DNA from: an uncultured Lachnospiraceae bacterium
Lineage (GTDB): Bacteria; Bacillota; Clostridia; Lachnospirales; Lachnospiraceae
Direction of reading: 5' to 3'
NCBI GenBank assembly: GCA_946557105.1
Contig: CAMNSZ010000011.1
Span: 17,468-81,467 of the forward strand
Length of the DNA stretch: 64,000 bases
The position numbers and the translations under genes are program-made. Below are positions 1-64,000 of the stretch, piece after piece. The notes beneath the pieces were generated by a model that saw only the letters and a list, made by a program, of their open reading frames with translations, did no database searches and had not been told where the DNA came from. Position 1 is the first letter of the stretch, and every line of letters begins with the position of its first letter.

Positions 1-53
1 CGGATGTAACCGTGCGAGGGAATGATATTTCGATAACGATGCACAAGGATTAA
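1..53 (+). CDS. Possible 3' end of a CDS truncated by the window edge (DVTVRGNDISITMHKD*)
   Basis: Open frame from base 3 to TAA at 51-53, followed by AT-rich intergenic DNA; too short to identify. Confidence 0.3.
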   Translation, partial: DVTVRGNDISITMHKD

Positions 54-144
54 TAGCTGCATAACTGCTAAGCGGTGATTTACCCGATGATTTCCTTATG
101 AACAAAAGATAATGAAAGTTGTACAAAAAAATACAAAAATTTAC

Positions 145-173
145 TTGCCAAGTGATTCTGTCTATGATAAAAT
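145..173 (+). promoter_or_regulatory. Sigma-A-type promoter for the tRNA gene
   Basis: TTGCCA (145-150), 17-bp spacer, TAAAAT (168-173) with the TGn extension, about 28 bp upstream of the mature tRNA. Confidence 0.65.
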
Positions 174-201
174 AAGTTTTGTTGTGAGACGGTTCACAAA
201 T

Positions 202-284
202 GCCGGCGTGTCGGAATGGCAGACGAGGCAGACTCAAAATCTGTTGTGGGCAACCACGTGCGGGTTCAAGTCCCGCTGCCGGCA
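202..284 (+). tRNA. tRNA-Leu, anticodon CAA (reads UUG); CCA end not encoded
   Basis: Cloverleaf: acceptor stem GCCGGCG/TGCCGGC, D-loop GGAATGGCAGAC, anticodon stem GCAGA/TCTGT with loop CTCAAAA, long variable arm, T-loop GGTTCAAGTCC, discriminator A. Confidence 0.97.
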
Positions 285-296
285 TTATCATTGAGT

Positions 297-329
297 AGAG
301 GAATACGAAAGAGTATTTCTCTTTTTTTT
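297..329 (+). terminator. Intrinsic terminator after tRNA-Leu
   Basis: AGAGGAATAC/GTATTTCTCT 10-bp stem with a GAAAGA loop, followed by a T7 tract. Confidence 0.8.
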
Positions 330-456
330 CCATATAGGAATTTCGTCTTTGCAGGGAAAGAATGCGGAGCAATCTTTGAAGTGCTGTTTACGGCACTTTT
401 TTGTTTCATGAATTAGCATATTGTTTTTGCGTAAAGATTAGGGAACGGAGATTTTC

Positions 457-1374
457 ATGAAAAAAATTCTTAAAATTATATTGGCTTTGATGCTTGGGGG
501 CACAGTGTTATTGTTTTCGTGTAAAGAGGATACCCGGCTTGATACGTCCGAAGGAAGCCAAGTTAACGGGGAAGAGGTTGGGTGGACAATAACGCAATAC
601 AGTGATATTTCCGGAAGTCAGGCTGTTTTTTATACGATAATGAGCGATAAAGGGGCGGTGATTGTAGTTGACGGCGGAACCAAAAACAACGCGGAATATG
701 TCAAACAAATTCTTACGGAATATGGCGGACATGTAGACGCATGGATTCTGACGCATCCTCATCCGGATCATATCGGAGCGTTTAACAGTATTATGACAGA
801 AGGTGAAATATCAGTAGATGCCATTTACGATAACGGCTTGGACTATGAGTATTATTCCAGCGTGGCAAGGGAATGGGACTGCATTTTTGCATATGAGCAA
901 TATCTGGAGCTGACGTCGGAATGGCCGGAGGTGCATAGCCTGCAGATCGGCGACGAGGTTACGTTTGAAAATTTAAAGATAACTATAATCAACACCTATT
1001 ATCCGGGGATAGAACACATTACAGGTGATGTTCCGAATAACAGCTCTCTAGCGTTTACGGTAACTACAAAAAACAGAAAAATGCTTTTTGTGGGAGATTG
1101 TCATGGAGAAGAAATTGCGGATAAATGGCTTTCCGATTATGGTGAGCTGCTGAAGTGTGATTATGCCCAGATGGGGCATCACGGAAATAATTCGCTTCCG
1201 GTTTCTTTTTATGAGCACGTAAAACCGCAGGCTGTTTTTTTCGATGCGCCAGACTGGCTTATCGAGGGAAAAAAATACGATACAAAAGCAAATATGAAAG
1301 CAATAAAGCAAATAGCGGAGACATTATTCGATTTTAGAACATGTCCGAATCAGGTAGAGTTATCCGGGAAATAG
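457..1374 (+). CDS. Metallo-beta-lactamase-fold (ComEC/Rec2-like) hydrolase, predicted lipoprotein
   Basis: Basic N-terminus, hydrophobic core and lipobox-like LLFSC; motifs VVDGG, THPHPDH (HxHxDH), VGD and GHHG. Confidence 0.85.
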   Translation: MKKILKIILALMLGGTVLLFSCKEDTRLDTSEGSQVNGEEVGWTITQYSDISGSQAVFYTIMSDKGAVIVVDGGTKNNAEYVKQILTEYGGHVDAWILTHPHPDHIGAFNSIMTEGEISVDAIYDNGLDYEYYSSVAREWDCIFAYEQYLELTSEWPEVHSLQIGDEVTFENLKITIINTYYPGIEHITGDVPNNSSLAFTVTTKNRKMLFVGDCHGEEIADKWLSDYGELLKCDYAQMGHHGNNSLPVSFYEHVKPQAVFFDAPDWLIEGKKYDTKANMKAIKQIAETLFDFRTCPNQVELSGK

Positions 1375-1377
1375 TAA

Positions 1378-1418
1378 AAATAAGGCCTTATGAGCGGTAT
1401 GCGCATAGGACCTTATTT
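1378..1418 (+). terminator. Probable terminator hairpin
   Basis: AAATAAGG...CCTTATTT with inner CTTATG/CATAGG pairing, immediately after the stop codon. Confidence 0.55.
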
Positions 1419-1549
1419 CTCCTTGTGAAATCTGTATTTGGGAGTTTGGTTTTGTTGTTGCCGACCCAAAAATAATCCGGTGGTTTTTTAAGCGGAAAAA
1501 TGATATATTAATGATGAATATATTATACTCAAAAAGAAGAGGCGATATT

Positions 1550-2023
1550 ATGAATAATGTTAGGAGAGCGACAAAAAAGGACATACCTGCAGTCATGGAG
1601 CTTTTGGTACAGGTGAATATGGTACATCATAAAGGCAGGCCGGATTTATTTAACGGACCGGCAACAAAATATACAAAGGAGCAGTTAAGTGAGATTTTCA
1701 AGGACGATGGCAGGCCGGTATTTGTGTGTGTAGATGATAAGGACAGGGTTCAAGGCTATGCTTTTTGCGTCCTGAACCAATATATAAACGATAATATGAT
1801 GACGGATATAAAAACTCTGTACATTGACGATTTATGTGTGGATGAAGATATGCGCGGCAAGCACATCGGAAGGACCTTATATGAGCATGTTCTCGCATAT
1901 GCGAGCTCTATAGGCTGTTATAATGTGACCTTAAATGTCTGGACGCTGAATGAAAGCGCAATGAAATTTTATGAAAAATGCGGGCTTAAGCCACAAAAAA
2001 TCGGAATGGAAAAAATATTATAG
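1550..2023 (+). CDS. GNAT family N-acetyltransferase
   Basis: Motif A LCVDEDMRGKHIGRTL and C-terminal NESAMKFYEKCG; start moved to ATG 1550 after the AAGAGG RBS. Confidence 0.9.
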   Translation: MNNVRRATKKDIPAVMELLVQVNMVHHKGRPDLFNGPATKYTKEQLSEIFKDDGRPVFVCVDDKDRVQGYAFCVLNQYINDNMMTDIKTLYIDDLCVDEDMRGKHIGRTLYEHVLAYASSIGCYNVTLNVWTLNESAMKFYEKCGLKPQKIGMEKIL

Positions 2024-2115
2024 CCATTTGCCCCAATATGTTGTATAGTAAATATGTATGTGTATGAATTGATATCAAGATACTGCGTATATATGGACCG
2101 GATTAAGGTGACGAT

Positions 2116-2436
2116 ATGAATTGTAAAGAATTTGAGAAGAAAATTCCGGATTTTGTGAATCAGACTATGGATTTTCCTGCATTGAAGGAATTCAGCAGGC
2201 ATATGGAGCATTGCGAAAACTGTAAGGAGGAGCTGGTTATTCAGTTTTTGGTGACTGAGGGTATACAGCGGCTGGAGGAGGGAGACGCTTTCGACCTGCA
2301 AAAGGAGCTGGAGGAGAGACTTGAGGCGGCAAAGCATAGGATTAAGCTTCATTCCGGCGTGATGCGGGTTGGGATAGTATTGGAGATCATGGTAGCGCTG
2401 GCCCTTTTGGGGATTGTAATTTGGCTGGTGCTGTAG
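2116..2436 (+). CDS. zf-HC2 (anti-sigma-type zinc finger) protein with one C-terminal membrane helix
   Basis: Cys3 plus HMEHCENC (HxxxCxxC); hydrophobic C-terminus VGIVLEIMVALALLGIVIWLVL. Confidence 0.8.
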   Translation: MNCKEFEKKIPDFVNQTMDFPALKEFSRHMEHCENCKEELVIQFLVTEGIQRLEEGDAFDLQKELEERLEAAKHRIKLHSGVMRVGIVLEIMVALALLGIVIWLVL

Positions 2437-2448
2437 AAACGAGGGAGT

Positions 2449-5121
2449 ATGGATGGCAAATTAGTATTGATAGACGGGCATAGCATATTAAACAGAGCAT
2501 TTTACGGAGTGCCGGATTTAAGCAATGTAAAGGGGCTACACACCAATGCCGTATATGGCTTTTTAAATATTATGTTTAAGATTCTTGAGGAGGAAAAGCC
2601 GGATTATCTGGCGGTTGCGTTTGACGCTCATGCAAAGACCTTTCGCCATGAGATGTATGAAGCCTACAAAGGAACGCGTAAGCCCATGCCGGAGGAGCTT
2701 AGGGAACAGGTGCCGGTTATAAAAGAGGTCTTGAAGGCAATGCAGGTGGTGATAATAGAGCAGGCAGGCCTAGAGGCTGACGATATTTTGGGCACATTGG
2801 CAAAGAAGGCGGAGAAATCCGGTATGGAGGTTGCCTTGGTGTCCGGCGACCGTGACCTTCTTCAGATTGCCAGCAGCCGTATTAAAATCCGTATTCCTAA
2901 GACAAAGCAGGGAAGAACGGAGATAGAGGATTATTATGAGGACGACGTGAAGGCGGCATATCAGGTGACGCCCACACAGTTTATAGAGCTAAAGGCACTG
3001 ATGGGAGATACGGCGGACAATATTCCCGGAGTTCCCAAGGTGGGGGAGAAGACGGCAACCGCCCTTATGGTGGAATACGGCTCTTTGGAAAATATCTATG
3101 CCCATGTGGAGGAGATTTCCAAGAAAAGTATAAGAGAGGCGTTGATAGAGAATAAGGATTTAGCGGATTTAAGCAAGCTCCTTGCCACCATTAAGACGGA
3201 TTGCGGCGTAGAGCTTGATTACGAGGCGGCCAAGGCGCAGGATTATTATACCCCGGAGGCATATGCACTGTTTAAGGAATTAGAATTTAAGCAGCTTTTA
3301 AGCCGGTTTGACAAGGAACAGACAATGGAGGAAAATCCGGTGGAGAAGAGCTTTCACAACTTGCGGACGAAGGAGGAGTGTCTTGCCGTTCTGCAAAAGG
3401 CACAGGGGCTTGACCATGTAGGGATATTGCTTGTGAGGGAGGCAGGGAGGCTTTTTGCCGTTGCGGTCTCTTTGTCGGAGGAGGAGACGTATTTTTATGC
3501 CCTTCCTTTTGGAGGAGACGGGCAGATATCTCTTTTTGCCGAGACTTCACAGGAGTCGGAGCTTAAGACGGCGATTTTGGAGTTGTCGGTGAGAACTAAG
3601 CTATCTACCTTTGACATAAAGAGGCAGTATGACTATTTGTCTTTGGAGGATACGGAAAATTACTTTGATGTCCTTATCGGGGCATATTTGTTGAATCCCT
3701 TGAAAAGTGATTATGATTTGGAGGCGATTGCATCCGAGCATTTGGGAATGATGATTCCGGGAGCGGCTCAGGTGCTGGGAAAATTGACGCCCTCGCAGGC
3801 ATTTGTACAAAGGCCCAAGGAGGTAGCGGATTATTACTGCTATGGCGCTTATGTGGCAGGAAGGGCCAGAGCCGTACTTGTAGGGAAGCTGAAGGATGCC
3901 GGCATGGACAGACTGATGCGGGAGATAGAGATGCCGTTGTCTCTGGTGCTCTACGATATGGAGAGGGAGGGCGTGGCTGTCCGCAGGGAAGAATTAAAAG
4001 CTTACGGAGACGCGCTGATTGCACGGATTGAGGAGCTTGAGGCTTCCATTCATGAGCAGGCGGGAGTTTCCTTTAATATACAATCTCCCAAGCAACTGGG
4101 GGAGGTCCTTTTTGAAAAAATGAAGCTGCCGGGCGGAAAGAAGACGAAGACGGGCTATTCCACGGCGGCGGAAGTGCTGGAAAAGCTTTCCGGAGATTAT
4201 CCCATTGTAAAGGATATTTTGGAATACAGAGGTCTTACCAAGCTAAAATCCACTTATGCCGACGGACTGGCAAACTATATAGGGGAGGATAACCGCATTC
4301 ACACCAGCTTTAACCAGACCATCACGGCTACCGGACGAATCAGCTCCACAGAGCCTAATTTACAGAATATACCCATGAGAATGGAGCTGGGCAGGAGAAT
4401 ACGAAAGGTGTTTGTGCCAGAGGAAGGGCGTAAATTTATGGATGCGGATTATTCCCAGATTGAGCTTAGGGTGTTGGCGCATATGTCGGGGGACGGGCAG
4501 CTGATTGAAGCGTACCATATGGATCAGGATATTCATAGAATTACGGCGGCGAAGGTCTTCCACACTCCCTTTGAGGAGGTTACGGACTTGCAGAGGCGCA
4601 ATGCAAAGGCGGTGAATTTTGGTATTGTATACGGCATAAGCTCCTTTGGCTTAAGTCAGGATCTGAGCATAAGTCCTAAGGAGGCGGCAAAGTATATAGA
4701 ACAGTATTTTGCCACCTATCCCAAGGTGAAGGAATTTTTGAATTCCTTGGTGTCCGAGGCAAAGGAAAAGGGCTATGTGACCACCATGTTTGGCAGGAGG
4801 CGTCCGGTTCCGGAGTTATCCTCTTCAAACTTCATGCAGCGTTCCTTCGGTGAACGTGTGGCGATGAATTCTCCTATTCAGGGAACCGCGGCGGATATTA
4901 TAAAGATAGCGATGATTAAGGTATGGAAAGCGCTTAGGGACAATGCGCTGCGCTCCAAGCTGATTTTGCAGGTGCATGACGAGCTTTTGATTGAAACGTG
5001 GAAGGGCGAGGAGGAACAGGTTCGTAAAATCCTCGAGGATAATATGAAGTCTGCGGCGCGGCTTTTAGTGACCTTGGAGGTGGATTTACACACGGGAGAG
5101 AACTGGTACGAGGCGAAATAG
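2449..5121 (+). CDS. polA: DNA polymerase I
   Basis: 5'-3' exonuclease N-terminus (LIDGHS, EADD); polymerase motifs DYSQIELR, RRNAKAVNFGIVYG and LQVHDEL. Confidence 0.99.
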   Translation: MDGKLVLIDGHSILNRAFYGVPDLSNVKGLHTNAVYGFLNIMFKILEEEKPDYLAVAFDAHAKTFRHEMYEAYKGTRKPMPEELREQVPVIKEVLKAMQVVIIEQAGLEADDILGTLAKKAEKSGMEVALVSGDRDLLQIASSRIKIRIPKTKQGRTEIEDYYEDDVKAAYQVTPTQFIELKALMGDTADNIPGVPKVGEKTATALMVEYGSLENIYAHVEEISKKSIREALIENKDLADLSKLLATIKTDCGVELDYEAAKAQDYYTPEAYALFKELEFKQLLSRFDKEQTMEENPVEKSFHNLRTKEECLAVLQKAQGLDHVGILLVREAGRLFAVAVSLSEEETYFYALPFGGDGQISLFAETSQESELKTAILELSVRTKLSTFDIKRQYDYLSLEDTENYFDVLIGAYLLNPLKSDYDLEAIASEHLGMMIPGAAQVLGKLTPSQAFVQRPKEVADYYCYGAYVAGRARAVLVGKLKDAGMDRLMREIEMPLSLVLYDMEREGVAVRREELKAYGDALIARIEELEASIHEQAGVSFNIQSPKQLGEVLFEKMKLPGGKKTKTGYSTAAEVLEKLSGDYPIVKDILEYRGLTKLKSTYADGLANYIGEDNRIHTSFNQTITATGRISSTEPNLQNIPMRMELGRRIRKVFVPEEGRKFMDADYSQIELRVLAHMSGDGQLIEAYHMDQDIHRITAAKVFHTPFEEVTDLQRRNAKAVNFGIVYGISSFGLSQDLSISPKEAAKYIEQYFATYPKVKEFLNSLVSEAKEKGYVTTMFGRRRPVPELSSSNFMQRSFGERVAMNSPIQGTAADIIKIAMIKVWKALRDNALRSKLILQVHDELLIETWKGEEEQVRKILEDNMKSAARLLVTLEVDLHTGENWYEAK

Positions 5122-5189
5122 GCTGCAAGATATGCAAAGAAGGCGTATTTTAATTACAATTTCTACCGCTGCGGCGTTGGAGGATTTGT

Positions 5190-5795
5190 ATGCGTTTTAT
5201 TGGAATTACAGGCGGTGTGGGCGCGGGAAAAACTGAAATCTTGAAATATATTAAACGACATTATAAATGTGAAATTCATTTGGCGGACGAGACGGCACAT
5301 CAGGTAAAAAGGGCGGGAACGGAGTGCTTTTCAAGGCTGGTGGAGCTGCTTGGCGGGGAAATTGTGGGAGCCGACGGAGAAATAGACAAGGCGGCAATGG
5401 CGGATAAGATTTTTGCCGATCCCAAATTACTGGATAAGGTGAATGCAATTGTACATCCGGCAGTGCGGGAGTATTTGCTTGATAAGCTTGGACAGGCAAG
5501 GGAGAATCCGGAGCTGGAGCTGTTCTTTGTGGAAGCTGCATTATTGATTGAGGCGGGGTACCGGGAACTTGTGGATGAAATGTGGTATATCTATGCCGAT
5601 GAATCGGTTCGCAGGAGGAGGCTTAAAAGTGCCAGAGGCTATGGGAACGAGAAGATTACCCGCATTATGGGCAGTCAGCTTACGGAGGAAGAATTTCGCA
5701 GGGCAAGCGATTTTGTAATAGATAACAGCGGGGCGTTAGAGGACAGCTATCGCCAAATCAATAAGAAACTGGAGGCTTTTACATGGCAGGAGTAA
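5190..5795 (+). CDS. coaE: Dephospho-CoA kinase
   Basis: IGITGGVGAGKT P-loop, IVHPAV, VIDNSG; canonical position after polA. Confidence 0.95.
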   Translation: MRFIGITGGVGAGKTEILKYIKRHYKCEIHLADETAHQVKRAGTECFSRLVELLGGEIVGADGEIDKAAMADKIFADPKLLDKVNAIVHPAVREYLLDKLGQARENPELELFFVEAALLIEAGYRELVDEMWYIYADESVRRRRLKSARGYGNEKITRIMGSQLTEEEFRRASDFVIDNSGALEDSYRQINKKLEAFTWQE

Positions 5796-7933
5796 GAGAA
5801 AGACAGGGGCAGCTGGTATTTGGTCTTGATATCGGAACAAGAAGTATCGTGGGAACCGTGGGCTATTTGGACGGAGGCAGCTTTCATGTTCTGGCGCAGA
5901 GATCCAGAGAGCATGAGACGAGAGCTATGCTTGACGGTCAGATACATGACATAGGAAAGGTCGGAGAGACGATAGCCAAAGTAAGGAGCGGTTTGGAGGA
6001 GGATCTAAACCGCAGTCTGACGGAGGTGTGTATAGCTGCGGCAGGTCGTGTGCTTCGCACGGTCACAACCTATGTTGAATTAAACTTCGAGACTGACAGG
6101 GAAATTACGGAGGAGGATATTTATTCTCTTTCTACCATGGGTGTGGAAAAGGCTTACGAGGAATTTCAAGGAGGAGGCGATTCCGAAATGAAATTCTATT
6201 GTGTGGGGTATACGCCTATGCGTTACTATATGAACGGATATCAGATTGGTAATTTAGAGGGCCATAAGGCGAAAAATATTGCCATAGACCTGATTGCCAC
6301 CTTCCTGCCGGATGACGTGGTGGACGGGCTGTATAAGGCTGTAGAGCTTGCCGGGCTTAAGGTGGCGAACCTGACTTTGGAGCCTATTGCCGCAATTCAG
6401 GTGGCTATTCCGGAGAAATACCGCATGTTGAATATGGCGCTTGTGGATGTGGGCGCCGGAACAAGCGATATTTGTATAACCAAGGAGGGAACCATCACAG
6501 CATACGGGATGATTCCAGTGGCGGGAGACAGTCTTACGGATATTTTGGTACAGCATTGTCTGGTAGACTTTGAAACGGCGGAACAGATTAAAAGAGGGGC
6601 CGGATGTAAGGAAATCATTGAGTATGTGGATATTATGGGGCTGCCTCAGACAATCAGCGCCAAGGAAGTGCTTTCTCTGCTTGGTCCGTCCGTGGAGAAG
6701 ATGACGAAGATGGTGGCGGACGGGATTAGGGAGCTGAACGGTGAAAAACCGGTTAGCGCTGTCTTCGTGGTTGGCGGAGGCGGCATGATACCGGGTTATA
6801 CGGAGAGTCTTGCGGCGGAACTTGGCATTGTAAAGGAACGTGTTGCAATCAGGGGGCAGGAGGTTATGCAGAATATCAGCTTCGAGCTGGAGGATGCCCG
6901 CAGGGATTCCATGATGGTGACTCCTATCGGTATTTGCCTGAGCTATTACGAGCAAAGTAATAACTTTATATTTATGGAATTTAACGGCGTCAGGATAAAG
7001 CTGTACGATAACGGAAAGCTCACGGTGGCGGATGCGGCGATGCAGTCACAATTTCCGAATGATGATTTATTCCCTAAGAGAGGGGAGGCGCTGACCTTTA
7101 ACGTAAACGGTAAGAACCGAATTGTGAGAGGATATCTGGGAGAAGCTGCAGTGGTGAAGGTAAACGACGTATCTGCGGATATGTACACACAGGTATATAA
7201 CGGAAGTAGAATCGAGGTGACGGCATCGACGGCGGGAGAAGCGGCGTCCATGGAGCTCGGAAAGCTTCCGGAGCTTTCGGAACAGCTACATATTTTTGTA
7301 AACGGCGTGAAAATTAATCTGCCAAAGACTGCGACGGTGAATGGCGGCAGGGAAAATGAATTTTATATGATAAAAGAAGACGACGACATTCAAATCCACA
7401 ATTTCTATTCGGTGGAGGAGGTGGCGGGACTTCTTGACGTTCCCTTGGGAAATAGAATTATGGTAAACGATACCCCGGCAAAGGCGGATACGAAGGTCTA
7501 TGAGGCATTTACAATAAGCTGGAGTCTGGAGCAGGAACAAAAGGCGCAAGAAGGCGGGGAAGAGGAGGAGGACGAGAAGAGCGGCGATGCGGGAAGCTCC
7601 GCGAGTGAGGTAAGCGAGGCTGTTGAAAGCTCTGCCGGCGTGGCAAATGAAGACTCCGGAAAACCTGCCATACAAAGTGAGGAAATACAAGGGGCGGCTC
7701 CCAAAACGGAAAACGCAGAGATTATCGTTATTGTGAACAGGCAGGCGGTTACTCTTTCGGGTAAGAGCGCTTATGTATATGTGGATGTGTTTGATTATAT
7801 TGATTTTGATTTGACGAAATCGGCGGGCAGAACGATTGTCACTACGCTGAACGGTCGGCCGGCAGAGTATATGGAAGCCTTAAATGACGGCGATATCATA
7901 GAGATTTACTGGAAAGAGAGATTGAACAAATGA
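5783..7933 (+). CDS. FtsA/PilM-like actin-fold ATPase with a C-terminal region of putative ThiS/MoaD-like repeats
   Basis: LDIGT, LEPIAA, VDVGAGTSD and VVGGGG actin-family motifs in residues 1-390; about 320-aa tail with repeated (V/F/L)N(G/D)...I-E/Q-I units and an acidic linker. Confidence 0.85.
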   Translation: MAGVRERQGQLVFGLDIGTRSIVGTVGYLDGGSFHVLAQRSREHETRAMLDGQIHDIGKVGETIAKVRSGLEEDLNRSLTEVCIAAAGRVLRTVTTYVELNFETDREITEEDIYSLSTMGVEKAYEEFQGGGDSEMKFYCVGYTPMRYYMNGYQIGNLEGHKAKNIAIDLIATFLPDDVVDGLYKAVELAGLKVANLTLEPIAAIQVAIPEKYRMLNMALVDVGAGTSDICITKEGTITAYGMIPVAGDSLTDILVQHCLVDFETAEQIKRGAGCKEIIEYVDIMGLPQTISAKEVLSLLGPSVEKMTKMVADGIRELNGEKPVSAVFVVGGGGMIPGYTESLAAELGIVKERVAIRGQEVMQNISFELEDARRDSMMVTPIGICLSYYEQSNNFIFMEFNGVRIKLYDNGKLTVADAAMQSQFPNDDLFPKRGEALTFNVNGKNRIVRGYLGEAAVVKVNDVSADMYTQVYNGSRIEVTASTAGEAASMELGKLPELSEQLHIFVNGVKINLPKTATVNGGRENEFYMIKEDDDIQIHNFYSVEEVAGLLDVPLGNRIMVNDTPAKADTKVYEAFTISWSLEQEQKAQEGGEEEEDEKSGDAGSSASEVSEAVESSAGVANEDSGKPAIQSEEIQGAAPKTENAEIIVIVNRQAVTLSGKSAYVYVDVFDYIDFDLTKSAGRTIVTTLNGRPAEYMEALNDGDIIEIYWKERLNK

Positions 7934-8730
7934 GATTGTGTAGTATTGCTAGCGGAAGCAGCGGAAACTGCGTTTATGTGGGTTCCGGGGCAACGCACCT
8001 GCTTGTGGATATAGGTGTCAGCGGAAAGAGGACGGAGAGCGGTTTAAGCGATTTGGGTATAACGGCAGGGGATTTGGATGGTATCTTGATTACGCATGAG
8101 CATGCGGATCATATAAGCGGCTTGGGAGTAATAGCCCGTAAATATGGCGTTCCTATTTACGCCACTCCGGGAACCATAAAGGCAATCCGGGAATGCAGGA
8201 ATATCGGTGACATCGACGATGCGCTTTTTCATGAGGTGAGAGAGGACGTAAAGCTCGTCATAAAGGATTTGACTATAAATCCTATGCGTATTTCCCATGA
8301 TGCGGCGCAGCCGGTGGCGTATCGCATTGCATACGGCAATAAAAAAGTAGGTATATGTACGGATTTAGGCGTTTACAACGACTATACGGTAGAATGCCTG
8401 AAGGGGATGGATGCATTGCTTTTGGAAGCAAATCATGATGTGAATATGCTGCAGGTAGGTTCTTACCCTTATTATTTGAAGCAGCGTATTTTAGGCGATA
8501 AAGGGCATCTTTCCAATGAAAATTCGGGAAGGCTTTTGAGCAGGATTCTTCACGATAAGCTACAGACCATTGTTCTCGGGCATTTAAGCCATGAAAATAA
8601 TTTGCCGGAGCTTGCCTATGAGGCGGTACGGATGGAGATTACCTTAGGGGAAAATCCTTATAATGCCAATGATTTCCGCATGCTGGTCGCCTCGCGCAGT
8701 ACGCCCTCGCCCGTTATCAATATTGCATAG
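7930..8730 (+). CDS. MBL-fold metallo-hydrolase, YycJ/WalJ-like (putative nuclease/phosphodiesterase)
   Basis: SIASGSSGN, LVDIG, THEHADH, ISHD, EANHD, GHLSN and HLSHENN; ATGA overlap with the upstream gene. Confidence 0.9.
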   Translation: MRLCSIASGSSGNCVYVGSGATHLLVDIGVSGKRTESGLSDLGITAGDLDGILITHEHADHISGLGVIARKYGVPIYATPGTIKAIRECRNIGDIDDALFHEVREDVKLVIKDLTINPMRISHDAAQPVAYRIAYGNKKVGICTDLGVYNDYTVECLKGMDALLLEANHDVNMLQVGSYPYYLKQRILGDKGHLSNENSGRLLSRILHDKLQTIVLGHLSHENNLPELAYEAVRMEITLGENPYNANDFRMLVASRSTPSPVINIA

Positions 8731-8936
8731 AAAAAGAGAACGGCAGGAACAGGCTTAACCGTTATCTAAACAGAAGCTTGGACAGTAAAAGCTTGCAAAT
8801 TTTTTGGAATTGTAGTTAAATAAAATACAGCGTAGCCGTGTATCAGCCGTATACCTGTATATCGGTAATTTGACGGAAAAGCGCGTTTTCAAATATTGAA
8901 TGGATGTCCGCTTTTGGGGACAAGGGAGGTATGAAT

Positions 8937-9209
8937 ATGAAAAAGACAATTATTACGGTGGTGGGAAAGGATACCGTAGGTATTATTGCAAAGGTATGTA
9001 CTTATCTGGCAGAGAACGGAATTAATATATTGGATATTTCCCAGACTATAGTACAGGATTATTTTAATATGATGATGATTGTGGACACCAATAATACAGA
9101 AAAAACTTTTGGGGATATGTCCGACGAGCTTGTCGGGCTGGGAGAGCAGATTGGGGTTGTCATCAAATGTCAGAAGGAAGAAATTTTTGATAAGATGCAT
9201 CGTATATGA
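8937..9209 (+). CDS. ACT domain protein (UPF0237)
   Basis: ITVVGKDTVGIIAKV...NILDISQT ACT signature; GGAGG RBS 7 nt before ATG 8937; canonical partner of UPF0210. Confidence 0.9.
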   Translation: MKKTIITVVGKDTVGIIAKVCTYLAENGINILDISQTIVQDYFNMMMIVDTNNTEKTFGDMSDELVGLGEQIGVVIKCQKEEIFDKMHRI

Positions 9210-9274
9210 TTATATGAAAATATTTCTGCATATGCCGTCCGGGCAGGCGCTCGAACGGCGGAATGAGAGGAACT

Positions 9275-10639
9275 ATGATAAATTTATATGAAGTGACCGA
9301 AACAAATAAAATGATTGAAAAGGAAAATCTGGATGTTCGTACTATCACTCTGGGTATCAGCCTTTTAGATTGTATCGACAGTGATTTGCAAAAACTGAAC
9401 GACAAAATATATCAAAAGATTTATGACGCCGCAAGGGATTTGGTGAAAACCGGAGAGGAGATATCCAGAGAGTTTGGTATCCCTATTGTAAATAAAAGGA
9501 TTTCCGTTACCCCTATTGCGCTTATTGGAGGAGCGGCATGCAGAAGTAAAGAGGATTTTGCAAGTATAGCAAAAACGTTGGATAAGGTAGCGCACGAGGT
9601 GGGCGTGAATTTTATCGGAGGCTACTCTGCTTTGGTGAGCAAGGGAATGACGCCTGCCGACGAGCTTTTGATTCGTTCCATTCCGTTGGCGCTGTCTGAA
9701 ACGGAGCGCGTGTGCAGCTCGGTGAATCTGGGTTCTACCAAGACAGGTATCAATATGGACGCTGTCAAGCTGATGGGGGAGATGATAAAGGAGACGGCGC
9801 AATACACTAAGGAGGAGGATTCGCTGGGCTGCGCAAAGCTGGTGGTGTTCTGCAATGCGCCCGATGATAATCCTTTTATGGCAGGAGCTTTTCACGGTGT
9901 GACGGAGGCGGATAAAATTATCAATGTAGGAGTCAGCGGACCCGGCGTGGTGAAGACGGCGTTGGAGAAGGTTCGGGGAGCCAATTTTGAAGTGCTGTGC
10001 GAGACGATAAAGAAGACGGCGTTTAAGGTGACGCGTGTGGGTCAGCTTGTGGCGCAGGAGGCATCTAAAATGCTAGGGGTTCCCTTTGGTATCGTTGATT
10101 TGTCGCTGGCGCCTACGCCGGCAATAGGCGACAGTGTGGCGGATATACTCTGTGAAATAGGTTTGGAATATGCGGGGGCTCCGGGAACCACTGCGGCGCT
10201 GGCACTTTTGAACGATCAGGTTAAGAAGGGCGGCGTAATGGCCTCCTCTTATGTGGGGGGGTTGAGCGGAGCGTTTATTCCGGTCAGTGAGGATCAAGGT
10301 ATGATTGACGCCGTGACGGCAGGGGCGCTGACGCTGGAGAAGCTGGAGGCGATGACTTGTGTCTGCTCCGTAGGGCTGGATATGATAGCCATACCCGGAG
10401 ACACCAAGGCGACAACCATTTCCGGAATTATCGCCGATGAAATGGCTATCGGCATGGTAAACCAGAAGACCACGGCAGTTCGTATTATTCCCGTTATTGG
10501 TAAGGGCGTAGGCGAAGTGGTGGAATTCGGAGGGCTTTTGGGCTATGCGCCTATAATGCCGGTAAACCGGTTTTCCTGTGATGCGTTTGTAAACCGCGGC
10601 GGGCGGATTCCTGCGCCTATTCACAGCTTTAAGAATTAA
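9275..10639 (+). CDS. UPF0210/DUF711 family (PFL-like barrel) protein
   Basis: [39 protein letters not shown] and APIHSFKN family motifs. Confidence 0.92.
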
Positions 10640-10706
10640 TAGCCAATAGGAAATTTCGTCTACAAAAAGATACTGCAATCGGTACTTTCTGTGGACGAGA
10701 GAAAAA

Positions 10707-11942
10707 TCATATGGTTACGAGAGGGAGCTGTAGCTCGTTTCGCATGGGAGATCTGGACTTTAGCGCCCTGACGCTTTCGTAAATGCTTCCCTGTTTAAGC
10801 TCCTTTTGCAGCATCCTGTATGCAGCAGGAGACAGTAATGCCTCGGCGTCCGCAAGCTTTGAAATAAGCGGAATGGAGGAGTGTTCCTTGATAGCTCCAA
10901 GCAGGGAGGAAGCATTTTTGCGAAAGCCTAATATTTTTGCATAAGAAATATAATCTATCTGCTGGTAATCCGTGAGGTCGTTCTTTTTCATATCAAGAAG
11001 AATATGAAGCAGGCAGCGGCTGATACGGGTAAATGTCATATCCTTGGTTTTTAAAAGTTCGCAAAAACCCTGAAAATCTGTAAAGCGGTATAAATTTTTA
11101 CGAATCCGGTCAGACAAGTCCGCAGATACGTCCACATATTGGGAATATCCTGTATCGGATTCCATGAGAAGCTTATAGTGGAGAAGTGCGGAAAAATCAT
11201 TGCTGCACATAGGAGGCGCCTGTGTAAGAGCATCCTTTAACAGGTCATAGGCATTATCCGGTATCTGGTTGGAAAGGACGGATAAGTTCTGGCCGGAAAG
11301 TACTGCCTGGCGAATGGCTAGGGAAGAGCATTGCCGTTCGCCAAATCTTTTATCATGGTAATCGGAGCCTATCCGCTTGGTGGTAAAGGGTGAGATGGCG
11401 CTGTTACGGCGCAATAATGCCTTGAGATATTCAATACCCAGAATGTTGTTGGGGGAAGAGAGAACATCCTTGTAGCAGCTTAAGGAGGGAGCATAATCCA
11501 ACAATGCGAAAGTGCGTGCGGTTGGATAGGAGTATCCCTGCTGCAACATACGCCGCAGGGCAGCGGAAAATTTTTCCGGCTCCTCCAACAATATTTGGGC
11601 AATCTCGCTTAAAACTGCAATGTTCCCACATTCGCTTCCGAAACAGAGATGATTTACAACTCCAAGTTTATCGAAAAGAGCCACTGCTCCGGTTGCAAAA
11701 TATTCGGCGCTGGAAACGGCATAGCAAATGGGAAGCTCAAGTACTAAATCGGCGCCGTTCTCCAAGGCCATCCGGGTACGGGTGGCTTTTTCTACAAGAG
11801 AGGGAGCGCCGCGCTGCATATAATTGCCGCTCATGGCGATAATGGTATAGTCGGCGTTTGTCTGCTTTTTTGCTCCTTCAAGATGACACTTATGACCGTT
11901 ATGGAAGGGATTGTACTCTGCAACAACTCCGTTGATAATCAT
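10707..11942 (-). CDS. tmcAL: tRNA(Met) cytidine acetate ligase (YlbM family nucleotidyltransferase)
   Basis: AEYNPFHNGH HIGH-like motif, MSGNYMQRG, GADLVLELP, FGSECG, PNNILGIEYLKA, SSLAIR. Confidence 0.9.
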   Translation of the reverse strand: MIINGVVAEYNPFHNGHKCHLEGAKKQTNADYTIIAMSGNYMQRGAPSLVEKATRTRMALENGADLVLELPICYAVSSAEYFATGAVALFDKLGVVNHLCFGSECGNIAVLSEIAQILLEEPEKFSAALRRMLQQGYSYPTARTFALLDYAPSLSCYKDVLSSPNNILGIEYLKALLRRNSAISPFTTKRIGSDYHDKRFGERQCSSLAIRQAVLSGQNLSVLSNQIPDNAYDLLKDALTQAPPMCSNDFSALLHYKLLMESDTGYSQYVDVSADLSDRIRKNLYRFTDFQGFCELLKTKDMTFTRISRCLLHILLDMKKNDLTDYQQIDYISYAKILGFRKNASSLLGAIKEHSSIPLISKLADAEALLSPAAYRMLQKELKQGSIYESVRALKSRSPMRNELQLPLVTI

Positions 11943-12213
11943 GTGGGTATTCCTTTCAATTGTAATTATTTGTATGGCGTAAACGAAATAGCAAACAAAA
12001 TTCCGTGGTCGGTATGTGAAAAAAATAACATAGTGTAAACGACCTCACATACCTGTTTTATGTAATGTTTCGGAGAGGAGGAACGCATATTTTGTATTTG
12101 AAAATATACAATTTAACGCATATTGTGACTTGTGCCTCCCTTATGTATTTAGTATAATATAAATAGCTTGTTTTGTTAAGTAAAAAATAGATTTATTTGA
12201 AGGGAGAACGGAT

Positions 12214-13215
12214 ATGTCATACATTGACATGATAAAGGAGCGTGCAAGGCTCGACAAGAAGACCATAGTATTACCGGAATCCAACGATAAGAGGACGCTG
12301 CTGGCGGCGGCGAAGATTATGGAGGAAGGGATTGCCGACATTATTATGGTGGGAAGTGAAGAGAAAATCATGGATGGAGCCGGCTGGCTGGAGGTTGACT
12401 TGTCCAAGGTGACGGTGATAAATCCGGCGACAACGCCAAAGCTGGAGGAATATGTCCGTTTATTATATGAGACAAGGAAATCAAAGGGCATGACGGAGGA
12501 GAAGGCGCGGGAAATATTGCTTAAGGATTACCTGACCTTCGGCATTGTTATGGTAAAGGCAAACGATGCGGACGGTATGGTGGCGGGCGCGTGCCATTCT
12601 ACCGCAGATACCTTACGGCCTGCCCTTCAGATTCTTAAGACTGCGCCCGGAGTTAAGCTGGTTTCCGCATTTTTCGTTATGGATACGCAATTTAAGGAGC
12701 AGGGGGAGAACGGAACCTTTATTTTTGCCGACTGCGGCTTGAATCAGGATCCTACCGCCGAAGAGCTTGCAGCAATAGCGGAAACTTCCGCGAGAAGCTT
12801 TAAATCCTTGGTTGGTCCTAAGCCTGTGATTGCCATGCTGAGCCATTCCACAAAAGGAAGCGCAAAGCATCCTCTGGTGGATAAGGTGGTTGAGGCAACA
12901 AGAATCGCACATGAGCAGTATCCTCACCTCACGCTGGACGGAGAGCTGCAGCCCGACGCGGCGCTGGTTCCGGGAGTGGCAAAGTCTAAATCGCCCGGCA
13001 GTGTGGTGGGAGGCAGGGCAAATGTTCTGATTTTCCCTAATCTGGACGCCGGTAATATCGGTTATAAGCTGGTTCAGCGACTGGGCGGCGCGCAGGCATA
13101 CGGCCCCATGCTGCAGGGAATAGCAAGACCGGTGAACGATTTATCCCGAGGCTGTTCGTGGGAGGATATCGTGGGCGTTGTGGCGCTGACGGCGGTACAG
13201 GCGCAGCTTGTGTAA
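12214..13215 (+). CDS. pta: Phosphate acetyltransferase
   Basis: [56 protein letters not shown]. Confidence 0.97.
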
Positions 13216-13224
13216 AAAGCACAG

Positions 13225-13253
13225 AGCTTTGGTATGCGGAACATACCAAAGCT
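13225..13253. repeat. Perfect 12-bp inverted repeat between pta and ackA
   Basis: AGCTTTGGTATG-CGGAA-CATACCAAAGCT, with no T tract on either side. Confidence 0.85.
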
Positions 13254-13311
13254 TAAAATGGCAGGTTTGCAAGAATTTATATACAAAAATGTGAGAAAGG
13301 TCGAAGGAAAT

Positions 13312-14517
13312 ATGAACACTTTAGTTATTAATTGCGGCAGCTCTTCTTTAAAATTTCAGTTGATTAATTCCGAGTCGGAGCAGTGTATTGCAAAGGGGCT
13401 CTGTGAGAGAATCGGAATTGACGGCAGTATGATAACATATTCTCCGGCAGGAGGAGAAAAGGAGCAGACCGTCACGCCAATGGAAGACCATACCGAAGCG
13501 ATAAGGTTGGTTTTAGAGGCGCTTACAAACGCAAAGACAGGCGTGGTAAGGAGTCTTGAGGAAATAGGCGCTGTGGGGCACCGTATCGTACATGGAGGCG
13601 AAAAATTTGCAGATTCCACGGTTATCAATGACGAGGTGATTGCCGCGATTGAGGAATGCAACGAGCTTGCGCCCTTGCATAATCCTGCAAATTTAATTGG
13701 CATAAACGCTTGCAGGAAGCTTATGCCCAATACCCCTATGGTTGCGGTTTTCGATACCGCGTTCCATCAGACTATGCCACAGGAGGCATATCTATATGGT
13801 TTGCCTTATGAATATTATAAGAAATATAAGCTTAGAAGATATGGATTTCACGGAACCAGCCATTCTTATGTATCTAAGAGAGCGGCAGAGGTTTTGGGGA
13901 AGAAGTATGAGGATTTAAAGATTATCGTGTGCCATTTAGGCAACGGAGCCAGCGTTTCCGCAGTGAAGAACGGTCGGTGCGTGGACACCTCCATGGGGCT
14001 TACTCCCTTAGAAGGACTTATTATGGGAACCAGATGCGGCGATATTGACCCTGCGATTATAGAATTTCTTGCACACAAGGAAAAGAAAGATATTGATGAT
14101 ATTATGAGTATCCTCAATAAGAAATCGGGCGTCCTTGGACTATCCGATAATTTGTCTTCGGATTTCCGTGATTTGGAGAGCGGTTATTTTGCGGGAGACG
14201 AGAATGCAATCCGTACTATGAAAACCTTCTGTTATCGTGTGGCAAAATATATCGGCGCATATATTGCCGCAATGAACGGAGTGGATGTCATCTGTTTTAC
14301 CGCTGGAGTGGGGGAGAACGGTCCCTTGGTCCGTTCCATGGTGTGCGAGCATCTGGGTTATATGGATATAAGGCTTGAAGAGGAGGCGAATCAGAAGAGA
14401 GGAGAGGATATTGTTATCACCACTCCCGACAGCAGAACAAAGGTGATGGTTATTCCTACCAATGAGGAGCTTGCTATAGCAAGAGAAACGGTGCGATTGA
14501 TTGGAAAGGGCGTCTAA
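13312..14517 (+). CDS. ackA: Acetate kinase
   Basis: VINCGSSSLK, GHRIVHGG, APLHNP, FDTAFHQT, YGFHGTSH, HLGNGAS, FTAGVGEN, PTNEE; start moved to ATG 13312. Confidence 0.98.
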   Translation: MNTLVINCGSSSLKFQLINSESEQCIAKGLCERIGIDGSMITYSPAGGEKEQTVTPMEDHTEAIRLVLEALTNAKTGVVRSLEEIGAVGHRIVHGGEKFADSTVINDEVIAAIEECNELAPLHNPANLIGINACRKLMPNTPMVAVFDTAFHQTMPQEAYLYGLPYEYYKKYKLRRYGFHGTSHSYVSKRAAEVLGKKYEDLKIIVCHLGNGASVSAVKNGRCVDTSMGLTPLEGLIMGTRCGDIDPAIIEFLAHKEKKDIDDIMSILNKKSGVLGLSDNLSSDFRDLESGYFAGDENAIRTMKTFCYRVAKYIGAYIAAMNGVDVICFTAGVGENGPLVRSMVCEHLGYMDIRLEEEANQKRGEDIVITTPDSRTKVMVIPTNEELAIARETVRLIGKGV

Positions 14518-14538
14518 GCGCCATAAAAGCTTTATTGC

Positions 14539-14567
14539 TTGCGCGAGAGAGGAAAATGGCATATAAT
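14539..14567 (+). promoter_or_regulatory. Sigma-A-type promoter for the EAL gene
   Basis: TTGCGC, 17 bp, TATAAT. Confidence 0.6.
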
Positions 14568-14658
14568 GTAATTAACACGTCCTTCATGATCTATGCAGGG
14601 CAGACCGGCGCGGGTGCTGTTCAAGAGAATATGGTTTGACCGACGAAAGGATAAAAGT

Positions 14659-16557
14659 ATGCATATACAGATACAATGTTGCGGTATTGTTTTAATGCTG
14701 GCGCTGTTTTATTTTTATATGCGTCAGAAAAGGTTGTCCCTATATACCCAAAGGGCATTTCTGGGTGTTTTTTGGGCGACCTTTTTCTGTATTCTACTTG
14801 ACATGTTGTCCATTGGCGCAATTAATTACAGGCATGTGCTGTCTGAAGCTTTTGCAAAGCTGGTGGCAAAGAGCTATCTTGTAACGCTGCTTTTAGTGGC
14901 AATGAGCGCAATGTCCTACATGTGTGTGGATATTTATAAAAGGCGGGATATTTACCGGCAGGAAATGACAAAGTATTGGGTGTTAACCGCTGCCGGCATA
15001 ATTGGAATTTATGCGGCCCCTCTCTATTATCAATATGCGGGCGATGGAAGAACCGTAAGGTATACATACGGCCCCAGTGTCTATATTACTTACGGCATGG
15101 CATTGATTTTTTTTGTCAGGATTTTTTATTTGTTGAAGAAAGAGAAGGCAAATATTAATCCCCGCCGCAGGGAGGCCGTATGTATCTGGCTTTTGGTCTG
15201 GATTGCCGCTTCACAAATACAATTTATGTATACGGATTTGTTGATTGTGGGCTATGCCGGTTCCATAGGAATTATGGTGCTTTATTTGAAGCTGGAAAAT
15301 CCCGAGACAAATTTGGACAGGAGCACAGGGCTGTTTAACGGCGGCACATTGTATCAGTTTACGCAAGAGCTTTATGCCGGTGATAAGGATTTTTCCCTGT
15401 TGGTGATTATCTTTGAAAATACTGCCTATCAGAATGTACATCTGGAAAAGCGCGGACTGATAAAGATGGAAATTATAGAGTATCTGTTGAAAATACCGGA
15501 TGCTCTCTCCTTTAAAAACGCGGAGGACGAATATTTTATACTGTTTACCGACTGTGCAATAGCTGAAGAGCGGGTAAAGGAAATTCGTATGCGCTTTCAG
15601 TCTGAGTGGGGGGAGGATATGGCAAGCACGGTTCATCCCGGATGGCTGTATCTGCCTCATGCAAATGTTGTGGACAACGCCGATAATCTGTTGTATCTTA
15701 TCCGCTATGTGAGGCAGGATGGAACGGCGTTTATGGAAAACGATTTTGCATGTATCGAGCAGGATAGCGTAACCAAAATGTACCAGAAAAAGGAAACGGA
15801 GCAGCTGATTATTGAAGCCATGGAGAACGATCGTATAGAGGTGTACTATCAGCCCATTTTCTCTACGGATGAAAAGCGCGTAACATCTGCGGAGGCTTTG
15901 ATGCGCATACGGAATCTGGAGGGGAAGGTGGTGCCTCCCGGCGTATTCATTGACATTGCGGAGGAAAGCGGCATGATTTTGAAGCTAGGCGAAATCGTAT
16001 TTGAAAAGGTCTGCCGCTTTATCAGCAAACATCCGCCAGAGCAGTACGGATTACATTACATAGAAATCAATTTATCCGTTGTTCAATGTGCATATGCGAA
16101 TTTGGCAAAGGATTTTATTCATATCATGGAAAAATACGGTGTGTCGCCCAAGTACATTAATCTTGAAATAACGGAGTCGGCTTCTACAAATGCAAAAAAA
16201 ACGCTATTGGGAAATATGGAAGATTTGTTGGATTATGGTGTGAAATTTTCTTTGGATGATTTCGGAACAGGGCAGTCCAATCTGAATTACATAGTGGAAA
16301 TGCCGGTGAATATTGTGAAATTTGACAAGAGTATGACAAATTCTTATTTTAAAAACGGAAAAGCGAAGCATGTTATGGAAGCGGCGATTCATATGATACA
16401 TGGAATGAATTTGGAAATCGTATCGGAAGGAATCGAGACGAAAGAGCAATACCAGACAATGGAGGATTTGGGAATCAGCCATATACAGGGTTATTATTTT
16501 TCCAAGCCCCTTCCCGAGGAGGAATTTATACAATTTCTTGAGAAGAGCATTGAATAG
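14659..16557 (+). CDS. Membrane-anchored EAL-domain c-di-GMP phosphodiesterase with a degenerate GGDEF domain
   Basis: About 7 hydrophobic N-terminal helices; DRSTGLFN GGDEF-domain start with the A-site replaced by AEDEY; EAL domain with YQPIF, EALMR, INLS, LEITES, DDFGTG, KFDKS and EGIE. Confidence 0.9.
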   Translation: MHIQIQCCGIVLMLALFYFYMRQKRLSLYTQRAFLGVFWATFFCILLDMLSIGAINYRHVLSEAFAKLVAKSYLVTLLLVAMSAMSYMCVDIYKRRDIYRQEMTKYWVLTAAGIIGIYAAPLYYQYAGDGRTVRYTYGPSVYITYGMALIFFVRIFYLLKKEKANINPRRREAVCIWLLVWIAASQIQFMYTDLLIVGYAGSIGIMVLYLKLENPETNLDRSTGLFNGGTLYQFTQELYAGDKDFSLLVIIFENTAYQNVHLEKRGLIKMEIIEYLLKIPDALSFKNAEDEYFILFTDCAIAEERVKEIRMRFQSEWGEDMASTVHPGWLYLPHANVVDNADNLLYLIRYVRQDGTAFMENDFACIEQDSVTKMYQKKETEQLIIEAMENDRIEVYYQPIFSTDEKRVTSAEALMRIRNLEGKVVPPGVFIDIAEESGMILKLGEIVFEKVCRFISKHPPEQYGLHYIEINLSVVQCAYANLAKDFIHIMEKYGVSPKYINLEITESASTNAKKTLLGNMEDLLDYGVKFSLDDFGTGQSNLNYIVEMPVNIVKFDKSMTNSYFKNGKAKHVMEAAIHMIHGMNLEIVSEGIETKEQYQTMEDLGISHIQGYYFSKPLPEEEFIQFLEKSIE

Positions 16558-16569
16558 CGCAAAAAACTC

Positions 16570-16598
16570 TTGACAAAAGTTCTTTATCGCGGTAACAT
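16570..16598 (+). promoter_or_regulatory. Sigma-A-type promoter of the T-box/trpBA unit
   Basis: TTGACA, 17 bp, TAACAT. Confidence 0.75.
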
Positions 16599-16609
16599 TG
16601 TAAAAAATA

Positions 16610-16907
16610 AATAGCGGAACACAAACCGTAGATGTGGAGATCAAGGCAGTATATGCGCTTACAGAGAGACCGGATGCTGAGAAAGGTCGGAGAAGCAGGC
16701 TGCTAAATGGACCACGGAGGGCGCAGTGAAAGAAGCTTTTGAAGGAGGGCTTTTAGTATTTTGCGACGTTAGGCATACGTTAATTGCCGGGGATATGTCG
16801 GTATCCTGAAAGTGCACGGATGATTCCGTGAAGCAAGGTGGCACCGCGGGAATTGTTTAAGAAGACCCGTCCTTGACAGTAATATCTTTACTGTCAGGGA
16901 CTTTTTT
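16610..16907 (+). ncRNA. T-box riboswitch, tryptophan specifier (UGG)
   Basis: Stem I AGAGA/GCTGAG motifs, specifier TGG at 16708-16710, T-box AAGGTGGCACCGCG at 16835-16848, complementary CCCGTCC, and a 14-bp terminator GTCCTTGACAGTAA/TTACTGTCAGGGAC plus T6 at 16869-16907. Confidence 0.93.
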
Positions 16908-16981
16908 GATTGTATAGACAATCAGTAGCAATGAAAGGTATATCACTCAGTAAAATAAAAAGATTAAGAAAGGGTTGTGTT

Positions 16982-18166
16982 ATGAGCAAGGGACGTTACG
17001 GAATACACGGCGGGCAGTATGTTTCAGAGGCGCTGATGAACGAGATTCAGCGTCTGGAGGAGTGTTATGAATATTATAAGAAGGACGAAGGGTTTCAGGC
17101 AGAGCTTACAGAGCTTTTGAATAATTATGCGGGCAGACCTTCCCTTTTGTATTATGCGGAAAAAATGACAAAGGACTTGGGTGGAGCAAAAATATATCTC
17201 AAGCGAGAAGATTTAAACCATACAGGCTCTCACAAAATTAATAACGTGCTGGGTCAGGTGCTTATGGCAAAGAAGATGGGAAAGACCAGAGTGATTGCAG
17301 AGACAGGAGCCGGGCAGCACGGTGTTGCCACGGCTACGGCAGCGGCCTTGCTGGGTATGGAATGTGAGATTTTTATGGGCAGGGAGGATACCGAAAGACA
17401 GGCGCTGAATGTATACCGCATGGAGCTTTTAGGAGCCAAGGTCCATTCTGTCACAAGCGGAACCCAGACTCTGAAGGATGCGGTAAACGAGACAATGAGA
17501 GAATGGACGAACCGCATGGCAGACACTCATTATGTGCTGGGCTCGGTCATGGGTCCCCATCCGTTTCCCATGATTGTGCGGGATTTCCAAAGCGTTATCA
17601 GCAGGGAAGCGAGGGAACAGATTTTGAAGGCGGAGGGCAGGCTTCCGGCGGCAGTAGTCGCCTGTGTGGGAGGCGGCAGTAATGCCATGGGAGCATTCTA
17701 CCATTTTATAGAGGATAAGGAGGTAGAGCTGATTGGCTGCGAGGCGGCGGGAAAGGGTGTGGATACCGCTTGCCATGCGGCAACCGTCACTAAAGGAAGT
17801 CTTGGTATTTTCCACGGAATGAAATCCTATTTCTGTCAGGATGAGTACGGACAGATTGCTCCGGTTTATTCAATTTCCGCGGGGCTGGATTATCCCGGGG
17901 TCGGCCCCGAGCATGCCAATCTTCACGATACGGGAAGAGCAAAATATGTGCCCATAACCGATGAAGAGGCAGTGTCTGCGTTTGAATATATTGCAAAGAC
18001 GGAAGGGATTATCTGCGCTATTGAAAGCGCTCACGCCATTGCACAGGTGAGGAAGATTGCGGCTGATTACAGTCCTGACCAAAATATTATTGTCTGTGTG
18101 TCCGGCAGAGGAGACAAGGATGTTGCGGCAATAGCAAGGTACAGGGGGGTGGACATTCATGATTAA
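16982..18166 (+). CDS. trpB: Tryptophan synthase beta subunit (intact)
   Basis: [15 protein letters not shown] (PLP lysine), [32 protein letters not shown]; start moved to ATG 16982. Confidence 0.98.
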
Positions 18167-18929
18167 CGAAAATAATAAAATTAAAAGAGCGTTTCACATG
18201 CCAAACGCAAAGGCGCTTATCGTATTTTTGACAGCGGGCGACCCGGATGCGGACAGCTGCGTGAAATTTATTCCGGAAATGGAAAGGGCGGGAGCCGATC
18301 TGATAGAAATCGGGATACCGTTTTCCGATCCGATAGCGGAGGACGAGATTGTGCAGGCCGCCAATATCAGGGCGATTAAGAGAGGTATGACAACGGACGG
18401 GGTGTTTGATATAGTGAAGAGAGTGAGAGAGCGTTCGCAGATTCCGCTTTGCTTAAAGAGCTATTTAAATCCTGTGTTCCACTACGGTTACGAAAGATTT
18501 TTTGAGAAATGCGGGGAGCTTTCTGTGGATGGGATAATCATTCCCGATTTGCCCTATGAGGAAAAGGCTGAGGTGGAGGAGCCGGCTAACAGGCATAACG
18601 TAGCGTTGATTCCTATGCTTGCGCCTGCCTCCGAGGAACGTATCGAGAGAATTGCAAAGAATACGGACGGATATATTTATGTGACAGGCTCTAAGGAGGC
18701 TGTGCCTTCTCTTGTGGAGAGCATCCGAAGAGTGACGGCTGCGCCCTGTGCTATAGGTGTCGGAATAGCTGCTCCAAAGCAGGTAGAGCATATGGCTTCC
18801 TTTTCCGAGGGCTGCATTGTGGAGAGCGCCGCCGTTAAGATTATTGAAGAATACGGAAAAGAGGCTGCGCCCCGACTTTATGAGTTTGTGAAGAACATGA
18901 AGGAAGCGGTCTTTGCAATAAATTTATAA
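18159..18929 (+). CDS. trpA: Tryptophan synthase alpha subunit with a degenerate active site
   Basis: [19 protein letters not shown] and DGIIIPDLP are retained; ADGP is replaced by AEDE, loop 6 is shortened (GYIYVTG) and VGSA is replaced by VESA. Confidence 0.92.
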
Positions 18930-18937
18930 AACAATTG

Positions 18938-18966
18938 TTGACAAACTCTTCCCCTGTATGTATAAT
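18938..18966 (+). promoter_or_regulatory. Consensus sigma-A promoter for yceD-rpmF
   Basis: TTGACA, 17 bp, TATAAT. Confidence 0.85.
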
Positions 18967-19028
18967 AAATCAGTGTGTGAAATGAAGCACCGCAGGTTTT
19001 CTGCGAGACATATTGCATAGGAGTTGCT

Positions 19029-19553
19029 ATGTTACTGAATTTATCCGATGTATTTACATCCGAGGACAGGGTTGAGAGCAAGAGCGTAACTCTTGAGATG
19101 ACCAGCTTTGACAGCAGGCTCGGAAGCTTTCCCATTATTGAGAAAGGCCCGGTAGAGTTTATTTTTACCAATATCGGAGCCCATAAAGTAAGGATTGAGG
19201 GAAGTGTGGAGCTTAAGGCTGCTGCAGCATGTGACAGATGTCTGACGAAGACGCCGGTTAGGATGGAGCTGCAATTTGACAGGACGGTTGTTTCACCTGA
19301 GGTTACCACGGAGGATGAGGATGCCGACGACATGAATTTTATGGAGGGGTATCAGCTGAATGTAGAGACTTTTGTGTATAATGAAATTTTAGTAAACTGG
19401 CCTGTGAAGATTCTGTGTAAGGAAGACTGTAAGGGCGTATGTCCTGTCTGCGGACAGAATCTCAATATAAGGGAATGCGGCTGCGATACCTTTGTGCCGG
19501 ACCCGCGTATGGCAGTAATAAAAGATATCTTTTTGCGCAATAAGGAGGTGTAA
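19029..19553 (+). CDS. yceD: YceD/DUF177 family protein (large-subunit rRNA accumulation factor)
   Basis: CDRCL and LCKEDCKGVCPVCGQNLN...DPR; located immediately before rpmF. Confidence 0.9.
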   Translation: MLLNLSDVFTSEDRVESKSVTLEMTSFDSRLGSFPIIEKGPVEFIFTNIGAHKVRIEGSVELKAAAACDRCLTKTPVRMELQFDRTVVSPEVTTEDEDADDMNFMEGYQLNVETFVYNEILVNWPVKILCKEDCKGVCPVCGQNLNIRECGCDTFVPDPRMAVIKDIFLRNKEV

Positions 19554-19555
19554 CG

Positions 19556-19735
19556 ATGTCTATTTGTCCTAAGAATAAATCTTCCAAAAGTAGAAGAGAT
19601 AAGAGAAGAGCAAACTGGAAAATGAGTGCTCCTACATTGGTAAAGTGCAGCAAATGCGGCGCACTTATGATGCCTCACAGAGTTTGTAAGGCTTGCGGTT
19701 CTTACAACAAGAAGCAGGTTGTAAGCGTTGATTAA
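19556..19735 (+). CDS. rpmF: 50S ribosomal protein L32 (59 aa, Zn-binding C+ form; below the ORF-track cutoff)
   Basis: MSICPKNKSSKSRRDKRRANWK...CSKCG...PHRVCKACGSY; AAGGAGGT RBS. Confidence 0.97.
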   Translation: MSICPKNKSSKSRRDKRRANWKMSAPTLVKCSKCGALMMPHRVCKACGSYNKKQVVSVD

Positions 19736-19762
19736 TGAGATATGGTTTCAACATGGATTATG

Positions 19763-19791
19763 GGCTTTTCCCGTTAGGGAGAAGCCTTTTT
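19763..19791 (+). terminator. Intrinsic terminator after rpmF
   Basis: GGCTTTTCCC-GTTA-GGGAGAAGCC followed by T5. Confidence 0.8.
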
Positions 19792-19893
19792 CATTCTGTA
19801 TAAAAAAATCTTGATTTTTGTCAAGGGGTTTAGTATAGTAAAGAAAGGCATAGTGGTAGGCTGCCAAAAGTGATATCTGAAAGGAAACAATCA

Positions 19894-20904
19894 ATGGCTG
19901 AAATGGTAAACGTAGCTGTAGATGCTATGGGTGGTGATAACGCTCCTTTGGAGATTGTAAAGGGAGCTATTGAGGCTATAAATGAAGACAAAAGAGTCAA
20001 GGTCTTTTTGGTAGGAAAAGAGAATGCAATTAGTGCAGAGCTGAAGAAGTACACCTTTGACGAGGCTCAGGTGGAAATCATACATGCGGAGGAAGTGATT
20101 GAGACGGCAGAACCGCCGGTCATGGCCATCCGCCGCAAAAAGGATTCCTCTATAGTAAAAAGCATGAATATGGTCAAAGAAGGAATTTGCGATGCCTTGG
20201 TGTCCGCCGGAAGCACCGGAGCGGTTTTAGTCGGCGGGCAGGTAATTGTAGGGCGTATAAAGGGCGTGGAGAGACCGCCTCTTGCCCCCCTTATTCCCAC
20301 GGAGAAGGGGGTAAGTCTTCTGTTGGACTGCGGGGCAAATGTGGATGCCCGCCCGTCGCATCTGGTTCAGTTTGCCAAAATGGGAAGCGTATATATGGAA
20401 AGCGTTATGGGAGTGAAGAATCCTAAGGTAGGCATCGTCAATATCGGCGCCGAGGAGGAGAAGGGTAACGCGCTGGTAAAGGAGACCTTTCCGCTGCTTA
20501 AGAATTGTCCGGAGATAAATTTTATCGGTAGCGTTGAGGCGCGGGATATTCCGGCAGGCGTTGCCGATGTGGTAGTCAGCGAGGCGTTTGTGGGGAACGT
20601 CATATTAAAAATGTACGAGGGTGTGGGAGCCAGTCTGATTAAAAAGGTCAAGAGCGGTATGATGAGCTCCCTGCGCAGCAAAATAGGAGCTTTCTTGGTA
20701 AAACCTGCGCTTAAGGCAACACTTAAGGGCTTTAGCACCGAGGAGTATGGCGGAGCGCCCCTGCTTGGATTAAACGGTTTAGTGGTAAAGACCCATGGAA
20801 GCAGCAAGTCCGTTGAAATTAAGAATTCTATTCTGCAATGCATTGCATTTAAAGAACAGAACATAAATGAAAAAATCAAAGAAAAAATTATTTTGGAAGA
20901 TTAA
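19894..20904 (+). CDS. plsX: Phosphate acyltransferase PlsX
   Basis: [51 protein letters not shown]. Confidence 0.97.
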
Positions 20905-20923
20905 GAAGGAAGGAACAACAAAC

Positions 20924-21154
20924 ATGGAATTTGAAAAGTTGAAAAAAGTGATTGCGGAAGTATTGAATGTGGATCCTGAAGAGATTACAATGGAAACAAC
21001 CTTTATGGATGACCTTGGAGCCGACTCCTTAGATGTATTTCAAATTATCATGGGAATCGAAGAAGAATTTGACATTGAGATTCCGGCGGAAAAAGCAGAA
21101 AAGATAACTACCGTGGAAGAAGCGGTAGAGCTGATTAAGGCGGCGACAAACTAA
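20924..21154 (+). CDS. acpP: Acyl carrier protein
   Basis: DLGADSLD phosphopantetheine site, EEEFDIEIP. Confidence 0.97.
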
Positions 21155-21166
21155 ATGCTGATTGTA

Positions 21167-21207
21167 AAGTATTCCTGAATTTTACGGTTCGGGAATACTT
21201 GTTTTTT
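21167..21207 (+). terminator. Terminator-like hairpin between acpP and rnc
   Basis: AAGTATTCCTGAA/TTCGGGAATACTT 13-bp stem followed by GTTTTTT. Confidence 0.75.
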
Positions 21208-21236
21208 ACTGTCATTACAGTGGAAGGCGAGATAAT

Positions 21237-21950
21237 ATGTTGGAAGGATATACCTTGGAATTATTGGAGGAACGAATCGGTTATCAATTTCATGATAAGG
21301 CGTTGCTAAGGCAGGCGTTGACGCACAGCTCCTTTACCAATGAGCAGAAAATAAATAAGGCGAAAAACTATGAGCGCCTGGAATTTTTAGGCGATGCGGT
21401 ACTGGAGCTTATATCCAGTGAATTTTTGTTTAAGGAGCATGAATCGGTGCCGGAGGGAGAGCTGACCAAAATGAGGGCGTCTATGGTATGTGAGCCGGCG
21501 CTGGCTTTTTGCGCAAAGGATTTGGAGCTTGGGGGGTTTATGCGTCTGGGAAGAGGCGAGGAGAGCACGGGAGGCAGGGAGCGTGACAGTATTACCTCAG
21601 ATGCCATGGAGGCTGTAATCGGCGCTATTTATCTGGATGGAGGAATGGAGTCTGCAAAAAAGTTTATCTATCGGTTTGTTTTGTCCGATCTGGAGAACAA
21701 GCAGCTTTTTTATGACAGCAAGAGTAATCTGCAGGAGCTGATACAGGGCAAGCTGAAAAAGGATTTCCACTATGAGCTTTTGGTGGAGAACGGTCCCGAA
21801 CATGACAAGAGCTTTGAGGTAGAGGTGTTTATGGAGCATGAAAGTCTGGGAAAGGGAACCGGGAGAACAAAGAAAGCAGCGGAGCAGCAAGCGGCGTATC
21901 ATGCGTTGCTGCGTTTGAGGGATAAGGGATATGTATTTAAAAAGTATTGA
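21237..21950 (+). CDS. rnc: Ribonuclease III
   Basis: NYERLEFLGDAVL signature, DAMEAVIGAIYLD, and a dsRBD ending GTGRTKKAAEQQAA. Confidence 0.98.
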   Translation: MLEGYTLELLEERIGYQFHDKALLRQALTHSSFTNEQKINKAKNYERLEFLGDAVLELISSEFLFKEHESVPEGELTKMRASMVCEPALAFCAKDLELGGFMRLGRGEESTGGRERDSITSDAMEAVIGAIYLDGGMESAKKFIYRFVLSDLENKQLFYDSKSNLQELIQGKLKKDFHYELLVENGPEHDKSFEVEVFMEHESLGKGTGRTKKAAEQQAAYHALLRLRDKGYVFKKY

Positions 21951-24900
21951 GGTACATGGTTTTAAATCGTTTGCAAATAAGATTGTCTTTCAGTTCCACA
22001 ACGGAATTACAGGGATTGTAGGACCAAACGGAAGCGGAAAGAGCAATGTTGCGGATGCAGTGCGCTGGGTGCTTGGAGAGCAGCGCATTAAGCAGCTGCG
22101 CGGTGCAAGTATGCAGGATGTCATTTTCTCGGGAACAGAGACAAGAAAGCCTTTGAGCTATGCCTATGTCGCTATTACTTTAGATAACACGGATCATCAG
22201 CTTGCCATTGATTATGAAGAGGTGACCGTGGCGCGAAGGATCTACCGCTCCGGAGAAAGTGAATATCTTATTAACGGCACGCCCTGCAGGTTAAAGGACG
22301 TTAACGAGTTGTTTTATGATACTGGTATCGGTAAGGAGGGTTACTCCATTATCGGTCAGGGTCAGATTGACAAAATTTTAAGCGGTAAACCGGAGGAGAG
22401 GCGTGAGCTTTTTGACGAAGCGGCAGGTATCGTAAAGTTTAAACGCAGGAAGGCGGCTGCACAGTCTAAGCTGGAAAATGAAAAACAGAACCTTATCCGA
22501 GTGAAGGATATTTTGACCGAGCTGGAAAAGCAGGCAGGACCCTTGGAGAAGCAGTCTGAGGTGGCTAAGATTTATCTGAAAAATAAAGAAGAGCTGAAGA
22601 CGTTGGACATCAATGTGTTTTTGTTGGAAAATAACCGCATCAGAGAGCAGCTTGGAGAGATAGAAGGAAAATATAATATAGCAGGCGGGGAGCTTAAGGA
22701 AACCTCCGAAAGGTATGAGGGAATCAAGGAGGATTACGAGCGTATACAGGGTGAAATTGAGAATCTGGATGCCGCTATTGAGGAGGCGAGAAGCAGTCTT
22801 ACGGATACGGGGTTGCTGCGCGGCAGGCTGGAGGGGGAAATCAATGTTTTGAAGGAACAGATTAATTCCGCGAAGGGCAGCGAAGCTCATCTGAGTAACC
22901 GCCGTAATACACTGCAGGAGGAGATTGAGGCAAAAAATAAGGATAAGGAAGCAATTTTGGCCGAGAAGAGAGATACCGATGAACAAGTGCAGGATATTAC
23001 CGCCGCTGCAGGTGATGTGAGAAGGAAGCTGGAGGAGCTTCAACAAAAAATAGAAGAGCTGAACAATAATATTGAATCCGGCAAAAATACCATTATCGGG
23101 GAGCTGAACCAGCGTGCTACTATTAAGTCAAAGCTGGGCAGGTATGATACCATGATGGAGCAGGTGAATATCCGAAGAGCGGAGCTGAACTCCCGGCTGC
23201 TGCGTGCAAAGTCGGACGAGGCTGCAAGGGAGGCGAATATAAAGCAGCTGGAGGAGTCGTTTGAAACCATTACAAGGCAGTTGGGTGAAATGAACGAAAA
23301 TGCCGCTGCTATGGAGCTTTCGCTGGGAGATATAAGAGAAGCGCTCATAGGCAAGGACGCTGCCCTGCGCGAGACACAGACTAAATATCATCAAGAGAAA
23401 TCCAAGTTGGATGCCCTTACTAATCTGACGGAGCGTTATGAGGGTTACGGCGGCAGCGTCAAAAGGGTAATGGAGCAAAAAGAGAAGGAAAAGGGTATTA
23501 TCGGCGTTGTTGCGGATATCATTAAGGTAGAGTCTAAATATGAAACGGCCATAGAGACGGCGCTTGGCGGCAATATCCAGAATATTGTTACGGATGATGA
23601 AAGCACGGCTAAGAAAATGATTGAGTATTTGAAAACAAACCGTCTGGGCCGCGCTACATTTTTGCCGCTTACCAGTATTACCAATCCTCAGGAATTCAAA
23701 AATCCGGAGGCGCTTGAGGAAAAAGGCGTCTTAGGTATGGCGGATGAGCTGGTACACATTGAGAAGAGATATTGCAATGTGGCAAAGGCGATGCTCGGCA
23801 GAATTATGGTAGTGGATCATGTGGACAATGCCGTGAAGATTGCGCGGAAGTTCGGCTATGGTATCCGTATGGTAACCTTGGAAGGAGAGCTTTTGGTGCC
23901 GGGCGGTGCAATCAGCGGAGGCGCCTTCAAAAACAACAGCAACTTATTAGGACGCAGGCGTGAGCTTGACGAGCTGGAGAAAAAGATAAAGAAGCTTCTC
24001 ACCGATATAGACGAGATAAACGCAGATATTGAGGAAACTAAGGGTAAGCGCAATAAAATGAGAATGGAGCTGGAGACGTTAAAAGCAGATATACAGCGCA
24101 AATCCATTGAACAAAATACGGCAAGATTAAGCATCAGTCAGGCCAGAGAGCGCATGGAGGAGGAGGCGTCCGGCGTTCAGGGCTTAAAGATGGAGGAGCA
24201 TGAACTTGAGGACAAGATTTCCGAGATAAAAAGCGGCAAAGATACGGCCGCTAAAGAATTGTCTGACAGTGAAAAACTGGAAAACGGCATACAGGAACAG
24301 ATACGGCAGTTCCAAAGGGAGCTGGAGAATCTGCGGGAGAACGAGACGGAGACTGCCGCGCAGGTAAGCGAGTGGGATTTGAAGGTGGAGAAAATGCTTC
24401 AGACCCAGACCTTTAAGCAGGCGAACGTTGATCGTATTAACGGTGAGATAGAGCACTCTCAGGCGGAATTGGAGGAAATTCTGGAGGCGCTGTCCGCAAA
24501 TAAAACTGCTGTAGAACAAAAGCGGCGAAACATTGTGGAGCTGGAAAGAACGATTATTGCTTCTCATGACGCTCAGACTCAGTCCGAGGACAAGCTGAAA
24601 GGGGATATTGAGCGCAAGGAGGAGCTGTCTGCAAGGCAGAAGAATTTCTTTACGGCGAGAGAGGAGCTTGCGGAACGCATGACGGCGCTTGATAAGGAGG
24701 TTTACCGTTTAAACGCTCAGAGGGAGAAGCTGGAGGAGTCCGTTGAGGCACAGATTAATTATATGTGGGATGAGTATGAGATTACTTTGAGCGACGCGGC
24801 GTCTCTACGGGATGAGAGCATGACGGAGCTGTCTGCGATGAAGCGTGAGATTTCTGCCTTAAAGGATCGTATAAAGAAGCTGGGAGACGTAAATGTGAAC

Positions 24901-25491
24901 GCTATTGAGGATTACAAGAATCTTATGGAGCGTTTTACGTTTATGCAAACCCAGCATGACGATTTGGTGGAGGCGGAGAAGACTCTGGAAGGAATCATTC
25001 AGGAGCTCGATACGGCGATGAGAAAGCAGTTTACGGAGAAATTTGCGGAAATAAGCCGTGAGTTTGACAAGGTATTCAAGGAATTGTTCGGAGGCGGTAA
25101 GGGAACCTTGGAATTGATTGAGGATGAGGATATATTGGAGGCGGGAATCCGTATTATTGCCCAGCCCCCGGGGAAAAAACTGCAGAATATGATGCAGCTG
25201 TCCGGAGGAGAGAAAGCATTATCCGCAATTTCCCTGCTATTTGCTATCCAGAACTTAAAACCGTCTCCGTTCTGTCTTCTTGACGAGATTGAGGCGGCTC
25301 TCGACGACTCCAATGTAGGACGTTTTGCCAAGTATTTACATAAGCTTACCAAAAGTACCCAATTTATTGTAATTACCCACAGACGAGGAACTATGGAGCA
25401 GGTGGACAGACTGTATGGAATTACCATGCAGGAGAAGGGCGTATCCACTCTTGTGAGCGTAAACTTGATTGACAAGGAGTTGGAGGATTAA
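21931..25491 (+). CDS. smc: Chromosome segregation protein SMC
   Basis: GPNGSGKSN Walker A, coiled coils, hinge GRATFLPL, LSGGE signature, LLDEIEAALD. Confidence 0.99.
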   Translation: MYLKSIEVHGFKSFANKIVFQFHNGITGIVGPNGSGKSNVADAVRWVLGEQRIKQLRGASMQDVIFSGTETRKPLSYAYVAITLDNTDHQLAIDYEEVTVARRIYRSGESEYLINGTPCRLKDVNELFYDTGIGKEGYSIIGQGQIDKILSGKPEERRELFDEAAGIVKFKRRKAAAQSKLENEKQNLIRVKDILTELEKQAGPLEKQSEVAKIYLKNKEELKTLDINVFLLENNRIREQLGEIEGKYNIAGGELKETSERYEGIKEDYERIQGEIENLDAAIEEARSSLTDTGLLRGRLEGEINVLKEQINSAKGSEAHLSNRRNTLQEEIEAKNKDKEAILAEKRDTDEQVQDITAAAGDVRRKLEELQQKIEELNNNIESGKNTIIGELNQRATIKSKLGRYDTMMEQVNIRRAELNSRLLRAKSDEAAREANIKQLEESFETITRQLGEMNENAAAMELSLGDIREALIGKDAALRETQTKYHQEKSKLDALTNLTERYEGYGGSVKRVMEQKEKEKGIIGVVADIIKVESKYETAIETALGGNIQNIVTDDESTAKKMIEYLKTNRLGRATFLPLTSITNPQEFKNPEALEEKGVLGMADELVHIEKRYCNVAKAMLGRIMVVDHVDNAVKIARKFGYGIRMVTLEGELLVPGGAISGGAFKNNSNLLGRRRELDELEKKIKKLLTDIDEINADIEETKGKRNKMRMELETLKADIQRKSIEQNTARLSISQARERMEEEASGVQGLKMEEHELEDKISEIKSGKDTAAKELSDSEKLENGIQEQIRQFQRELENLRENETETAAQVSEWDLKVEKMLQTQTFKQANVDRINGEIEHSQAELEEILEALSANKTAVEQKRRNIVELERTIIASHDAQTQSEDKLKGDIERKEELSARQKNFFTAREELAERMTALDKEVYRLNAQREKLEESVEAQINYMWDEYEITLSDAASLRDESMTELSAMKREISALKDRIKKLGDVNVNAIEDYKNLMERFTFMQTQHDDLVEAEKTLEGIIQELDTAMRKQFTEKFAEISREFDKVFKELFGGGKGTLELIEDEDILEAGIRIIAQPPGKKLQNMMQLSGGEKALSAISLLFAIQNLKPSPFCLLDEIEAALDDSNVGRFAKYLHKLTKSTQFIVITHRRGTMEQVDRLYGITMQEKGVSTLVSVNLIDKELED

Positions 25492-25548
25492 GTAAGCAGC
25501 CTTGCAGCAGGCTAAGGCTGTAATAATGACAGAGATAGGAGGATGTGC

Positions 25549-26520
25549 ATGACCGAGGAAAAGAAAGGTTTTTTTGCCCGTCTCAGGGAAGGTCTTTCCA
25601 AGACGAGGGCTAATATCGTAGGGGGTATTGAGTCCGTATTCAGCGGATTTTCCGCCATAGACGAAGATTTTTACGAGGAGCTGGAGGAAATCCTTATTAT
25701 GGGTGATATCGGGGTGAACGCCACCACGCAAATCGTAGAACGGCTGAAGAAGCAAGTGAAGGAGCTGCATATCAAGGAGCCTTCCCGGTGTAAGCAGCTT
25801 TTGGTGGACAGTATCAAGGATCAGATGAAGGTGGAGGAGACTGCCTATGATTTTGAGAAGAAGCAGTCCGTGATTATGGTAATCGGTGTAAACGGCGTGG
25901 GAAAGACCACGTCCGTAGGAAAGCTTGCGGGAAAGCTTAAAGATGGGGGAAGAAAGGTTTTGATTGCGGCGGCGGACACCTTTCGTGCCGCAGCAGGCGA
26001 CCAGCTGGCGGAATGGGCGAGGCGCGCAGACGTTCCCATGATCGGGGGAAATGAGGGCGCGGACCCGGCGAGCGTAGTGTTTGACGCGGTGAACGCGGCA
26101 AGGGCAAGAAACGTGGACGTGCTTTTAATCGACACGGCGGGGCGTCTTCACAACAAAAAAAATCTTATGGAGGAGCTGCGTAAAATGAACCGCATCATCG
26201 ACAGGGAATTTCCGGACGCGCACAGGGAAAATCTGATTGTTTTGGACGCAACCACGGGACAAAATGCTTTGGTTCAGGCCAGAGAATTCGGAGAAGTGGC
26301 GAATCTTACGGGTATTGTGCTCACGAAAATGGACGGCACGGCAAAGGGAGGGATTGCGGTAGCAATTCAGTCGGAGCTTAATGTTCCCGTGAAATATATC
26401 GGTGTAGGCGAGACAATAGAGGATTTGCAGAAATTCAATCCCGACGAATTTGTAAACGCACTGTTTGATGTGAATGACGGAAAGGAAGGAAATACAAATG
26501 TTGACACTGGACAGATTTGA
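25549..26520 (+). CDS. ftsY: SRP receptor FtsY (short form)
   Basis: GVNGVGKTT, DTFRAAA, DTAGR, TKMDGTAKGG; AGGAGG RBS before ATG 25549. Confidence 0.97.
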   Translation: MTEEKKGFFARLREGLSKTRANIVGGIESVFSGFSAIDEDFYEELEEILIMGDIGVNATTQIVERLKKQVKELHIKEPSRCKQLLVDSIKDQMKVEETAYDFEKKQSVIMVIGVNGVGKTTSVGKLAGKLKDGGRKVLIAAADTFRAAAGDQLAEWARRADVPMIGGNEGADPASVVFDAVNAARARNVDVLLIDTAGRLHNKKNLMEELRKMNRIIDREFPDAHRENLIVLDATTGQNALVQAREFGEVANLTGIVLTKMDGTAKGGIAVAIQSELNVPVKYIGVGETIEDLQKFNPDEFVNALFDVNDGKEGNTNVDTGQI

Positions 26521-27709
26521 AGAAGCATGCGAGGTAGTGCAGAAGGTAACCTCGGAAACGAAACTGGTATATAGTGATTATTTTAGCGCGCAGACAGGCA
26601 ACAGAGTTTATTTAAAGCCTGAGAACATGCAGTTTACCGGTGCTTATAAATTAAGGGGGGCTTATTATAAAATGAGCACCCTAAGCGATGCGGAAAGGGC
26701 AAAGGGAATTATTACGGCGTCTGCAGGTAATCATGCGCAGGGCGTTGCCTATGCGGCAAAGTGCTACGGCAGCAAGGCTGTTATTGTTATGCCTACAACC
26801 ACGCCGCTTATGAAGGTCAACCGCACCAAGAGCTATGGAGCGGAGGTGGTTTTGCACGGAGATGTGTATGACGAGGCATGTACAAAAGCGTACGAGCTTG
26901 CCGAGGAGTACGGCTATACTTTTATTCATCCCTTTGACGATTTGACGGTTGCCACGGGGCAGGGAACCATTGCCATGGAGATTTTCAAGGAGCTGCCTTT
27001 AGTGGATTACATACTGGTACCTATCGGCGGCGGCGGGCTTGCCACAGGCGTGTCGACTCTTGCCAAGCTTTTGAATCCGAAAATTCGGGTGATAGGAGTG
27101 GAGCCGGCAGGGGCAAACTGTATGCAGGAGTCTTTAAAGGAGGGCAAGGTAACTACTCTTCCCGGAGTGAATACTATTGCGGACGGCACCGCGGTGAAGA
27201 CGCCCGGAAGTAAGCTTTTTCCGTATATTCAGGAAAATTTAGACGATATTATCACGGTAGAGGACGAGGAGCTTGTGGTTGCATTCCTTGATATGGTGGA
27301 GAATCACAAGATGGTGGTGGAGAACTCAGGACTTTTGTCAGTGGCGGCTCTGAAGCATTTGGAAGCTAAGGATAAGAGAGTGGTATCCATTTTGAGCGGA
27401 GGCAACATGGATGTGATTACTATGTCCTCTGTGGTACAGCAGGGATTGATTTTCAGAGACAGAATTTTCACGGTGTCCGTGCTGCTTCCCGATAAGCCCG
27501 GAGAGCTGAGCCGAGTGTCCGCAGTCATAGCAGGCGTGAGCGGTAACGTTATCAAGCTGGAGCATAATCAGTTTGTATCTATCAACAGGAACGCCGCCGT
27601 GGAGCTGCGCATTACCTTGGAGGCGTTCGGTTCGGAGCATAAAAAACAGATTATGGAGGCTTTGGAAAGAGAGGGCTACAAGCCTAAGCTTGTGCGCACC
27701 AACATTTAA
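26498..27709 (+). CDS. ilvA: Threonine ammonia-lyase with a single C-terminal ACT domain
   Basis: KPENMQFTGAYKLRGA PLP motif, SAGNHAQG, PIGGGGL, SGGN, and ACT motif PDKPGEL. Confidence 0.9.
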   Translation: MLTLDRFEEACEVVQKVTSETKLVYSDYFSAQTGNRVYLKPENMQFTGAYKLRGAYYKMSTLSDAERAKGIITASAGNHAQGVAYAAKCYGSKAVIVMPTTTPLMKVNRTKSYGAEVVLHGDVYDEACTKAYELAEEYGYTFIHPFDDLTVATGQGTIAMEIFKELPLVDYILVPIGGGGLATGVSTLAKLLNPKIRVIGVEPAGANCMQESLKEGKVTTLPGVNTIADGTAVKTPGSKLFPYIQENLDDIITVEDEELVVAFLDMVENHKMVVENSGLLSVAALKHLEAKDKRVVSILSGGNMDVITMSSVVQQGLIFRDRIFTVSVLLPDKPGELSRVSAVIAGVSGNVIKLEHNQFVSINRNAAVELRITLEAFGSEHKKQIMEALEREGYKPKLVRTNI

Positions 27710-27823
27710 AAAGAATAATGTTTCCCCAAACCCCGCATACTTTATATGTGGGGTTTTAATTACAGACGCCACTGTAAGTCAGCTAACGCTTGCGCGTTAC
27801 CGAATGCGGAGGAAAGAAACATA

Positions 27824-28726
27824 ATGGCTAAGGCGGAAAAAGAAATTGCAATGCAGGTTCGGGAGAAAAAGTCTGTAAAGCGGAGAATTTGGGATTACGG
27901 AGTTATGACTCTTGCGGTGGTGATCTATTCGGCGGGAATCAGTTTGTTTTTGGATCCGAATGCGCTTGCGCCGGGAGGCGTTACCGGCATTGCAATTATT
28001 TTAAACAAGGTGTTTGGAATAGAAACCGGTACTTTAATTTTATTGCTGAACATACCTATATTTATATTGGGAATTTGGAAGTTTGGTTTTCGCTTTATTT
28101 TGTCTACGGTATATTGTACGGTTTTGGTATCTATTGTAACCAATATTATGGCGGGTCTTCGACCGGCAACAAACGACCCTTTTCTTGCTGCCTTGGCGGG
28201 AAGCTCTTTGGTTGCGGCAGGCTTGGGGTGGGTTTTTAAGGCGGGGGGAACCACGGGGGGGATGGATATTGTCTTTAAGGTATTGCGTCTGAAAATTCCG
28301 TATCTGAAGACCAGTTCATTGTATTTGATAGGCGACGCCATTGTGGTGGGGATTTCCGTTTTTGCTCTTAGAGATGTAGATAAGGCGCTATATGCATGTA
28401 TGGCGGTATTTGTAGCCTCCTTTGTGCTTGATCTGGTGTTGTACGGGCGTGACGAGGCAAAGCTTATTTATATTATCAGCGATCGCTCCCAGACTATCGG
28501 AGAACGTATTTTAAAAGAGCTTAATATCGGAGTAACTTATATAAAGGGCAGGGGCGCCTATAGCGGTAAGGAAAAAAATGTGATTCTGTGCGTAATGAAA
28601 AAACAGCTTTATCCTAAGGCGGAGGGAATCATAAGAGCGGAGGACCCGGCTGCTTTTATGATTGTGACCAGCGCCAATGAAATATACGGGGAGGGGTATA
28701 AGAGCTATTTCAGTGAAAAACTATAG
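27824..28726 (+). CDS. YitT family membrane protein (DUF2179 C-terminus)
   Basis: LAPGGVTGIAI, LNIPIF, GGTTGGMD, GVTYIKGRGAYS, DPAAFMIV. Confidence 0.9.
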   Translation: MAKAEKEIAMQVREKKSVKRRIWDYGVMTLAVVIYSAGISLFLDPNALAPGGVTGIAIILNKVFGIETGTLILLLNIPIFILGIWKFGFRFILSTVYCTVLVSIVTNIMAGLRPATNDPFLAALAGSSLVAAGLGWVFKAGGTTGGMDIVFKVLRLKIPYLKTSSLYLIGDAIVVGISVFALRDVDKALYACMAVFVASFVLDLVLYGRDEAKLIYIISDRSQTIGERILKELNIGVTYIKGRGAYSGKEKNVILCVMKKQLYPKAEGIIRAEDPAAFMIVTSANEIYGEGYKSYFSEKL

Positions 28727-28774
28727 AAGCGGTGGGAGCCGACAAAGAAGTCTAAAAAATATTATGAAATAACG

Positions 28775-28807
28775 AAAAAAGAGTTCTGAAAAACAGAACT
28801 CTTTTTT
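28775..28807. terminator. Bidirectional-type intrinsic terminator
   Basis: AAAAAAGAGTTCTG-AAAAA-CAGAACTCTTTTTT perfect inverted repeat. Confidence 0.85.
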
Positions 28808-28916
28808 GAATTGCATTGCATTAATTACTATAGCACATTATGAAATAAAAGTCTAGTAATATTTTAAAAATTTTGTATACTGTGTGTAGCGGTTCCAAGA
28901 TAGGGAAATGTCAGGG

Positions 28917-28964
28917 AACAAATTTGAAGATAAACAAATTTGAAGATAAACAAATTTGAAAATA
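28917..28964 (+). repeat. Tandem repeat, 3 x 16 bp (AACAAATTTGAAGATA)
   Basis: Two exact copies at 28917 and 28933, and a third with one mismatch at 28949; no spacers. Confidence 0.9.
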
Positions 28965-29034
28965 CTTGTGTGGTATTGGCAATTGGTTTATAAAGGGCAG
29001 TGTGCCGGATAAGGCACAGAGAGGAGCGCAGGGC

Positions 29035-31068
29035 ATGGAGCGAAGAACAATAAAACCGTATCAGGAAGGGATAAGTGCTATTTCCCGAACGGACAGAGCG
29101 TGGGAGACGGCTCATTTGAAGGAATGTCTGGAGCTGATTAAGAGGAATGTGGTTTTTTACGAAAAAGAGAATGAGGAACGGCATGCAGAGACCACACAGC
29201 TGTTGAAGGCTATGAAAAGCGGCGATATAGAGCTTTACAATCAGGCCATGACTGCGGCAAGCTTAGAGGCGCATGCGGCTAATCAGTTAAGAAAGAACAG
29301 AGCGGCACTGAAACAGCCTTATTTCGGCAGGATTGATTATCGGGAAGGGGAATATCGGCAGCAGGAGGTATATATCGGTAAAAACGGAATATTCCGTAAT
29401 CAGACGGATGTTGTAATAGCTGACTGGAGGGCCCCCATATCAAGTGTCTACTATGAAAATGAGCTGGGCTTGGGAGAGTATCAGCTGCCGGATGGAAGCA
29501 GGATGGAGATCAATCTGGAGCTTAAGAGAACCTATGATGTGCAGGAGGGTATCTTAAAAGGCTATTATGACAGTGACGTGGCTTCAAACGACCAGCTTCT
29601 AATCCAATATCTTTCCCAGAACAAGGAGGCGGTTCTCGGGGATATTATCGCAACTATTCAAAAAGAGCAGAACGAAATCATTAGGGAATCTCCTTTTGCA
29701 AATATTTTGGTGCAGGGAGTGGCGGGCAGCGGTAAGACTACGGTGGCAATGCATCGTATTTCCTATATTCTATATAATTACAGGGAGCGTTTTATGTCCA
29801 ATGAGTTCTGCATTATCGGCGGAAACGATTTGCTGCTTGATTATATTACTGCAGGACTGCCTGAGCTGGATGTACCGGATATCAAGCAGAAACGCATGGA
29901 TGTGATGCTTTCACATCTGCTTGGCAGGGAGTGGAGCAAAAAGAGGAAGTTTATAGATACTACATCGGATGCAGGCGTACGAAGTAAAATTGATTTTATG
30001 CTGGAGCTGGAGGTATATATTCTGCGGCTTAGAGAAAGGTGTCTGAAGGTGGGAGCGCTTGAGGACAAGGAGCTGGGAATCATCCTTTCCGAGAGCAATA
30101 ACGACAGGCTTGCCGCAGAAAATGCAGAGTTCAGCATTATAAGGATTTTGCAGCTATTGGACGAGAGAGTGAAAACACGCATTAAATTTCTTTCGCCCGA
30201 GGGCGAAAAGGAGTATTTTCTGCAAAAATGCAGGCAGTACAAGGATTATTTTAAAAACCGTGCCCCCAAGGACAGCATTTACGATATTTACGCTAATTTC
30301 CTGCGGGAGTATGAGAGGAACCGCCCGGGCAGTATTGACCTTACGGAGCATGAGAAGAACGCCGGAGAGGGAAAATATGACGTTTACGACTTGGCAGCTC
30401 TTTTGATGATACAATATCGGGTGACCCGCAAAAAGGAGGACGAGGAGTTCGGACAGATATTTATCGACGAGGCGCAGGATTTTGGAATCACGCCTTATTA
30501 TGCCCTGCGCAGGGTATTACCGAAATGTTACTTTACCATTATGGGCGATGTGTCTCAGAATATTAATTATGAGACCGGGTTAAACGATTGGGGAGAGCTT
30601 AAAAAGTGGATGCTTACCGGAGAAAGAGATTGCTTTTATCTTCTGTCAAAGAGCTACCGCAATACAATTGAGATATCGGAATATGCGGGGAAAATTTTGG
30701 AGAAGGCGTCTTTTGGAAAATATAAAATCGAGCCGGTTATCCGGCACGGACTTCCGGTATGGGAGAGCGGGCGGCTTTTGGAGACGGAGATGTATGAAAA
30801 GGCAACGGAAATTATAAGCGGGGCAAGGGATAAGGGCTATCACAGCATTGCAGTGATCTGTAAGGACGAAACGGAGGCGGATTTTATAGGGAAGTGGCTG
30901 GAAGATGTAACCATTCTCCCCATTCGGCTGACGAAGGGATTGGAATTTGACGTGGTTATTCTTTGGAATTTAAATATGGAGCAGGCGGCATTAAAACAAA
31001 GCGACGCCAAGCTTTTGTATGTGGCGGTGACCCGCGCGCTGCATGAGCTGTATCTGTTGAATTTATAA
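29035..31068 (+). CDS. helD: HelD-family RNA polymerase recycling ATPase (UvrD-like SF1)
   Basis: PYFGRID, DWRAPISSVYY, IQKEQNEII, GVAGSGKTTVAMHR, IDEAQD, SYRNT, KGLEFD, YVAVTRALHEL. Confidence 0.88.
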   Translation: MERRTIKPYQEGISAISRTDRAWETAHLKECLELIKRNVVFYEKENEERHAETTQLLKAMKSGDIELYNQAMTAASLEAHAANQLRKNRAALKQPYFGRIDYREGEYRQQEVYIGKNGIFRNQTDVVIADWRAPISSVYYENELGLGEYQLPDGSRMEINLELKRTYDVQEGILKGYYDSDVASNDQLLIQYLSQNKEAVLGDIIATIQKEQNEIIRESPFANILVQGVAGSGKTTVAMHRISYILYNYRERFMSNEFCIIGGNDLLLDYITAGLPELDVPDIKQKRMDVMLSHLLGREWSKKRKFIDTTSDAGVRSKIDFMLELEVYILRLRERCLKVGALEDKELGIILSESNNDRLAAENAEFSIIRILQLLDERVKTRIKFLSPEGEKEYFLQKCRQYKDYFKNRAPKDSIYDIYANFLREYERNRPGSIDLTEHEKNAGEGKYDVYDLAALLMIQYRVTRKKEDEEFGQIFIDEAQDFGITPYYALRRVLPKCYFTIMGDVSQNINYETGLNDWGELKKWMLTGERDCFYLLSKSYRNTIEISEYAGKILEKASFGKYKIEPVIRHGLPVWESGRLLETEMYEKATEIISGARDKGYHSIAVICKDETEADFIGKWLEDVTILPIRLTKGLEFDVVILWNLNMEQAALKQSDAKLLYVAVTRALHELYLLNL

Positions 31069-31080
31069 AGCCTTGCAGAG

Positions 31081-31119
31081 AAAAAAGCCACGGCTAGTGT
31101 CATTACACTGACTGTGGCT
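31081..31119 (-). terminator. Intrinsic terminator of the minus-strand small gene
   Basis: The minus strand reads AGCCACAG-TC-AGTGT-AATG-ACACT-AGC-CGTGGCT followed by TTTTT. Confidence 0.65.
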
Positions 31120-31144
31120 ACAGCGCTTATTGGCTTCGGATAAA

Positions 31145-31303
31145 TCAGGAATTGTCTTTGTTTAATTCGGAAAGCTTATCATAGATTTTCTGCATAAATC
31201 TGGCTATTTCATCCCCATTTTCTGCGGCGGCAGTTTGAGAACCTGTAAGTCTTGCCGTGGTAATATCCCTTACATATTCGAGTAGTATGTCATTATCAAC
31301 CAT
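31145..31303 (-). CDS. 52-aa hypothetical small protein (MVDNDILLEYVRDITTARLTGSQTAAAENGDEIARFMQKIYDKLSELNKDNS)
   Basis: AAAGGAGGT RBS 7 nt before the ATG, extended -10 TGATATAAT at 31328-31336 on the minus strand, and its own terminator. Confidence 0.8.
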   Translation of the reverse strand: MVDNDILLEYVRDITTARLTGSQTAAAENGDEIARFMQKIYDKLSELNKDNS

Positions 31304-31392
31304 AGCTTTTACCTCCTTTATATAACAATTATATCATGGAAGGGAAACAAGCCGCAAATAAATGTTTTGATAAAAGTGTCAAGAAAAAATAC

Positions 31393-31421
31393 TTGACAGT
31401 CCGGTAAAACTATTGTATGAT
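31393..31421 (+). promoter_or_regulatory. Sigma-A promoter for ylxM-ffh
   Basis: TTGACA, 17 bp, TATGAT. Confidence 0.75.
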
Positions 31422-31525
31422 ATGCAAAGTGCTTGCAAAAGTACGGATTTCTATATAAATAAAGAGTTTCCCGGGGCTTTACGGTTTCGTCGGATTTCAG
31501 GAACAGATTTAAGGAAAAAGGGAAC

Positions 31526-31915
31526 ATGGAAAAGATTTTTGAGCAGGCTCTGCTGTATGATTTTTATGGCGAGCTTTTGACGGCTCATCAGCAGAGTATT
31601 TATGAGGACGCCGTGTATAATGATATGTCTCTGGGCGAGATTGCGGAAGAGAGAGGTATCAGCAGACAGGGCGTACATGATTTGATAAAGCGCTGTGACA
31701 GGATATTGCAGGATTATGAGAGCAAGCTTCATCTGGTGGAGCGTTTTGATAAGGCAAAGAGTAAGGTTGCCGAAATTCAAATCTTAACGCAGCTTCCGGA
31801 TTCGGAGGGGGAATTGTCACTGAAGGATAAAGGGCAGACACAGGCCGACAGGGAGATCTTTGAGCGGATGGAGCGCATTCGCAGGCTTTCGGGGGAATTA
31901 ATGAAGGAGCTGTAA
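31526..31915 (+). CDS. ylxM: YlxM family SRP-associated protein
   Basis: [11 protein letters not shown]...[23 protein letters not shown]; directly upstream of ffh. Confidence 0.95.
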
Positions 31916-31925
31916 GGAGTGGCAG

Positions 31926-33287
31926 ATGGCATTTGAAAGTTTAACGGACAAATTACAAAACATATTTAAGAATTTAAGAAGCAAGGGCCGTTTGACGGAG
32001 AGCGATGTAAAAGCTGCGCTTAAGGAAGTAAAAATGGCACTTCTGGAGGCAGATGTTAATTTCAAGGTAGTAAAGCAGTTTGTTAAGGCGGTTGAGGAGC
32101 GGGCAATCGGACAGGATGTTATGAACGGACTGAATCCGGGGCAAATGGTCATTAAAATCGTAAACGAGGAAATGATTTCCCTGATGGGAAGCGAGACTAC
32201 GGAGATTGTCATGCAGCCCGGCAAGGCGATTACCGTTATAATGATGGCGGGCTTACAGGGTGCAGGTAAGACCACGGCTACGGCTAAAATTGCGGGTAAG
32301 CTGAAGCAAAAGGGCAAGAAAAGTCTTTTGGTGGCATGCGATATTTACAGGCCTGCTGCGATAGAACAGCTGCAGATAAACGGTAGAAAGCAGGAGGTTG
32401 ACGTTTTCTCCATGGGCTGCGACCACAAGCCGGTTGAAATAGCACAGGAGGCTGTTGCCTTTGCGGAAAAGAACGGCCATAACGTAGTGATTCTGGATAC
32501 GGCAGGACGTCTTCATGTAGATGAGGACATGATGAAGGAGCTGCAGGAGATAAAGGAGAAAATAGCCGTGCACCAGACCCTGCTGGTGGTAGACGCCATG
32601 ACAGGACAGGATGCAGTCAATGTTGCCGGTGAATTTAACGAAAGGATAGGCATTGACGGCGTAGTTCTCACCAAGATGGACGGTGATACAAGGGGCGGCG
32701 CCGCGCTTTCTATTAAAGCCGTAACGGGGAAGCCGATTTTGTATGTCGGTATGGGAGAGAAGCTTTCCGATATGGAGCAGTTTTATCCCGACAGAATGGC
32801 AGGCAGAATCCTTGGCATGGGAGATGTGCTTTCCCTGATTGACAAGGCGCAGGCAAGCATCGATATAGATGAAGAAAAGGGCCGTGAGATGGCCGGACGC
32901 ATGAAGAAGGGTAAATTCGATTTCGAGGATTATCTGGAGAGCATGAAGCAAATGCGCAATATGGGCGGGTTATCCAGTATTTTGAGCATGCTGCCCGGAA
33001 TGGGAGCTAAGGTTGGCGAGCTGGAATCCATGATCGACGAAAAGCAGCTTAAGCAGATGGAGGCGATCGTCCTTTCTATGACAAAGGAGGAGAGACGTAC
33101 CCCCAAGCTCTTGAATCCCAGAAGGAAGCATCGTATCGCTAAGGGCGCCGGTGTGGATATTGCTATGGTCAACCGTTTTATCAAGCAGTTTGAGCAGAGT
33201 CAGAAAATGATGAAGCAGCTGGGCGGCGGCAAGAGAGGCAGGGGCTTGTTTGGAGGCCTCGGCGGAATGGGGAAATTCCCTTTTTAA
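31926..33287 (+). CDS. ffh: Signal recognition particle protein
   Basis: GLQGAGKTT, DTAGR, TKMDGDTRGG, and a Met-rich M domain. Confidence 0.99.
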   Translation: MAFESLTDKLQNIFKNLRSKGRLTESDVKAALKEVKMALLEADVNFKVVKQFVKAVEERAIGQDVMNGLNPGQMVIKIVNEEMISLMGSETTEIVMQPGKAITVIMMAGLQGAGKTTATAKIAGKLKQKGKKSLLVACDIYRPAAIEQLQINGRKQEVDVFSMGCDHKPVEIAQEAVAFAEKNGHNVVILDTAGRLHVDEDMMKELQEIKEKIAVHQTLLVVDAMTGQDAVNVAGEFNERIGIDGVVLTKMDGDTRGGAALSIKAVTGKPILYVGMGEKLSDMEQFYPDRMAGRILGMGDVLSLIDKAQASIDIDEEKGREMAGRMKKGKFDFEDYLESMKQMRNMGGLSSILSMLPGMGAKVGELESMIDEKQLKQMEAIVLSMTKEERRTPKLLNPRRKHRIAKGAGVDIAMVNRFIKQFEQSQKMMKQLGGGKRGRGLFGGLGGMGKFPF

Positions 33288-33490
33288 ATTGACGGAAATA
33301 ATCGTTGGCGGTTATCTTCTTAAAGGAAGCTTTCGGAAAATATTTTCAAAGGGTAAGACAAGAAGATATGAATTGTCTGACAAGCAGGGCGATTCTTATC
33401 ATATAGCGGCGGACGGCTTTGTCAAAAGCCGCACACAAGACCGAAGGGTCAAAAATCATATAATAGTTTTCAAGTATGGAGGAAAAAGAA

Positions 33491-33736
33491 ATGGCAGTAA
33501 AAATCAGATTAAGAAGAATGGGACAGAAGAAGGCTCCTTTTTATAGAATCATCGTAGCTGATTCTCATTCTCCCAGAGACGGCAGATTTATTGAGGAGAT
33601 CGGTACCTATGATCCCAGCACGGATCCCAGCACCTTTAAGATTAACGAGGAGTTAGCTAAGAAGTGGCTTGCCAACGGAGCTCAGCCTACGGAGGTAGTC
33701 GGAAAGCTTTTCAAAGCGGCAGGTATTGAAAAATAA
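33491..33736 (+). CDS. rpsP: 30S ribosomal protein S16
   Basis: [39 protein letters not shown]. Confidence 0.99.
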
Positions 33737-33760
33737 TAATCTAATCTTTGGAGGTGGATT

Positions 33761-33988
33761 ATGAAGGAATTAGTAGAAATAGTTGCAAAGGCACTTGTTG
33801 ACAATCCGGACGAGGTAGTCGTTACCGAAAAGGTGGATGGCAAGAATATTACCGTTGAACTTCATGTAGCTGCATCCGATATGGGCAAGGTTATCGGCAA
33901 GCAGGGAAGAATCGCCAAAGCGATTCGTACTGTTGTAAAGGCAGCATCATCCAAAGACAATACTAGAGTTGACGTGGAAATTGTCTAA
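33761..33988 (+). CDS. khpA: KH-domain RNA-binding protein KhpA
   Basis: DMGKVIGKQGRIAKAIR GxxG KH motif; lies between rpsP and rimM. Confidence 0.93.
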   Translation: MKELVEIVAKALVDNPDEVVVTEKVDGKNITVELHVAASDMGKVIGKQGRIAKAIRTVVKAASSKDNTRVDVEIV

Positions 33989-33997
33989 GCTTAGTGG

Positions 33998-34033
33998 GGC
34001 GGAGCGCGCGTGACGCGTATCCGCCTTGTTTAT
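33998..34033 (+). terminator. Probable terminator after rpsP-khpA
   Basis: GGCGGA...TCCGCC outer stem and GCGCG/CGCGT inner stem, followed by TTGTTTAT. Confidence 0.55.
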
Positions 34034-34056
34034 CTGACAGGAGACGTAAAGAAGCT

Positions 34057-34563
34057 ATGGAAGATATGTTTAAGGTAGGAGTTATTACCACAACCCATGG
34101 TATAATGGGAGAGGTAAAGGTTTTTCCCACTACAAATGACGCAAGAAGATTTAAACGTTTAAAGGAAGTAATTCTAGACACCGGAAAAGAGCTGATAACC
34201 TTGGAAGTTGAGGGAGTGAAATTTTTTAAGAGTCTTGTAATCCTTAAATTCAAGGGAATTGATAATATAGATGACGTACAAAAATACCGGCAAAAGAGTT
34301 TGTATGTCACGAGAGAAAATGCTGTTCGTCTGGGAAAGGACGAATATTTTATAGCCGATCTGATGGGCTTAAAGGTTGTGGATGAAAACGGACACGAGCT
34401 TGGCGTTCTAAAAGAGGTTATGGAGACGGGGGCCAACGACGTTTATGTGATAGATATGGCAGACGGGAAAGAACTTTTGCTGCCTGCAATCAAGCAGTGT
34501 GTGCTTCAGGTAAATATTGAAGAAGGTTTTGTGAAGGTTCATGTGCTTGAAGGGTTAATATAG
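34057..34563 (+). CDS. rimM: 16S rRNA processing protein RimM
   Basis: VGVITTTHGIMGEVKV, EYFIADLMG, ETGANDVYVI, LLPAIK. Confidence 0.97.
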   Translation: MEDMFKVGVITTTHGIMGEVKVFPTTNDARRFKRLKEVILDTGKELITLEVEGVKFFKSLVILKFKGIDNIDDVQKYRQKSLYVTRENAVRLGKDEYFIADLMGLKVVDENGHELGVLKEVMETGANDVYVIDMADGKELLLPAIKQCVLQVNIEEGFVKVHVLEGLI

Positions 34564-34610
34564 TTAGAAAGTATGGCGGCGTTGGAGACGCAGGAAAGGC
34601 TTGATAAAAA

Positions 34611-35990
34611 ATGAAATTTCATGTTTTAACCCTATTTCCCGATATGATTATTCAGGGCTTGAGCACAAGCGTTATCGGACGGGCGGCAGAGAGAAATATA
34701 ATAAATATCAATGCTGTGAACATCAGGGATTATACGTTAGATAAGCATAAAAAGACGGACGACTATACCTACGGGGGCGGCGCGGGAATGCTTATGCAGG
34801 CTCAGCCGGTATACGATGCATGGAGGGAGGTAAGCGGCGGCAGGAAGATACGAACCGTATATGTGACGCCGCAAGGTATTCCCTTTAAACAAAATCTGGC
34901 AAGGGAGCTGGCCGGGGAGGAGGAGATTATTTTCTTGTGCGGGCATTACGAGGGTATCGACGAGAGAGCGCTGGAGGAGATTGTCACGGATTATGTGTCT
35001 ATCGGCGATTATGTCCTCACGGGAGGAGAGCTTCCCGCAATGGTAATGATAGACGCCATCGCCCGTCTGGTGCCGGGGGTGCTGAATAACGAAGACTCCG
35101 CCAGAACAGAGAGCTTTCATAATGATTTGTTGGAATATCCCCAGTATTCCAGACCGAAAATATGGAACGGGAAGAAGGTACCGGACGTGCTGCTTTCGGG
35201 TAATCACAGAAAGATTACGCAGTGGCGGCTGGAGCAGTCTAGGGAGCGAACAAGGCGCATACGTCCCGATTTATATGAAAAGTACAGGAGGAAGGAAGAA
35301 GCCGTTAAGCAGCTGTCAAAGCATAAAAGAAACAATATCCATATGATTGAAAGTCTGGTAAGAGGAAAGGCGGAGTTATTGTATGCGGAGGGGGAGAACC
35401 TGCTTATTTATAATGAAGATTGTAAAATCTGCATGATCACCGCAGAAAGCAGGGAGGCAGGTGAAAGGATGCTTGTGCTTGCGCCTTCAAAGACAAGACT
35501 ATTTATCACCGGTCAGGATTTTATGAACGAACCGGTCTGCAGCCGATTTTCTTTTGTAGTATATCATGAATGCTATCAGGTGCTGTACACAAAAAAAGAG
35601 CCCCTGCCGGTAAGGCATAATGATATCAGGCTTCTGACGATAGAGGCTTTGCCCTATGTAACAGAGCATTATGACATGGGTGACGAAAAGCATCTGAAAA
35701 AATTAATTGAGGCAGGGATGATGTATGGCGCTTATGTGGACGGCCGGCTTGCAGGATTTATGGGAGTCCACGAGGACGGAAGTCTGGGATTGCTTTTTGT
35801 GGATAAGGAACACAGACGCAGGCATCTGGGTGAAGCCCTTGTGTGTTATTGCACTAATCGTCTAAGGGAGCAGGGATGTATTCCCTATGCCCATATAATA
35901 AAAGACAATGCGGCGTCCTTAAGCTTACAGGAGAGTATCGGATATTATATTGCGGAGCAGACAGTGTTCTGGCTGGGAACGGATGCATAA
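34611..35990 (+). CDS. trmD: tRNA (guanine37-N1)-methyltransferase fused to a C-terminal GNAT-type domain
   Basis: DDYTYGGGAGM, CGHYEGIDER, SIGDYVLTGGE, LEYPQYSRP, VPDVLLSGNH (residues 1-230), then in-frame LFVDKEHRRRHLGEAL...NAASLSLQESIGY. Confidence 0.95.
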   Translation: MKFHVLTLFPDMIIQGLSTSVIGRAAERNIININAVNIRDYTLDKHKKTDDYTYGGGAGMLMQAQPVYDAWREVSGGRKIRTVYVTPQGIPFKQNLARELAGEEEIIFLCGHYEGIDERALEEIVTDYVSIGDYVLTGGELPAMVMIDAIARLVPGVLNNEDSARTESFHNDLLEYPQYSRPKIWNGKKVPDVLLSGNHRKITQWRLEQSRERTRRIRPDLYEKYRRKEEAVKQLSKHKRNNIHMIESLVRGKAELLYAEGENLLIYNEDCKICMITAESREAGERMLVLAPSKTRLFITGQDFMNEPVCSRFSFVVYHECYQVLYTKKEPLPVRHNDIRLLTIEALPYVTEHYDMGDEKHLKKLIEAGMMYGAYVDGRLAGFMGVHEDGSLGLLFVDKEHRRRHLGEALVCYCTNRLREQGCIPYAHIIKDNAASLSLQESIGYYIAEQTVFWLGTDA

Positions 35991-35997
35991 AAAGTTC

Positions 35998-36026
35998 TTG
36001 CATTTTTCAGGACAATATGATAAACT
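35998..36026 (+). promoter_or_regulatory. Sigma-A promoter for rplS
   Basis: TTGCAT, 17 bp, TAAACT with the TGn extension. Confidence 0.65.
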
Positions 36027-36045
36027 TTGCATGTTGTGAAAACGA

Positions 36046-36082
36046 GATGGTCCTCTGTTACATTTTAGGTATTAAGAACATC
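36046..36082 (+). ncRNA. Candidate L19 ribosomal-protein leader
   Basis: GATGGTCCTCTGT...AAGAACATC in the rplS 5' UTR resembles the Firmicute L19 leader (recalled consensus, not computed). Confidence 0.5.
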
Positions 36083-36104
36083 CATTTTATGAAGGAGGCT
36101 CATA

Positions 36105-36452
36105 ATGAGTAATATTATTAGGGAAATTGAGGCAGAACAGTTAAAAGAGCACGTTGATGAATTCCATGTCGGTGATACCGTTAAGGTATACGGTAAGATC
36201 AAGGAAGGTAATCGTGAGAGAATTCAGGTATTTGAAGGCGTTGTTTTAAAGAGGCAGGGCGGTAGCAACAGAGAGACATTTACCGTCAGAAAGACTTCTA
36301 ACGGTATCGGTGTCGAGAAGACATGGCCCCTGCATTCTCCTAACGTAGAAAAGATCGAAGTAGTGAGAAGAGGTAAGGTAAGGCGTGCCAAGCTGAACTA
36401 TCTGAGAGACCGTGTCGGTAAGAAAGCCAAGGTAAAAGAACTGGTTAAATAA
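36105..36452 (+). CDS. rplS: 50S ribosomal protein L19
   Basis: [46 protein letters not shown]. Confidence 0.99.
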
Positions 36453-36467
36453 TTTAACAAATGCAAC

Positions 36468-36499
36468 AAAAGGAGAATTGCTTCAGTAGTTCTCCTTTT
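36468..36499 (+). terminator. Intrinsic terminator after rplS
   Basis: AAAAGGAGAATTGC-TTCA-GTAGTTCTCCTTTT. Confidence 0.8.
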
Positions 36500-36535
36500 C
36501 TATTTGCGGGAATTGTGATATACTCTTTTTAAAGT

Positions 36536-37135
36536 ATGCACAATAGGGATAAAGTGATGACACGGAATAAAGGACTTTGTTTTTATAAAAGACGAAAAAA
36601 GATAAGTTCGACAGCGATAAAGGAAGGCTTCAGCTGGATATTCGGCATAGCAGTGGCTGTGTTTATAGCTGCAGTATTAAACTTTTTTTTGGGAATGACA
36701 ACCAATGTGGTAGGTGTTTCCATGGAGCCTACCCTGTATAACGGACAGAAGATTTTTGTGAACAGATTCATATATATTCTCTCGTCACCCAAGAGAGGAG
36801 ACGTTGTGGTGTTTTTGCCGAACGGTAACGAGAACGCGCATTATTATGTCAAGAGGGTGGTGGCGGTACCCGGTGACAGACTTAAGATTCAGGGAGGAGT
36901 CTGTTATGTGAACGGCGTGGAGAGCAGATGGGTGACCGAGAAAATATTGGACGGCGGAATTGCGGCAAACGAAACGGTTTTGGAAAAAGGGGAGTATTTC
37001 TGCATCGGGGATAACCCTAATAACAGTGAGGACAGCCGCTCGGCAAATATTGGTCCGGTGGAGGAAGAGGATATTATCGGTGAAGCATGGTTTCACTTGC
37101 CTAAGGAGGAGAGCGGAGCCGGCTTCATTAAATAG
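36536..37135 (+). CDS. lepB: Signal peptidase I (paralog 1)
   Basis: One TM helix, GVSMEPTL (catalytic Ser), YVKRVVAVPGD (catalytic Lys), GDNPNNSEDSR; the true start may be slightly downstream. Confidence 0.92.
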   Translation: MHNRDKVMTRNKGLCFYKRRKKISSTAIKEGFSWIFGIAVAVFIAAVLNFFLGMTTNVVGVSMEPTLYNGQKIFVNRFIYILSSPKRGDVVVFLPNGNENAHYYVKRVVAVPGDRLKIQGGVCYVNGVESRWVTEKILDGGIAANETVLEKGEYFCIGDNPNNSEDSRSANIGPVEEEDIIGEAWFHLPKEESGAGFIK

Positions 37136-37149
37136 AAGAGAGGTTTGTG

Positions 37150-37989
37150 ATGAATTATCAATGGTATCCCGGTCATATGACAAAGGCTAAGCGTATGATG
37201 CAGGAAAATATAAAGCTGGTGGATTTAATAATAGAGCTGGTGGATGCGAGAATTCCCCTGAGCAGTCGAAATCCTGATATCGACCGACTGGGAGCGAATA
37301 AATCAAGAATAGTCCTGTTAAATAAATCGGATTTAGCCGATCCGGCAGCCAATAAGCGGTGGATAAATTATTTTGGGGATAGGGGCGCTTATGTATTGGA
37401 GATTAATGCAAAGTCAGGAGCGGGGATTAAGTCGGTCGCCGGTCTGGTGCAGGAGGCTTGCAGGGAAAAGCTTGAGAGAGACAGAAAGCGGGGTATAGTA
37501 AACCGCCCCGTGCGCGCCATGGTAGTGGGGATTCCAAACGTAGGAAAATCCACGTTTATTAATTCCTTTGCGGGAAAGGCGTGCGCCAAGACAGGGAATA
37601 AGCCCGGAGTGACAAAGGGAAAACAGTGGATACGGCTAAACAGAGCTCTTGAGCTTTTGGATACACCGGGTATCCTCTGGCCTAAGTTTGAGGATCAGGC
37701 GGTAGGAATGAGGCTTGCCTTTATCGGCTCCATGAATGATGAGATTATTATTTTGGATGAGCTTGCCTGCGATTTGATCACCGTATTGATGGAGAAATAC
37801 CCTAATGCACTCTGCGAGAGGTACGGAATTGAATTAAGGGAAAAGGCGGTGGAGAGCCTTGCCGATATTGCGGAGAGCAGAAAGTGTTATACAAGGGGTG
37901 AGACGCTGGATATGGAAAAAGCAGCGGCGATTATATTGGATGATTTTAGGACGGGAAGGCTGGGGAGGATTACGCTGGAGGAGCCTTAG
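37150..37989 (+). CDS. rbgA: Ribosome biogenesis GTPase RbgA/YlqF
   Basis: QWYPGHM, DARIP, NKSD, GIPNVGKST, PGVTK, DTPG (circularly permuted GTPase). Confidence 0.97.
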   Translation: MNYQWYPGHMTKAKRMMQENIKLVDLIIELVDARIPLSSRNPDIDRLGANKSRIVLLNKSDLADPAANKRWINYFGDRGAYVLEINAKSGAGIKSVAGLVQEACREKLERDRKRGIVNRPVRAMVVGIPNVGKSTFINSFAGKACAKTGNKPGVTKGKQWIRLNRALELLDTPGILWPKFEDQAVGMRLAFIGSMNDEIIILDELACDLITVLMEKYPNALCERYGIELREKAVESLADIAESRKCYTRGETLDMEKAAAIILDDFRTGRLGRITLEEP

Positions 37990-38059
37990 GGAAGCGCTGC
38001 TACGCCCTAATGACGGCGGGGAAGACGAATAACAGAAAAAATACGGGAGCAATTAGACG

Positions 38060-38605
38060 ATGAATAAAATGATGAAGGAATTGCTGAATACAGGCTTATA
38101 TTTATTGGGGGTACTTCTGCTTACATGGCTGGTGACAACCTATGTAGGCGTGAGGACACAGGTGGACGGCGGTTCCATGGAGCCTACTCTTTCCGACGAG
38201 GATAATTTAATTGTAGATAAGATAAGCTATCGTTTCAGCGACCCGAAAAGGTTTGATATTATCGTATTCCCTTTTCGTTATAAGGAGGATACATATTATA
38301 TTAAAAGAATTATAGGACTTCCGGGGGAGACTGTACAGATTGACGAGCAGGGTAAGATTTATATAGACGGAGAGGTGCTTGAGGAATCCTATGGCAGAGA
38401 GATTATCAGACCCGAAAACATAGGCATTGCCAGACAGCCCATTGTTTTGGGAGATGACGAGTACTTTGTTCTGGGGGATAACCGCAATAACAGCAGTGAC
38501 AGCCGGACGGAGACGGTGGGTAATATCAACCGAAGGGAAATTATCGGCAGGGCATGGGTGAGAATCTGGCCTTTTGATAAGTTTGGAGTGTTAAAGCATC
38601 AATAA
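38060..38605 (+). CDS. lepB: Signal peptidase I (paralog 2)
   Basis: GGSMEPTL, YIKRIIGLPGE, GDNRNNSSDSR. Confidence 0.93.
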   Translation: MNKMMKELLNTGLYLLGVLLLTWLVTTYVGVRTQVDGGSMEPTLSDEDNLIVDKISYRFSDPKRFDIIVFPFRYKEDTYYIKRIIGLPGETVQIDEQGKIYIDGEVLEESYGREIIRPENIGIARQPIVLGDDEYFVLGDNRNNSSDSRTETVGNINRREIIGRAWVRIWPFDKFGVLKHQ

Positions 38606-38687
38606 ACAGGAACGGAGACGCTTCTTTTCAGGCGGCAATACGGGTGGATGTGTTAGTAAATTGAAATTTGAAGAGGGTATAATAAAT

Positions 38688-39443
38688 ATGAAAAGTACCG
38701 ATGAGATAAGAAAACTGTTTCAGGCAGCTTGTGAAGATGAGCTGCCTGAATTAATAAATATTTACGCAAAAGACGACAGAATCGGCGTCCGGAAGCTTGC
38801 GGAGAGCGCGGAGAAAAAGGTGCGGGCGCTTGAAAAGGAGAGGCAGCGAATAGAAGGACTTAAGCGATACGAGAGGGAATATGCCGGTTATGAGTATATT
38901 TGCGGTATTGACGAGGCAGGAAGAGGTCCTTTGGCGGGCCCGGTCGTGGCAGGCGCCGTAATTTTACCAAGAGATTGTGATATCTTATATATTAATGATT
39001 CCAAGAAGCTCTCCGAAAAAAAGAGAGAGGAGCTTTATGATGTTATTATGGGAAAGGCGGTTGCATGCGCAGTGGGGTATGCGGCGCCGGAGCGTATAGA
39101 TGAAATAAACATTCTTCAGGCGACCTATGAGGCGATGAGACAGGCTGTGTGTAAGCTCACGCCTATGCCGGATATTCTTTTGAATGATGCGGTTACCATA
39201 CCGGAGATATCAATCAGACAGGTGCCCATTATTAAAGGAGACGCCAAAAGCATTTCTATCGGGGCGGCAAGTATAATAGCAAAGGTAACCAGAGACAGGC
39301 TGATGGCGGAATATGATAAGGTATTTCCGGAATATGATTTTGCGGGAAATAAGGGCTATGGCAGCGCCGCTCATATAGAGGCATTAAAAAAATACGGTCC
39401 GACTCCCATTCATAGAAGAAGCTTTATCAAGAATTTTATATAG
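38688..39443 (+). CDS. rnhB: Ribonuclease HII
   Basis: GIDEAGRGPLAGPV, NDSKKL, DEINILQAT, GDAKS, ASIIAKVTRD, KGYG, HRRSF. Confidence 0.97.
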   Translation: MKSTDEIRKLFQAACEDELPELINIYAKDDRIGVRKLAESAEKKVRALEKERQRIEGLKRYEREYAGYEYICGIDEAGRGPLAGPVVAGAVILPRDCDILYINDSKKLSEKKREELYDVIMGKAVACAVGYAAPERIDEINILQATYEAMRQAVCKLTPMPDILLNDAVTIPEISIRQVPIIKGDAKSISIGAASIIAKVTRDRLMAEYDKVFPEYDFAGNKGYGSAAHIEALKKYGPTPIHRRSFIKNFI

Positions 39444-39530
39444 ACGCAGGCTTTTTGTCCGAACGGCATATGCGGGCTTAGGCCATGGCAGAAAATAAAT
39501 GCCTGCTAAAGCAGGCGGAAGGGTGAGGCG

Positions 39531-41372
39531 ATGAAGCTGACAGAGTTTTTCGGTAATAGTAAGCAGGTGGAGAATACGGGAAAAGCGCAGACATATCCTG
39601 CCCATAATACTGCGTCGATGGGGCGTCAGATTAAAGCTTTGGCACCCGGTCAGACCATTCAGGGAGAGATTGTATCAAGAAACGGCAGCGAGGTGCAGAT
39701 AAAGCTGGCGGATGATATGGTTCTGAATGCGAAGCTAGACCAGAATATGAATCTGGAAGTGGGAAAAAACATGTCCTTTGAGGTAAAGAACAACGGAAGA
39801 GTACTTACTTTAAGTCCGTTGTTTGCCAATGTGGCAACGGACGCCAATGCGTTAAAGGCGTTAGATATGGCGTCACTTCCCGTCAATGACGGCACATTAT
39901 CCATGACAAAGCTGATGATGGATGCGGGACTGTCCATTGACAAAAATTCTTTGCAGCAGGTGTACAGAGAGATGAATATATTTTCAAGTGCGGATATATC
40001 GGACATTGTGGATTTGCATAAGCTTGGAATAACCGTAAACGAGGGAAATGTCAACCAGATTGGCGCCTATAAAAATCTTACCCATCAACTGACAAACGGA
40101 ATGAACCAGATACTTGAGGCGCTTCCCGACACTTTTGAAGGAATGCTTTTGGCGGGAAATATCAGGGAGGCGGCAGGACTTTATCAGGAGCTGCTTGCAC
40201 TGGTGGAGAGTGAATATACACAAGAGGCAGCCGTATCGGAGAGCATGGCGCAGGAAGGAATGGTTCCGGAGGGTATGCAAAACAGCGGGCAAGAGGCAGC
40301 CGTTACTGGCGCAGCGCAGGGGGAGCAGGGAAACGCTGTCGTATCGTCTTTGGGAGAGCAGCTTTTTTTGCAGGCTGAAGGCGGTGAAACACAGGGGGAG
40401 TATGCCGTGAACGGTCCGACACAGGAGGAGCATGCCGCAAACGGTGAACATCAGGGGATGCCGGAGATAAACGGGTCGGTCGAGGACAATCAGACGGGCG
40501 GAACTCTTTTGCAGGACATTTTTATGAAAGAGGCGGTTTCACAGACAAGGGAGCTTGCCGATTTCCTTAGAGGAAATGTTTTGGAGGGAATGACTTTAGG
40601 CGCCGGAGAGCAGGAGCTCTTGGAACAGATAAATCTGATGTCTCAGGGTAAGATGGATATCAGGGAGCAATGTGCCCTGATAAACAGACTGATTGCAAAA
40701 GCCGTAAATGCAGGGAATACAGAGCTTGTGCGCGGACTGCTCCAAGGAAAGGAGCTGCAGCAGTTTTTGGGGAATAATTTACAGAGACTTTGGACTATTA
40801 CACCCGAGGAAGTTGCGGATGCAAAGCAGGTAGGCGAGCTGTATCAAAGGCTAGACAGGCAGCTTAAGGGGCTTACAAGAGTGTTGGAAAGTGTTGGTCA
40901 GTCTGCATCCACCGCGTATCAGGCTGCTGCGGGCATGAGCCAGAACATTGATTTCTTACAGCAGTTTAACCAAATGTATACCTATGTCCAGCTTCCCTTG
41001 AGATTAAAGCAGGGAGAGGCGCATGGGGATTTATATGTGTATACAAATAAAAAGAATCTGGCGCAGAAGGACGGACAGATTAGCGCCCTTCTTCATTTGG
41101 ATATGGAGTATTTAGGTCCGGTGGATGTTTATGTGGCAATGCAGCCGGAGAAAGTGAGCACTAAATTTTATGTATGTGACGAAGAGATGTTGGATTTTAT
41201 AGAGGAACATATGGATTTGCTGACTAAAAGGCTTGCAAAGCGAGGTTACAGCTGTAGTACGGAAACGCAGGTACGAAACAACGGCGAGAGTGTAAAGAGT
41301 GGTATAAATCCTGTTCTTATGCAGGAGAATCATGCGCCGTTAGCACATTATGCTTTTGACGTGAGAGCATAG
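39531..41372 (+). CDS. FliK-like (flagellar hook-length control C-terminal domain) protein, YlqG-like
   Basis: C-terminal LHLDMEYLGPVDV...L.KRLAKRGY pattern, low-complexity E/Q/G middle region, and position between rnhB and a FlhB-tail gene. Confidence 0.75.
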   Translation: MKLTEFFGNSKQVENTGKAQTYPAHNTASMGRQIKALAPGQTIQGEIVSRNGSEVQIKLADDMVLNAKLDQNMNLEVGKNMSFEVKNNGRVLTLSPLFANVATDANALKALDMASLPVNDGTLSMTKLMMDAGLSIDKNSLQQVYREMNIFSSADISDIVDLHKLGITVNEGNVNQIGAYKNLTHQLTNGMNQILEALPDTFEGMLLAGNIREAAGLYQELLALVESEYTQEAAVSESMAQEGMVPEGMQNSGQEAAVTGAAQGEQGNAVVSSLGEQLFLQAEGGETQGEYAVNGPTQEEHAANGEHQGMPEINGSVEDNQTGGTLLQDIFMKEAVSQTRELADFLRGNVLEGMTLGAGEQELLEQINLMSQGKMDIREQCALINRLIAKAVNAGNTELVRGLLQGKELQQFLGNNLQRLWTITPEEVADAKQVGELYQRLDRQLKGLTRVLESVGQSASTAYQAAAGMSQNIDFLQQFNQMYTYVQLPLRLKQGEAHGDLYVYTNKKNLAQKDGQISALLHLDMEYLGPVDVYVAMQPEKVSTKFYVCDEEMLDFIEEHMDLLTKRLAKRGYSCSTETQVRNNGESVKSGINPVLMQENHAPLAHYAFDVRA

Positions 41373-41384
41373 GGAGAGGAAACT

Positions 41385-41672
41385 ATGGCAGAGGAAAAAA
41401 AGAAGGTAAAACAGGCTATAGCTCTGGAATATAATCCATCGGAGGACGCGCCGAAGGTAATTGCAAGCGGAAGGGGAATTTTGGCGGAAAAAATTATCGA
41501 GAGGGCAAAGGAAAGTGACGTTCCCATCCATAGAGACGACAAGCTTGCGGATACATTGTCGCGTCTCGATATAGGGGAGTCGATACCGCCTGAGCTTTAC
41601 GAGGTGGTTGCAGAGATACTTATCTTTGTGGATTCCATGGATAAGCTCAAGAGTAAGGTGAATAAAAAATAG
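41385..41672 (+). CDS. Stand-alone FlhB C-terminal-domain protein (YlqH/FlhX-like)
   Basis: AIALEY...APKVIASGRG.LAEKII..A....VPI...LA..L...IP.ELYEVVAEIL; no TM domain and no NPTH. Confidence 0.9.
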   Translation: MAEEKKKVKQAIALEYNPSEDAPKVIASGRGILAEKIIERAKESDVPIHRDDKLADTLSRLDIGESIPPELYEVVAEILIFVDSMDKLKSKVNKK

Positions 41673-41722
41673 AGAATAAGACGGGGCACAGACGGTCATA
41701 AAGAATACAGAAAGGGTAATAT

Positions 41723-42082
41723 TTGAATAACAGAAGGACAGGAGAGTACAGGGAGGGGCAGGCAGCGGAGTATCTGAGCGCACAGGGCATGAAAATTGTG
41801 GAGCGCAATTTTCGCAATAGACAGGGAGAGATAGACATTATCGGTTATCATGGGGGATATTTGGTGTTTGTGGAGGTAAAATACAGAAAAGATGATAAAA
41901 AAGGCGGCGCATTGTATGCAGTGAATCGTCGCAAGCAATGTCAGATATGTAAGGTAGCAGATTATTACAGATGCCTGCACAGGCTGAGCGACAATACCCC
42001 GTTGCGTTATGACGTGGTGGCGATACAGGGCGGGGAACTTAGATGGCTCCAAAATGCTTTCGGTCATATATATACAAGATAA
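41723..42082 (+). CDS. YraN/UPF0102 family putative endonuclease
   Basis: G...E..AAEYL, ERNFR...GEIDII, FVEVK, RYDVVAI; TTG start. Confidence 0.92.
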   Translation: MNNRRTGEYREGQAAEYLSAQGMKIVERNFRNRQGEIDIIGYHGGYLVFVEVKYRKDDKKGGALYAVNRRKQCQICKVADYYRCLHRLSDNTPLRYDVVAIQGGELRWLQNAFGHIYTR

Positions 42083-42135
42083 CGGGTAAAGAGGCAGAAG
42101 ACGGAAGCAAAAAGGGTATAGGTATGGAGGAGTAA

Positions 42136-43050
42136 ATGGAAATAAATCGTATAAAGCGGGGGAAAGACATTGTTTTAAGAGAAAATATGACGAGCGGACT
42201 GACTTATCTGACTTTTCCGGCGCTTGAGGAATGCGGACTTGTGGAGCATTTGTTTACTACAAGGCTGGGCGGCGTGAGCGAAGGGATTTATGCAACCATG
42301 AATCTTAGCTTTAGCCGGGGAGACAGAAAAGAGCACGTAACGGAAAATTACAGACGGGTGGCTGCAGTGCTTGGCTGTAGTACGGAAGATATGGTTGCCA
42401 CACGACAGACACATACCACGAATATTCGGATAGTGACCCGACAGGACAGGGGGAAGGGTGTAGTCCGGCATACAGATTATGAGGATATTGACGGACTTGT
42501 CACCAATGAACCGGGAATTGCGCTTGCCGCATTTTACGCAGATTGCGTGCCCCTGTATTTTGTTGACACAGGGAATAGGGCAATCGGACTGGCACATTCA
42601 GGGTGGCGGGGAACCGCACGACAGATGGGGGCGTGTATGGTGGATATGATGAGGAGGGAATACCGGACGGAGCCGGAAAAGCTTATTGCCGCCATTGGTC
42701 CCTCCATTTGCCAAGAATGCTATGAAGTGGACGATACGGTTGCGGGGGAATTTACAAATATGCTGAGGGGAAGCGAAGAAATTCTGGAGGAAATCCGGGA
42801 AAGAGGTGCTTACTTCCCTTTGGGGGCGCCTCAGAAGCAGGTGGTGGAGCCCGCAAGTAAGAAGGGGAAGTATCAGCTGGATTTGTGGCTTGCTAATCTG
42901 GTAATATTGAGAAGAGCGGGTATCCCTCTTTCAAATATATGGGTGACGGATTTATGTACCTGCCACAATCCCGATTATTTGTTTTCGCACAGGGCAAGTC
43001 AGGGGAGACGCGGAAACTTAGGTGCTTTTTTGATGTTAAAAAATATTTAA
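42136..43050 (+). CDS. pgeF: Peptidoglycan editing factor PgeF / YfiH-family purine nucleoside phosphorylase
   Basis: FTTRLGGVS, QTHT, DGLVT, ADCVP, HSGWRG, IGPSICQECYEV, CT...FSHR. Confidence 0.93.
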   Translation: MEINRIKRGKDIVLRENMTSGLTYLTFPALEECGLVEHLFTTRLGGVSEGIYATMNLSFSRGDRKEHVTENYRRVAAVLGCSTEDMVATRQTHTTNIRIVTRQDRGKGVVRHTDYEDIDGLVTNEPGIALAAFYADCVPLYFVDTGNRAIGLAHSGWRGTARQMGACMVDMMRREYRTEPEKLIAAIGPSICQECYEVDDTVAGEFTNMLRGSEEILEEIRERGAYFPLGAPQKQVVEPASKKGKYQLDLWLANLVILRRAGIPLSNIWVTDLCTCHNPDYLFSHRASQGRRGNLGAFLMLKNI

Positions 43051-43171
43051 TAATTTTCATAAGGAACATTTAACATTTTTTTGTTTAACTATAAAAGTCA
43101 AAAGAATGATATGGGAACGTTTTGTATAGGATTGGAAGATCCGGGCAGTTTGGAAAGGGAAGGATAAGATA

Positions 43172-43864
43172 ATGACGAATATTCTGGTGTGTGATGACGA
43201 CAAGGAGATTGTGGACGCGATAGAGATATATTTGAGTCAGGACGGATATAAGATTTATAAGGCATATAACGGTGAACAGGCGATAGAGACTTTGGAGAGG
43301 GAGGATATCCACCTGCTTATTATGGACATTATGATGCCAAAGCTTGACGGTATCAGGGCAACCTTAAAAATCAGAGAAAAAAGCAGCATACCCATTATTA
43401 TCCTGTCTGCAAAATCTGAGGATGCGGACAAGATACTGGGTCTTAATATCGGTGCAGACGATTATATTACCAAGCCCTTTAACCCGCTTGAGCTTGTGGC
43501 GAGGGTTAAGTCCAATCTCCGCCGTTATACCTCATTGGGAAGTCTTAATGCGGAGAATAAAGCGCTGTATCAGGTAGGAGGGCTTGTAATCAATGACGAT
43601 ACCAAGCAGGTCAGTGTGGACGGAGAGACGGTAAAGATGACGCCTATAGAATACAATATTCTGCTTTTACTTGTGAAAAATCAAGGCAGGGTGTTTTCTA
43701 TTAATCAGATTTACGAAAGTATCTGGAACGAGGACGCAATCGGTGCGGATAATACTGTTGCCGTTCATATAAGGCATATACGCGAGAAAATTGAAATCAA
43801 TCCGAAGGAGCCACGTTATTTAAAAGTAGTTTGGGGCGTAGGTTATAAAATAGACAAGCAGTAG
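43172..43864 (+). CDS. OmpR/PhoB family response regulator
   Basis: LVCDDD, DIMMP, LSAK, GADDYITKPF, and winged helix TVAVHIRHIREKIE...VWGVGY. Confidence 0.97.
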   Translation: MTNILVCDDDKEIVDAIEIYLSQDGYKIYKAYNGEQAIETLEREDIHLLIMDIMMPKLDGIRATLKIREKSSIPIIILSAKSEDADKILGLNIGADDYITKPFNPLELVARVKSNLRRYTSLGSLNAENKALYQVGGLVINDDTKQVSVDGETVKMTPIEYNILLLLVKNQGRVFSINQIYESIWNEDAIGADNTVAVHIRHIREKIEINPKEPRYLKVVWGVGYKIDKQ

Positions 43865-43937
43865 GATAAAAAACGTGCCGCCGCGGACGGCAGGATTTAA
43901 AAGGTAAAAGAGTTAAAAACATTGAACGGAGGGGTTT

Positions 43938-46643
43938 ATGGGAAAACCGACTTTAAAGCGTCTGGGGCTTGGAATTATACAGCAAATGCTGGCGGCATTT
44001 ATTTCGATAGCGATTGCCGGAGTGCTTTTTAATTCTTACTTGTCAGTTAATTCCATGCAGGGAACCAAAACTTACTTTTTGGAGCCGTTGAGCACAGAGC
44101 CGGAGTTTGAGGATTCCGATCTGTTCCGGGATATTTTTCAGACTGCAGTTTCCGATGTAATGCGATTGGTGGTAATAAAGGAACAGGTTGAGACTAACGG
44201 AGAATTTGACTCCCATAAGAAAATAGATGTAACGAAGTTTGCCAATCGTAAGGGAACGGGTAACGGGTGCTCCGTTACTGCAGTGTACGAGCTTGAGGAT
44301 TTGATAAAATGGGGTAAATACGGCGTTGAATATACCAACAGAGTAATGAGTATGTCACAATTTATCAATTATTTCGGTCCTGCGACGGCACCCGGTAATT
44401 TTGCCCTGAATGAGGACGGACAGCTGTATTTTGCAGGCTTCTTCAGCGAAGGAGAGGATACCGTATATAATTTGCCGATGGAAAAGGGCAGAGAGGCTCT
44501 CACAGACGTTGAGGAGGCAATGCTTGTCTGTTCGACGGAACAGCTTGAAGACATGGCCTTTTCCTATATTATGGCAAAAAATCTTGATGAAATCCGTGTG
44601 TCAAGAGAAGATGACGGTAGTCTTACGGTATATGTCCGTATGCTTAATTGTAGATATGAAACGGACGACGGCGAGAGGCAGCTGACTTCCCATGCCGGTA
44701 ATTGGATAGATTATGTCAGACTCCAACAGAATGTGGCAGAATCAATAATCACTTTGACGGAAAATTATCAGCAATATCAGAATTGTCATGAGCTCTATGA
44801 GGAGGGCGAGGGTAATCTGAAATATGTTGTGCGCATGATGACAAAGGAAGGAATGCGCACTTATACCAATGTTCCCGAGCTTGAGGGGATAGAGGAAAGT
44901 GAAATTACCGATTACTTTGGTGAGTTTCGCAGATATTTGATTTATTATCCCGACAGTCTGGTCTTTATGGGAAACACCAGTCTTACGGAGTCGGATATTT
45001 ATGCTTATCTTAGCGAATATGAATATGCATATCCGGACACCTCCCATATTTGGATTGGAGTTGACACAAGTTATTCCGTGACGGGGGACGCCTTTTATCA
45101 TGCCAATAGTATTTTTCAGAAAATAGTGCCAAACATTGGCCTGATATTAAGTATTATAGTTATTTTGGCAGTGCTGTGGCTTGGAATCGGAGTATATCTC
45201 ACACTGACTGCTGGAACGGCATATAACGAGGAGGGTGAAGAAATCCCTTATCTGAGCGGAATAGACCATGTCTGGACGGAGCTTATGCTTTTGCTCGCGG
45301 TCGGACTTGCGTATGCGGCGTTTTATATATCGAGATGGCTGCTTGCCGTGGCGGACCTTGTCTATTTAAATTATGCAGATGCCTCCGGTTCGGAAGTGAG
45401 CAGAATATATGAGTATGGACTGTTCGGAATATACGGCTTTCTTATAAGTATGTTTTTTAATTTAGTGTGGTATAGCTTTGTGAGGCGTTTGAAATGCCGC
45501 ACGCTGTGGAGAGACAGTTTTCTTCATTGGCTTCTTGTGTCTTTAGGTAAAGTGGTTAATTTTGTCTTTAGGCATAAGAATATGATGGTGAGCACAATGA
45601 TTCCTTATAACCTTTTCCTTTTGGTGAATGTGGCGGGGATTTTTACCGTTATTGAAATTCAAAAGAGAGAACCGCTTCTTATACTGGTAGTCATAGGGCT
45701 TGTGTTGTTTGACGGTCTTATAGGAATGATTTTGTTTAAAAAGAATGCGGAGCAGGTGGATATAGTGGAGGGGATTAAGAGAATCCGCGACGGAGAGGTG
45801 GATTATAAGCTGGAGTGTGAAAGTCTTCACGGAGCTAACAGAGAGATGGCGGATGCGGTAAACAATATTGGGGAAGGTATCCGAAATGCCGTGAGGACCA
45901 GTATGAAGGACGAGCAGATGAAAACGGATCTTATCACCAATGTATCCCATGATATTAAGACGCCGCTTACCTCTATCATAAATTATGTGGATTTATTGAA
46001 GCGTCTTCGTATGGAAGACGAGCCGGCAAAGAGCTATATTGATATTTTGGATAACAAGGCGCAGCGGTTAAAGCAGCTGACGGACGATCTGGTGGAGGCT
46101 TCAAAGATTTCATCGGGAAATATAGAGCTCAAAAAGGAAAAGATTAATCTGGCAGAGCTGTTAAACCAGACTGTGGGCGAGATGGCGGATAAGCTGGAGG
46201 AACAGGGGCTGCAGGTGGTTTTTGAGGGCGGGGATTTGGAGGCGTATATTTTTGCCGACAGCCGCAGAATGTGGCGGGTCATTGAGAACCTGTTTAATAA
46301 TATCTGCAAATATGCGCTGGAAAATACCAGAGTTTATGTGGACTTGTCAATGGATGATACAAAGGTGGAGGCCGCAATAAAAAATATTTCCAAAAGGCAG
46401 ATGAACGTGCGGGGAGACGAACTGACGGAACGGTTTATCAGAGGGGATTCGGCCAGGACAACAGAGGGCAGCGGTTTAGGATTGTATATTGCCAAGAGTC
46501 TGACGCAGGTGCAGGGAGGAAGCTTTTCCATCCATTTGGACGGAGATTTGTTTAAGGTGGTATTAAGCTTTGAGCAATATGCGGGAGAGGAAAACCTTCA
46601 ATTGGAGAATGCGGGAACTAAACAGGAAAAAGAAGGGCTGTGA
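43938..46643 (+). CDS. Sensor histidine kinase with a very large extracytoplasmic domain
   Basis: TM helix, about 360-aa acidic domain, several TM helices, HAMP, SHDIKTPLTS H-box, NLFNNICKYA, FIRGD, GSGLGL. Confidence 0.95.
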   Translation: MGKPTLKRLGLGIIQQMLAAFISIAIAGVLFNSYLSVNSMQGTKTYFLEPLSTEPEFEDSDLFRDIFQTAVSDVMRLVVIKEQVETNGEFDSHKKIDVTKFANRKGTGNGCSVTAVYELEDLIKWGKYGVEYTNRVMSMSQFINYFGPATAPGNFALNEDGQLYFAGFFSEGEDTVYNLPMEKGREALTDVEEAMLVCSTEQLEDMAFSYIMAKNLDEIRVSREDDGSLTVYVRMLNCRYETDDGERQLTSHAGNWIDYVRLQQNVAESIITLTENYQQYQNCHELYEEGEGNLKYVVRMMTKEGMRTYTNVPELEGIEESEITDYFGEFRRYLIYYPDSLVFMGNTSLTESDIYAYLSEYEYAYPDTSHIWIGVDTSYSVTGDAFYHANSIFQKIVPNIGLILSIIVILAVLWLGIGVYLTLTAGTAYNEEGEEIPYLSGIDHVWTELMLLLAVGLAYAAFYISRWLLAVADLVYLNYADASGSEVSRIYEYGLFGIYGFLISMFFNLVWYSFVRRLKCRTLWRDSFLHWLLVSLGKVVNFVFRHKNMMVSTMIPYNLFLLVNVAGIFTVIEIQKREPLLILVVIGLVLFDGLIGMILFKKNAEQVDIVEGIKRIRDGEVDYKLECESLHGANREMADAVNNIGEGIRNAVRTSMKDEQMKTDLITNVSHDIKTPLTSIINYVDLLKRLRMEDEPAKSYIDILDNKAQRLKQLTDDLVEASKISSGNIELKKEKINLAELLNQTVGEMADKLEEQGLQVVFEGGDLEAYIFADSRRMWRVIENLFNNICKYALENTRVYVDLSMDDTKVEAAIKNISKRQMNVRGDELTERFIRGDSARTTEGSGLGLYIAKSLTQVQGGSFSIHLDGDLFKVVLSFEQYAGEENLQLENAGTKQEKEGL

Positions 46644-46660
46644 AACTCACAGCCCCGGCG

Positions 46661-47860
46661 TTATTCAAAATCGATCTCCATGTTGCTCCTGCTGTTATAG
46701 GCATCCAAAATACCGTGAATCTTTTCGGTGGTAGCCATAACATTGGAGAGAGAAGTGTCGTGATTCATAAAATCTATAAGAGAAGCAACAAATTTGCTCA
46801 TATCCGCTTCAATAAAATAAGGTCTGGCATAAAGCTCGGGAGGCAGATAAGTAAGGTCGGTAGTGACTACCTTGTCAAAATATCCCTGTTCATAGGCGGC
46901 GTCAAATGCCGTGAGACCTTCCGTGAAAAGACCAAAGGTGCTACAGATAAAGACTCTGCGTGCATTCATTTTCTTTAACTGTTTTGCGGTGTCAATCATA
47001 CTTCCTCCGGAAGAAATCATATCGTCAATGATTATTATGTCCTTGCCGTCTATATTGTCGCCCAAAAATTCATGTGCCACTATGGGATTCTTGCCGTTTA
47101 TGATGGTGGAGTAGTCGCGTCTCTTGTAGAACATTCCCGTATCCACACCCAAAACGCTGGCAAAATAAATAGCGCGGTCCAATGCTCCCTCGTCGGGGCT
47201 TATTACTATCAGATGCTCCTTGTCCACCAATAAGTCGTTCTCGGAGCTTAGCAGCGCTTTGATAAATTGATAAGGCGGCGTAAAATTATCGAAGCCGCTT
47301 AGAGGGGTGGAATTTTGGACTCTGGGGTCATGGGCGTCAAAGGTAATAAAGTTGCTGACCCCCATATCTCTCAGCTCTGTCAGAGCATATGCGCAGTCTA
47401 AGGATTCCCGTCCGTTTCTTTTGTGCTGTCTGCCCTCGTAAAGAAAGGGCATTATCACGTTTATACGGCGCGCTTTGCCGTTACAAGCGGCAATAACACG
47501 TTTCAAATCCTGATAATGGTCGTCGGGAGACATGTGATTGGTATAACCGTTCATACGGTATGTAATACTATGATTGCATACATCAACCAAAAGAAATAAA
47601 TCCTTGCCGCGGATGCTCTCCGCAAAAAATGCCTTTGCCTCTCCGGTTCCGAAACGGGGAACATCAAATTTGACTAAATAGTTGTTTTCAATATAGCCGT
47701 GAAAGGCAGGGTCGTTTTTGACCTTATCGTTATGAATGCTTTTGCGGAATTCTATCATGTAATCATTGATTCTGCGGCCCAATCTCTCCGCAGAGGGGAG
47801 AGCAACAATTTTTAGGGGAGCCACAGGCATGGCATTTTCCAGTTCTCGTAAGTTCGGCAT
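46661..47860 (-). CDS. prs: Ribose-phosphate pyrophosphokinase (long, divergent clostridial type)
   Basis: RFGTGEAK, MPFLYEGRQHK, SPDEG, IIDDMISSGGS PRPP loop; GGAGG RBS before ATG 47860. Confidence 0.9.
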   Translation of the reverse strand: MPNLRELENAMPVAPLKIVALPSAERLGRRINDYMIEFRKSIHNDKVKNDPAFHGYIENNYLVKFDVPRFGTGEAKAFFAESIRGKDLFLLVDVCNHSITYRMNGYTNHMSPDDHYQDLKRVIAACNGKARRINVIMPFLYEGRQHKRNGRESLDCAYALTELRDMGVSNFITFDAHDPRVQNSTPLSGFDNFTPPYQFIKALLSSENDLLVDKEHLIVISPDEGALDRAIYFASVLGVDTGMFYKRRDYSTIINGKNPIVAHEFLGDNIDGKDIIIIDDMISSGGSMIDTAKQLKKMNARRVFICSTFGLFTEGLTAFDAAYEQGYFDKVVTTDLTYLPPELYARPYFIEADMSKFVASLIDFMNHDTSLSNVMATTEKIHGILDAYNSRSNMEIDFE

Positions 47861-47901
47861 GAGCTTCCTCCAATTTGTCAAAATGGTTATATATCAATTA
47901 A

Positions 47902-47930
47902 TTTATAACATTATGCTAGTGACACGTCAA
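47902..47930 (-). promoter_or_regulatory. Sigma-A promoter for prs
   Basis: Minus strand TTGACG, 17 bp, TATAAA with the TGn extension. Confidence 0.7.
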
Positions 47931-48003
47931 GAAATTTCTTGTACAATTAATAGTTAGAAAAAACAGTCAGACAACGAAAAGCAATACGGAAATGAGGATT
48001 AGA

Positions 48004-49350
48004 ATGCAGGAGAAAACAAAACGGCACATTGTAAAATCGGTGTCTCCCGGCAGCATTGCTCAGGAGATGGAAATAGCGGTCAAGGATAAGATTCTTGCTA
48101 TAAACAACTCTCCCATAGAGGATATTTTTGACTATCAGTTTCTGATTCAGGACGAATATATTGAGGTTCTGGTGGAAAAACCGGACGGCGGACAGTGGCT
48201 TTTGGAAATCGATAAGGAATTGGACGAGGATTTGGGAATCGAGTTTGAAAACGGTTTGATGGATGAATACCGCCATTGTCAAAATAAATGCATTTTCTGT
48301 TTTATCGACCAGATGCCTGAGGGTATGAGGAAGACACTCTATTTTAAGGACGACGATTCCAGATTGTCCTTTTTACAGGGTAATTATGTGACGCTTACCA
48401 ATATGTCGGACCACGATATAGACAGAATCTGCCGATATCACCTTTCTCCAATAAATATATCCTTTCATACTATGAATCCGCTTCTTCGTTGTAAAATGCT
48501 GAATAACCGTTTTGCAGGAGAAGCTTTAAAAAAAGTGGATGCCTTGAATGAGGCGGGTATACGTATGAACGGACAGATTGTTCTCTGCAAGGGAGTTAAC
48601 GACGACAGTGAGCTTGTGTTTTCCATAAGGGAACTGATGAAATATATTCCCAATCTGGAAAGTGTGTCCGTAGTGCCGGTAGGTCTGTCCAAATACAGAG
48701 AAGGCTTGTATCCGCTAGAGCCCTTTGGCAAGGAGGACGCAAGGAAGACACTTGATATTATTCATGACTTTCAAAGGGAATGTTTTGAGAAATACGGCGT
48801 TCATTTTGTTCATGCCAGTGACGAGTGGTATATTCTGGCTGAGGAGGAAATGCCAGGCGAGGAGCGGTATGACGGTTATCTGCAGCTGGAAAACGGCGTG
48901 GGAATGATACGTCTTCTGTTAGATGAATTCCATGAGGAGCTTACAAAACGTGAAAGCAGAGAAGGCTTTCCAAATAAGGAATATAGGGGTGAGCTTTCTA
49001 TGGCGACCGGTCTTCTTGCATATCCATATATTAAGGAAATGACTTTGGAGCTTATGAGGGCATATCCCAACATAAAGATTTATTTGTATCCCATTACAAA
49101 TTTCTTTTTCGGGGAGCAGATTACGGTATCGGGGCTGCTTACCGGACAGGATATCCGGACACAGCTTGCCGGAAAGGAGCTGGGAGAAAGGCTGCTTTTA
49201 CCCCAGAACGTACTGCGAAGCGGGGAAAACGTTTTTTTGGACGATTTGACTCTCCATGATTTGGAAAAAGCTTTACAAGTACCTGTTAATATTGTAAAAT
49301 CAAGCGGACATGATTTTATCAATACAATATTGCAGCCATGGGCAGTGTGA
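48004..49350 (+). CDS. DUF512-domain putative radical SAM protein with an N-terminal PDZ-like domain
   Basis: CQNKCIFC (CxxxCxxC), FIDQMP, KDDDSRLSFLQGNYVTLTN, QLENGVG, VSGLLTGQD. Confidence 0.9.
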   Translation: MQEKTKRHIVKSVSPGSIAQEMEIAVKDKILAINNSPIEDIFDYQFLIQDEYIEVLVEKPDGGQWLLEIDKELDEDLGIEFENGLMDEYRHCQNKCIFCFIDQMPEGMRKTLYFKDDDSRLSFLQGNYVTLTNMSDHDIDRICRYHLSPINISFHTMNPLLRCKMLNNRFAGEALKKVDALNEAGIRMNGQIVLCKGVNDDSELVFSIRELMKYIPNLESVSVVPVGLSKYREGLYPLEPFGKEDARKTLDIIHDFQRECFEKYGVHFVHASDEWYILAEEEMPGEERYDGYLQLENGVGMIRLLLDEFHEELTKRESREGFPNKEYRGELSMATGLLAYPYIKEMTLELMRAYPNIKIYLYPITNFFFGEQITVSGLLTGQDIRTQLAGKELGERLLLPQNVLRSGENVFLDDLTLHDLEKALQVPVNIVKSSGHDFINTILQPWAV

Positions 49351-49421
49351 AGAAACACCCCAGATTAGTGCCGCCGCAGGCGGTATAAGGGAAGTGTAAG
49401 AGCTTCGGAACGGAGGAAAAT

Positions 49422-50759
49422 ATGGCAAAGAGAAAATCCAAGCCGATTGTGGCAGTGGTGGGAAGACCTAACGTGGGCAAGTCCACGCTGTTTAACGCCT
49501 TGGCGGGGGAAAGAATTTCGATTGTAAAGGACACCCCCGGAATTACAAGAGACCGCATTTATGCGGATGTTACATGGTTGAATTTTGACTTTACATTGAT
49601 AGATACCGGCGGCATTGAGCCGGACAGTAAGGATATTATTTTGTCGCAGATGCGGGCGCAGGCGGAGATTGCCATGGAAACGGCTGACGTGATTATCTTT
49701 TTGGTGGATGTGAAGCAGGGACCGGTGGACGCGGATTCCAAGGTGGCAGACATGCTGCGGCGTTCCAAGAAGCCGGTAGTGCTGGTGGTAAATAAGGTGG
49801 ACAGCTTTGATAAATATTCGGCAGACGTGTACGAATTCTATAATCTGGGCATCGGAGACCCACATCCTATTTCTGCAGCAAACCGTTTGGGCTTGGGAGA
49901 AATGCTTGATGAGGTTACCGCTCATTTTGACAAGGAATATACTGAAGAGGACGAGGACGAGCGCCCCCGGGTTGCCGTTGTGGGAAAGCCCAATGTGGGA
50001 AAATCCTCTCTGATTAACAAACTGTTAGGCGAGGAGCGGCTTATTGTATCGGATATTGCCGGAACTACAAGGGACGCCGTGGACACGGAGGTGACGTATA
50101 ACGGGAAAGAGTATGTGTTTATTGACACTGCGGGGCTTCGCAGGAAAAATAAAGTAAAAGAAGATTTGGAGCGGTATATGATCGTGCGTACGGTCAGCGC
50201 GGTGGAACGCGCCGAGGTGGTAGTGCTTGTTATCGACGCCGTGGAAGGCGTTACAGAGCAGGACGCTAAGATAGCCGGTATCGCCCATGACAGAGGGAAA
50301 GCGGTTATTATCGCAGTGAATAAATGGGACGCATTGGAAAAGGATGACAAGACAATTTACCGCTTTACGGAAAAGGTGCGCAACACCTTATCTTATATGC
50401 CTTACGCGGAGCTTTTGTTTGTATCGGCAAAGACGGGGCAGCGCCTGCCTAAGCTGTTTGAGACCATTGATATGGTGAGTGAGAATCATGCCATGCGCGT
50501 GGCTACTGGCGTACTCAACGAGATAATGGCGGAGGCTGTCGCCATGCAGCAGCCACCTTCGGACAAAGGAAAGCGCCTGCGTTTATACTATATTACTCAG
50601 GTATCGGTAAAACCGCCTACATTTGTAATTTTTGTAAACGATAAGGAATTAATGCATTTTTCCTATACAAGATATATTGAAAATCAAATCCGCGATACCT
50701 TTGGCTTTAGAGGAACACCGCTTAAGTTTATCATTAGGGAACGAAAGGAAAAGGAATAA
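49422..50759 (+). CDS. der: Ribosome biogenesis GTPase Der/EngA
   Basis: Two G domains ([16 protein letters not shown] and [16 protein letters not shown]) plus a KH-like C-terminus. Confidence 0.99.
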
Positions 50760-50761
50760 TA

Positions 50762-51433
50762 ATGGAGCGTATTATCTGTTTGCTGATTGGTTATGTTTTG
50801 GGATTGTTTCAGACGGCATATTTTTACGGGAAGGCGCATGGCATTGACATCCGGCAGCATGGCAGCGGTAATTCGGGAACTACCAACGCCCTGCGTGTTT
50901 TGGGCACCAAGGCGGGGCTGATTGTGCTGCTGGGAGACTGTCTGAAATGCATTATTGCGGTGGTGATTGCCCGTCTGGTATTTGGGGCAAGCCATCCTGA
51001 TATGGTCTATCTGCTCTGTCTCTATGCGGCTGCAGGTGCTATTTTGGGACATAATTTTCCTTTTTATATGAATTTTAAGGGGGGAAAGGGAATTGCGGCA
51101 ACGGCAGGTCTTATTCTTTCTTTTCATCCCTATTTTGTAATAATGGGCGTGGTGGTTTTTTTCGGTATATTTTTTACCACACATTTTGTATCTTTGGGGT
51201 CTCTTCTTGTATATGCAGGCTTTATGATTGAAATCGTAGTCTGCGGACAGCTCGGCGTCTTTGGGGGAATGACACAGGCACAGCTTTATGAAATGTATGC
51301 CATTTCGGCAGTGCTGACTCTTATGGCATATTGGAAACATAAGGAGAATATCAAGAGACTGCTGCGTGGTGAAGAGCGCAAGACATATTTACTGAAGAAA
51401 AATAAAAAGGATACGGAGAATAGTGAGCCGTAA
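50762..51433 (+). CDS. plsY: Glycerol-3-phosphate 1-O-acyltransferase PlsY
   Basis: DIRQHGSGNSGTTNALR, GDCLK, GHNFP, FKGGKGIA, KHKENIKRL. Confidence 0.95.
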   Translation: MERIICLLIGYVLGLFQTAYFYGKAHGIDIRQHGSGNSGTTNALRVLGTKAGLIVLLGDCLKCIIAVVIARLVFGASHPDMVYLLCLYAAAGAILGHNFPFYMNFKGGKGIAATAGLILSFHPYFVIMGVVVFFGIFFTTHFVSLGSLLVYAGFMIEIVVCGQLGVFGGMTQAQLYEMYAISAVLTLMAYWKHKENIKRLLRGEERKTYLLKKNKKDTENSEP

Positions 51434-51506
51434 AAGGAGTAAACGGAGCATAATGTATCGAAATATAGAATAATGTGCAGCCGGGCGGCTGCGGAAAAGA
51501 GGAGTT

Positions 51507-52520
51507 ATGGCAAAGATCAGTGTATTGGGAGGCGGGAGCTGGGGCATTGCGCTTGCGGTACAGCTACATAAGAACGGACATCAGGTAAATATCTGGTCTG
51601 CATTAGAAAAGGAAGTAGAAATGCTTAGGGAAAACCATGAGCATAAGATGCTGCCCGGTGTGAAGCTGCCGGAGGATATGAGCTTTTCCACTGACGACAG
51701 GGAGGCGGCGGAAGGAAGGGATTTGCTGGTTATGGCGGTGGCGAGCTCTTATACCAGACAGACCGCTCATCGTTTTGCTCCGCTGATTAAAAAAGGACAG
51801 AAAATTGTCAATGTGGCGAAGGGGATTGAGGAGAGCACCTTAATGACTCTTTCAGAGATTATAGAGCAGGAGATTCCTCAGGCGGATGTTGCCGTTATGT
51901 CGGGCCCCTCCCACGCGGAGGAGGTGGGAAGAGGACTGCCCACTACCATTGTTGTTGGCGCCGGAAGCAAGAGTACTGCCGAATATATTCAGAATCTGTT
52001 TATGAACGAAGTGTTTCGGGTTTATATCAGCCCTGATGTTTTGGGAATTGAGCTGGGCGGTTCCCTTAAGAATGTGGTAGCGCTTGCCGCCGGTATTGCG
52101 GACGGCTTAGGCTACGGAGACAATACTAAGGCGGCGCTGATTACCAGAGGGATAACCGAGATTGCAAGACTGGGCACGGCAATGGGAGGGAAATTTGAAA
52201 CCTTCTGTGGGCTTACGGGTATCGGCGATTTGATTGTGACCTGTGCCAGTATGCATTCACGCAACCGCAGGGCAGGCATTTTGATAGGACAGGGGCGCAC
52301 CTACAAGGAGGCGATGGATGAGGTACAGATGGTTGTCGAGGGCGTTTATTCCGCTAAGGCTGCAATGGGTCTTGCCGATAAATACGGCGTTCAGCTCCCC
52401 ATTATAGAGCAGGTGAATGCTGTTTTGTTTGACGGTAAGAGCGCTGCCGCGGCGGTAAAGGATTTGATGCTTCGGGATAAGAAGCTGGAGGTATCGGATA
52501 TCCCTTGGGAAGAGGAATAG
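51507..52520 (+). CDS. gpsA: NAD(P)H-dependent glycerol-3-phosphate dehydrogenase
   Basis: GGGSWG, KGIE, SGPSHAEEV, LKNVVALAAG, GDNTKAAL, GIGDLIVTC, SRNR. Confidence 0.98.
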   Translation: MAKISVLGGGSWGIALAVQLHKNGHQVNIWSALEKEVEMLRENHEHKMLPGVKLPEDMSFSTDDREAAEGRDLLVMAVASSYTRQTAHRFAPLIKKGQKIVNVAKGIEESTLMTLSEIIEQEIPQADVAVMSGPSHAEEVGRGLPTTIVVGAGSKSTAEYIQNLFMNEVFRVYISPDVLGIELGGSLKNVVALAAGIADGLGYGDNTKAALITRGITEIARLGTAMGGKFETFCGLTGIGDLIVTCASMHSRNRRAGILIGQGRTYKEAMDEVQMVVEGVYSAKAAMGLADKYGVQLPIIEQVNAVLFDGKSAAAAVKDLMLRDKKLEVSDIPWEEE

Positions 52521-52543
52521 ATTAAAAGTAAGGAGGATGTGCT

Positions 52544-53089
52544 ATGAAGCAGATTTTATTATTGGGAGATTCCCTTCGTATGGGCTACGAGCCCATAGTG
52601 CGTAAAATGTTGGAAGGAAAAGCGAATGTAAGCGGACCGGAGGAAAACGGACGGTGGGCAGGGTATACTTTGAATTCATTGCGTTTTTGGATTCCTAATC
52701 TGCCAAAGCCGGATATTATTCACTGGAACAACGGGCTTTGGGATTTGGGTGACGATTATCAGTTGGGGCGTCCGTTCTCGCTGCCGGAGGAATATGAGTC
52801 TGCGCTGGAGCGTATGATTACGGTGCTGCGTAAACTATTCCCTGAGGCGAAGATTATTATGGCCACCACAATGCCTACCGATAATCCCGACACCTCGGAC
52901 ATTGAAGGATACAATGAAATCCTGAAGAATGTGGCGGCAAGACATGATATACCGGTGGACGATTTATTTCCGATTGTAGCGGGAAGAGCAGCGGAATTTG
53001 TGGGACCGGATCATATTCATCTTACGAAGGAGGGCTTTGAAACGGTTGCCGCACAGGTGGTCAGTGTGTTGGAGGGGTATTTGCAGTAA
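52544..53089 (+). CDS. SGNH/GDSL family hydrolase
   Basis: Block I GDSL, block III NNGLWD, block V DHIH. Confidence 0.9.
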   Translation: MKQILLLGDSLRMGYEPIVRKMLEGKANVSGPEENGRWAGYTLNSLRFWIPNLPKPDIIHWNNGLWDLGDDYQLGRPFSLPEEYESALERMITVLRKLFPEAKIIMATTMPTDNPDTSDIEGYNEILKNVAARHDIPVDDLFPIVAGRAAEFVGPDHIHLTKEGFETVAAQVVSVLEGYLQ

Positions 53090-53156
53090 AATTATTATAA
53101 AGGAAATCTTATACTTTATTTTACTTGATTGTGTGAAATGTACAAAGGGGAAAAGC

Positions 53157-53364
53157 ATGCGGGTGATTATTTGTGACGAGAGCTCACGGGATTTGGAGAA
53201 GTTAAGGTTATTCGCAAGAGGAATGACGGATTTTTCTAATCAATATTTTTTATGACAGTTCGGAAATATTATTGGAAGAATACATAGGGCGGGGAGCCAA
53301 TGCGGATTTATTTATTCTTGACATAGAAATGGCAGGAACGGGTTTCGCCAATCCTTTATTTTGA
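53157..53364 (+). pseudogene. Frameshifted, truncated response-regulator receiver remnant (LytTR-like style)
   Basis: Frame 1 MRVIICDE...DLEKL, then +1 frame INIFYDSSEILLEEY...ADLFILDIEMAG; stops at 53255 and 53364. Confidence 0.65.
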
Positions 53365-53426
53365 AAAGCAGGGGAGACGGCTGTTTGCAGGACATAGGGT
53401 GAGCCAATAAAACAAAGTAAGTAAGA

Positions 53427-53502
53427 GGAGCCCTAAAGGGCTCCGCAGGGAAATGATGTCGCCGACGACGTTTTGATGAGTCTTTGACCCCGTGTCGGCG
53501 AC
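53427..53502. repeat. Two adjacent hairpins downstream of metF
   Basis: GGAGCCC-TAAA-GGGCTCC (53427-53444; T-rich tail on the minus strand, probable metF terminator) and GTCGCCGAC(G)ACG...CGTGTCGGCGAC (53458-53502). Confidence 0.75.
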
Positions 53503-53511
53503 TTAAAAGGC

Positions 53512-54366
53512 TCACCTGACCGCCCCCACAATCTCCGCCGCCGTCTTTGGCTTGTTCATGGTATAAATATGAATGCCGTCCACATGGTTTTGCTGCAAAT
53601 CCCGAATCTGTCGGATAGCATAATCAATTCCCGCTTTGCGCATGTCTTCAGGGCTTTCGCCGTAAGTGGCGATGATGTCGGCAAGCGCCTTGGGAACACT
53701 GGATCCGGACAGAGAAACGGTGGTGCCTAACTGCTTGGCCGAAGTGATAGGCATAATACCGGCACAGATGGGGATGGTAATCCCTTTTTTAGACGCCTTT
53801 TCCAGAAAGGAATAGAAGGAGTCGTTGTCAAAAAACAGCTGGGTAATAAGAAACTGTGCGCCTGCGTCCTGCTTTTCTTTCAGGTGGGTTAAATCCGATT
53901 CCATGCTGAAGCACTCGTAGTGCTTTTCAGGATAGCAGGCGCCGGCAATTTTCAAATCGGTATGCTCTTTTAAAAATGAAATCATATCATTGGCATGAGC
54001 AAAGTCGCGGGAAACGAACTGCTCGTCGGTCATATCCTTGGGGCGGTCGCCTCGCAGGGCGAGGACATGGGAGACGTTCGCAGCCTTTAAGTCTTCACAT
54101 ACCTGTAAAAGGGCTTCCTGCTTACAGCCAACGCAGGTCATGTGTGCGAGGGCGTCAATATGCAGAGTGTTCTGTATGTAGGAGGCGATGTCCACGGTTT
54201 TTTTGGAACGGCTGCCGCCGGCGCCATAGGTCACGCTGATAAAGTCGGGGGAAAGTCTTCCCAGAGCGTCGAGAATCTCGAAGGCGGCTTCAAATTCACC
54301 GTCTTTTTTGGGCGGAAATACCTCAAAGGATAGGGTTTGCTTTTTATCTAATAAATTCTGTATCAT
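53512..54366 (-). CDS. metF: 5,10-methylenetetrahydrofolate reductase
   Basis: SFEVFPPK, SVTYGAGG, AHMTC, LALRGD, YPEKH, KQDAGA.FLITQLFFD, HIYTMN. Confidence 0.95.
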   Translation of the reverse strand: MIQNLLDKKQTLSFEVFPPKKDGEFEAAFEILDALGRLSPDFISVTYGAGGSRSKKTVDIASYIQNTLHIDALAHMTCVGCKQEALLQVCEDLKAANVSHVLALRGDRPKDMTDEQFVSRDFAHANDMISFLKEHTDLKIAGACYPEKHYECFSMESDLTHLKEKQDAGAQFLITQLFFDNDSFYSFLEKASKKGITIPICAGIMPITSAKQLGTTVSLSGSSVPKALADIIATYGESPEDMRKAGIDYAIRQIRDLQQNHVDGIHIYTMNKPKTAAEIVGAVR

Positions 54367-54581
54367 AATTTTCCTCTTTTTATTATTGTATTTTTGTTAA
54401 TAGGATCGACCAAGGAATAATATATGCAGGCACATATATGTTTGGCGTCTATGTTGTATTTTTGTCGGCGACAAGATGAAACAACACAATTTTTTTACAG
54501 TTATTTCTTGATTTTACAACAAGAATATCGTAACATGAAGAGGTGAGAATTTCAAGAAAAACATCAAAAAACGGAGGCGGC

Positions 54582-55400
54582 ATGGAGAATCAGAATTTTC
54601 AGGGAACGAAAGAGTATGTGGCTAGCGAGGAGTTAATGGCAAGCGTAAATATTGCCATTGCTTTAAAGAAGCCGTTACTGATAAAAGGAGAGCCGGGAAC
54701 GGGTAAGACGATGTTAGCCGAGGCGGTAGCGAAGTCGCTTGGCAAGCAGTTGATTATTTGGAATATCAAGTCTACCACCAAGGCGCAGGAGGGTCTGTAT
54801 GTGTACGATACCATTCAGCGTCTTTATGACGGACAGTTCGGCGAGGAGGGCGTCGATGATATTGCCAGATATATTAAGCTGGGAAAGCTGGGCGAGGCGT
54901 TTGACAGCGACGAGCAGGTGGTGCTTTTGATCGATGAGATTGACAAGGCGGATTTGGAGTTTCCAAACGATTTATTGTGGGAGCTTGACCAGATGGAGTT
55001 TTATATCAATGAGACAAAGAAAACTGTGAAGGCAAAGCACAGACCCATTGTGATTATCACCTCTAATGCGGAGAAGGAGCTGCCGGACGCATTCCTTCGC
55101 CGTTGTATATTTCATTATATAGATTTTCCGTCTCCTGAGCTTATGGAGGAGATTGTACGGGTACATTTCCCTAATGTGGAGGAAAATCTTCTTAAAAATG
55201 CAATGGATACCTTTTATAATATCCGCGCTATCCGGGATATCCGCAAGAAGCCCAGCACCTCCGAGCTGATTGACTGGGTCAACGCTTTACAGCTTGGCGG
55301 GATTTCGGCGGAAACAATCAAGGGCGCGCTGCCGTTTATCGGCGTGGTAGTGAAGAAGGACGAGGATTTGGAGTTGGTGCGCCACGACGGCAGCCTGTAG
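54582..55400 (+). CDS. MoxR family AAA+ ATPase
   Basis: GEPGTGKT, LLIDEIDKAD.EFPNDLL, TSN.EKELPDAFLRRC, KKPSTSELIDW. Confidence 0.93.
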   Translation: MENQNFQGTKEYVASEELMASVNIAIALKKPLLIKGEPGTGKTMLAEAVAKSLGKQLIIWNIKSTTKAQEGLYVYDTIQRLYDGQFGEEGVDDIARYIKLGKLGEAFDSDEQVVLLIDEIDKADLEFPNDLLWELDQMEFYINETKKTVKAKHRPIVIITSNAEKELPDAFLRRCIFHYIDFPSPELMEEIVRVHFPNVEENLLKNAMDTFYNIRAIRDIRKKPSTSELIDWVNALQLGGISAETIKGALPFIGVVVKKDEDLELVRHDGSL

Positions 55401-55416
55401 CGGTAGGAGCGGAAAC

Positions 55417-56619
55417 ATGTTTATAGAATTTTTTCATAACCTGCGGGAAAAGGGGCTGCATGTGACATTAGGAGAGTGGCTGACCCTGCAGGAAGCGCTA
55501 GACAAGGGGCTTTGCGGCAGCTCCTTGACGCAGTTTTACTATGTGGCGCGGATGATTCTGGTAAAAAGCGAGACGGATTTCGATAAATTTGATATGGCGT
55601 TTGAGGAATGCTTTAAGGCGGCGCAGCGCGAAACCGAGGTGGGAGCCCAGATGCTTCGCTGGCTGGATAAGTCGGATATGTTGGAGCTTGCCCATGAGGA
55701 GGCGAGGAACCATTTGAACAAAATGGAAGACCTGCAAATTGACAAGGAAGACGTAGAGGAAACTTTTAAGCAGCGCCTAAAGGACCAGAATGAAGAGCAC
55801 AACGGCGGAAGCTTTTGGATAGGAACCATGGGCAAGACCTCCTTCGGCAATATGGGAGGAAATGTGGGCGGCGTCCGGGTGGGCGGCAAGACCGGCTATC
55901 AGTCTGCTTTTTCTGTGGTGGGCGCGAGAAAATACAGGGATTTCAGGGATGACAGGGTTCTGGACAACAGGCAGTTCCAGCTTGCTTTCCGTAAGCTTAG
56001 GCAGTTTTCCTCAAGACTGGACATACCGGAGACGGAGCTCGACATTGACGGCACGGTGGACAAGACCTGTAATAACGGCGGGTGTCTTCAGATTGTGATG
56101 AAAAAGCCCAGAAAGAATGCGGTAAAGCTATTGCTTTTGATGGATTCCGGAGGAACCATGATTCCCTTCAGCGCTCTTTTAAACGATTTGTTTCAGGCTG
56201 TGCATAAGTCCAATCATTATAAGGATGTCAAGACTTATTATTTCCATAATTGTATTTACAGTAAGCTTTATAAGACGCCGGAGTGTGAGAACGGCGATTG
56301 GGTGGACACCGAGTGGATGTTCCGCAATGTGGACAGCGATTACAAGGTGATAATCGTGGGAGACGCCGCAATGGCGCCTGAGGAATTGTATTCCGACACG
56401 GGTAATTACAGAGGTCCTAACGGCGGGCTTTCCGGCTATGAGTGGCTTAGGCTTGTAAAACGCAAGTATAAAAAGGTAGTTTGGTTAAATCCTAAGATGG
56501 CGCCGGGAAGAGCGCCGTGGAGAGAAGCGGAAACGGCAGTCAAGGAGCTTTTCCCTATGTATAAGCTTACTGTGGACGGGCTGAATCAGGCGATGATAAA
56601 GCTTATGGTAAATAAATAG
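55417..56619 (+). CDS. VWA-domain (CoxE-like) partner of the MoxR ATPase
   Basis: EW.TL..AL N-terminus, Gly-rich GG..WIGT.G.T.FG..G segment, LLLMDSGGTM MIDAS-like motif, YFHNC, VGDA.MAP.EL, WLNP. Confidence 0.85.
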   Translation: MFIEFFHNLREKGLHVTLGEWLTLQEALDKGLCGSSLTQFYYVARMILVKSETDFDKFDMAFEECFKAAQRETEVGAQMLRWLDKSDMLELAHEEARNHLNKMEDLQIDKEDVEETFKQRLKDQNEEHNGGSFWIGTMGKTSFGNMGGNVGGVRVGGKTGYQSAFSVVGARKYRDFRDDRVLDNRQFQLAFRKLRQFSSRLDIPETELDIDGTVDKTCNNGGCLQIVMKKPRKNAVKLLLLMDSGGTMIPFSALLNDLFQAVHKSNHYKDVKTYYFHNCIYSKLYKTPECENGDWVDTEWMFRNVDSDYKVIIVGDAAMAPEELYSDTGNYRGPNGGLSGYEWLRLVKRKYKKVVWLNPKMAPGRAPWREAETAVKELFPMYKLTVDGLNQAMIKLMVNK

Positions 56620-56804
56620 GGAGAAAACTGCGAAACAATCAAATATCTGCTCGGACGGTTGTCAAACGGACCCGCCGTAATTGATTTCATTGCGCTGCAG
56701 AGGTGAATTTCGTATGGCTGCTCCAAAAGAAGCGACATAGAGGATTGCTTTGGAATTAAGTAGGAATTTGCAGTAAATAGATATAGCATAAGGAGATAAA
56801 TAAA

Positions 56805-58028
56805 ATGACGGTTTTTGAGGAATTAAAGGCAAGGGGACTGCTTGCGCAGCTGACGGACGAGGAGGAGATAAAGGAGCTGATCAATAACGGCAAGGCGACC
56901 TTTTATATAGGCTTTGACCCAACGGCGGACAGTCTTCACGTAGGACATTTTATGGCGCTTTGCCTGATGAAGAGGCTGCAAATGGCAGGCAATAAGCCCA
57001 TTGCCCTGATTGGCGGCGGTACGGCAATGATAGGGGACCCTTCGGGCAGGAGCGACCTGCGAACTATGATGACTACGGAAACAATCGACCATAATTGCGA
57101 ATGCTTTAAGAAGCAGATGAGCCGCTTTATAGAGTTTGGCGAGGGTAAGGCAATGATGGTGAACAATGCGGATTGGCTGAGAGATTTAAATTACATTGAG
57201 TTTATCAGGGATATCGGCGTACACTTCAGTGTGAACCGTATGCTTACCGCAGAGTGCTATAAGCAGCGTATGGAAAAGGGTTTAAGCTTCCTTGAATTTA
57301 ATTATATGATTATGCAGAGCTATGATTTCCTGAATCTGTATGAGAAGTATGGCTGCAATATGCAGTTTGGCGGCGACGACCAGTGGAGCAATATGCTGGG
57401 CGGAACGGAGCTTATCCGCCGTAAATTGGGGAAGGACGCTTATGCTATGACCATAACTCTGCTTCTCAATTCTGAGGGCAAAAAGATGGGGAAGACCCAG
57501 AAGGGGGCGGTATGGCTTGACCCTGACAAAACCTCTCCCTTTGAATTTTATCAATACTGGAGAAATGTGGCGGATGCGGACGTGTTAAAATGTATGCGCA
57601 TGTTGACTTTCCTGCCGCTTGAGCAGATTGACGAGATGGACAAATGGGAGGGAAGCCAATTAAATCAGGCAAAGGAAATCCTTGCCTATGAGCTTACAAA
57701 GCTTGTACATGGAGAGGAGGAGGCTTCCAAGGCGCAGGAAAGCGCAAGGGCTTTGTTCACGGGCGGCAATGCCGCCGAAATGCCTACTTGTGAGCTTACG
57801 AAGGAGGATTTTACGGATGGAAAGATAGATATTCTGGGTATTTTAGTGAAATCCGGGTTGACGGCTTCCCGCTCTGAAGCAAGACGTGCCGTAGAGCAGG
57901 GCGGCGTTACCGTGGACAATGAAAAGGTGACGGATATAAGGTCCGCATATGCGCAGGAGCAGCTTGCGGGCGAAGGGATTGTAGTAAAACGCGGGAAAAA
58001 GAGCTTTAAGAGAGTAGTGCTGCAATAA
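56805..58028 (+). CDS. tyrS: Tyrosine--tRNA ligase
   Basis: [35 protein letters not shown], and a C-terminal S4 domain. Confidence 0.99.
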
Positions 58029-58072
58029 GAATTATCTAATGATATAATGCCCGTTTATTCTTCGGCCGGCTT

Positions 58073-58104
58073 AAAAAGGTGGGACTCATATTTCCCGCCT
58101 TTTT
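58073..58104 (+). terminator. Intrinsic terminator after tyrS
   Basis: AAAAAGGTGGGA-CTCATATT-TCCCGCCTTTTT. Confidence 0.75.
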
Positions 58105-58113
58105 GCATATATT
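58086..58113 (+). promoter_or_regulatory. Candidate sigma-E (mother-cell) promoter for spoIVA
   Basis: TCATATT, 13 bp, CATATATT, matching the sigma-E pattern (kcATA...CATAcanT). Confidence 0.6.
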
Positions 58114-58140
58114 GTAACAGCATATGCAGGAGGAGTGTTT

Positions 58141-59625
58141 ATGGAGCATTATAGTGGCAGTACATACGATTTATACAAAGACATACAGGTACGCTGCGGC
58201 GGAGAGATTTACATAGGGGTACTTGGACCGGTCAGGACAGGAAAGTCTACCTTTATCAAACGCTTTATGGATGAATTGGTGCTTCCCTATATGGAGGACG
58301 GTCATGCAAAGATGAGGGCGCAGGACGAACTGCCTCAAAGCGCCGGCGGACGAACCATAACCACCACGGAGCCGAAATTTATTCCCAATGAGGCGGCAAG
58401 GGTAGTTTTGGGTGAAGATATTGAGGTGATGGTGCGGTTGATTGACTGTGTGGGCTATATGGTGGAGGGCGCTACCGGACATTTGGAAGAGGATGAGGAG
58501 CGCATGGTAAAGACTCCTTGGTTCGACTATGAGATCCCCTTTACTCAGGCCGCCGAAATCGGAACGGATAAGGTTATGAACGACCACTCAACCATCGGGC
58601 TGGTAATAACAACCGACGGCAGTATCGGAGAGATACCCAGAAGCAATTATCTGGATGCGGAGGAGAAGACCATACTTGCATTAAAACAATTACAGAAGCC
58701 TTTCTTAGTTCTTGTAAACAGTAAAAAGCCTTACTCTGAGGAGGCGAAAAAGGCGGCTGAGGAGATTTCGGAAAAATACGGCGTTTCGGCGCTTACGGTA
58801 AACTGTGAGCAGCTTAAAAAGGAAGATATCAACCAAATACTGGAGAACATTTTATATGAATTTCCCATATCCGCTATGGAATTTTATATGCCGAAGTGGG
58901 TGGAGATGCTTCCGGCGGATAATCGTATGAAGCAGGATATCACCGATAAGGTGCGGGCGCTTATGAAGGAATATAACACCATACGGGATGCCATCACAAA
59001 TCCGGTAGCGCTGGAAAGCGAATACGTCAGACGCTGCAAGGCGGACGGGATTCAGCTTTCGGACGGCGTGGTGCGGGTGATGCTGGACGTGGATGAAGCT
59101 TACTATTATCAGATGCTGACGGAGCTTTTAGGGGAAAGCATTGCCGACGAATATCAGTTAATCAGCAGGTTAAAAGAATTTTCGGCTATGAAGCAGGAAT
59201 ACTCAAAGGTATTGAACGCGGTAAATACCGTGCGTATGAAGGGCTACGGGGTAGTGACGCCGGATAGGGAGGAAATCGTTTTAGATAAGCCGGAATTAAT
59301 CAAGCACGGAAACAAATTCGGTGTAAAGATACGGGCAATAAGCCCTTCCATCCATATGATCAAGGCAAATATCGAGACGGAAATCGCGCCCATTGTGGGA
59401 ACCAAAGAGCAGGCTGATGATTTGATACGTTATATCAATCAGGCCGATATGGGAGACGGTATATGGGAGACCAATATTTTCGGTAAGACGGTAGAGCAGC
59501 TGGTGAGCGACGGCATCACCACCAAAGTGACTGCTATCACGGAGGAGAGTCAGATGAAGCTGCAGGATACCATGCAGAAGATTGTCAACGACAGCAACGG
59601 CGGAATGGTTTGTATTATTATTTGA
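58141..59625 (+). CDS. spoIVA: Stage IV sporulation protein A
   Basis: GPVRTGKSTFIKRF, DELPQSAGG.TI.TTEPKF.P, RLIDCVG, TTDGSI; ends GG.VCIII; AGGAGG RBS. Confidence 0.98.
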   Translation: MEHYSGSTYDLYKDIQVRCGGEIYIGVLGPVRTGKSTFIKRFMDELVLPYMEDGHAKMRAQDELPQSAGGRTITTTEPKFIPNEAARVVLGEDIEVMVRLIDCVGYMVEGATGHLEEDEERMVKTPWFDYEIPFTQAAEIGTDKVMNDHSTIGLVITTDGSIGEIPRSNYLDAEEKTILALKQLQKPFLVLVNSKKPYSEEAKKAAEEISEKYGVSALTVNCEQLKKEDINQILENILYEFPISAMEFYMPKWVEMLPADNRMKQDITDKVRALMKEYNTIRDAITNPVALESEYVRRCKADGIQLSDGVVRVMLDVDEAYYYQMLTELLGESIADEYQLISRLKEFSAMKQEYSKVLNAVNTVRMKGYGVVTPDREEIVLDKPELIKHGNKFGVKIRAISPSIHMIKANIETEIAPIVGTKEQADDLIRYINQADMGDGIWETNIFGKTVEQLVSDGITTKVTAITEESQMKLQDTMQKIVNDSNGGMVCIII

Positions 59626-59668
59626 TAAATCGGAAGTAATGCTGTATACTTAAGATTGGTGAAAATGT

Positions 59669-61462
59669 ATGCGGGATAAAAAATTGAAAAATAAATTTAT
59701 TATAGAAAAATTAAATAACCTCAGCTTGGGGCGAAAGCTTATGATAATGCAGATTGTCTGTGTGCTATTGCCCCTGCTGATTACGGATACTATAATTTTT
59801 TCTTTGATTGTAAACTTTGAAAGAAAGACGACACGGCAGGAAATGAATAATATTGCAGATTCGGTAAAATACACCGTTAGTGACTCCATAGATAATGCCG
59901 TCCGCCTGATACAGAATATTTATGGCAACCGTTATGTAAATGAATTTATGAAGTCGGAGTTTACCTCTGCTTTGGATTATTATAATCAATACCTTGATTT
60001 TATCAAGGATTCCCTTTATACGGTAAGCGTCAGCAGCAGCCGTTATAACGTTGTTATTTATGCGGATAATGCAGGTGTCGTAAACGGAGGTTATTTTAAA
60101 AGACTTGAGGCCGCTTTAGACACACATTGGTATAAGGAATTGGAGGTGAGCCGGGATGAGATTGTGGTTTTCTCCGATTATGCAAATACCGGTCTGGGCA
60201 GCCAAAGAGTCATATCTTTGGTGCGGCGCATGGATTACTATCATAAGGGGCATGAGAAAAGCGCTTTAAAGCTGGATTTGGACTATAGCGGAATCTCAAG
60301 GACCATTGCCAATGCCAAATATTCGTCAACGCTTTATATTTGTGAAAAGGATAAAATTCTCTTTTCCAATGACGGCAGGGGAGGCCTGCAGGTACCGTTT
60401 GAGCGGATGCAGGCGAAAAATATGAATAACGCGGGGGTGCATAAAATCATGAATGTCTATGGAAATACATGGGACATTTATATTATGCCCCCTGAAGTAA
60501 ATTTTGTAGATGTAATTCGGAATAATCTTCCGTTGATTTTGTGTCTGATTTGCTTTAATGTAATATTACCTTTTATGCTTATGCAACTGATAAACCAATC
60601 CTTCACTCAGCGTATTAAGGAGCTGGACAATGTGTTCGGAAATGTGGATGGGGACGAGTTAAAGCAGCTTCCTGAAGTAAAGGGTCAGGATGAAATTAGT
60701 GTGTTGATGACAAGCTATAACAAAATGGCAAAGCGAATGAACGAACTGATTCAGACCGTATACAAAAACAGGTTAAAAAGTCAGGAGATTGATATAGCAA
60801 GGCAGAAGGCGGAGCTTTTGGCGCTGCATAGTCAGATTAATCCCCATTTTTTGTTTAATGCTCTGGAAAGCATCCGCATGCATAGTGTCATCAAGAAGGA
60901 GTTTGAGACTGCGGATATGGTACAGAAGCTTGCCCTGATGGAACGCCAGAACGTGGAGTGGGGCAGTGATTTTGTCCGTGTGAAAGAGGAAATCAAATTT
61001 ATTGAGGCTTATCTGGAGCTGCAAAAATATCGGTTTGGCTCGAAGCTCTCTTATGAAATTGTCGTTGACGAAGAGTGTGATGATTACTGGCTGCCAAAGC
61101 TGACCTTAGTGACCTTTGTGGAGAATGCCTGCGTGCACGGCATGGAGAACAAGACCTCCTCCAGCTGGGTATTTGTCAGGATTTATAAGCAGGATAAGGA
61201 ATTGGTTATAGAGGTGGAGGATACAGGCAGCGGTATGTTTGAGGATAAATGTAAAAAGCTTGTAGAGGAAATGATAAATGTAAAAATAGAGACATTAAAA
61301 GAAAATCGCCATGTGGGAATTTTAAATGCGGCATTGCGTCTGAAAATGGCGACTGACGGCAAGGTACATTTTGAGATGGACAGTGAAATCGGGGCAGGAA
61401 CTATGGTTACAATTACTATTCCGTTGGAGGAAGCAGAACGGAGTAATGAACAAAAGAGCTAA
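59669..61462 (+). CDS. YesM-like sensor histidine kinase
   Basis: Two TM helices, HAMP (GQDEI), ALHSQINPHFLFNALESIR, FVENACVHG, VEDTGSG. Confidence 0.95.
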   Translation: MRDKKLKNKFIIEKLNNLSLGRKLMIMQIVCVLLPLLITDTIIFSLIVNFERKTTRQEMNNIADSVKYTVSDSIDNAVRLIQNIYGNRYVNEFMKSEFTSALDYYNQYLDFIKDSLYTVSVSSSRYNVVIYADNAGVVNGGYFKRLEAALDTHWYKELEVSRDEIVVFSDYANTGLGSQRVISLVRRMDYYHKGHEKSALKLDLDYSGISRTIANAKYSSTLYICEKDKILFSNDGRGGLQVPFERMQAKNMNNAGVHKIMNVYGNTWDIYIMPPEVNFVDVIRNNLPLILCLICFNVILPFMLMQLINQSFTQRIKELDNVFGNVDGDELKQLPEVKGQDEISVLMTSYNKMAKRMNELIQTVYKNRLKSQEIDIARQKAELLALHSQINPHFLFNALESIRMHSVIKKEFETADMVQKLALMERQNVEWGSDFVRVKEEIKFIEAYLELQKYRFGSKLSYEIVVDEECDDYWLPKLTLVTFVENACVHGMENKTSSSWVFVRIYKQDKELVIEVEDTGSGMFEDKCKKLVEEMINVKIETLKENRHVGILNAALRLKMATDGKVHFEMDSEIGAGTMVTITIPLEEAERSNEQKS

Positions 61463-61489
61463 TAGGCTGGTACGGCACGGAGGATAATA

Positions 61490-63061
61490 ATGTTGAAGGT
61501 ATTGCTTGTAGATGACGAACCCTTTATTTTGCAGGGTCTGTCCGTGATCATTGATTGGAGCAGGGAAGGCTTTGAGATTGTGGGGAAGGTTTCTAATTCC
61601 TTTGAGGCTCTGGAGCTGCTGCAGAAGGAAAAGATTGATTTGGTAATTGCGGATATTAAAATGCCTAAAATGACTGGTCTTGAGTTATTGGAGAAGGTTC
61701 GCAGGGAAAAAATTTCGGACGCTTATTTTGTAATTCTCAGCGGTTATAATGATTTCGGCTATGTGCGCATGGCTTTGCAGAATGAATGTCTGGATTATAT
61801 GCCGAAGCCGGTGGAGCAGAGCGAGCTTCTCAATGTGCTGAATAAAGTAAGAGAGCTTCGTGCGCTTGACAGTAAGAAACGTGAGGACAGCACTATTATG
61901 GAGAGAGAGGTGTTTGCCAAAAACATGCTCTCCGTCTGTTGCGGAAAGTATAGATCCGATAATGTGGATTTTATTAAACAGTATTTAGGGCAGGGCAGTT
62001 CTTTTCGATATATCAGTGTGGAGCTTGACGCGGGAGCTGAAGAAATAAAGCTGCTGACAGAAGAAGAAAAAAGACGGCTTCAAAAGGAATTGTATCAGAA
62101 ATGTCTTGTTTTCTTTCCGCAAAAAGAATATTTATGTATTTTTGACGCCTCTATCAGGCAGGAAGGTTATGACGTCGGCATAATTTTTACGGAAGATGTA
62201 TTTATTGAATGGGGCAGGGCGTCCGAGCAGGAATATCTGGAGGCTTTTTCGCGGGAGCTAAAGGAGAGTGTGGGATTTCCCGTTATTGTTATAGTAGGAA
62301 GCAAAGTGAAGGACATTGAGGAAATATCCGATTCCTGTAAGTCGGTTCTACTGGCATATTCCTTTAGGGGCATCGATATGGGAGAAAACCAGAACTTTAG
62401 CCTGATGGACAAGCTGGTAAATAAACAGACTATCGACGCCTTGATTCGTGCGGTAAAGGTAAATGACAAAGAGGGCATAGAGCACGGATATTATATGATA
62501 TTTGAGGAGCTAAGGCGTGGGGAGCTTGACGCCCGTATGATAAATATGGTGGTCAATTATCTTATGTTTGAACTCCTGCATCTTGCCTCGGAGCAGGATG
62601 AAAATATTAATCAGCAGGAGGTGTTCCGGCTAATAAACGAGAGTACCTTCGAGCAGATTAATATGGATGTCAGTGGGAAAAATATGACCAAGCTTTTATT
62701 GGAATACGGAGATTATCTGATGCAGCTTAGAGCAAATCAGAGCAAGGGTGTTCTAAGTCAGATAGAGGCGGACTTAAAAGAGAATTTCAGAGAAAACCTT
62801 ACCTTAAAGGATTTGAGTAAAAAGTATTTTGTGAATGCAGCATATCTTGGTCAGTCATTTAAAAAACAGTACGGGGAAGCCTTCAAGGATTATTTAAACC
62901 GTATTAGGATTGAGGCGGCGGTGGAGCTGCTTTTGTACTCCGATAAAAAAATTTATGAGATAGCCGAGGAGGTGGGCTATAAGGATATGGATTACTTTAT
63001 CAACAAATTTATTGCTCTGAAGGGATGTACGCCGGCAAAATTTCGCAAGCAGGTAAAATAG
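61490..63061 (+). CDS. YesN-like response regulator (receiver plus AraC HTH)
   Basis: LLVDDE, DIKMP, LSGYNDF, YMPKP; C-terminal LSKKYFVN..YLG..FK...G..F.DYL...RI, IAEEVGY.D..YF. Confidence 0.95.
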   Translation: MLKVLLVDDEPFILQGLSVIIDWSREGFEIVGKVSNSFEALELLQKEKIDLVIADIKMPKMTGLELLEKVRREKISDAYFVILSGYNDFGYVRMALQNECLDYMPKPVEQSELLNVLNKVRELRALDSKKREDSTIMEREVFAKNMLSVCCGKYRSDNVDFIKQYLGQGSSFRYISVELDAGAEEIKLLTEEEKRRLQKELYQKCLVFFPQKEYLCIFDASIRQEGYDVGIIFTEDVFIEWGRASEQEYLEAFSRELKESVGFPVIVIVGSKVKDIEEISDSCKSVLLAYSFRGIDMGENQNFSLMDKLVNKQTIDALIRAVKVNDKEGIEHGYYMIFEELRRGELDARMINMVVNYLMFELLHLASEQDENINQQEVFRLINESTFEQINMDVSGKNMTKLLLEYGDYLMQLRANQSKGVLSQIEADLKENFRENLTLKDLSKKYFVNAAYLGQSFKKQYGEAFKDYLNRIRIEAAVELLLYSDKKIYEIAEEVGYKDMDYFINKFIALKGCTPAKFRKQVK

Positions 63062-63148
63062 TATATATATAGATGACATTTATTGACTTTTAATAGCATA
63101 ATTCAGTCGGTTAAGGTTTGAGTTGAATAGAACACGGACAATTTGACG

Positions 63149-63205
63149 AAAAAGTCCGGCAAATTATAGAAGATGTTGTGCAACTATAATTTGTCGGGCT
63201 TTTTT
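63149..63205 (+). terminator. Long terminator hairpin after the two-component genes
   Basis: GTCCGGCAAATTATAG/CTATAATTTGTCGGGC 16-bp stem (2 G-U pairs), flanked by A5 and T6. Confidence 0.75.
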
Positions 63206-63291
63206 CTATGGTTTGTCGGGTTGCAAAAATATTATATTTTTATAAAATATTATTATAACAATGTTAAATTGTTAGAAAAGGAGGATGAAAG

Positions 63292-64000
63292 ATGAAAAAG
63301 AAATTGGCAACAATTTTGCTTGCTTCCGTGATGGCTCTTTCCGCATTGGCAGGATGTGGCGACAAGGAAGCAAAAGGAGACGCTTCCACTTCTGCGGGCT
63401 CAGGCGGCCAGACAGGCACCGAAAGCGATACGCCGCAGGAAATCACTGATTTTACAATGTTCATTACCATGCCCGGTTCTGAAATCAACAGTGATAACGA
63501 AATTGCTCAGATAATTGCTGAGAAATGGGGCGTAAGAATCAAGGAGACATGGCTGACCGGTCAGTCTGCTTCAGAAGCAACGGGTACATTGATTGCAGGC
63601 GGAGAGTATCCCGACTTCATCGACAGCGACGATATGGCGCTTCTGGTAGACGCAGGAGCTCTCGTGGCTTTGGATGATTATATTGATAAGTATCCTGATT
63701 TTAAGAACGAGTGGTTTACTCCCGAGGAGTGGGAAAAATTCCGTCAGCCTGACGGACATATTTACTGGATTAATCCTTTCGGTAATACCATGGGGCAGAG
63801 TACGGCGACGACCCACAATGATGAGGCGTTTTGGATTCAGGTAAGAGTACTTGAGTGGGCAGGTTATCCGAAGATTGAGACTATGGATGACTACTTTAAG
63901 GTGATTGAGGAGTATATGGCTGCAAATCCTACCATGGATGATGGTACGCCGAACATGGCATACACTATCCTGTGTGAGGATTGGAGATACTTCTGTCTGG
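63292..64000 (+). CDS. Sugar ABC transporter substrate-binding lipoprotein (partial; runs off the window)
   Basis: AAGGAGG RBS, MKKKLATILLASVMALSALAGC lipobox, S/T/G linker, IAGGEYPD, GALVALDDYIDKYP, DGHIYWI; follows a YesM/YesN pair. Confidence 0.9.
   Translation, partial: MKKKLATILLASVMALSALAGCGDKEAKGDASTSAGSGGQTGTESDTPQEITDFTMFITMPGSEINSDNEIAQIIAEKWGVRIKETWLTGQSASEATGTLIAGGEYPDFIDSDDMALLVDAGALVALDDYIDKYPDFKNEWFTPEEWEKFRQPDGHIYWINPFGNTMGQSTATTHNDEAFWIQVRVLEWAGYPKIETMDDYFKVIEEYMAANPTMDDGTPNMAYTILCEDWRYFCL

Follow-up and report, generated by a model that had tools for sequence, protein, structure and literature searches.

A Trp T-box-controlled trpBA locus with a degenerate alpha subunit in a mouse-gut Acetatifactor, a candidate indole-salvage tryptophan synthase

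Results

The window analysed here is a 64,000-nucleotide stretch of contig CAMNSZ010000011.1, from an uncultured Lachnospiraceae bacterium of the genus Acetatifactor. On its forward strand lies a T-box leader directly 5′ of trpB, which overlaps the following trpA by 8 nt, as it also does in relatives with a full tryptophan operon (Table 1). A preliminary description, made from the letters of the sequence, had proposed that a Trp T-box drives these two genes only, and this is confirmed. The leader has a Stem I with AGAGA and the specifier loop, the specifier UGG (16708–16710) followed by A, AAGGUGGCACCGCGGG and the 14-bp terminator, with the T-box sequence at 16835–16850. At 78.6 bits it does not reach the RF00230 gathering score of 93 and is therefore missed by a default Rfam gathering scan, which returned no T-box here; it was found with a scan in E-value mode. 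The Trp T-boxes of related loci score 74–90 bits, every one of them below the gathering score. The same genome has a single further UGG T-box, which precedes a TrpXYZ-like tryptophan importer of the ABC type (compare PMC9382623).

Table 1. Features of the trpBA locus, in positions of the window
Feature	Position	Strand	Evidence
Sigma-70-type promoter of the trp leader, TTGACA-17-TAACAT	16570..16598	+	Conserved in L024 and L027, 5′ of trpE (leader alignment)
Trp-specific T-box leader	16620..16877	+	RF00230, full model, 78.6 bits, E 2.5e-17
Intrinsic terminator of the T-box	16869..16907 (hairpin 16869–16901, then T-run)	+	14-bp stem and T-run
Deletion junction	16913..16950	+	Left, old trpE leader homology; right, old trpF-trpB spacer with the trpB ribosome-binding site (local alignments to L024, L027, L057)
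trpB, tryptophan synthase beta chain, 394 aa, intact	16982..18166 (ATG at 16982)	+	TIGR00263, 636 bits (cut-off 392)
trpA, tryptophan synthase alpha chain homologue, 256 aa, open frame, degenerate IGP site	18159..18929	+	PF00290, 234 bits; TIGR00262, 222 bits (above cut-offs)
Loop-2 lesion, D62-E63 in PIAEDEIVQ (residues 58–66): Salmonella G61→D, position 62 V/P→E	18342..18347	+	Alignment
Loop-6 deletion site, GYIYVTG (residues 171–177)	18684..18698	+	Alignments, AF2 model
β7 motif GVGIA instead of GFGIS: F212→V (V201), S215→A (A204)	18759..18770	+	Alignment
Phosphate-binding β8 loop, E222 in VESA: Salmonella G234→E	18822..18824	+	Alignment

No trpE, G, D, C or F had been seen beside trpBA, and this absence extends to the whole genome, which is 92% complete. 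The genome-wide search that had been proposed for these genes and for a second trpA returned none: trpE, trpGD, trpC and trpF are absent, tblastn with TrpD, TrpC, TrpF and TrpE of the same genus gave no hit, there is no indole-3-glycerol-phosphate synthase (IGPS), and there is one PF00290 match only. Tryptophanase was likewise not found in this genome, where the best PF01212 match scores 37 bits. In syntenic relatives (L024–L028) the gene order is pta-ackA-leader-trpE-GD-C-F-B-A-yceD-rpmF-plsX-acpP-rnc-smc, and alignment shows the leader of the window to be orthologous to their pre-trpE leader. The two leaders are 88% identical, whereas about 60% of synonymous sites differ. Because these relatives carry ackA, the same leader, trpE-GD-C-F-B-A and yceD in this order, the window has lost about 4.6 kb (trpE, trpGD, trpC and trpF) in place, and the old trpE leader is now fused to trpB. 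Since the deletion is visible in situ, genome incompleteness was rejected as the cause of the absent trp genes. The locus is collinear, with zero indels, in contigs of four independent mouse-gut metagenomes, so it is not an assembly artefact, and the trpBA allele is stable across mouse-gut metagenomes of several studies. A search for RNA sequencing runs yielded no recognisable RNA library.

TrpB is 93.7% identical to its full-operon orthologues. It keeps its PLP motifs, as originally described, with the PLP-lysine motif HTGSHKINN present, and it departs from near-invariant columns (those at least 97% invariant in 55 full-operon TrpBs) at two positions out of 243, T17A and I307V. The dN/dS of trpB lies between 0.02 and 0.05 (0.022–0.046). 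A long end branch in the TrpB tree was considered as a sign of acceleration and rejected, given a dN/dS of 0.025 against 0.019 and a window sequence that is a deeper-branching member.

TrpA has changed far more than TrpB, at 25 of its 96 near-invariant columns against 2 of 243 (p = 3e-13). The changes are concentrated in the C-terminal half, with 19 of 45 columns affected compared with 6 of 51 in the N-terminal half (p = 0.001); the earlier reading of a gene free of stops and frameshifts, with a preserved N-terminal half, stands. The nearest TrpA relatives, at 70–72% identity, keep the GVTG, GFGIS and GS motifs. Identities to the same-genus proteins of G008 and G013 (41–48% for TrpA, 78% for TrpB) overstate the acceleration of TrpA, since syntenic relatives are much closer, at 72% and 94%.

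When TrpA is aligned with its counterparts in Salmonella and close Lachnospiraceae, the losses of loop 6, G61, F212 and G234 prove to be derived. In loop 2 the preliminary description had counted Asp60→Glu, Gly61→Asp and Pro62→Glu as lesions, and here it has to be narrowed. Salmonella position 60 (E61 in the window) is Glu in 54 of 54 intact full-operon relatives, and position 62 is Val or Pro among them; as Glu60 is the clade norm and position 62 varies, a residue other than Pro being normal there, G61D is the only derived lesion of this motif, and position 60 is uninformative on the loss of a catalytic acid. Glu49 is retained, as E50, just as had been stated. The loss of loop 6 at GYIYVTG is derived and amounts to 9–10 absent residues, including GVTG (G181–G184, with T183); in the structural model the β6→α6 link has only about 6 residues. 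Gly234→Glu, which turns VGSA into VESA, is also present and derived. To these the alignment adds two derived lesions that had not been listed, F212V (V201) and S215A (A204), and the closely related sister L023 carries F212→A. In the phosphate and indole cradle as a whole, F212V, S215A and G234E are changed, and G211, G213 and S235 are kept. The AF2 model of TrpA is a full (β/α)8 barrel with 8 strands and a pLDDT of 93.5, a confidence propped up by an alignment of mostly intact relatives, and matches solved TrpA structures with TM of 0.88–0.91. Glu49 and Glu60 are both still in TrpA, and residual or altered alpha chemistry is possible.

Comparison of trpA with its 95%-identical sister (L023) gave 16 synonymous and 13 non-synonymous changes, a dN/dS of 0.22 (p = 1e-4 against neutrality), which is about two- to threefold higher than the baseline of 0.073 for intact trpA. 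As this value is significantly below 1 and roughly three times the baseline, TrpA is under relaxed yet purifying selection and is not undergoing pseudogenisation; the neutral decay that the preliminary description had named as its refutation is not seen. In a second degenerate lineage (G006/G283), whose members share their lesions, pS is 0.76, which is saturated, and dN is 0.09 (p = 1e-45).

The trpBA-only state with a degenerate TrpA has, judged from the TrpB tree, at least seven independent origins in gut Lachnospiraceae. In each lineage the TrpA lesions fall at residues that are altered in Chlamydia trachomatis TrpA, and IGPS is absent from all seven. The T-box 5′ of trpB is kept in all degenerate lineages except L109; there the contig is short, and the little upstream sequence that it offers yielded no T-box. 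Two genomes carry further changes, E49V in G045, by which Glu49 is lost, and Y175H in L108. Across the family, TrpA is entirely missing from 98 of 401 genomes, G017 shows the scar of a fresh deletion but has an intact TrpA, and in G272 and G165 the whole operon, including trpB and trpA, is in fragments. Judging by these fragmented operons, the trpBA-only state can be a stage passed through before the locus is lost completely. Low TrpA scores in G055, G103, G130, G202 and G221 were not accepted as degeneration, being contig-end artefacts, and the very divergent PF00290-like open reading frames of G245, G324, G352, G370 and G371 lie outside the TrpA analysis.

Discussion

The sequence evidence makes it likely that trpBA of this Acetatifactor is an indole-salvage tryptophan synthase with a non-catalytic alpha subunit, TrpA being kept as a partner of TrpB. 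The preliminary description had offered the same interpretation, and all the computational tests that it proposed were favourable to it; what did not survive is its use of the supposed Asp60 and Pro62 lesions. The mouse-gut Acetatifactor would be a tryptophan auxotroph with a two-arm starvation response that senses tRNA-Trp. When uncharged tRNA-Trp builds up, one UGG T-box would antiterminate into the genes of the TrpXYZ-like ABC importer, at another locus of the genome, and the T-box of the window into trpB-trpA. TrpB, a PLP enzyme, would then join L-serine with exogenous indole, presumably made by tryptophanase-positive gut neighbours, to give tryptophan. We infer that TrpA can neither bind nor cleave indole-3-glycerol phosphate (IGP), with the phosphate cradle altered by G234E and S215A, the indole-stacking residue F212 and G61 replaced, and the closing loop 6 lost together with T183 and G184. 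Folded but non-catalytic, it would bind TrpB via loop 2 and the N-terminal half, which is conserved, and may stabilise or allosterically activate the beta reaction by analogy with C. trachomatis TrpA. Loop 6 normally relays alpha-to-beta activation, and with its deletion TrpA may here be a scaffold only and no allosteric activator.

One alternative is that trpBA became functionless when trpE–F were deleted, that TrpA is simply further decayed than TrpB, and that both are to be lost. Loss of the trp pathway is indeed common in the family, as the genomes without TrpA and the fragmented operons of G272 and G165 show, and G017, with its fresh scar and intact TrpA, suggests a temporal series. We nevertheless judge such a relic improbable. 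The dN/dS of trpA in the degenerate pair speaks against it, as does that of G006/G283, which is far below 1 despite saturated synonymous sites; trpB is strongly constrained, with 241 of 243 invariant columns retained, the leader is conserved well beyond synonymous sites, the four independent metagenomes have no indels, and the 8-nt trpB/trpA overlap is retained. TrpB enzymes are promiscuous β-replacement catalysts, and on this general ground the locus might serve β-replacement with another nucleophile, or serine deamination, instead of tryptophan supply. This we regard as very improbable, however, since the UGG T-box gates expression by uncharged tRNA-Trp, the sole other UGG T-box of the genome controls the importer, and the TrpB columns that are kept are those invariant in bona fide Trp-pathway orthologues.

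We also give little credence to a neofunctionalised alpha subunit that would release indole, in a retro-aldol-type reaction, from a non-phosphorylated or other indole adduct of the gut and tunnel it to TrpB. Such chemistry would fit the retention of Glu49, Glu60 and Tyr175 in the window, the purifying selection on TrpA and the clustering of changes in the phosphate-binding part of the pocket. Independent lineages, however, reshape the pocket differently and share no new motif, Glu49 and Tyr175 are themselves replaced in G045 and L108, TrpA of the window lacks the lid (loop 6, T183) by which Asp/Glu60 is positioned, and the matching pattern in Chlamydia is that of an inactive site (PMC8376405).

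Indole salvage via TrpBA is already known from Chlamydia. The likeness to TrpBA of genital C. trachomatis, drawn in the preliminary description, is precise. In the trpRBA operon of the genital strains (PDB 6V82; Michalska et al. 2021, PMC8376405), as in the window, nothing else of the trp pathway remains, TrpB is conserved, and TrpA keeps acidic residues at its catalytic positions (in the window Glu49 and the clade-typical, uninformative Glu60) and has its lesions in the GVTG loop 6, G211–G213 and G234/S235 regions. The chlamydial TrpA, altered at GVTG, G211, F212, G213, G234 and S235, is inactive yet raises TrpB activity 4-fold (PMC8376405), and it is under relaxed but purifying selection (PMC8376405; PMC6635532); in both systems the relaxation affects TrpA only. 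Chlamydia salvages indole in an indole-producing community, and a like function is what we propose for the window. The two differ in regulation, by a Trp T-box here and by the TrpR and YtgR repressors in Chlamydia, and in host relations, a free-living gut commensal as against an obligate intracellular pathogen. In the window loop 6 has been physically deleted, in Chlamydia substituted, and the replacements are mostly acidic (D/E) here, whereas those of Chlamydia are R, R, D and K. Unlike in Chlamydia, the event is recent enough for the full-operon ancestral state to survive in syntenic relatives.

With the canonical T-box trpEGDCFBA operon (L024 and L027; Waltera, Eisenbergiella) the window shares the ackA/yceD-rpmF position, the promoter, the T-box, the terminator and the 8-nt overlap, and the TrpBs are 94% identical; it differs in having no trpE, trpGD, trpC or trpF and in a TrpA that is 72% identical and has lost IGP-site residues. 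Yanofsky's missense mutants of Escherichia coli trpA reportedly include Gly211→Glu/Arg, Gly234→Asp/Cys, Thr183→Ile and Ser235→Leu, and the mutant alpha proteins are said to have lost the IGP reaction and still to combine with and activate β2 in the reaction of indole with serine. The gut lineages are changed at the same residues (G211E/D, G234E/D, T183), but with many fixed and maintained natural lesions where each mutant has a single laboratory lesion. An 'A1' variant with TrpA and TrpB only has been counted in 14 of 2856 human gut genomes, with a predicted need for tryptophan or an indole precursor (Ashniev et al. 2022, PMC9026213); gene presence was all that the survey scored, and those of its passages that were searched do not mention alpha degeneracy, convergence or retained selection. 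In plants, a TSB-like pseudoenzyme activates TSA for indole production (PMC12727527). As proposed for TrpA of the window, one subunit is there the non-catalytic allosteric partner of the other, in mirror image, since the dead protein is beta-like and the alpha subunit works; the plant system is also eukaryotic and has a different purpose.

A more speculative idea, which we consider rather unlikely, is that the degenerate alpha subunits have been convergently reshaped as 'self-liganded' activators of TrpB. A carboxylate stands in or beside the phosphate cradle in all seven lineages (G61D, G184D, G211E/D, G213E, G234E/D or A236E), and acidic residues make up 11 of the 18 substitutions at six cradle glycines (p = 0.014 against a generous mutational expectation of one-third). 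In the empty phosphate site, acidic side chains could satisfy the backbone NH groups and lock alpha in a ligand-bound-like state, which would keep TrpB on without IGP or G3P; of the chlamydial structure, the authors write that G213D 'partly mimics the phosphate group' (PMC8376405). Mutational bias, through GGN→GAN transitions, may account for part of the convergent Gly→Asp/Glu changes, and we treat the pattern as a lead only.

Indole ranks with the most abundant signalling metabolites that gut microbes produce, and bacteria that turn it into tryptophan shape cross-feeding and the indole pool seen by the host. Salvage by TrpB with a pseudo-TrpA is, on this prediction from sequence, not a chlamydial oddity, having evolved repeatedly and been stably maintained in gut Lachnospiraceae, and the putative salvage locus is wired to a tRNA-Trp-sensing riboswitch alongside a tryptophan importer. 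The seven lineages, together with G017 (just after the deletion) and G272 and G165 (total decay), form a natural replicate series, which separates the parts of alpha required for catalysis only from those that support TrpB and should be useful for the engineering of stand-alone TrpB. For annotation, pipelines label the degenerate genes "tryptophan synthase subunit alpha", so that the last step of the pathway may be scored as complete, and the T-boxes of such loci, given their scores, would be missed.

A further observation concerns Thr17 of TrpB, which is Thr in 56 of 56 rows without a degenerate TrpA and is replaced in five of the seven degenerate lineages, an association for which an independent-pairs sign test, with only 4 strongly supported pairs, is underpowered. 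We take this residue to be Salmonella β-20, in the N-terminal segment adjoining the alpha subunit, and its replacement may point to a re-tuned interface or to a tunnel mouth adapted to the entry of external indole.

Features of the trpBA locus and of related sites. Coordinates are those of the window unless a contig or locus is named; identity is that between the window and syntenic relatives carrying the full operon.
Feature	Coordinates	Strand	Identity	Remarks
ackA	13234-14517		92%	
EAL-domain gene	14593-16557	+		PF00563
Promoter	16570-16598	+		TTGACA-17-TAACAT
T-box leader	16620-16877	+		Rfam model match
T-box specifier	16708-16710			UGG, followed by A
trpB	16982-18166	+	94%	TIGR00263, 636 bits
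TrpB residue 17	17030-17032			
trpA	18159-18929	+	72%	TIGR00262, 222 bits; PF00290, 234 bits
Promoter	18938-18966	+		TTGACA-17-TATAAT, perfect consensus
yceD	19029-19553		85%	
plsX			94%	
rnc			93%	
Second UGG-specifier T-box	G000:C23:13087-13385	minus		window's own genome
ABC importer genes	L126 2277-5386			
trpGD and trpF remnants	G017:C7 5733-6138			L021
Fragmented operon	G272:C1 ~423-425 kb			L049
Fragmented operon	G165:C66			L050
Intact-looking trpA	G197:C18 17115-17822			L056
494-aa lyase-like frame	G006:C149:20638-21756			

Results

The trpB and trpA genes of the window overlap by 8 nt, and their genome (2.74 Mb in 26 contigs, 92% complete) has no match to IGPS (PF00218) and a single PF00290 match, the window's own trpA. 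Searches by tblastn with queries from same-genus genomes found no TrpD, TrpC, TrpF or TrpE, so that the preliminary statement that trpE/G/D/C/F are missing, made from the window, is confirmed by profile search and tblastn across the 92%-complete genome, which also has no second trpA. There was also no credible tryptophanase in this genome (top Beta_elim_lyase match, 37 bits).

In the nearest long-contig TrpA relatives (P0005, P0007) the locus is perfectly syntenic and reads pta-ackA-leader-trpE-trpGD-trpC-trpF-trpB-trpA-yceD-rpmF-...-plsX-acpP-rnc-smc. The pre-trpE leader of these relatives is 88% identical to the stretch of the window that holds the promoter, T-box and terminator (alignment A1), against a difference of about 60% at synonymous sites in the flanking genes. 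The window matches this leader up to ~16912, and from ~16951 it matches the relatives' trpF-trpB spacer, including the trpB ribosome-binding site. Since the left side is thus the trpE leader and the right side the trpF-trpB spacer, a single deletion of ~4.6 kb took out trpE, trpGD, trpC and trpF, joining trpB to the Trp-sensing leader. In two intact relatives (L024, L027) the leader lies directly 3' of ackA and the EAL-domain gene, which encodes a membrane protein of 654 aa with the EAL domain at its C terminus, is absent between them, reflecting either its gain in the window lineage or its loss in these two. A consensus promoter starts 9 nt past the trpA stop, ahead of yceD-rpmF, and the stretch separating it from trpA showed no intrinsic terminator.

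The T-box leader aligns to the entire Rfam model (78.6 bits, E 2.5e-17), with the T-box sequence AAGGUGGCACCGCGGG, a 14-bp terminator and a T-run 3' of the specifier, but its score is below the gathering score of 93 and it therefore goes unreported by a default scan. The same holds for 5 of the 11 T-boxes of this genome, and related Trp T-boxes (window, L018, L020, L021, L047, L048, L108, L110) all score 74-90 bits; standard annotation would miss the Trp T-boxes of these Lachnospiraceae. Judged by specifier positions, only 2 of the 11 are Trp-specific. The second precedes three genes for an ABC importer (PF04392 binding protein, PF02653 permease, ATPase) with the same architecture as TrpXYZ of Streptococcus suis, a T-box-regulated tryptophan uptake system (PMC9382623). 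Judging by the specifiers, the importer and trpBA would be the entire Trp T-box regulon of a predicted auxotroph.

We then compared columns at least 97% invariant among 54-55 intact operons with trpC upstream. TrpB is changed at 2 of 243 such columns (T17A, I307V) and TrpA at 25 of 96 (Fisher p = 3e-13), with 19 of 45 changed in its C-terminal half versus 6 of 51 in the N-terminal half (p = 0.001). The changes map to the C-terminal ends of beta2, beta3, beta6/loop 6, beta7 and beta8, which form the IGP pocket. D56-P57 (loop 2), N104, F107 and P132, presumably beta-subunit contacts as in the Salmonella enzyme, are unaltered. An AlphaFold2 model, whose confidence owes to an alignment made up mostly of intact relatives, has all eight strands (pLDDT 93.5, pTM 0.92), a beta6-alpha6 link of only ~6 residues, and superposes on solved TrpA structures with TM 0.88-0.91.

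The derived lesions (Salmonella numbering) are G61D with Glu at position 62, loss of 9-10 loop 6 residues including the GVTG motif (G181, T183, G184), F212V (Ala in the sister copy), S215A and G234E. Alignment with intact relatives thus bears out the loop 6 loss and Gly234 to Glu change noted earlier. Of the three substitutions originally read in PIAEDEIVQ, G61D stands; Asp60 to Glu is the clade norm (54/54 intact members), and loss of Pro62 was likewise rejected as a lesion, intact members having Val or Pro.

The only close sister, L023, is a 1756-nt metagenome contig with a 95% identical protein and the same lesions. The two trpA genes differ by 16 synonymous and 13 non-synonymous changes (dN/dS 0.22; binomial test against neutrality, p = 1e-4), versus a baseline of 0.073 for intact trpA (L024 vs L027), indicating that constraint on trpA is relaxed about three-fold yet clearly purifying; trpB gives 0.019-0.046 throughout. 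The neutral decay considered in the preliminary description is not borne out. G006 and G283, from different GTDB genera, have one common lesion pattern (G61T, GVTG to NAAD, G211E, F212I, S215N, G234E, S235N); their trpA genes have pS 0.76 (saturated) and dN of only 0.09 (p = 1e-45), and their TrpB proteins are 97% identical. The window's trpBA locus recurs nearly unchanged in mouse-gut metagenomes of several independent studies, and contigs of four independent ones are collinear with zero indels in trpB or trpA.

Of 401 Lachnospiraceae genomes, sampled at one per genus, 303 gave a match to TrpA, for the most part of 260-321 bits. IGPS is absent in 13 of 18 genomes with low-scoring TrpA and present in 20 of 22 with high-scoring TrpA (Fisher p = 5.5e-5); the remaining 5 of the 18 come from fragmented assemblies, and in at least G103 and G202 the TrpA match is truncated where the contig stops. 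Seven lineages combine a full-length trpB with a trpA that is degenerate yet open (11-31 changed columns): the window, G006/G283, G012, G045, L108, L109 and L110. The TrpB tree requires seven origins of this state, nesting the window among intact L057, L024 and L027 (99% SH-aLRT) and likewise nesting L108 (98%). Loop-6 GVTG, F212 and S215 are each changed in six of the seven, G211 and G234/S235 in five, and G61 in three. IGPS is absent from the genomes behind L108-L110 and present in two controls. A T-box stands directly 5' of trpB in all stand-alone pairs but L109, on whose short contig none was detected.

Other genomes suggest stages of the same process. G017 retains remnants of trpGD (aa 199-245) and trpF (aa 162-194) between its T-box and an intact trpBA, with TrpA changed at 2 of 96 columns, and appears to be a fresh deletion scar, the earliest stage. 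In G272 and G165 the entire operon, trpB included, is fragmented into pieces of trpE, trpGD, frameshifted or truncated trpB, and trpA (lacking the loop-6 region in G272); in both, loss of the pathway has reached its final stage. G197 (98% complete) does not fit the pattern: its trpA looks intact and is among the top-scoring ones (314 bits), with no IGPS in the genome and no trpB within 6 kb of trpA. Five IGPS-less genomes (L051-L055; G245, G324, G352, G370, G371) hold very divergent PF00290-like ORFs of 60-103 bits, of which some are open and two carry a single in-frame stop; that of G371 adjoins a gene distantly similar to TrpB (34% identity). The ORFs may represent a TrpA-like family that is older and has diverged far.

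Discussion

What we observed of the gene content, the history of the locus, the state of its residues, selection and regulation supports the original reading of trpBA as an indole-salvage synthase; that indole is used, that alpha activity is lost and that TrpA activates TrpB we infer. Most simply, the organism would be a Trp auxotroph with a two-arm starvation response, in which the T-box-controlled importer would take up tryptophan and TrpB would make it from scavenged indole, with TrpA, by analogy, as a non-catalytic partner. That trpBA is instead a relic in transit to loss is suggested by the fragmented operons of G272 and G165, evidence that the state is sometimes transient, but the tests for selection, the conservation of the leader and the stability of the locus across populations make this improbable. 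We give equally little weight to a re-purposed alpha site: the window retains Glu49, Glu60 and Tyr175, but no new pocket motif is common to the lineages, and Glu49 is lost in G045 and Tyr175 in L108. A non-Trp role for TrpB is unlikely because of the tRNA-Trp gate.

For the indole-salvage reading there is precedent. Classical E. coli trpA missense proteins (G211, G234, T183) lose the IGP reaction and keep beta2 activation. Chlamydia trachomatis TrpA (GVTG to ATRD, G211R, F212R, G213D, G234K, S235T) is inactive on IGP and increases the activity of TrpB four-fold, with a partial relaxation of purifying selection in TrpA only (PMC8376405), and chlamydial TrpB requires full-length TrpA (PMC6635532). 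By this analogy the window would hold the chlamydial solution again, in free-living gut commensals. Unlike in Chlamydia, control is by a riboswitch rather than a repressor, loop 6 is physically deleted, and close relatives still show the ancestral full operon. Among human gut genomes, a survey lists 14 with TrpAB only, the passages searched making no mention of alpha-site decay (PMC9026213), and our searches of the literature yielded no description of degenerate TrpA other than that of Chlamydia. New beyond the chlamydial precedent are the sevenfold convergence and the staged series.

Chlamydial G213D is reported to mimic the substrate phosphate in part (PMC8376405). In our lineages, 11 of the 18 substitutions at six phosphate-cradle/loop glycines introduce an acidic residue. 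That the alpha subunit is self-liganded and activates TrpB constitutively, through an interface that has adapted with it, stays speculative, given mutational bias (GGN to GAN) and low statistical power. TrpB Thr17 (Salmonella beta-20 by alignment offset) is Thr in 56/56 rows without degenerate TrpA and replaced in 5 of the 7 degenerate lineages (A, S, M, I, A; the window, G006/G283, G012, L108 and L109), which may reflect interface or tunnel co-adaptation. TrpB I307V and A350S recur as well. G006, which has a degenerate-TrpA trpBA, also encodes a 494-aa protein (Beta_elim_lyase, 158 bits) that may be a tryptophanase or a tyrosine phenol-lyase; if the former, this organism could both produce and use indole.
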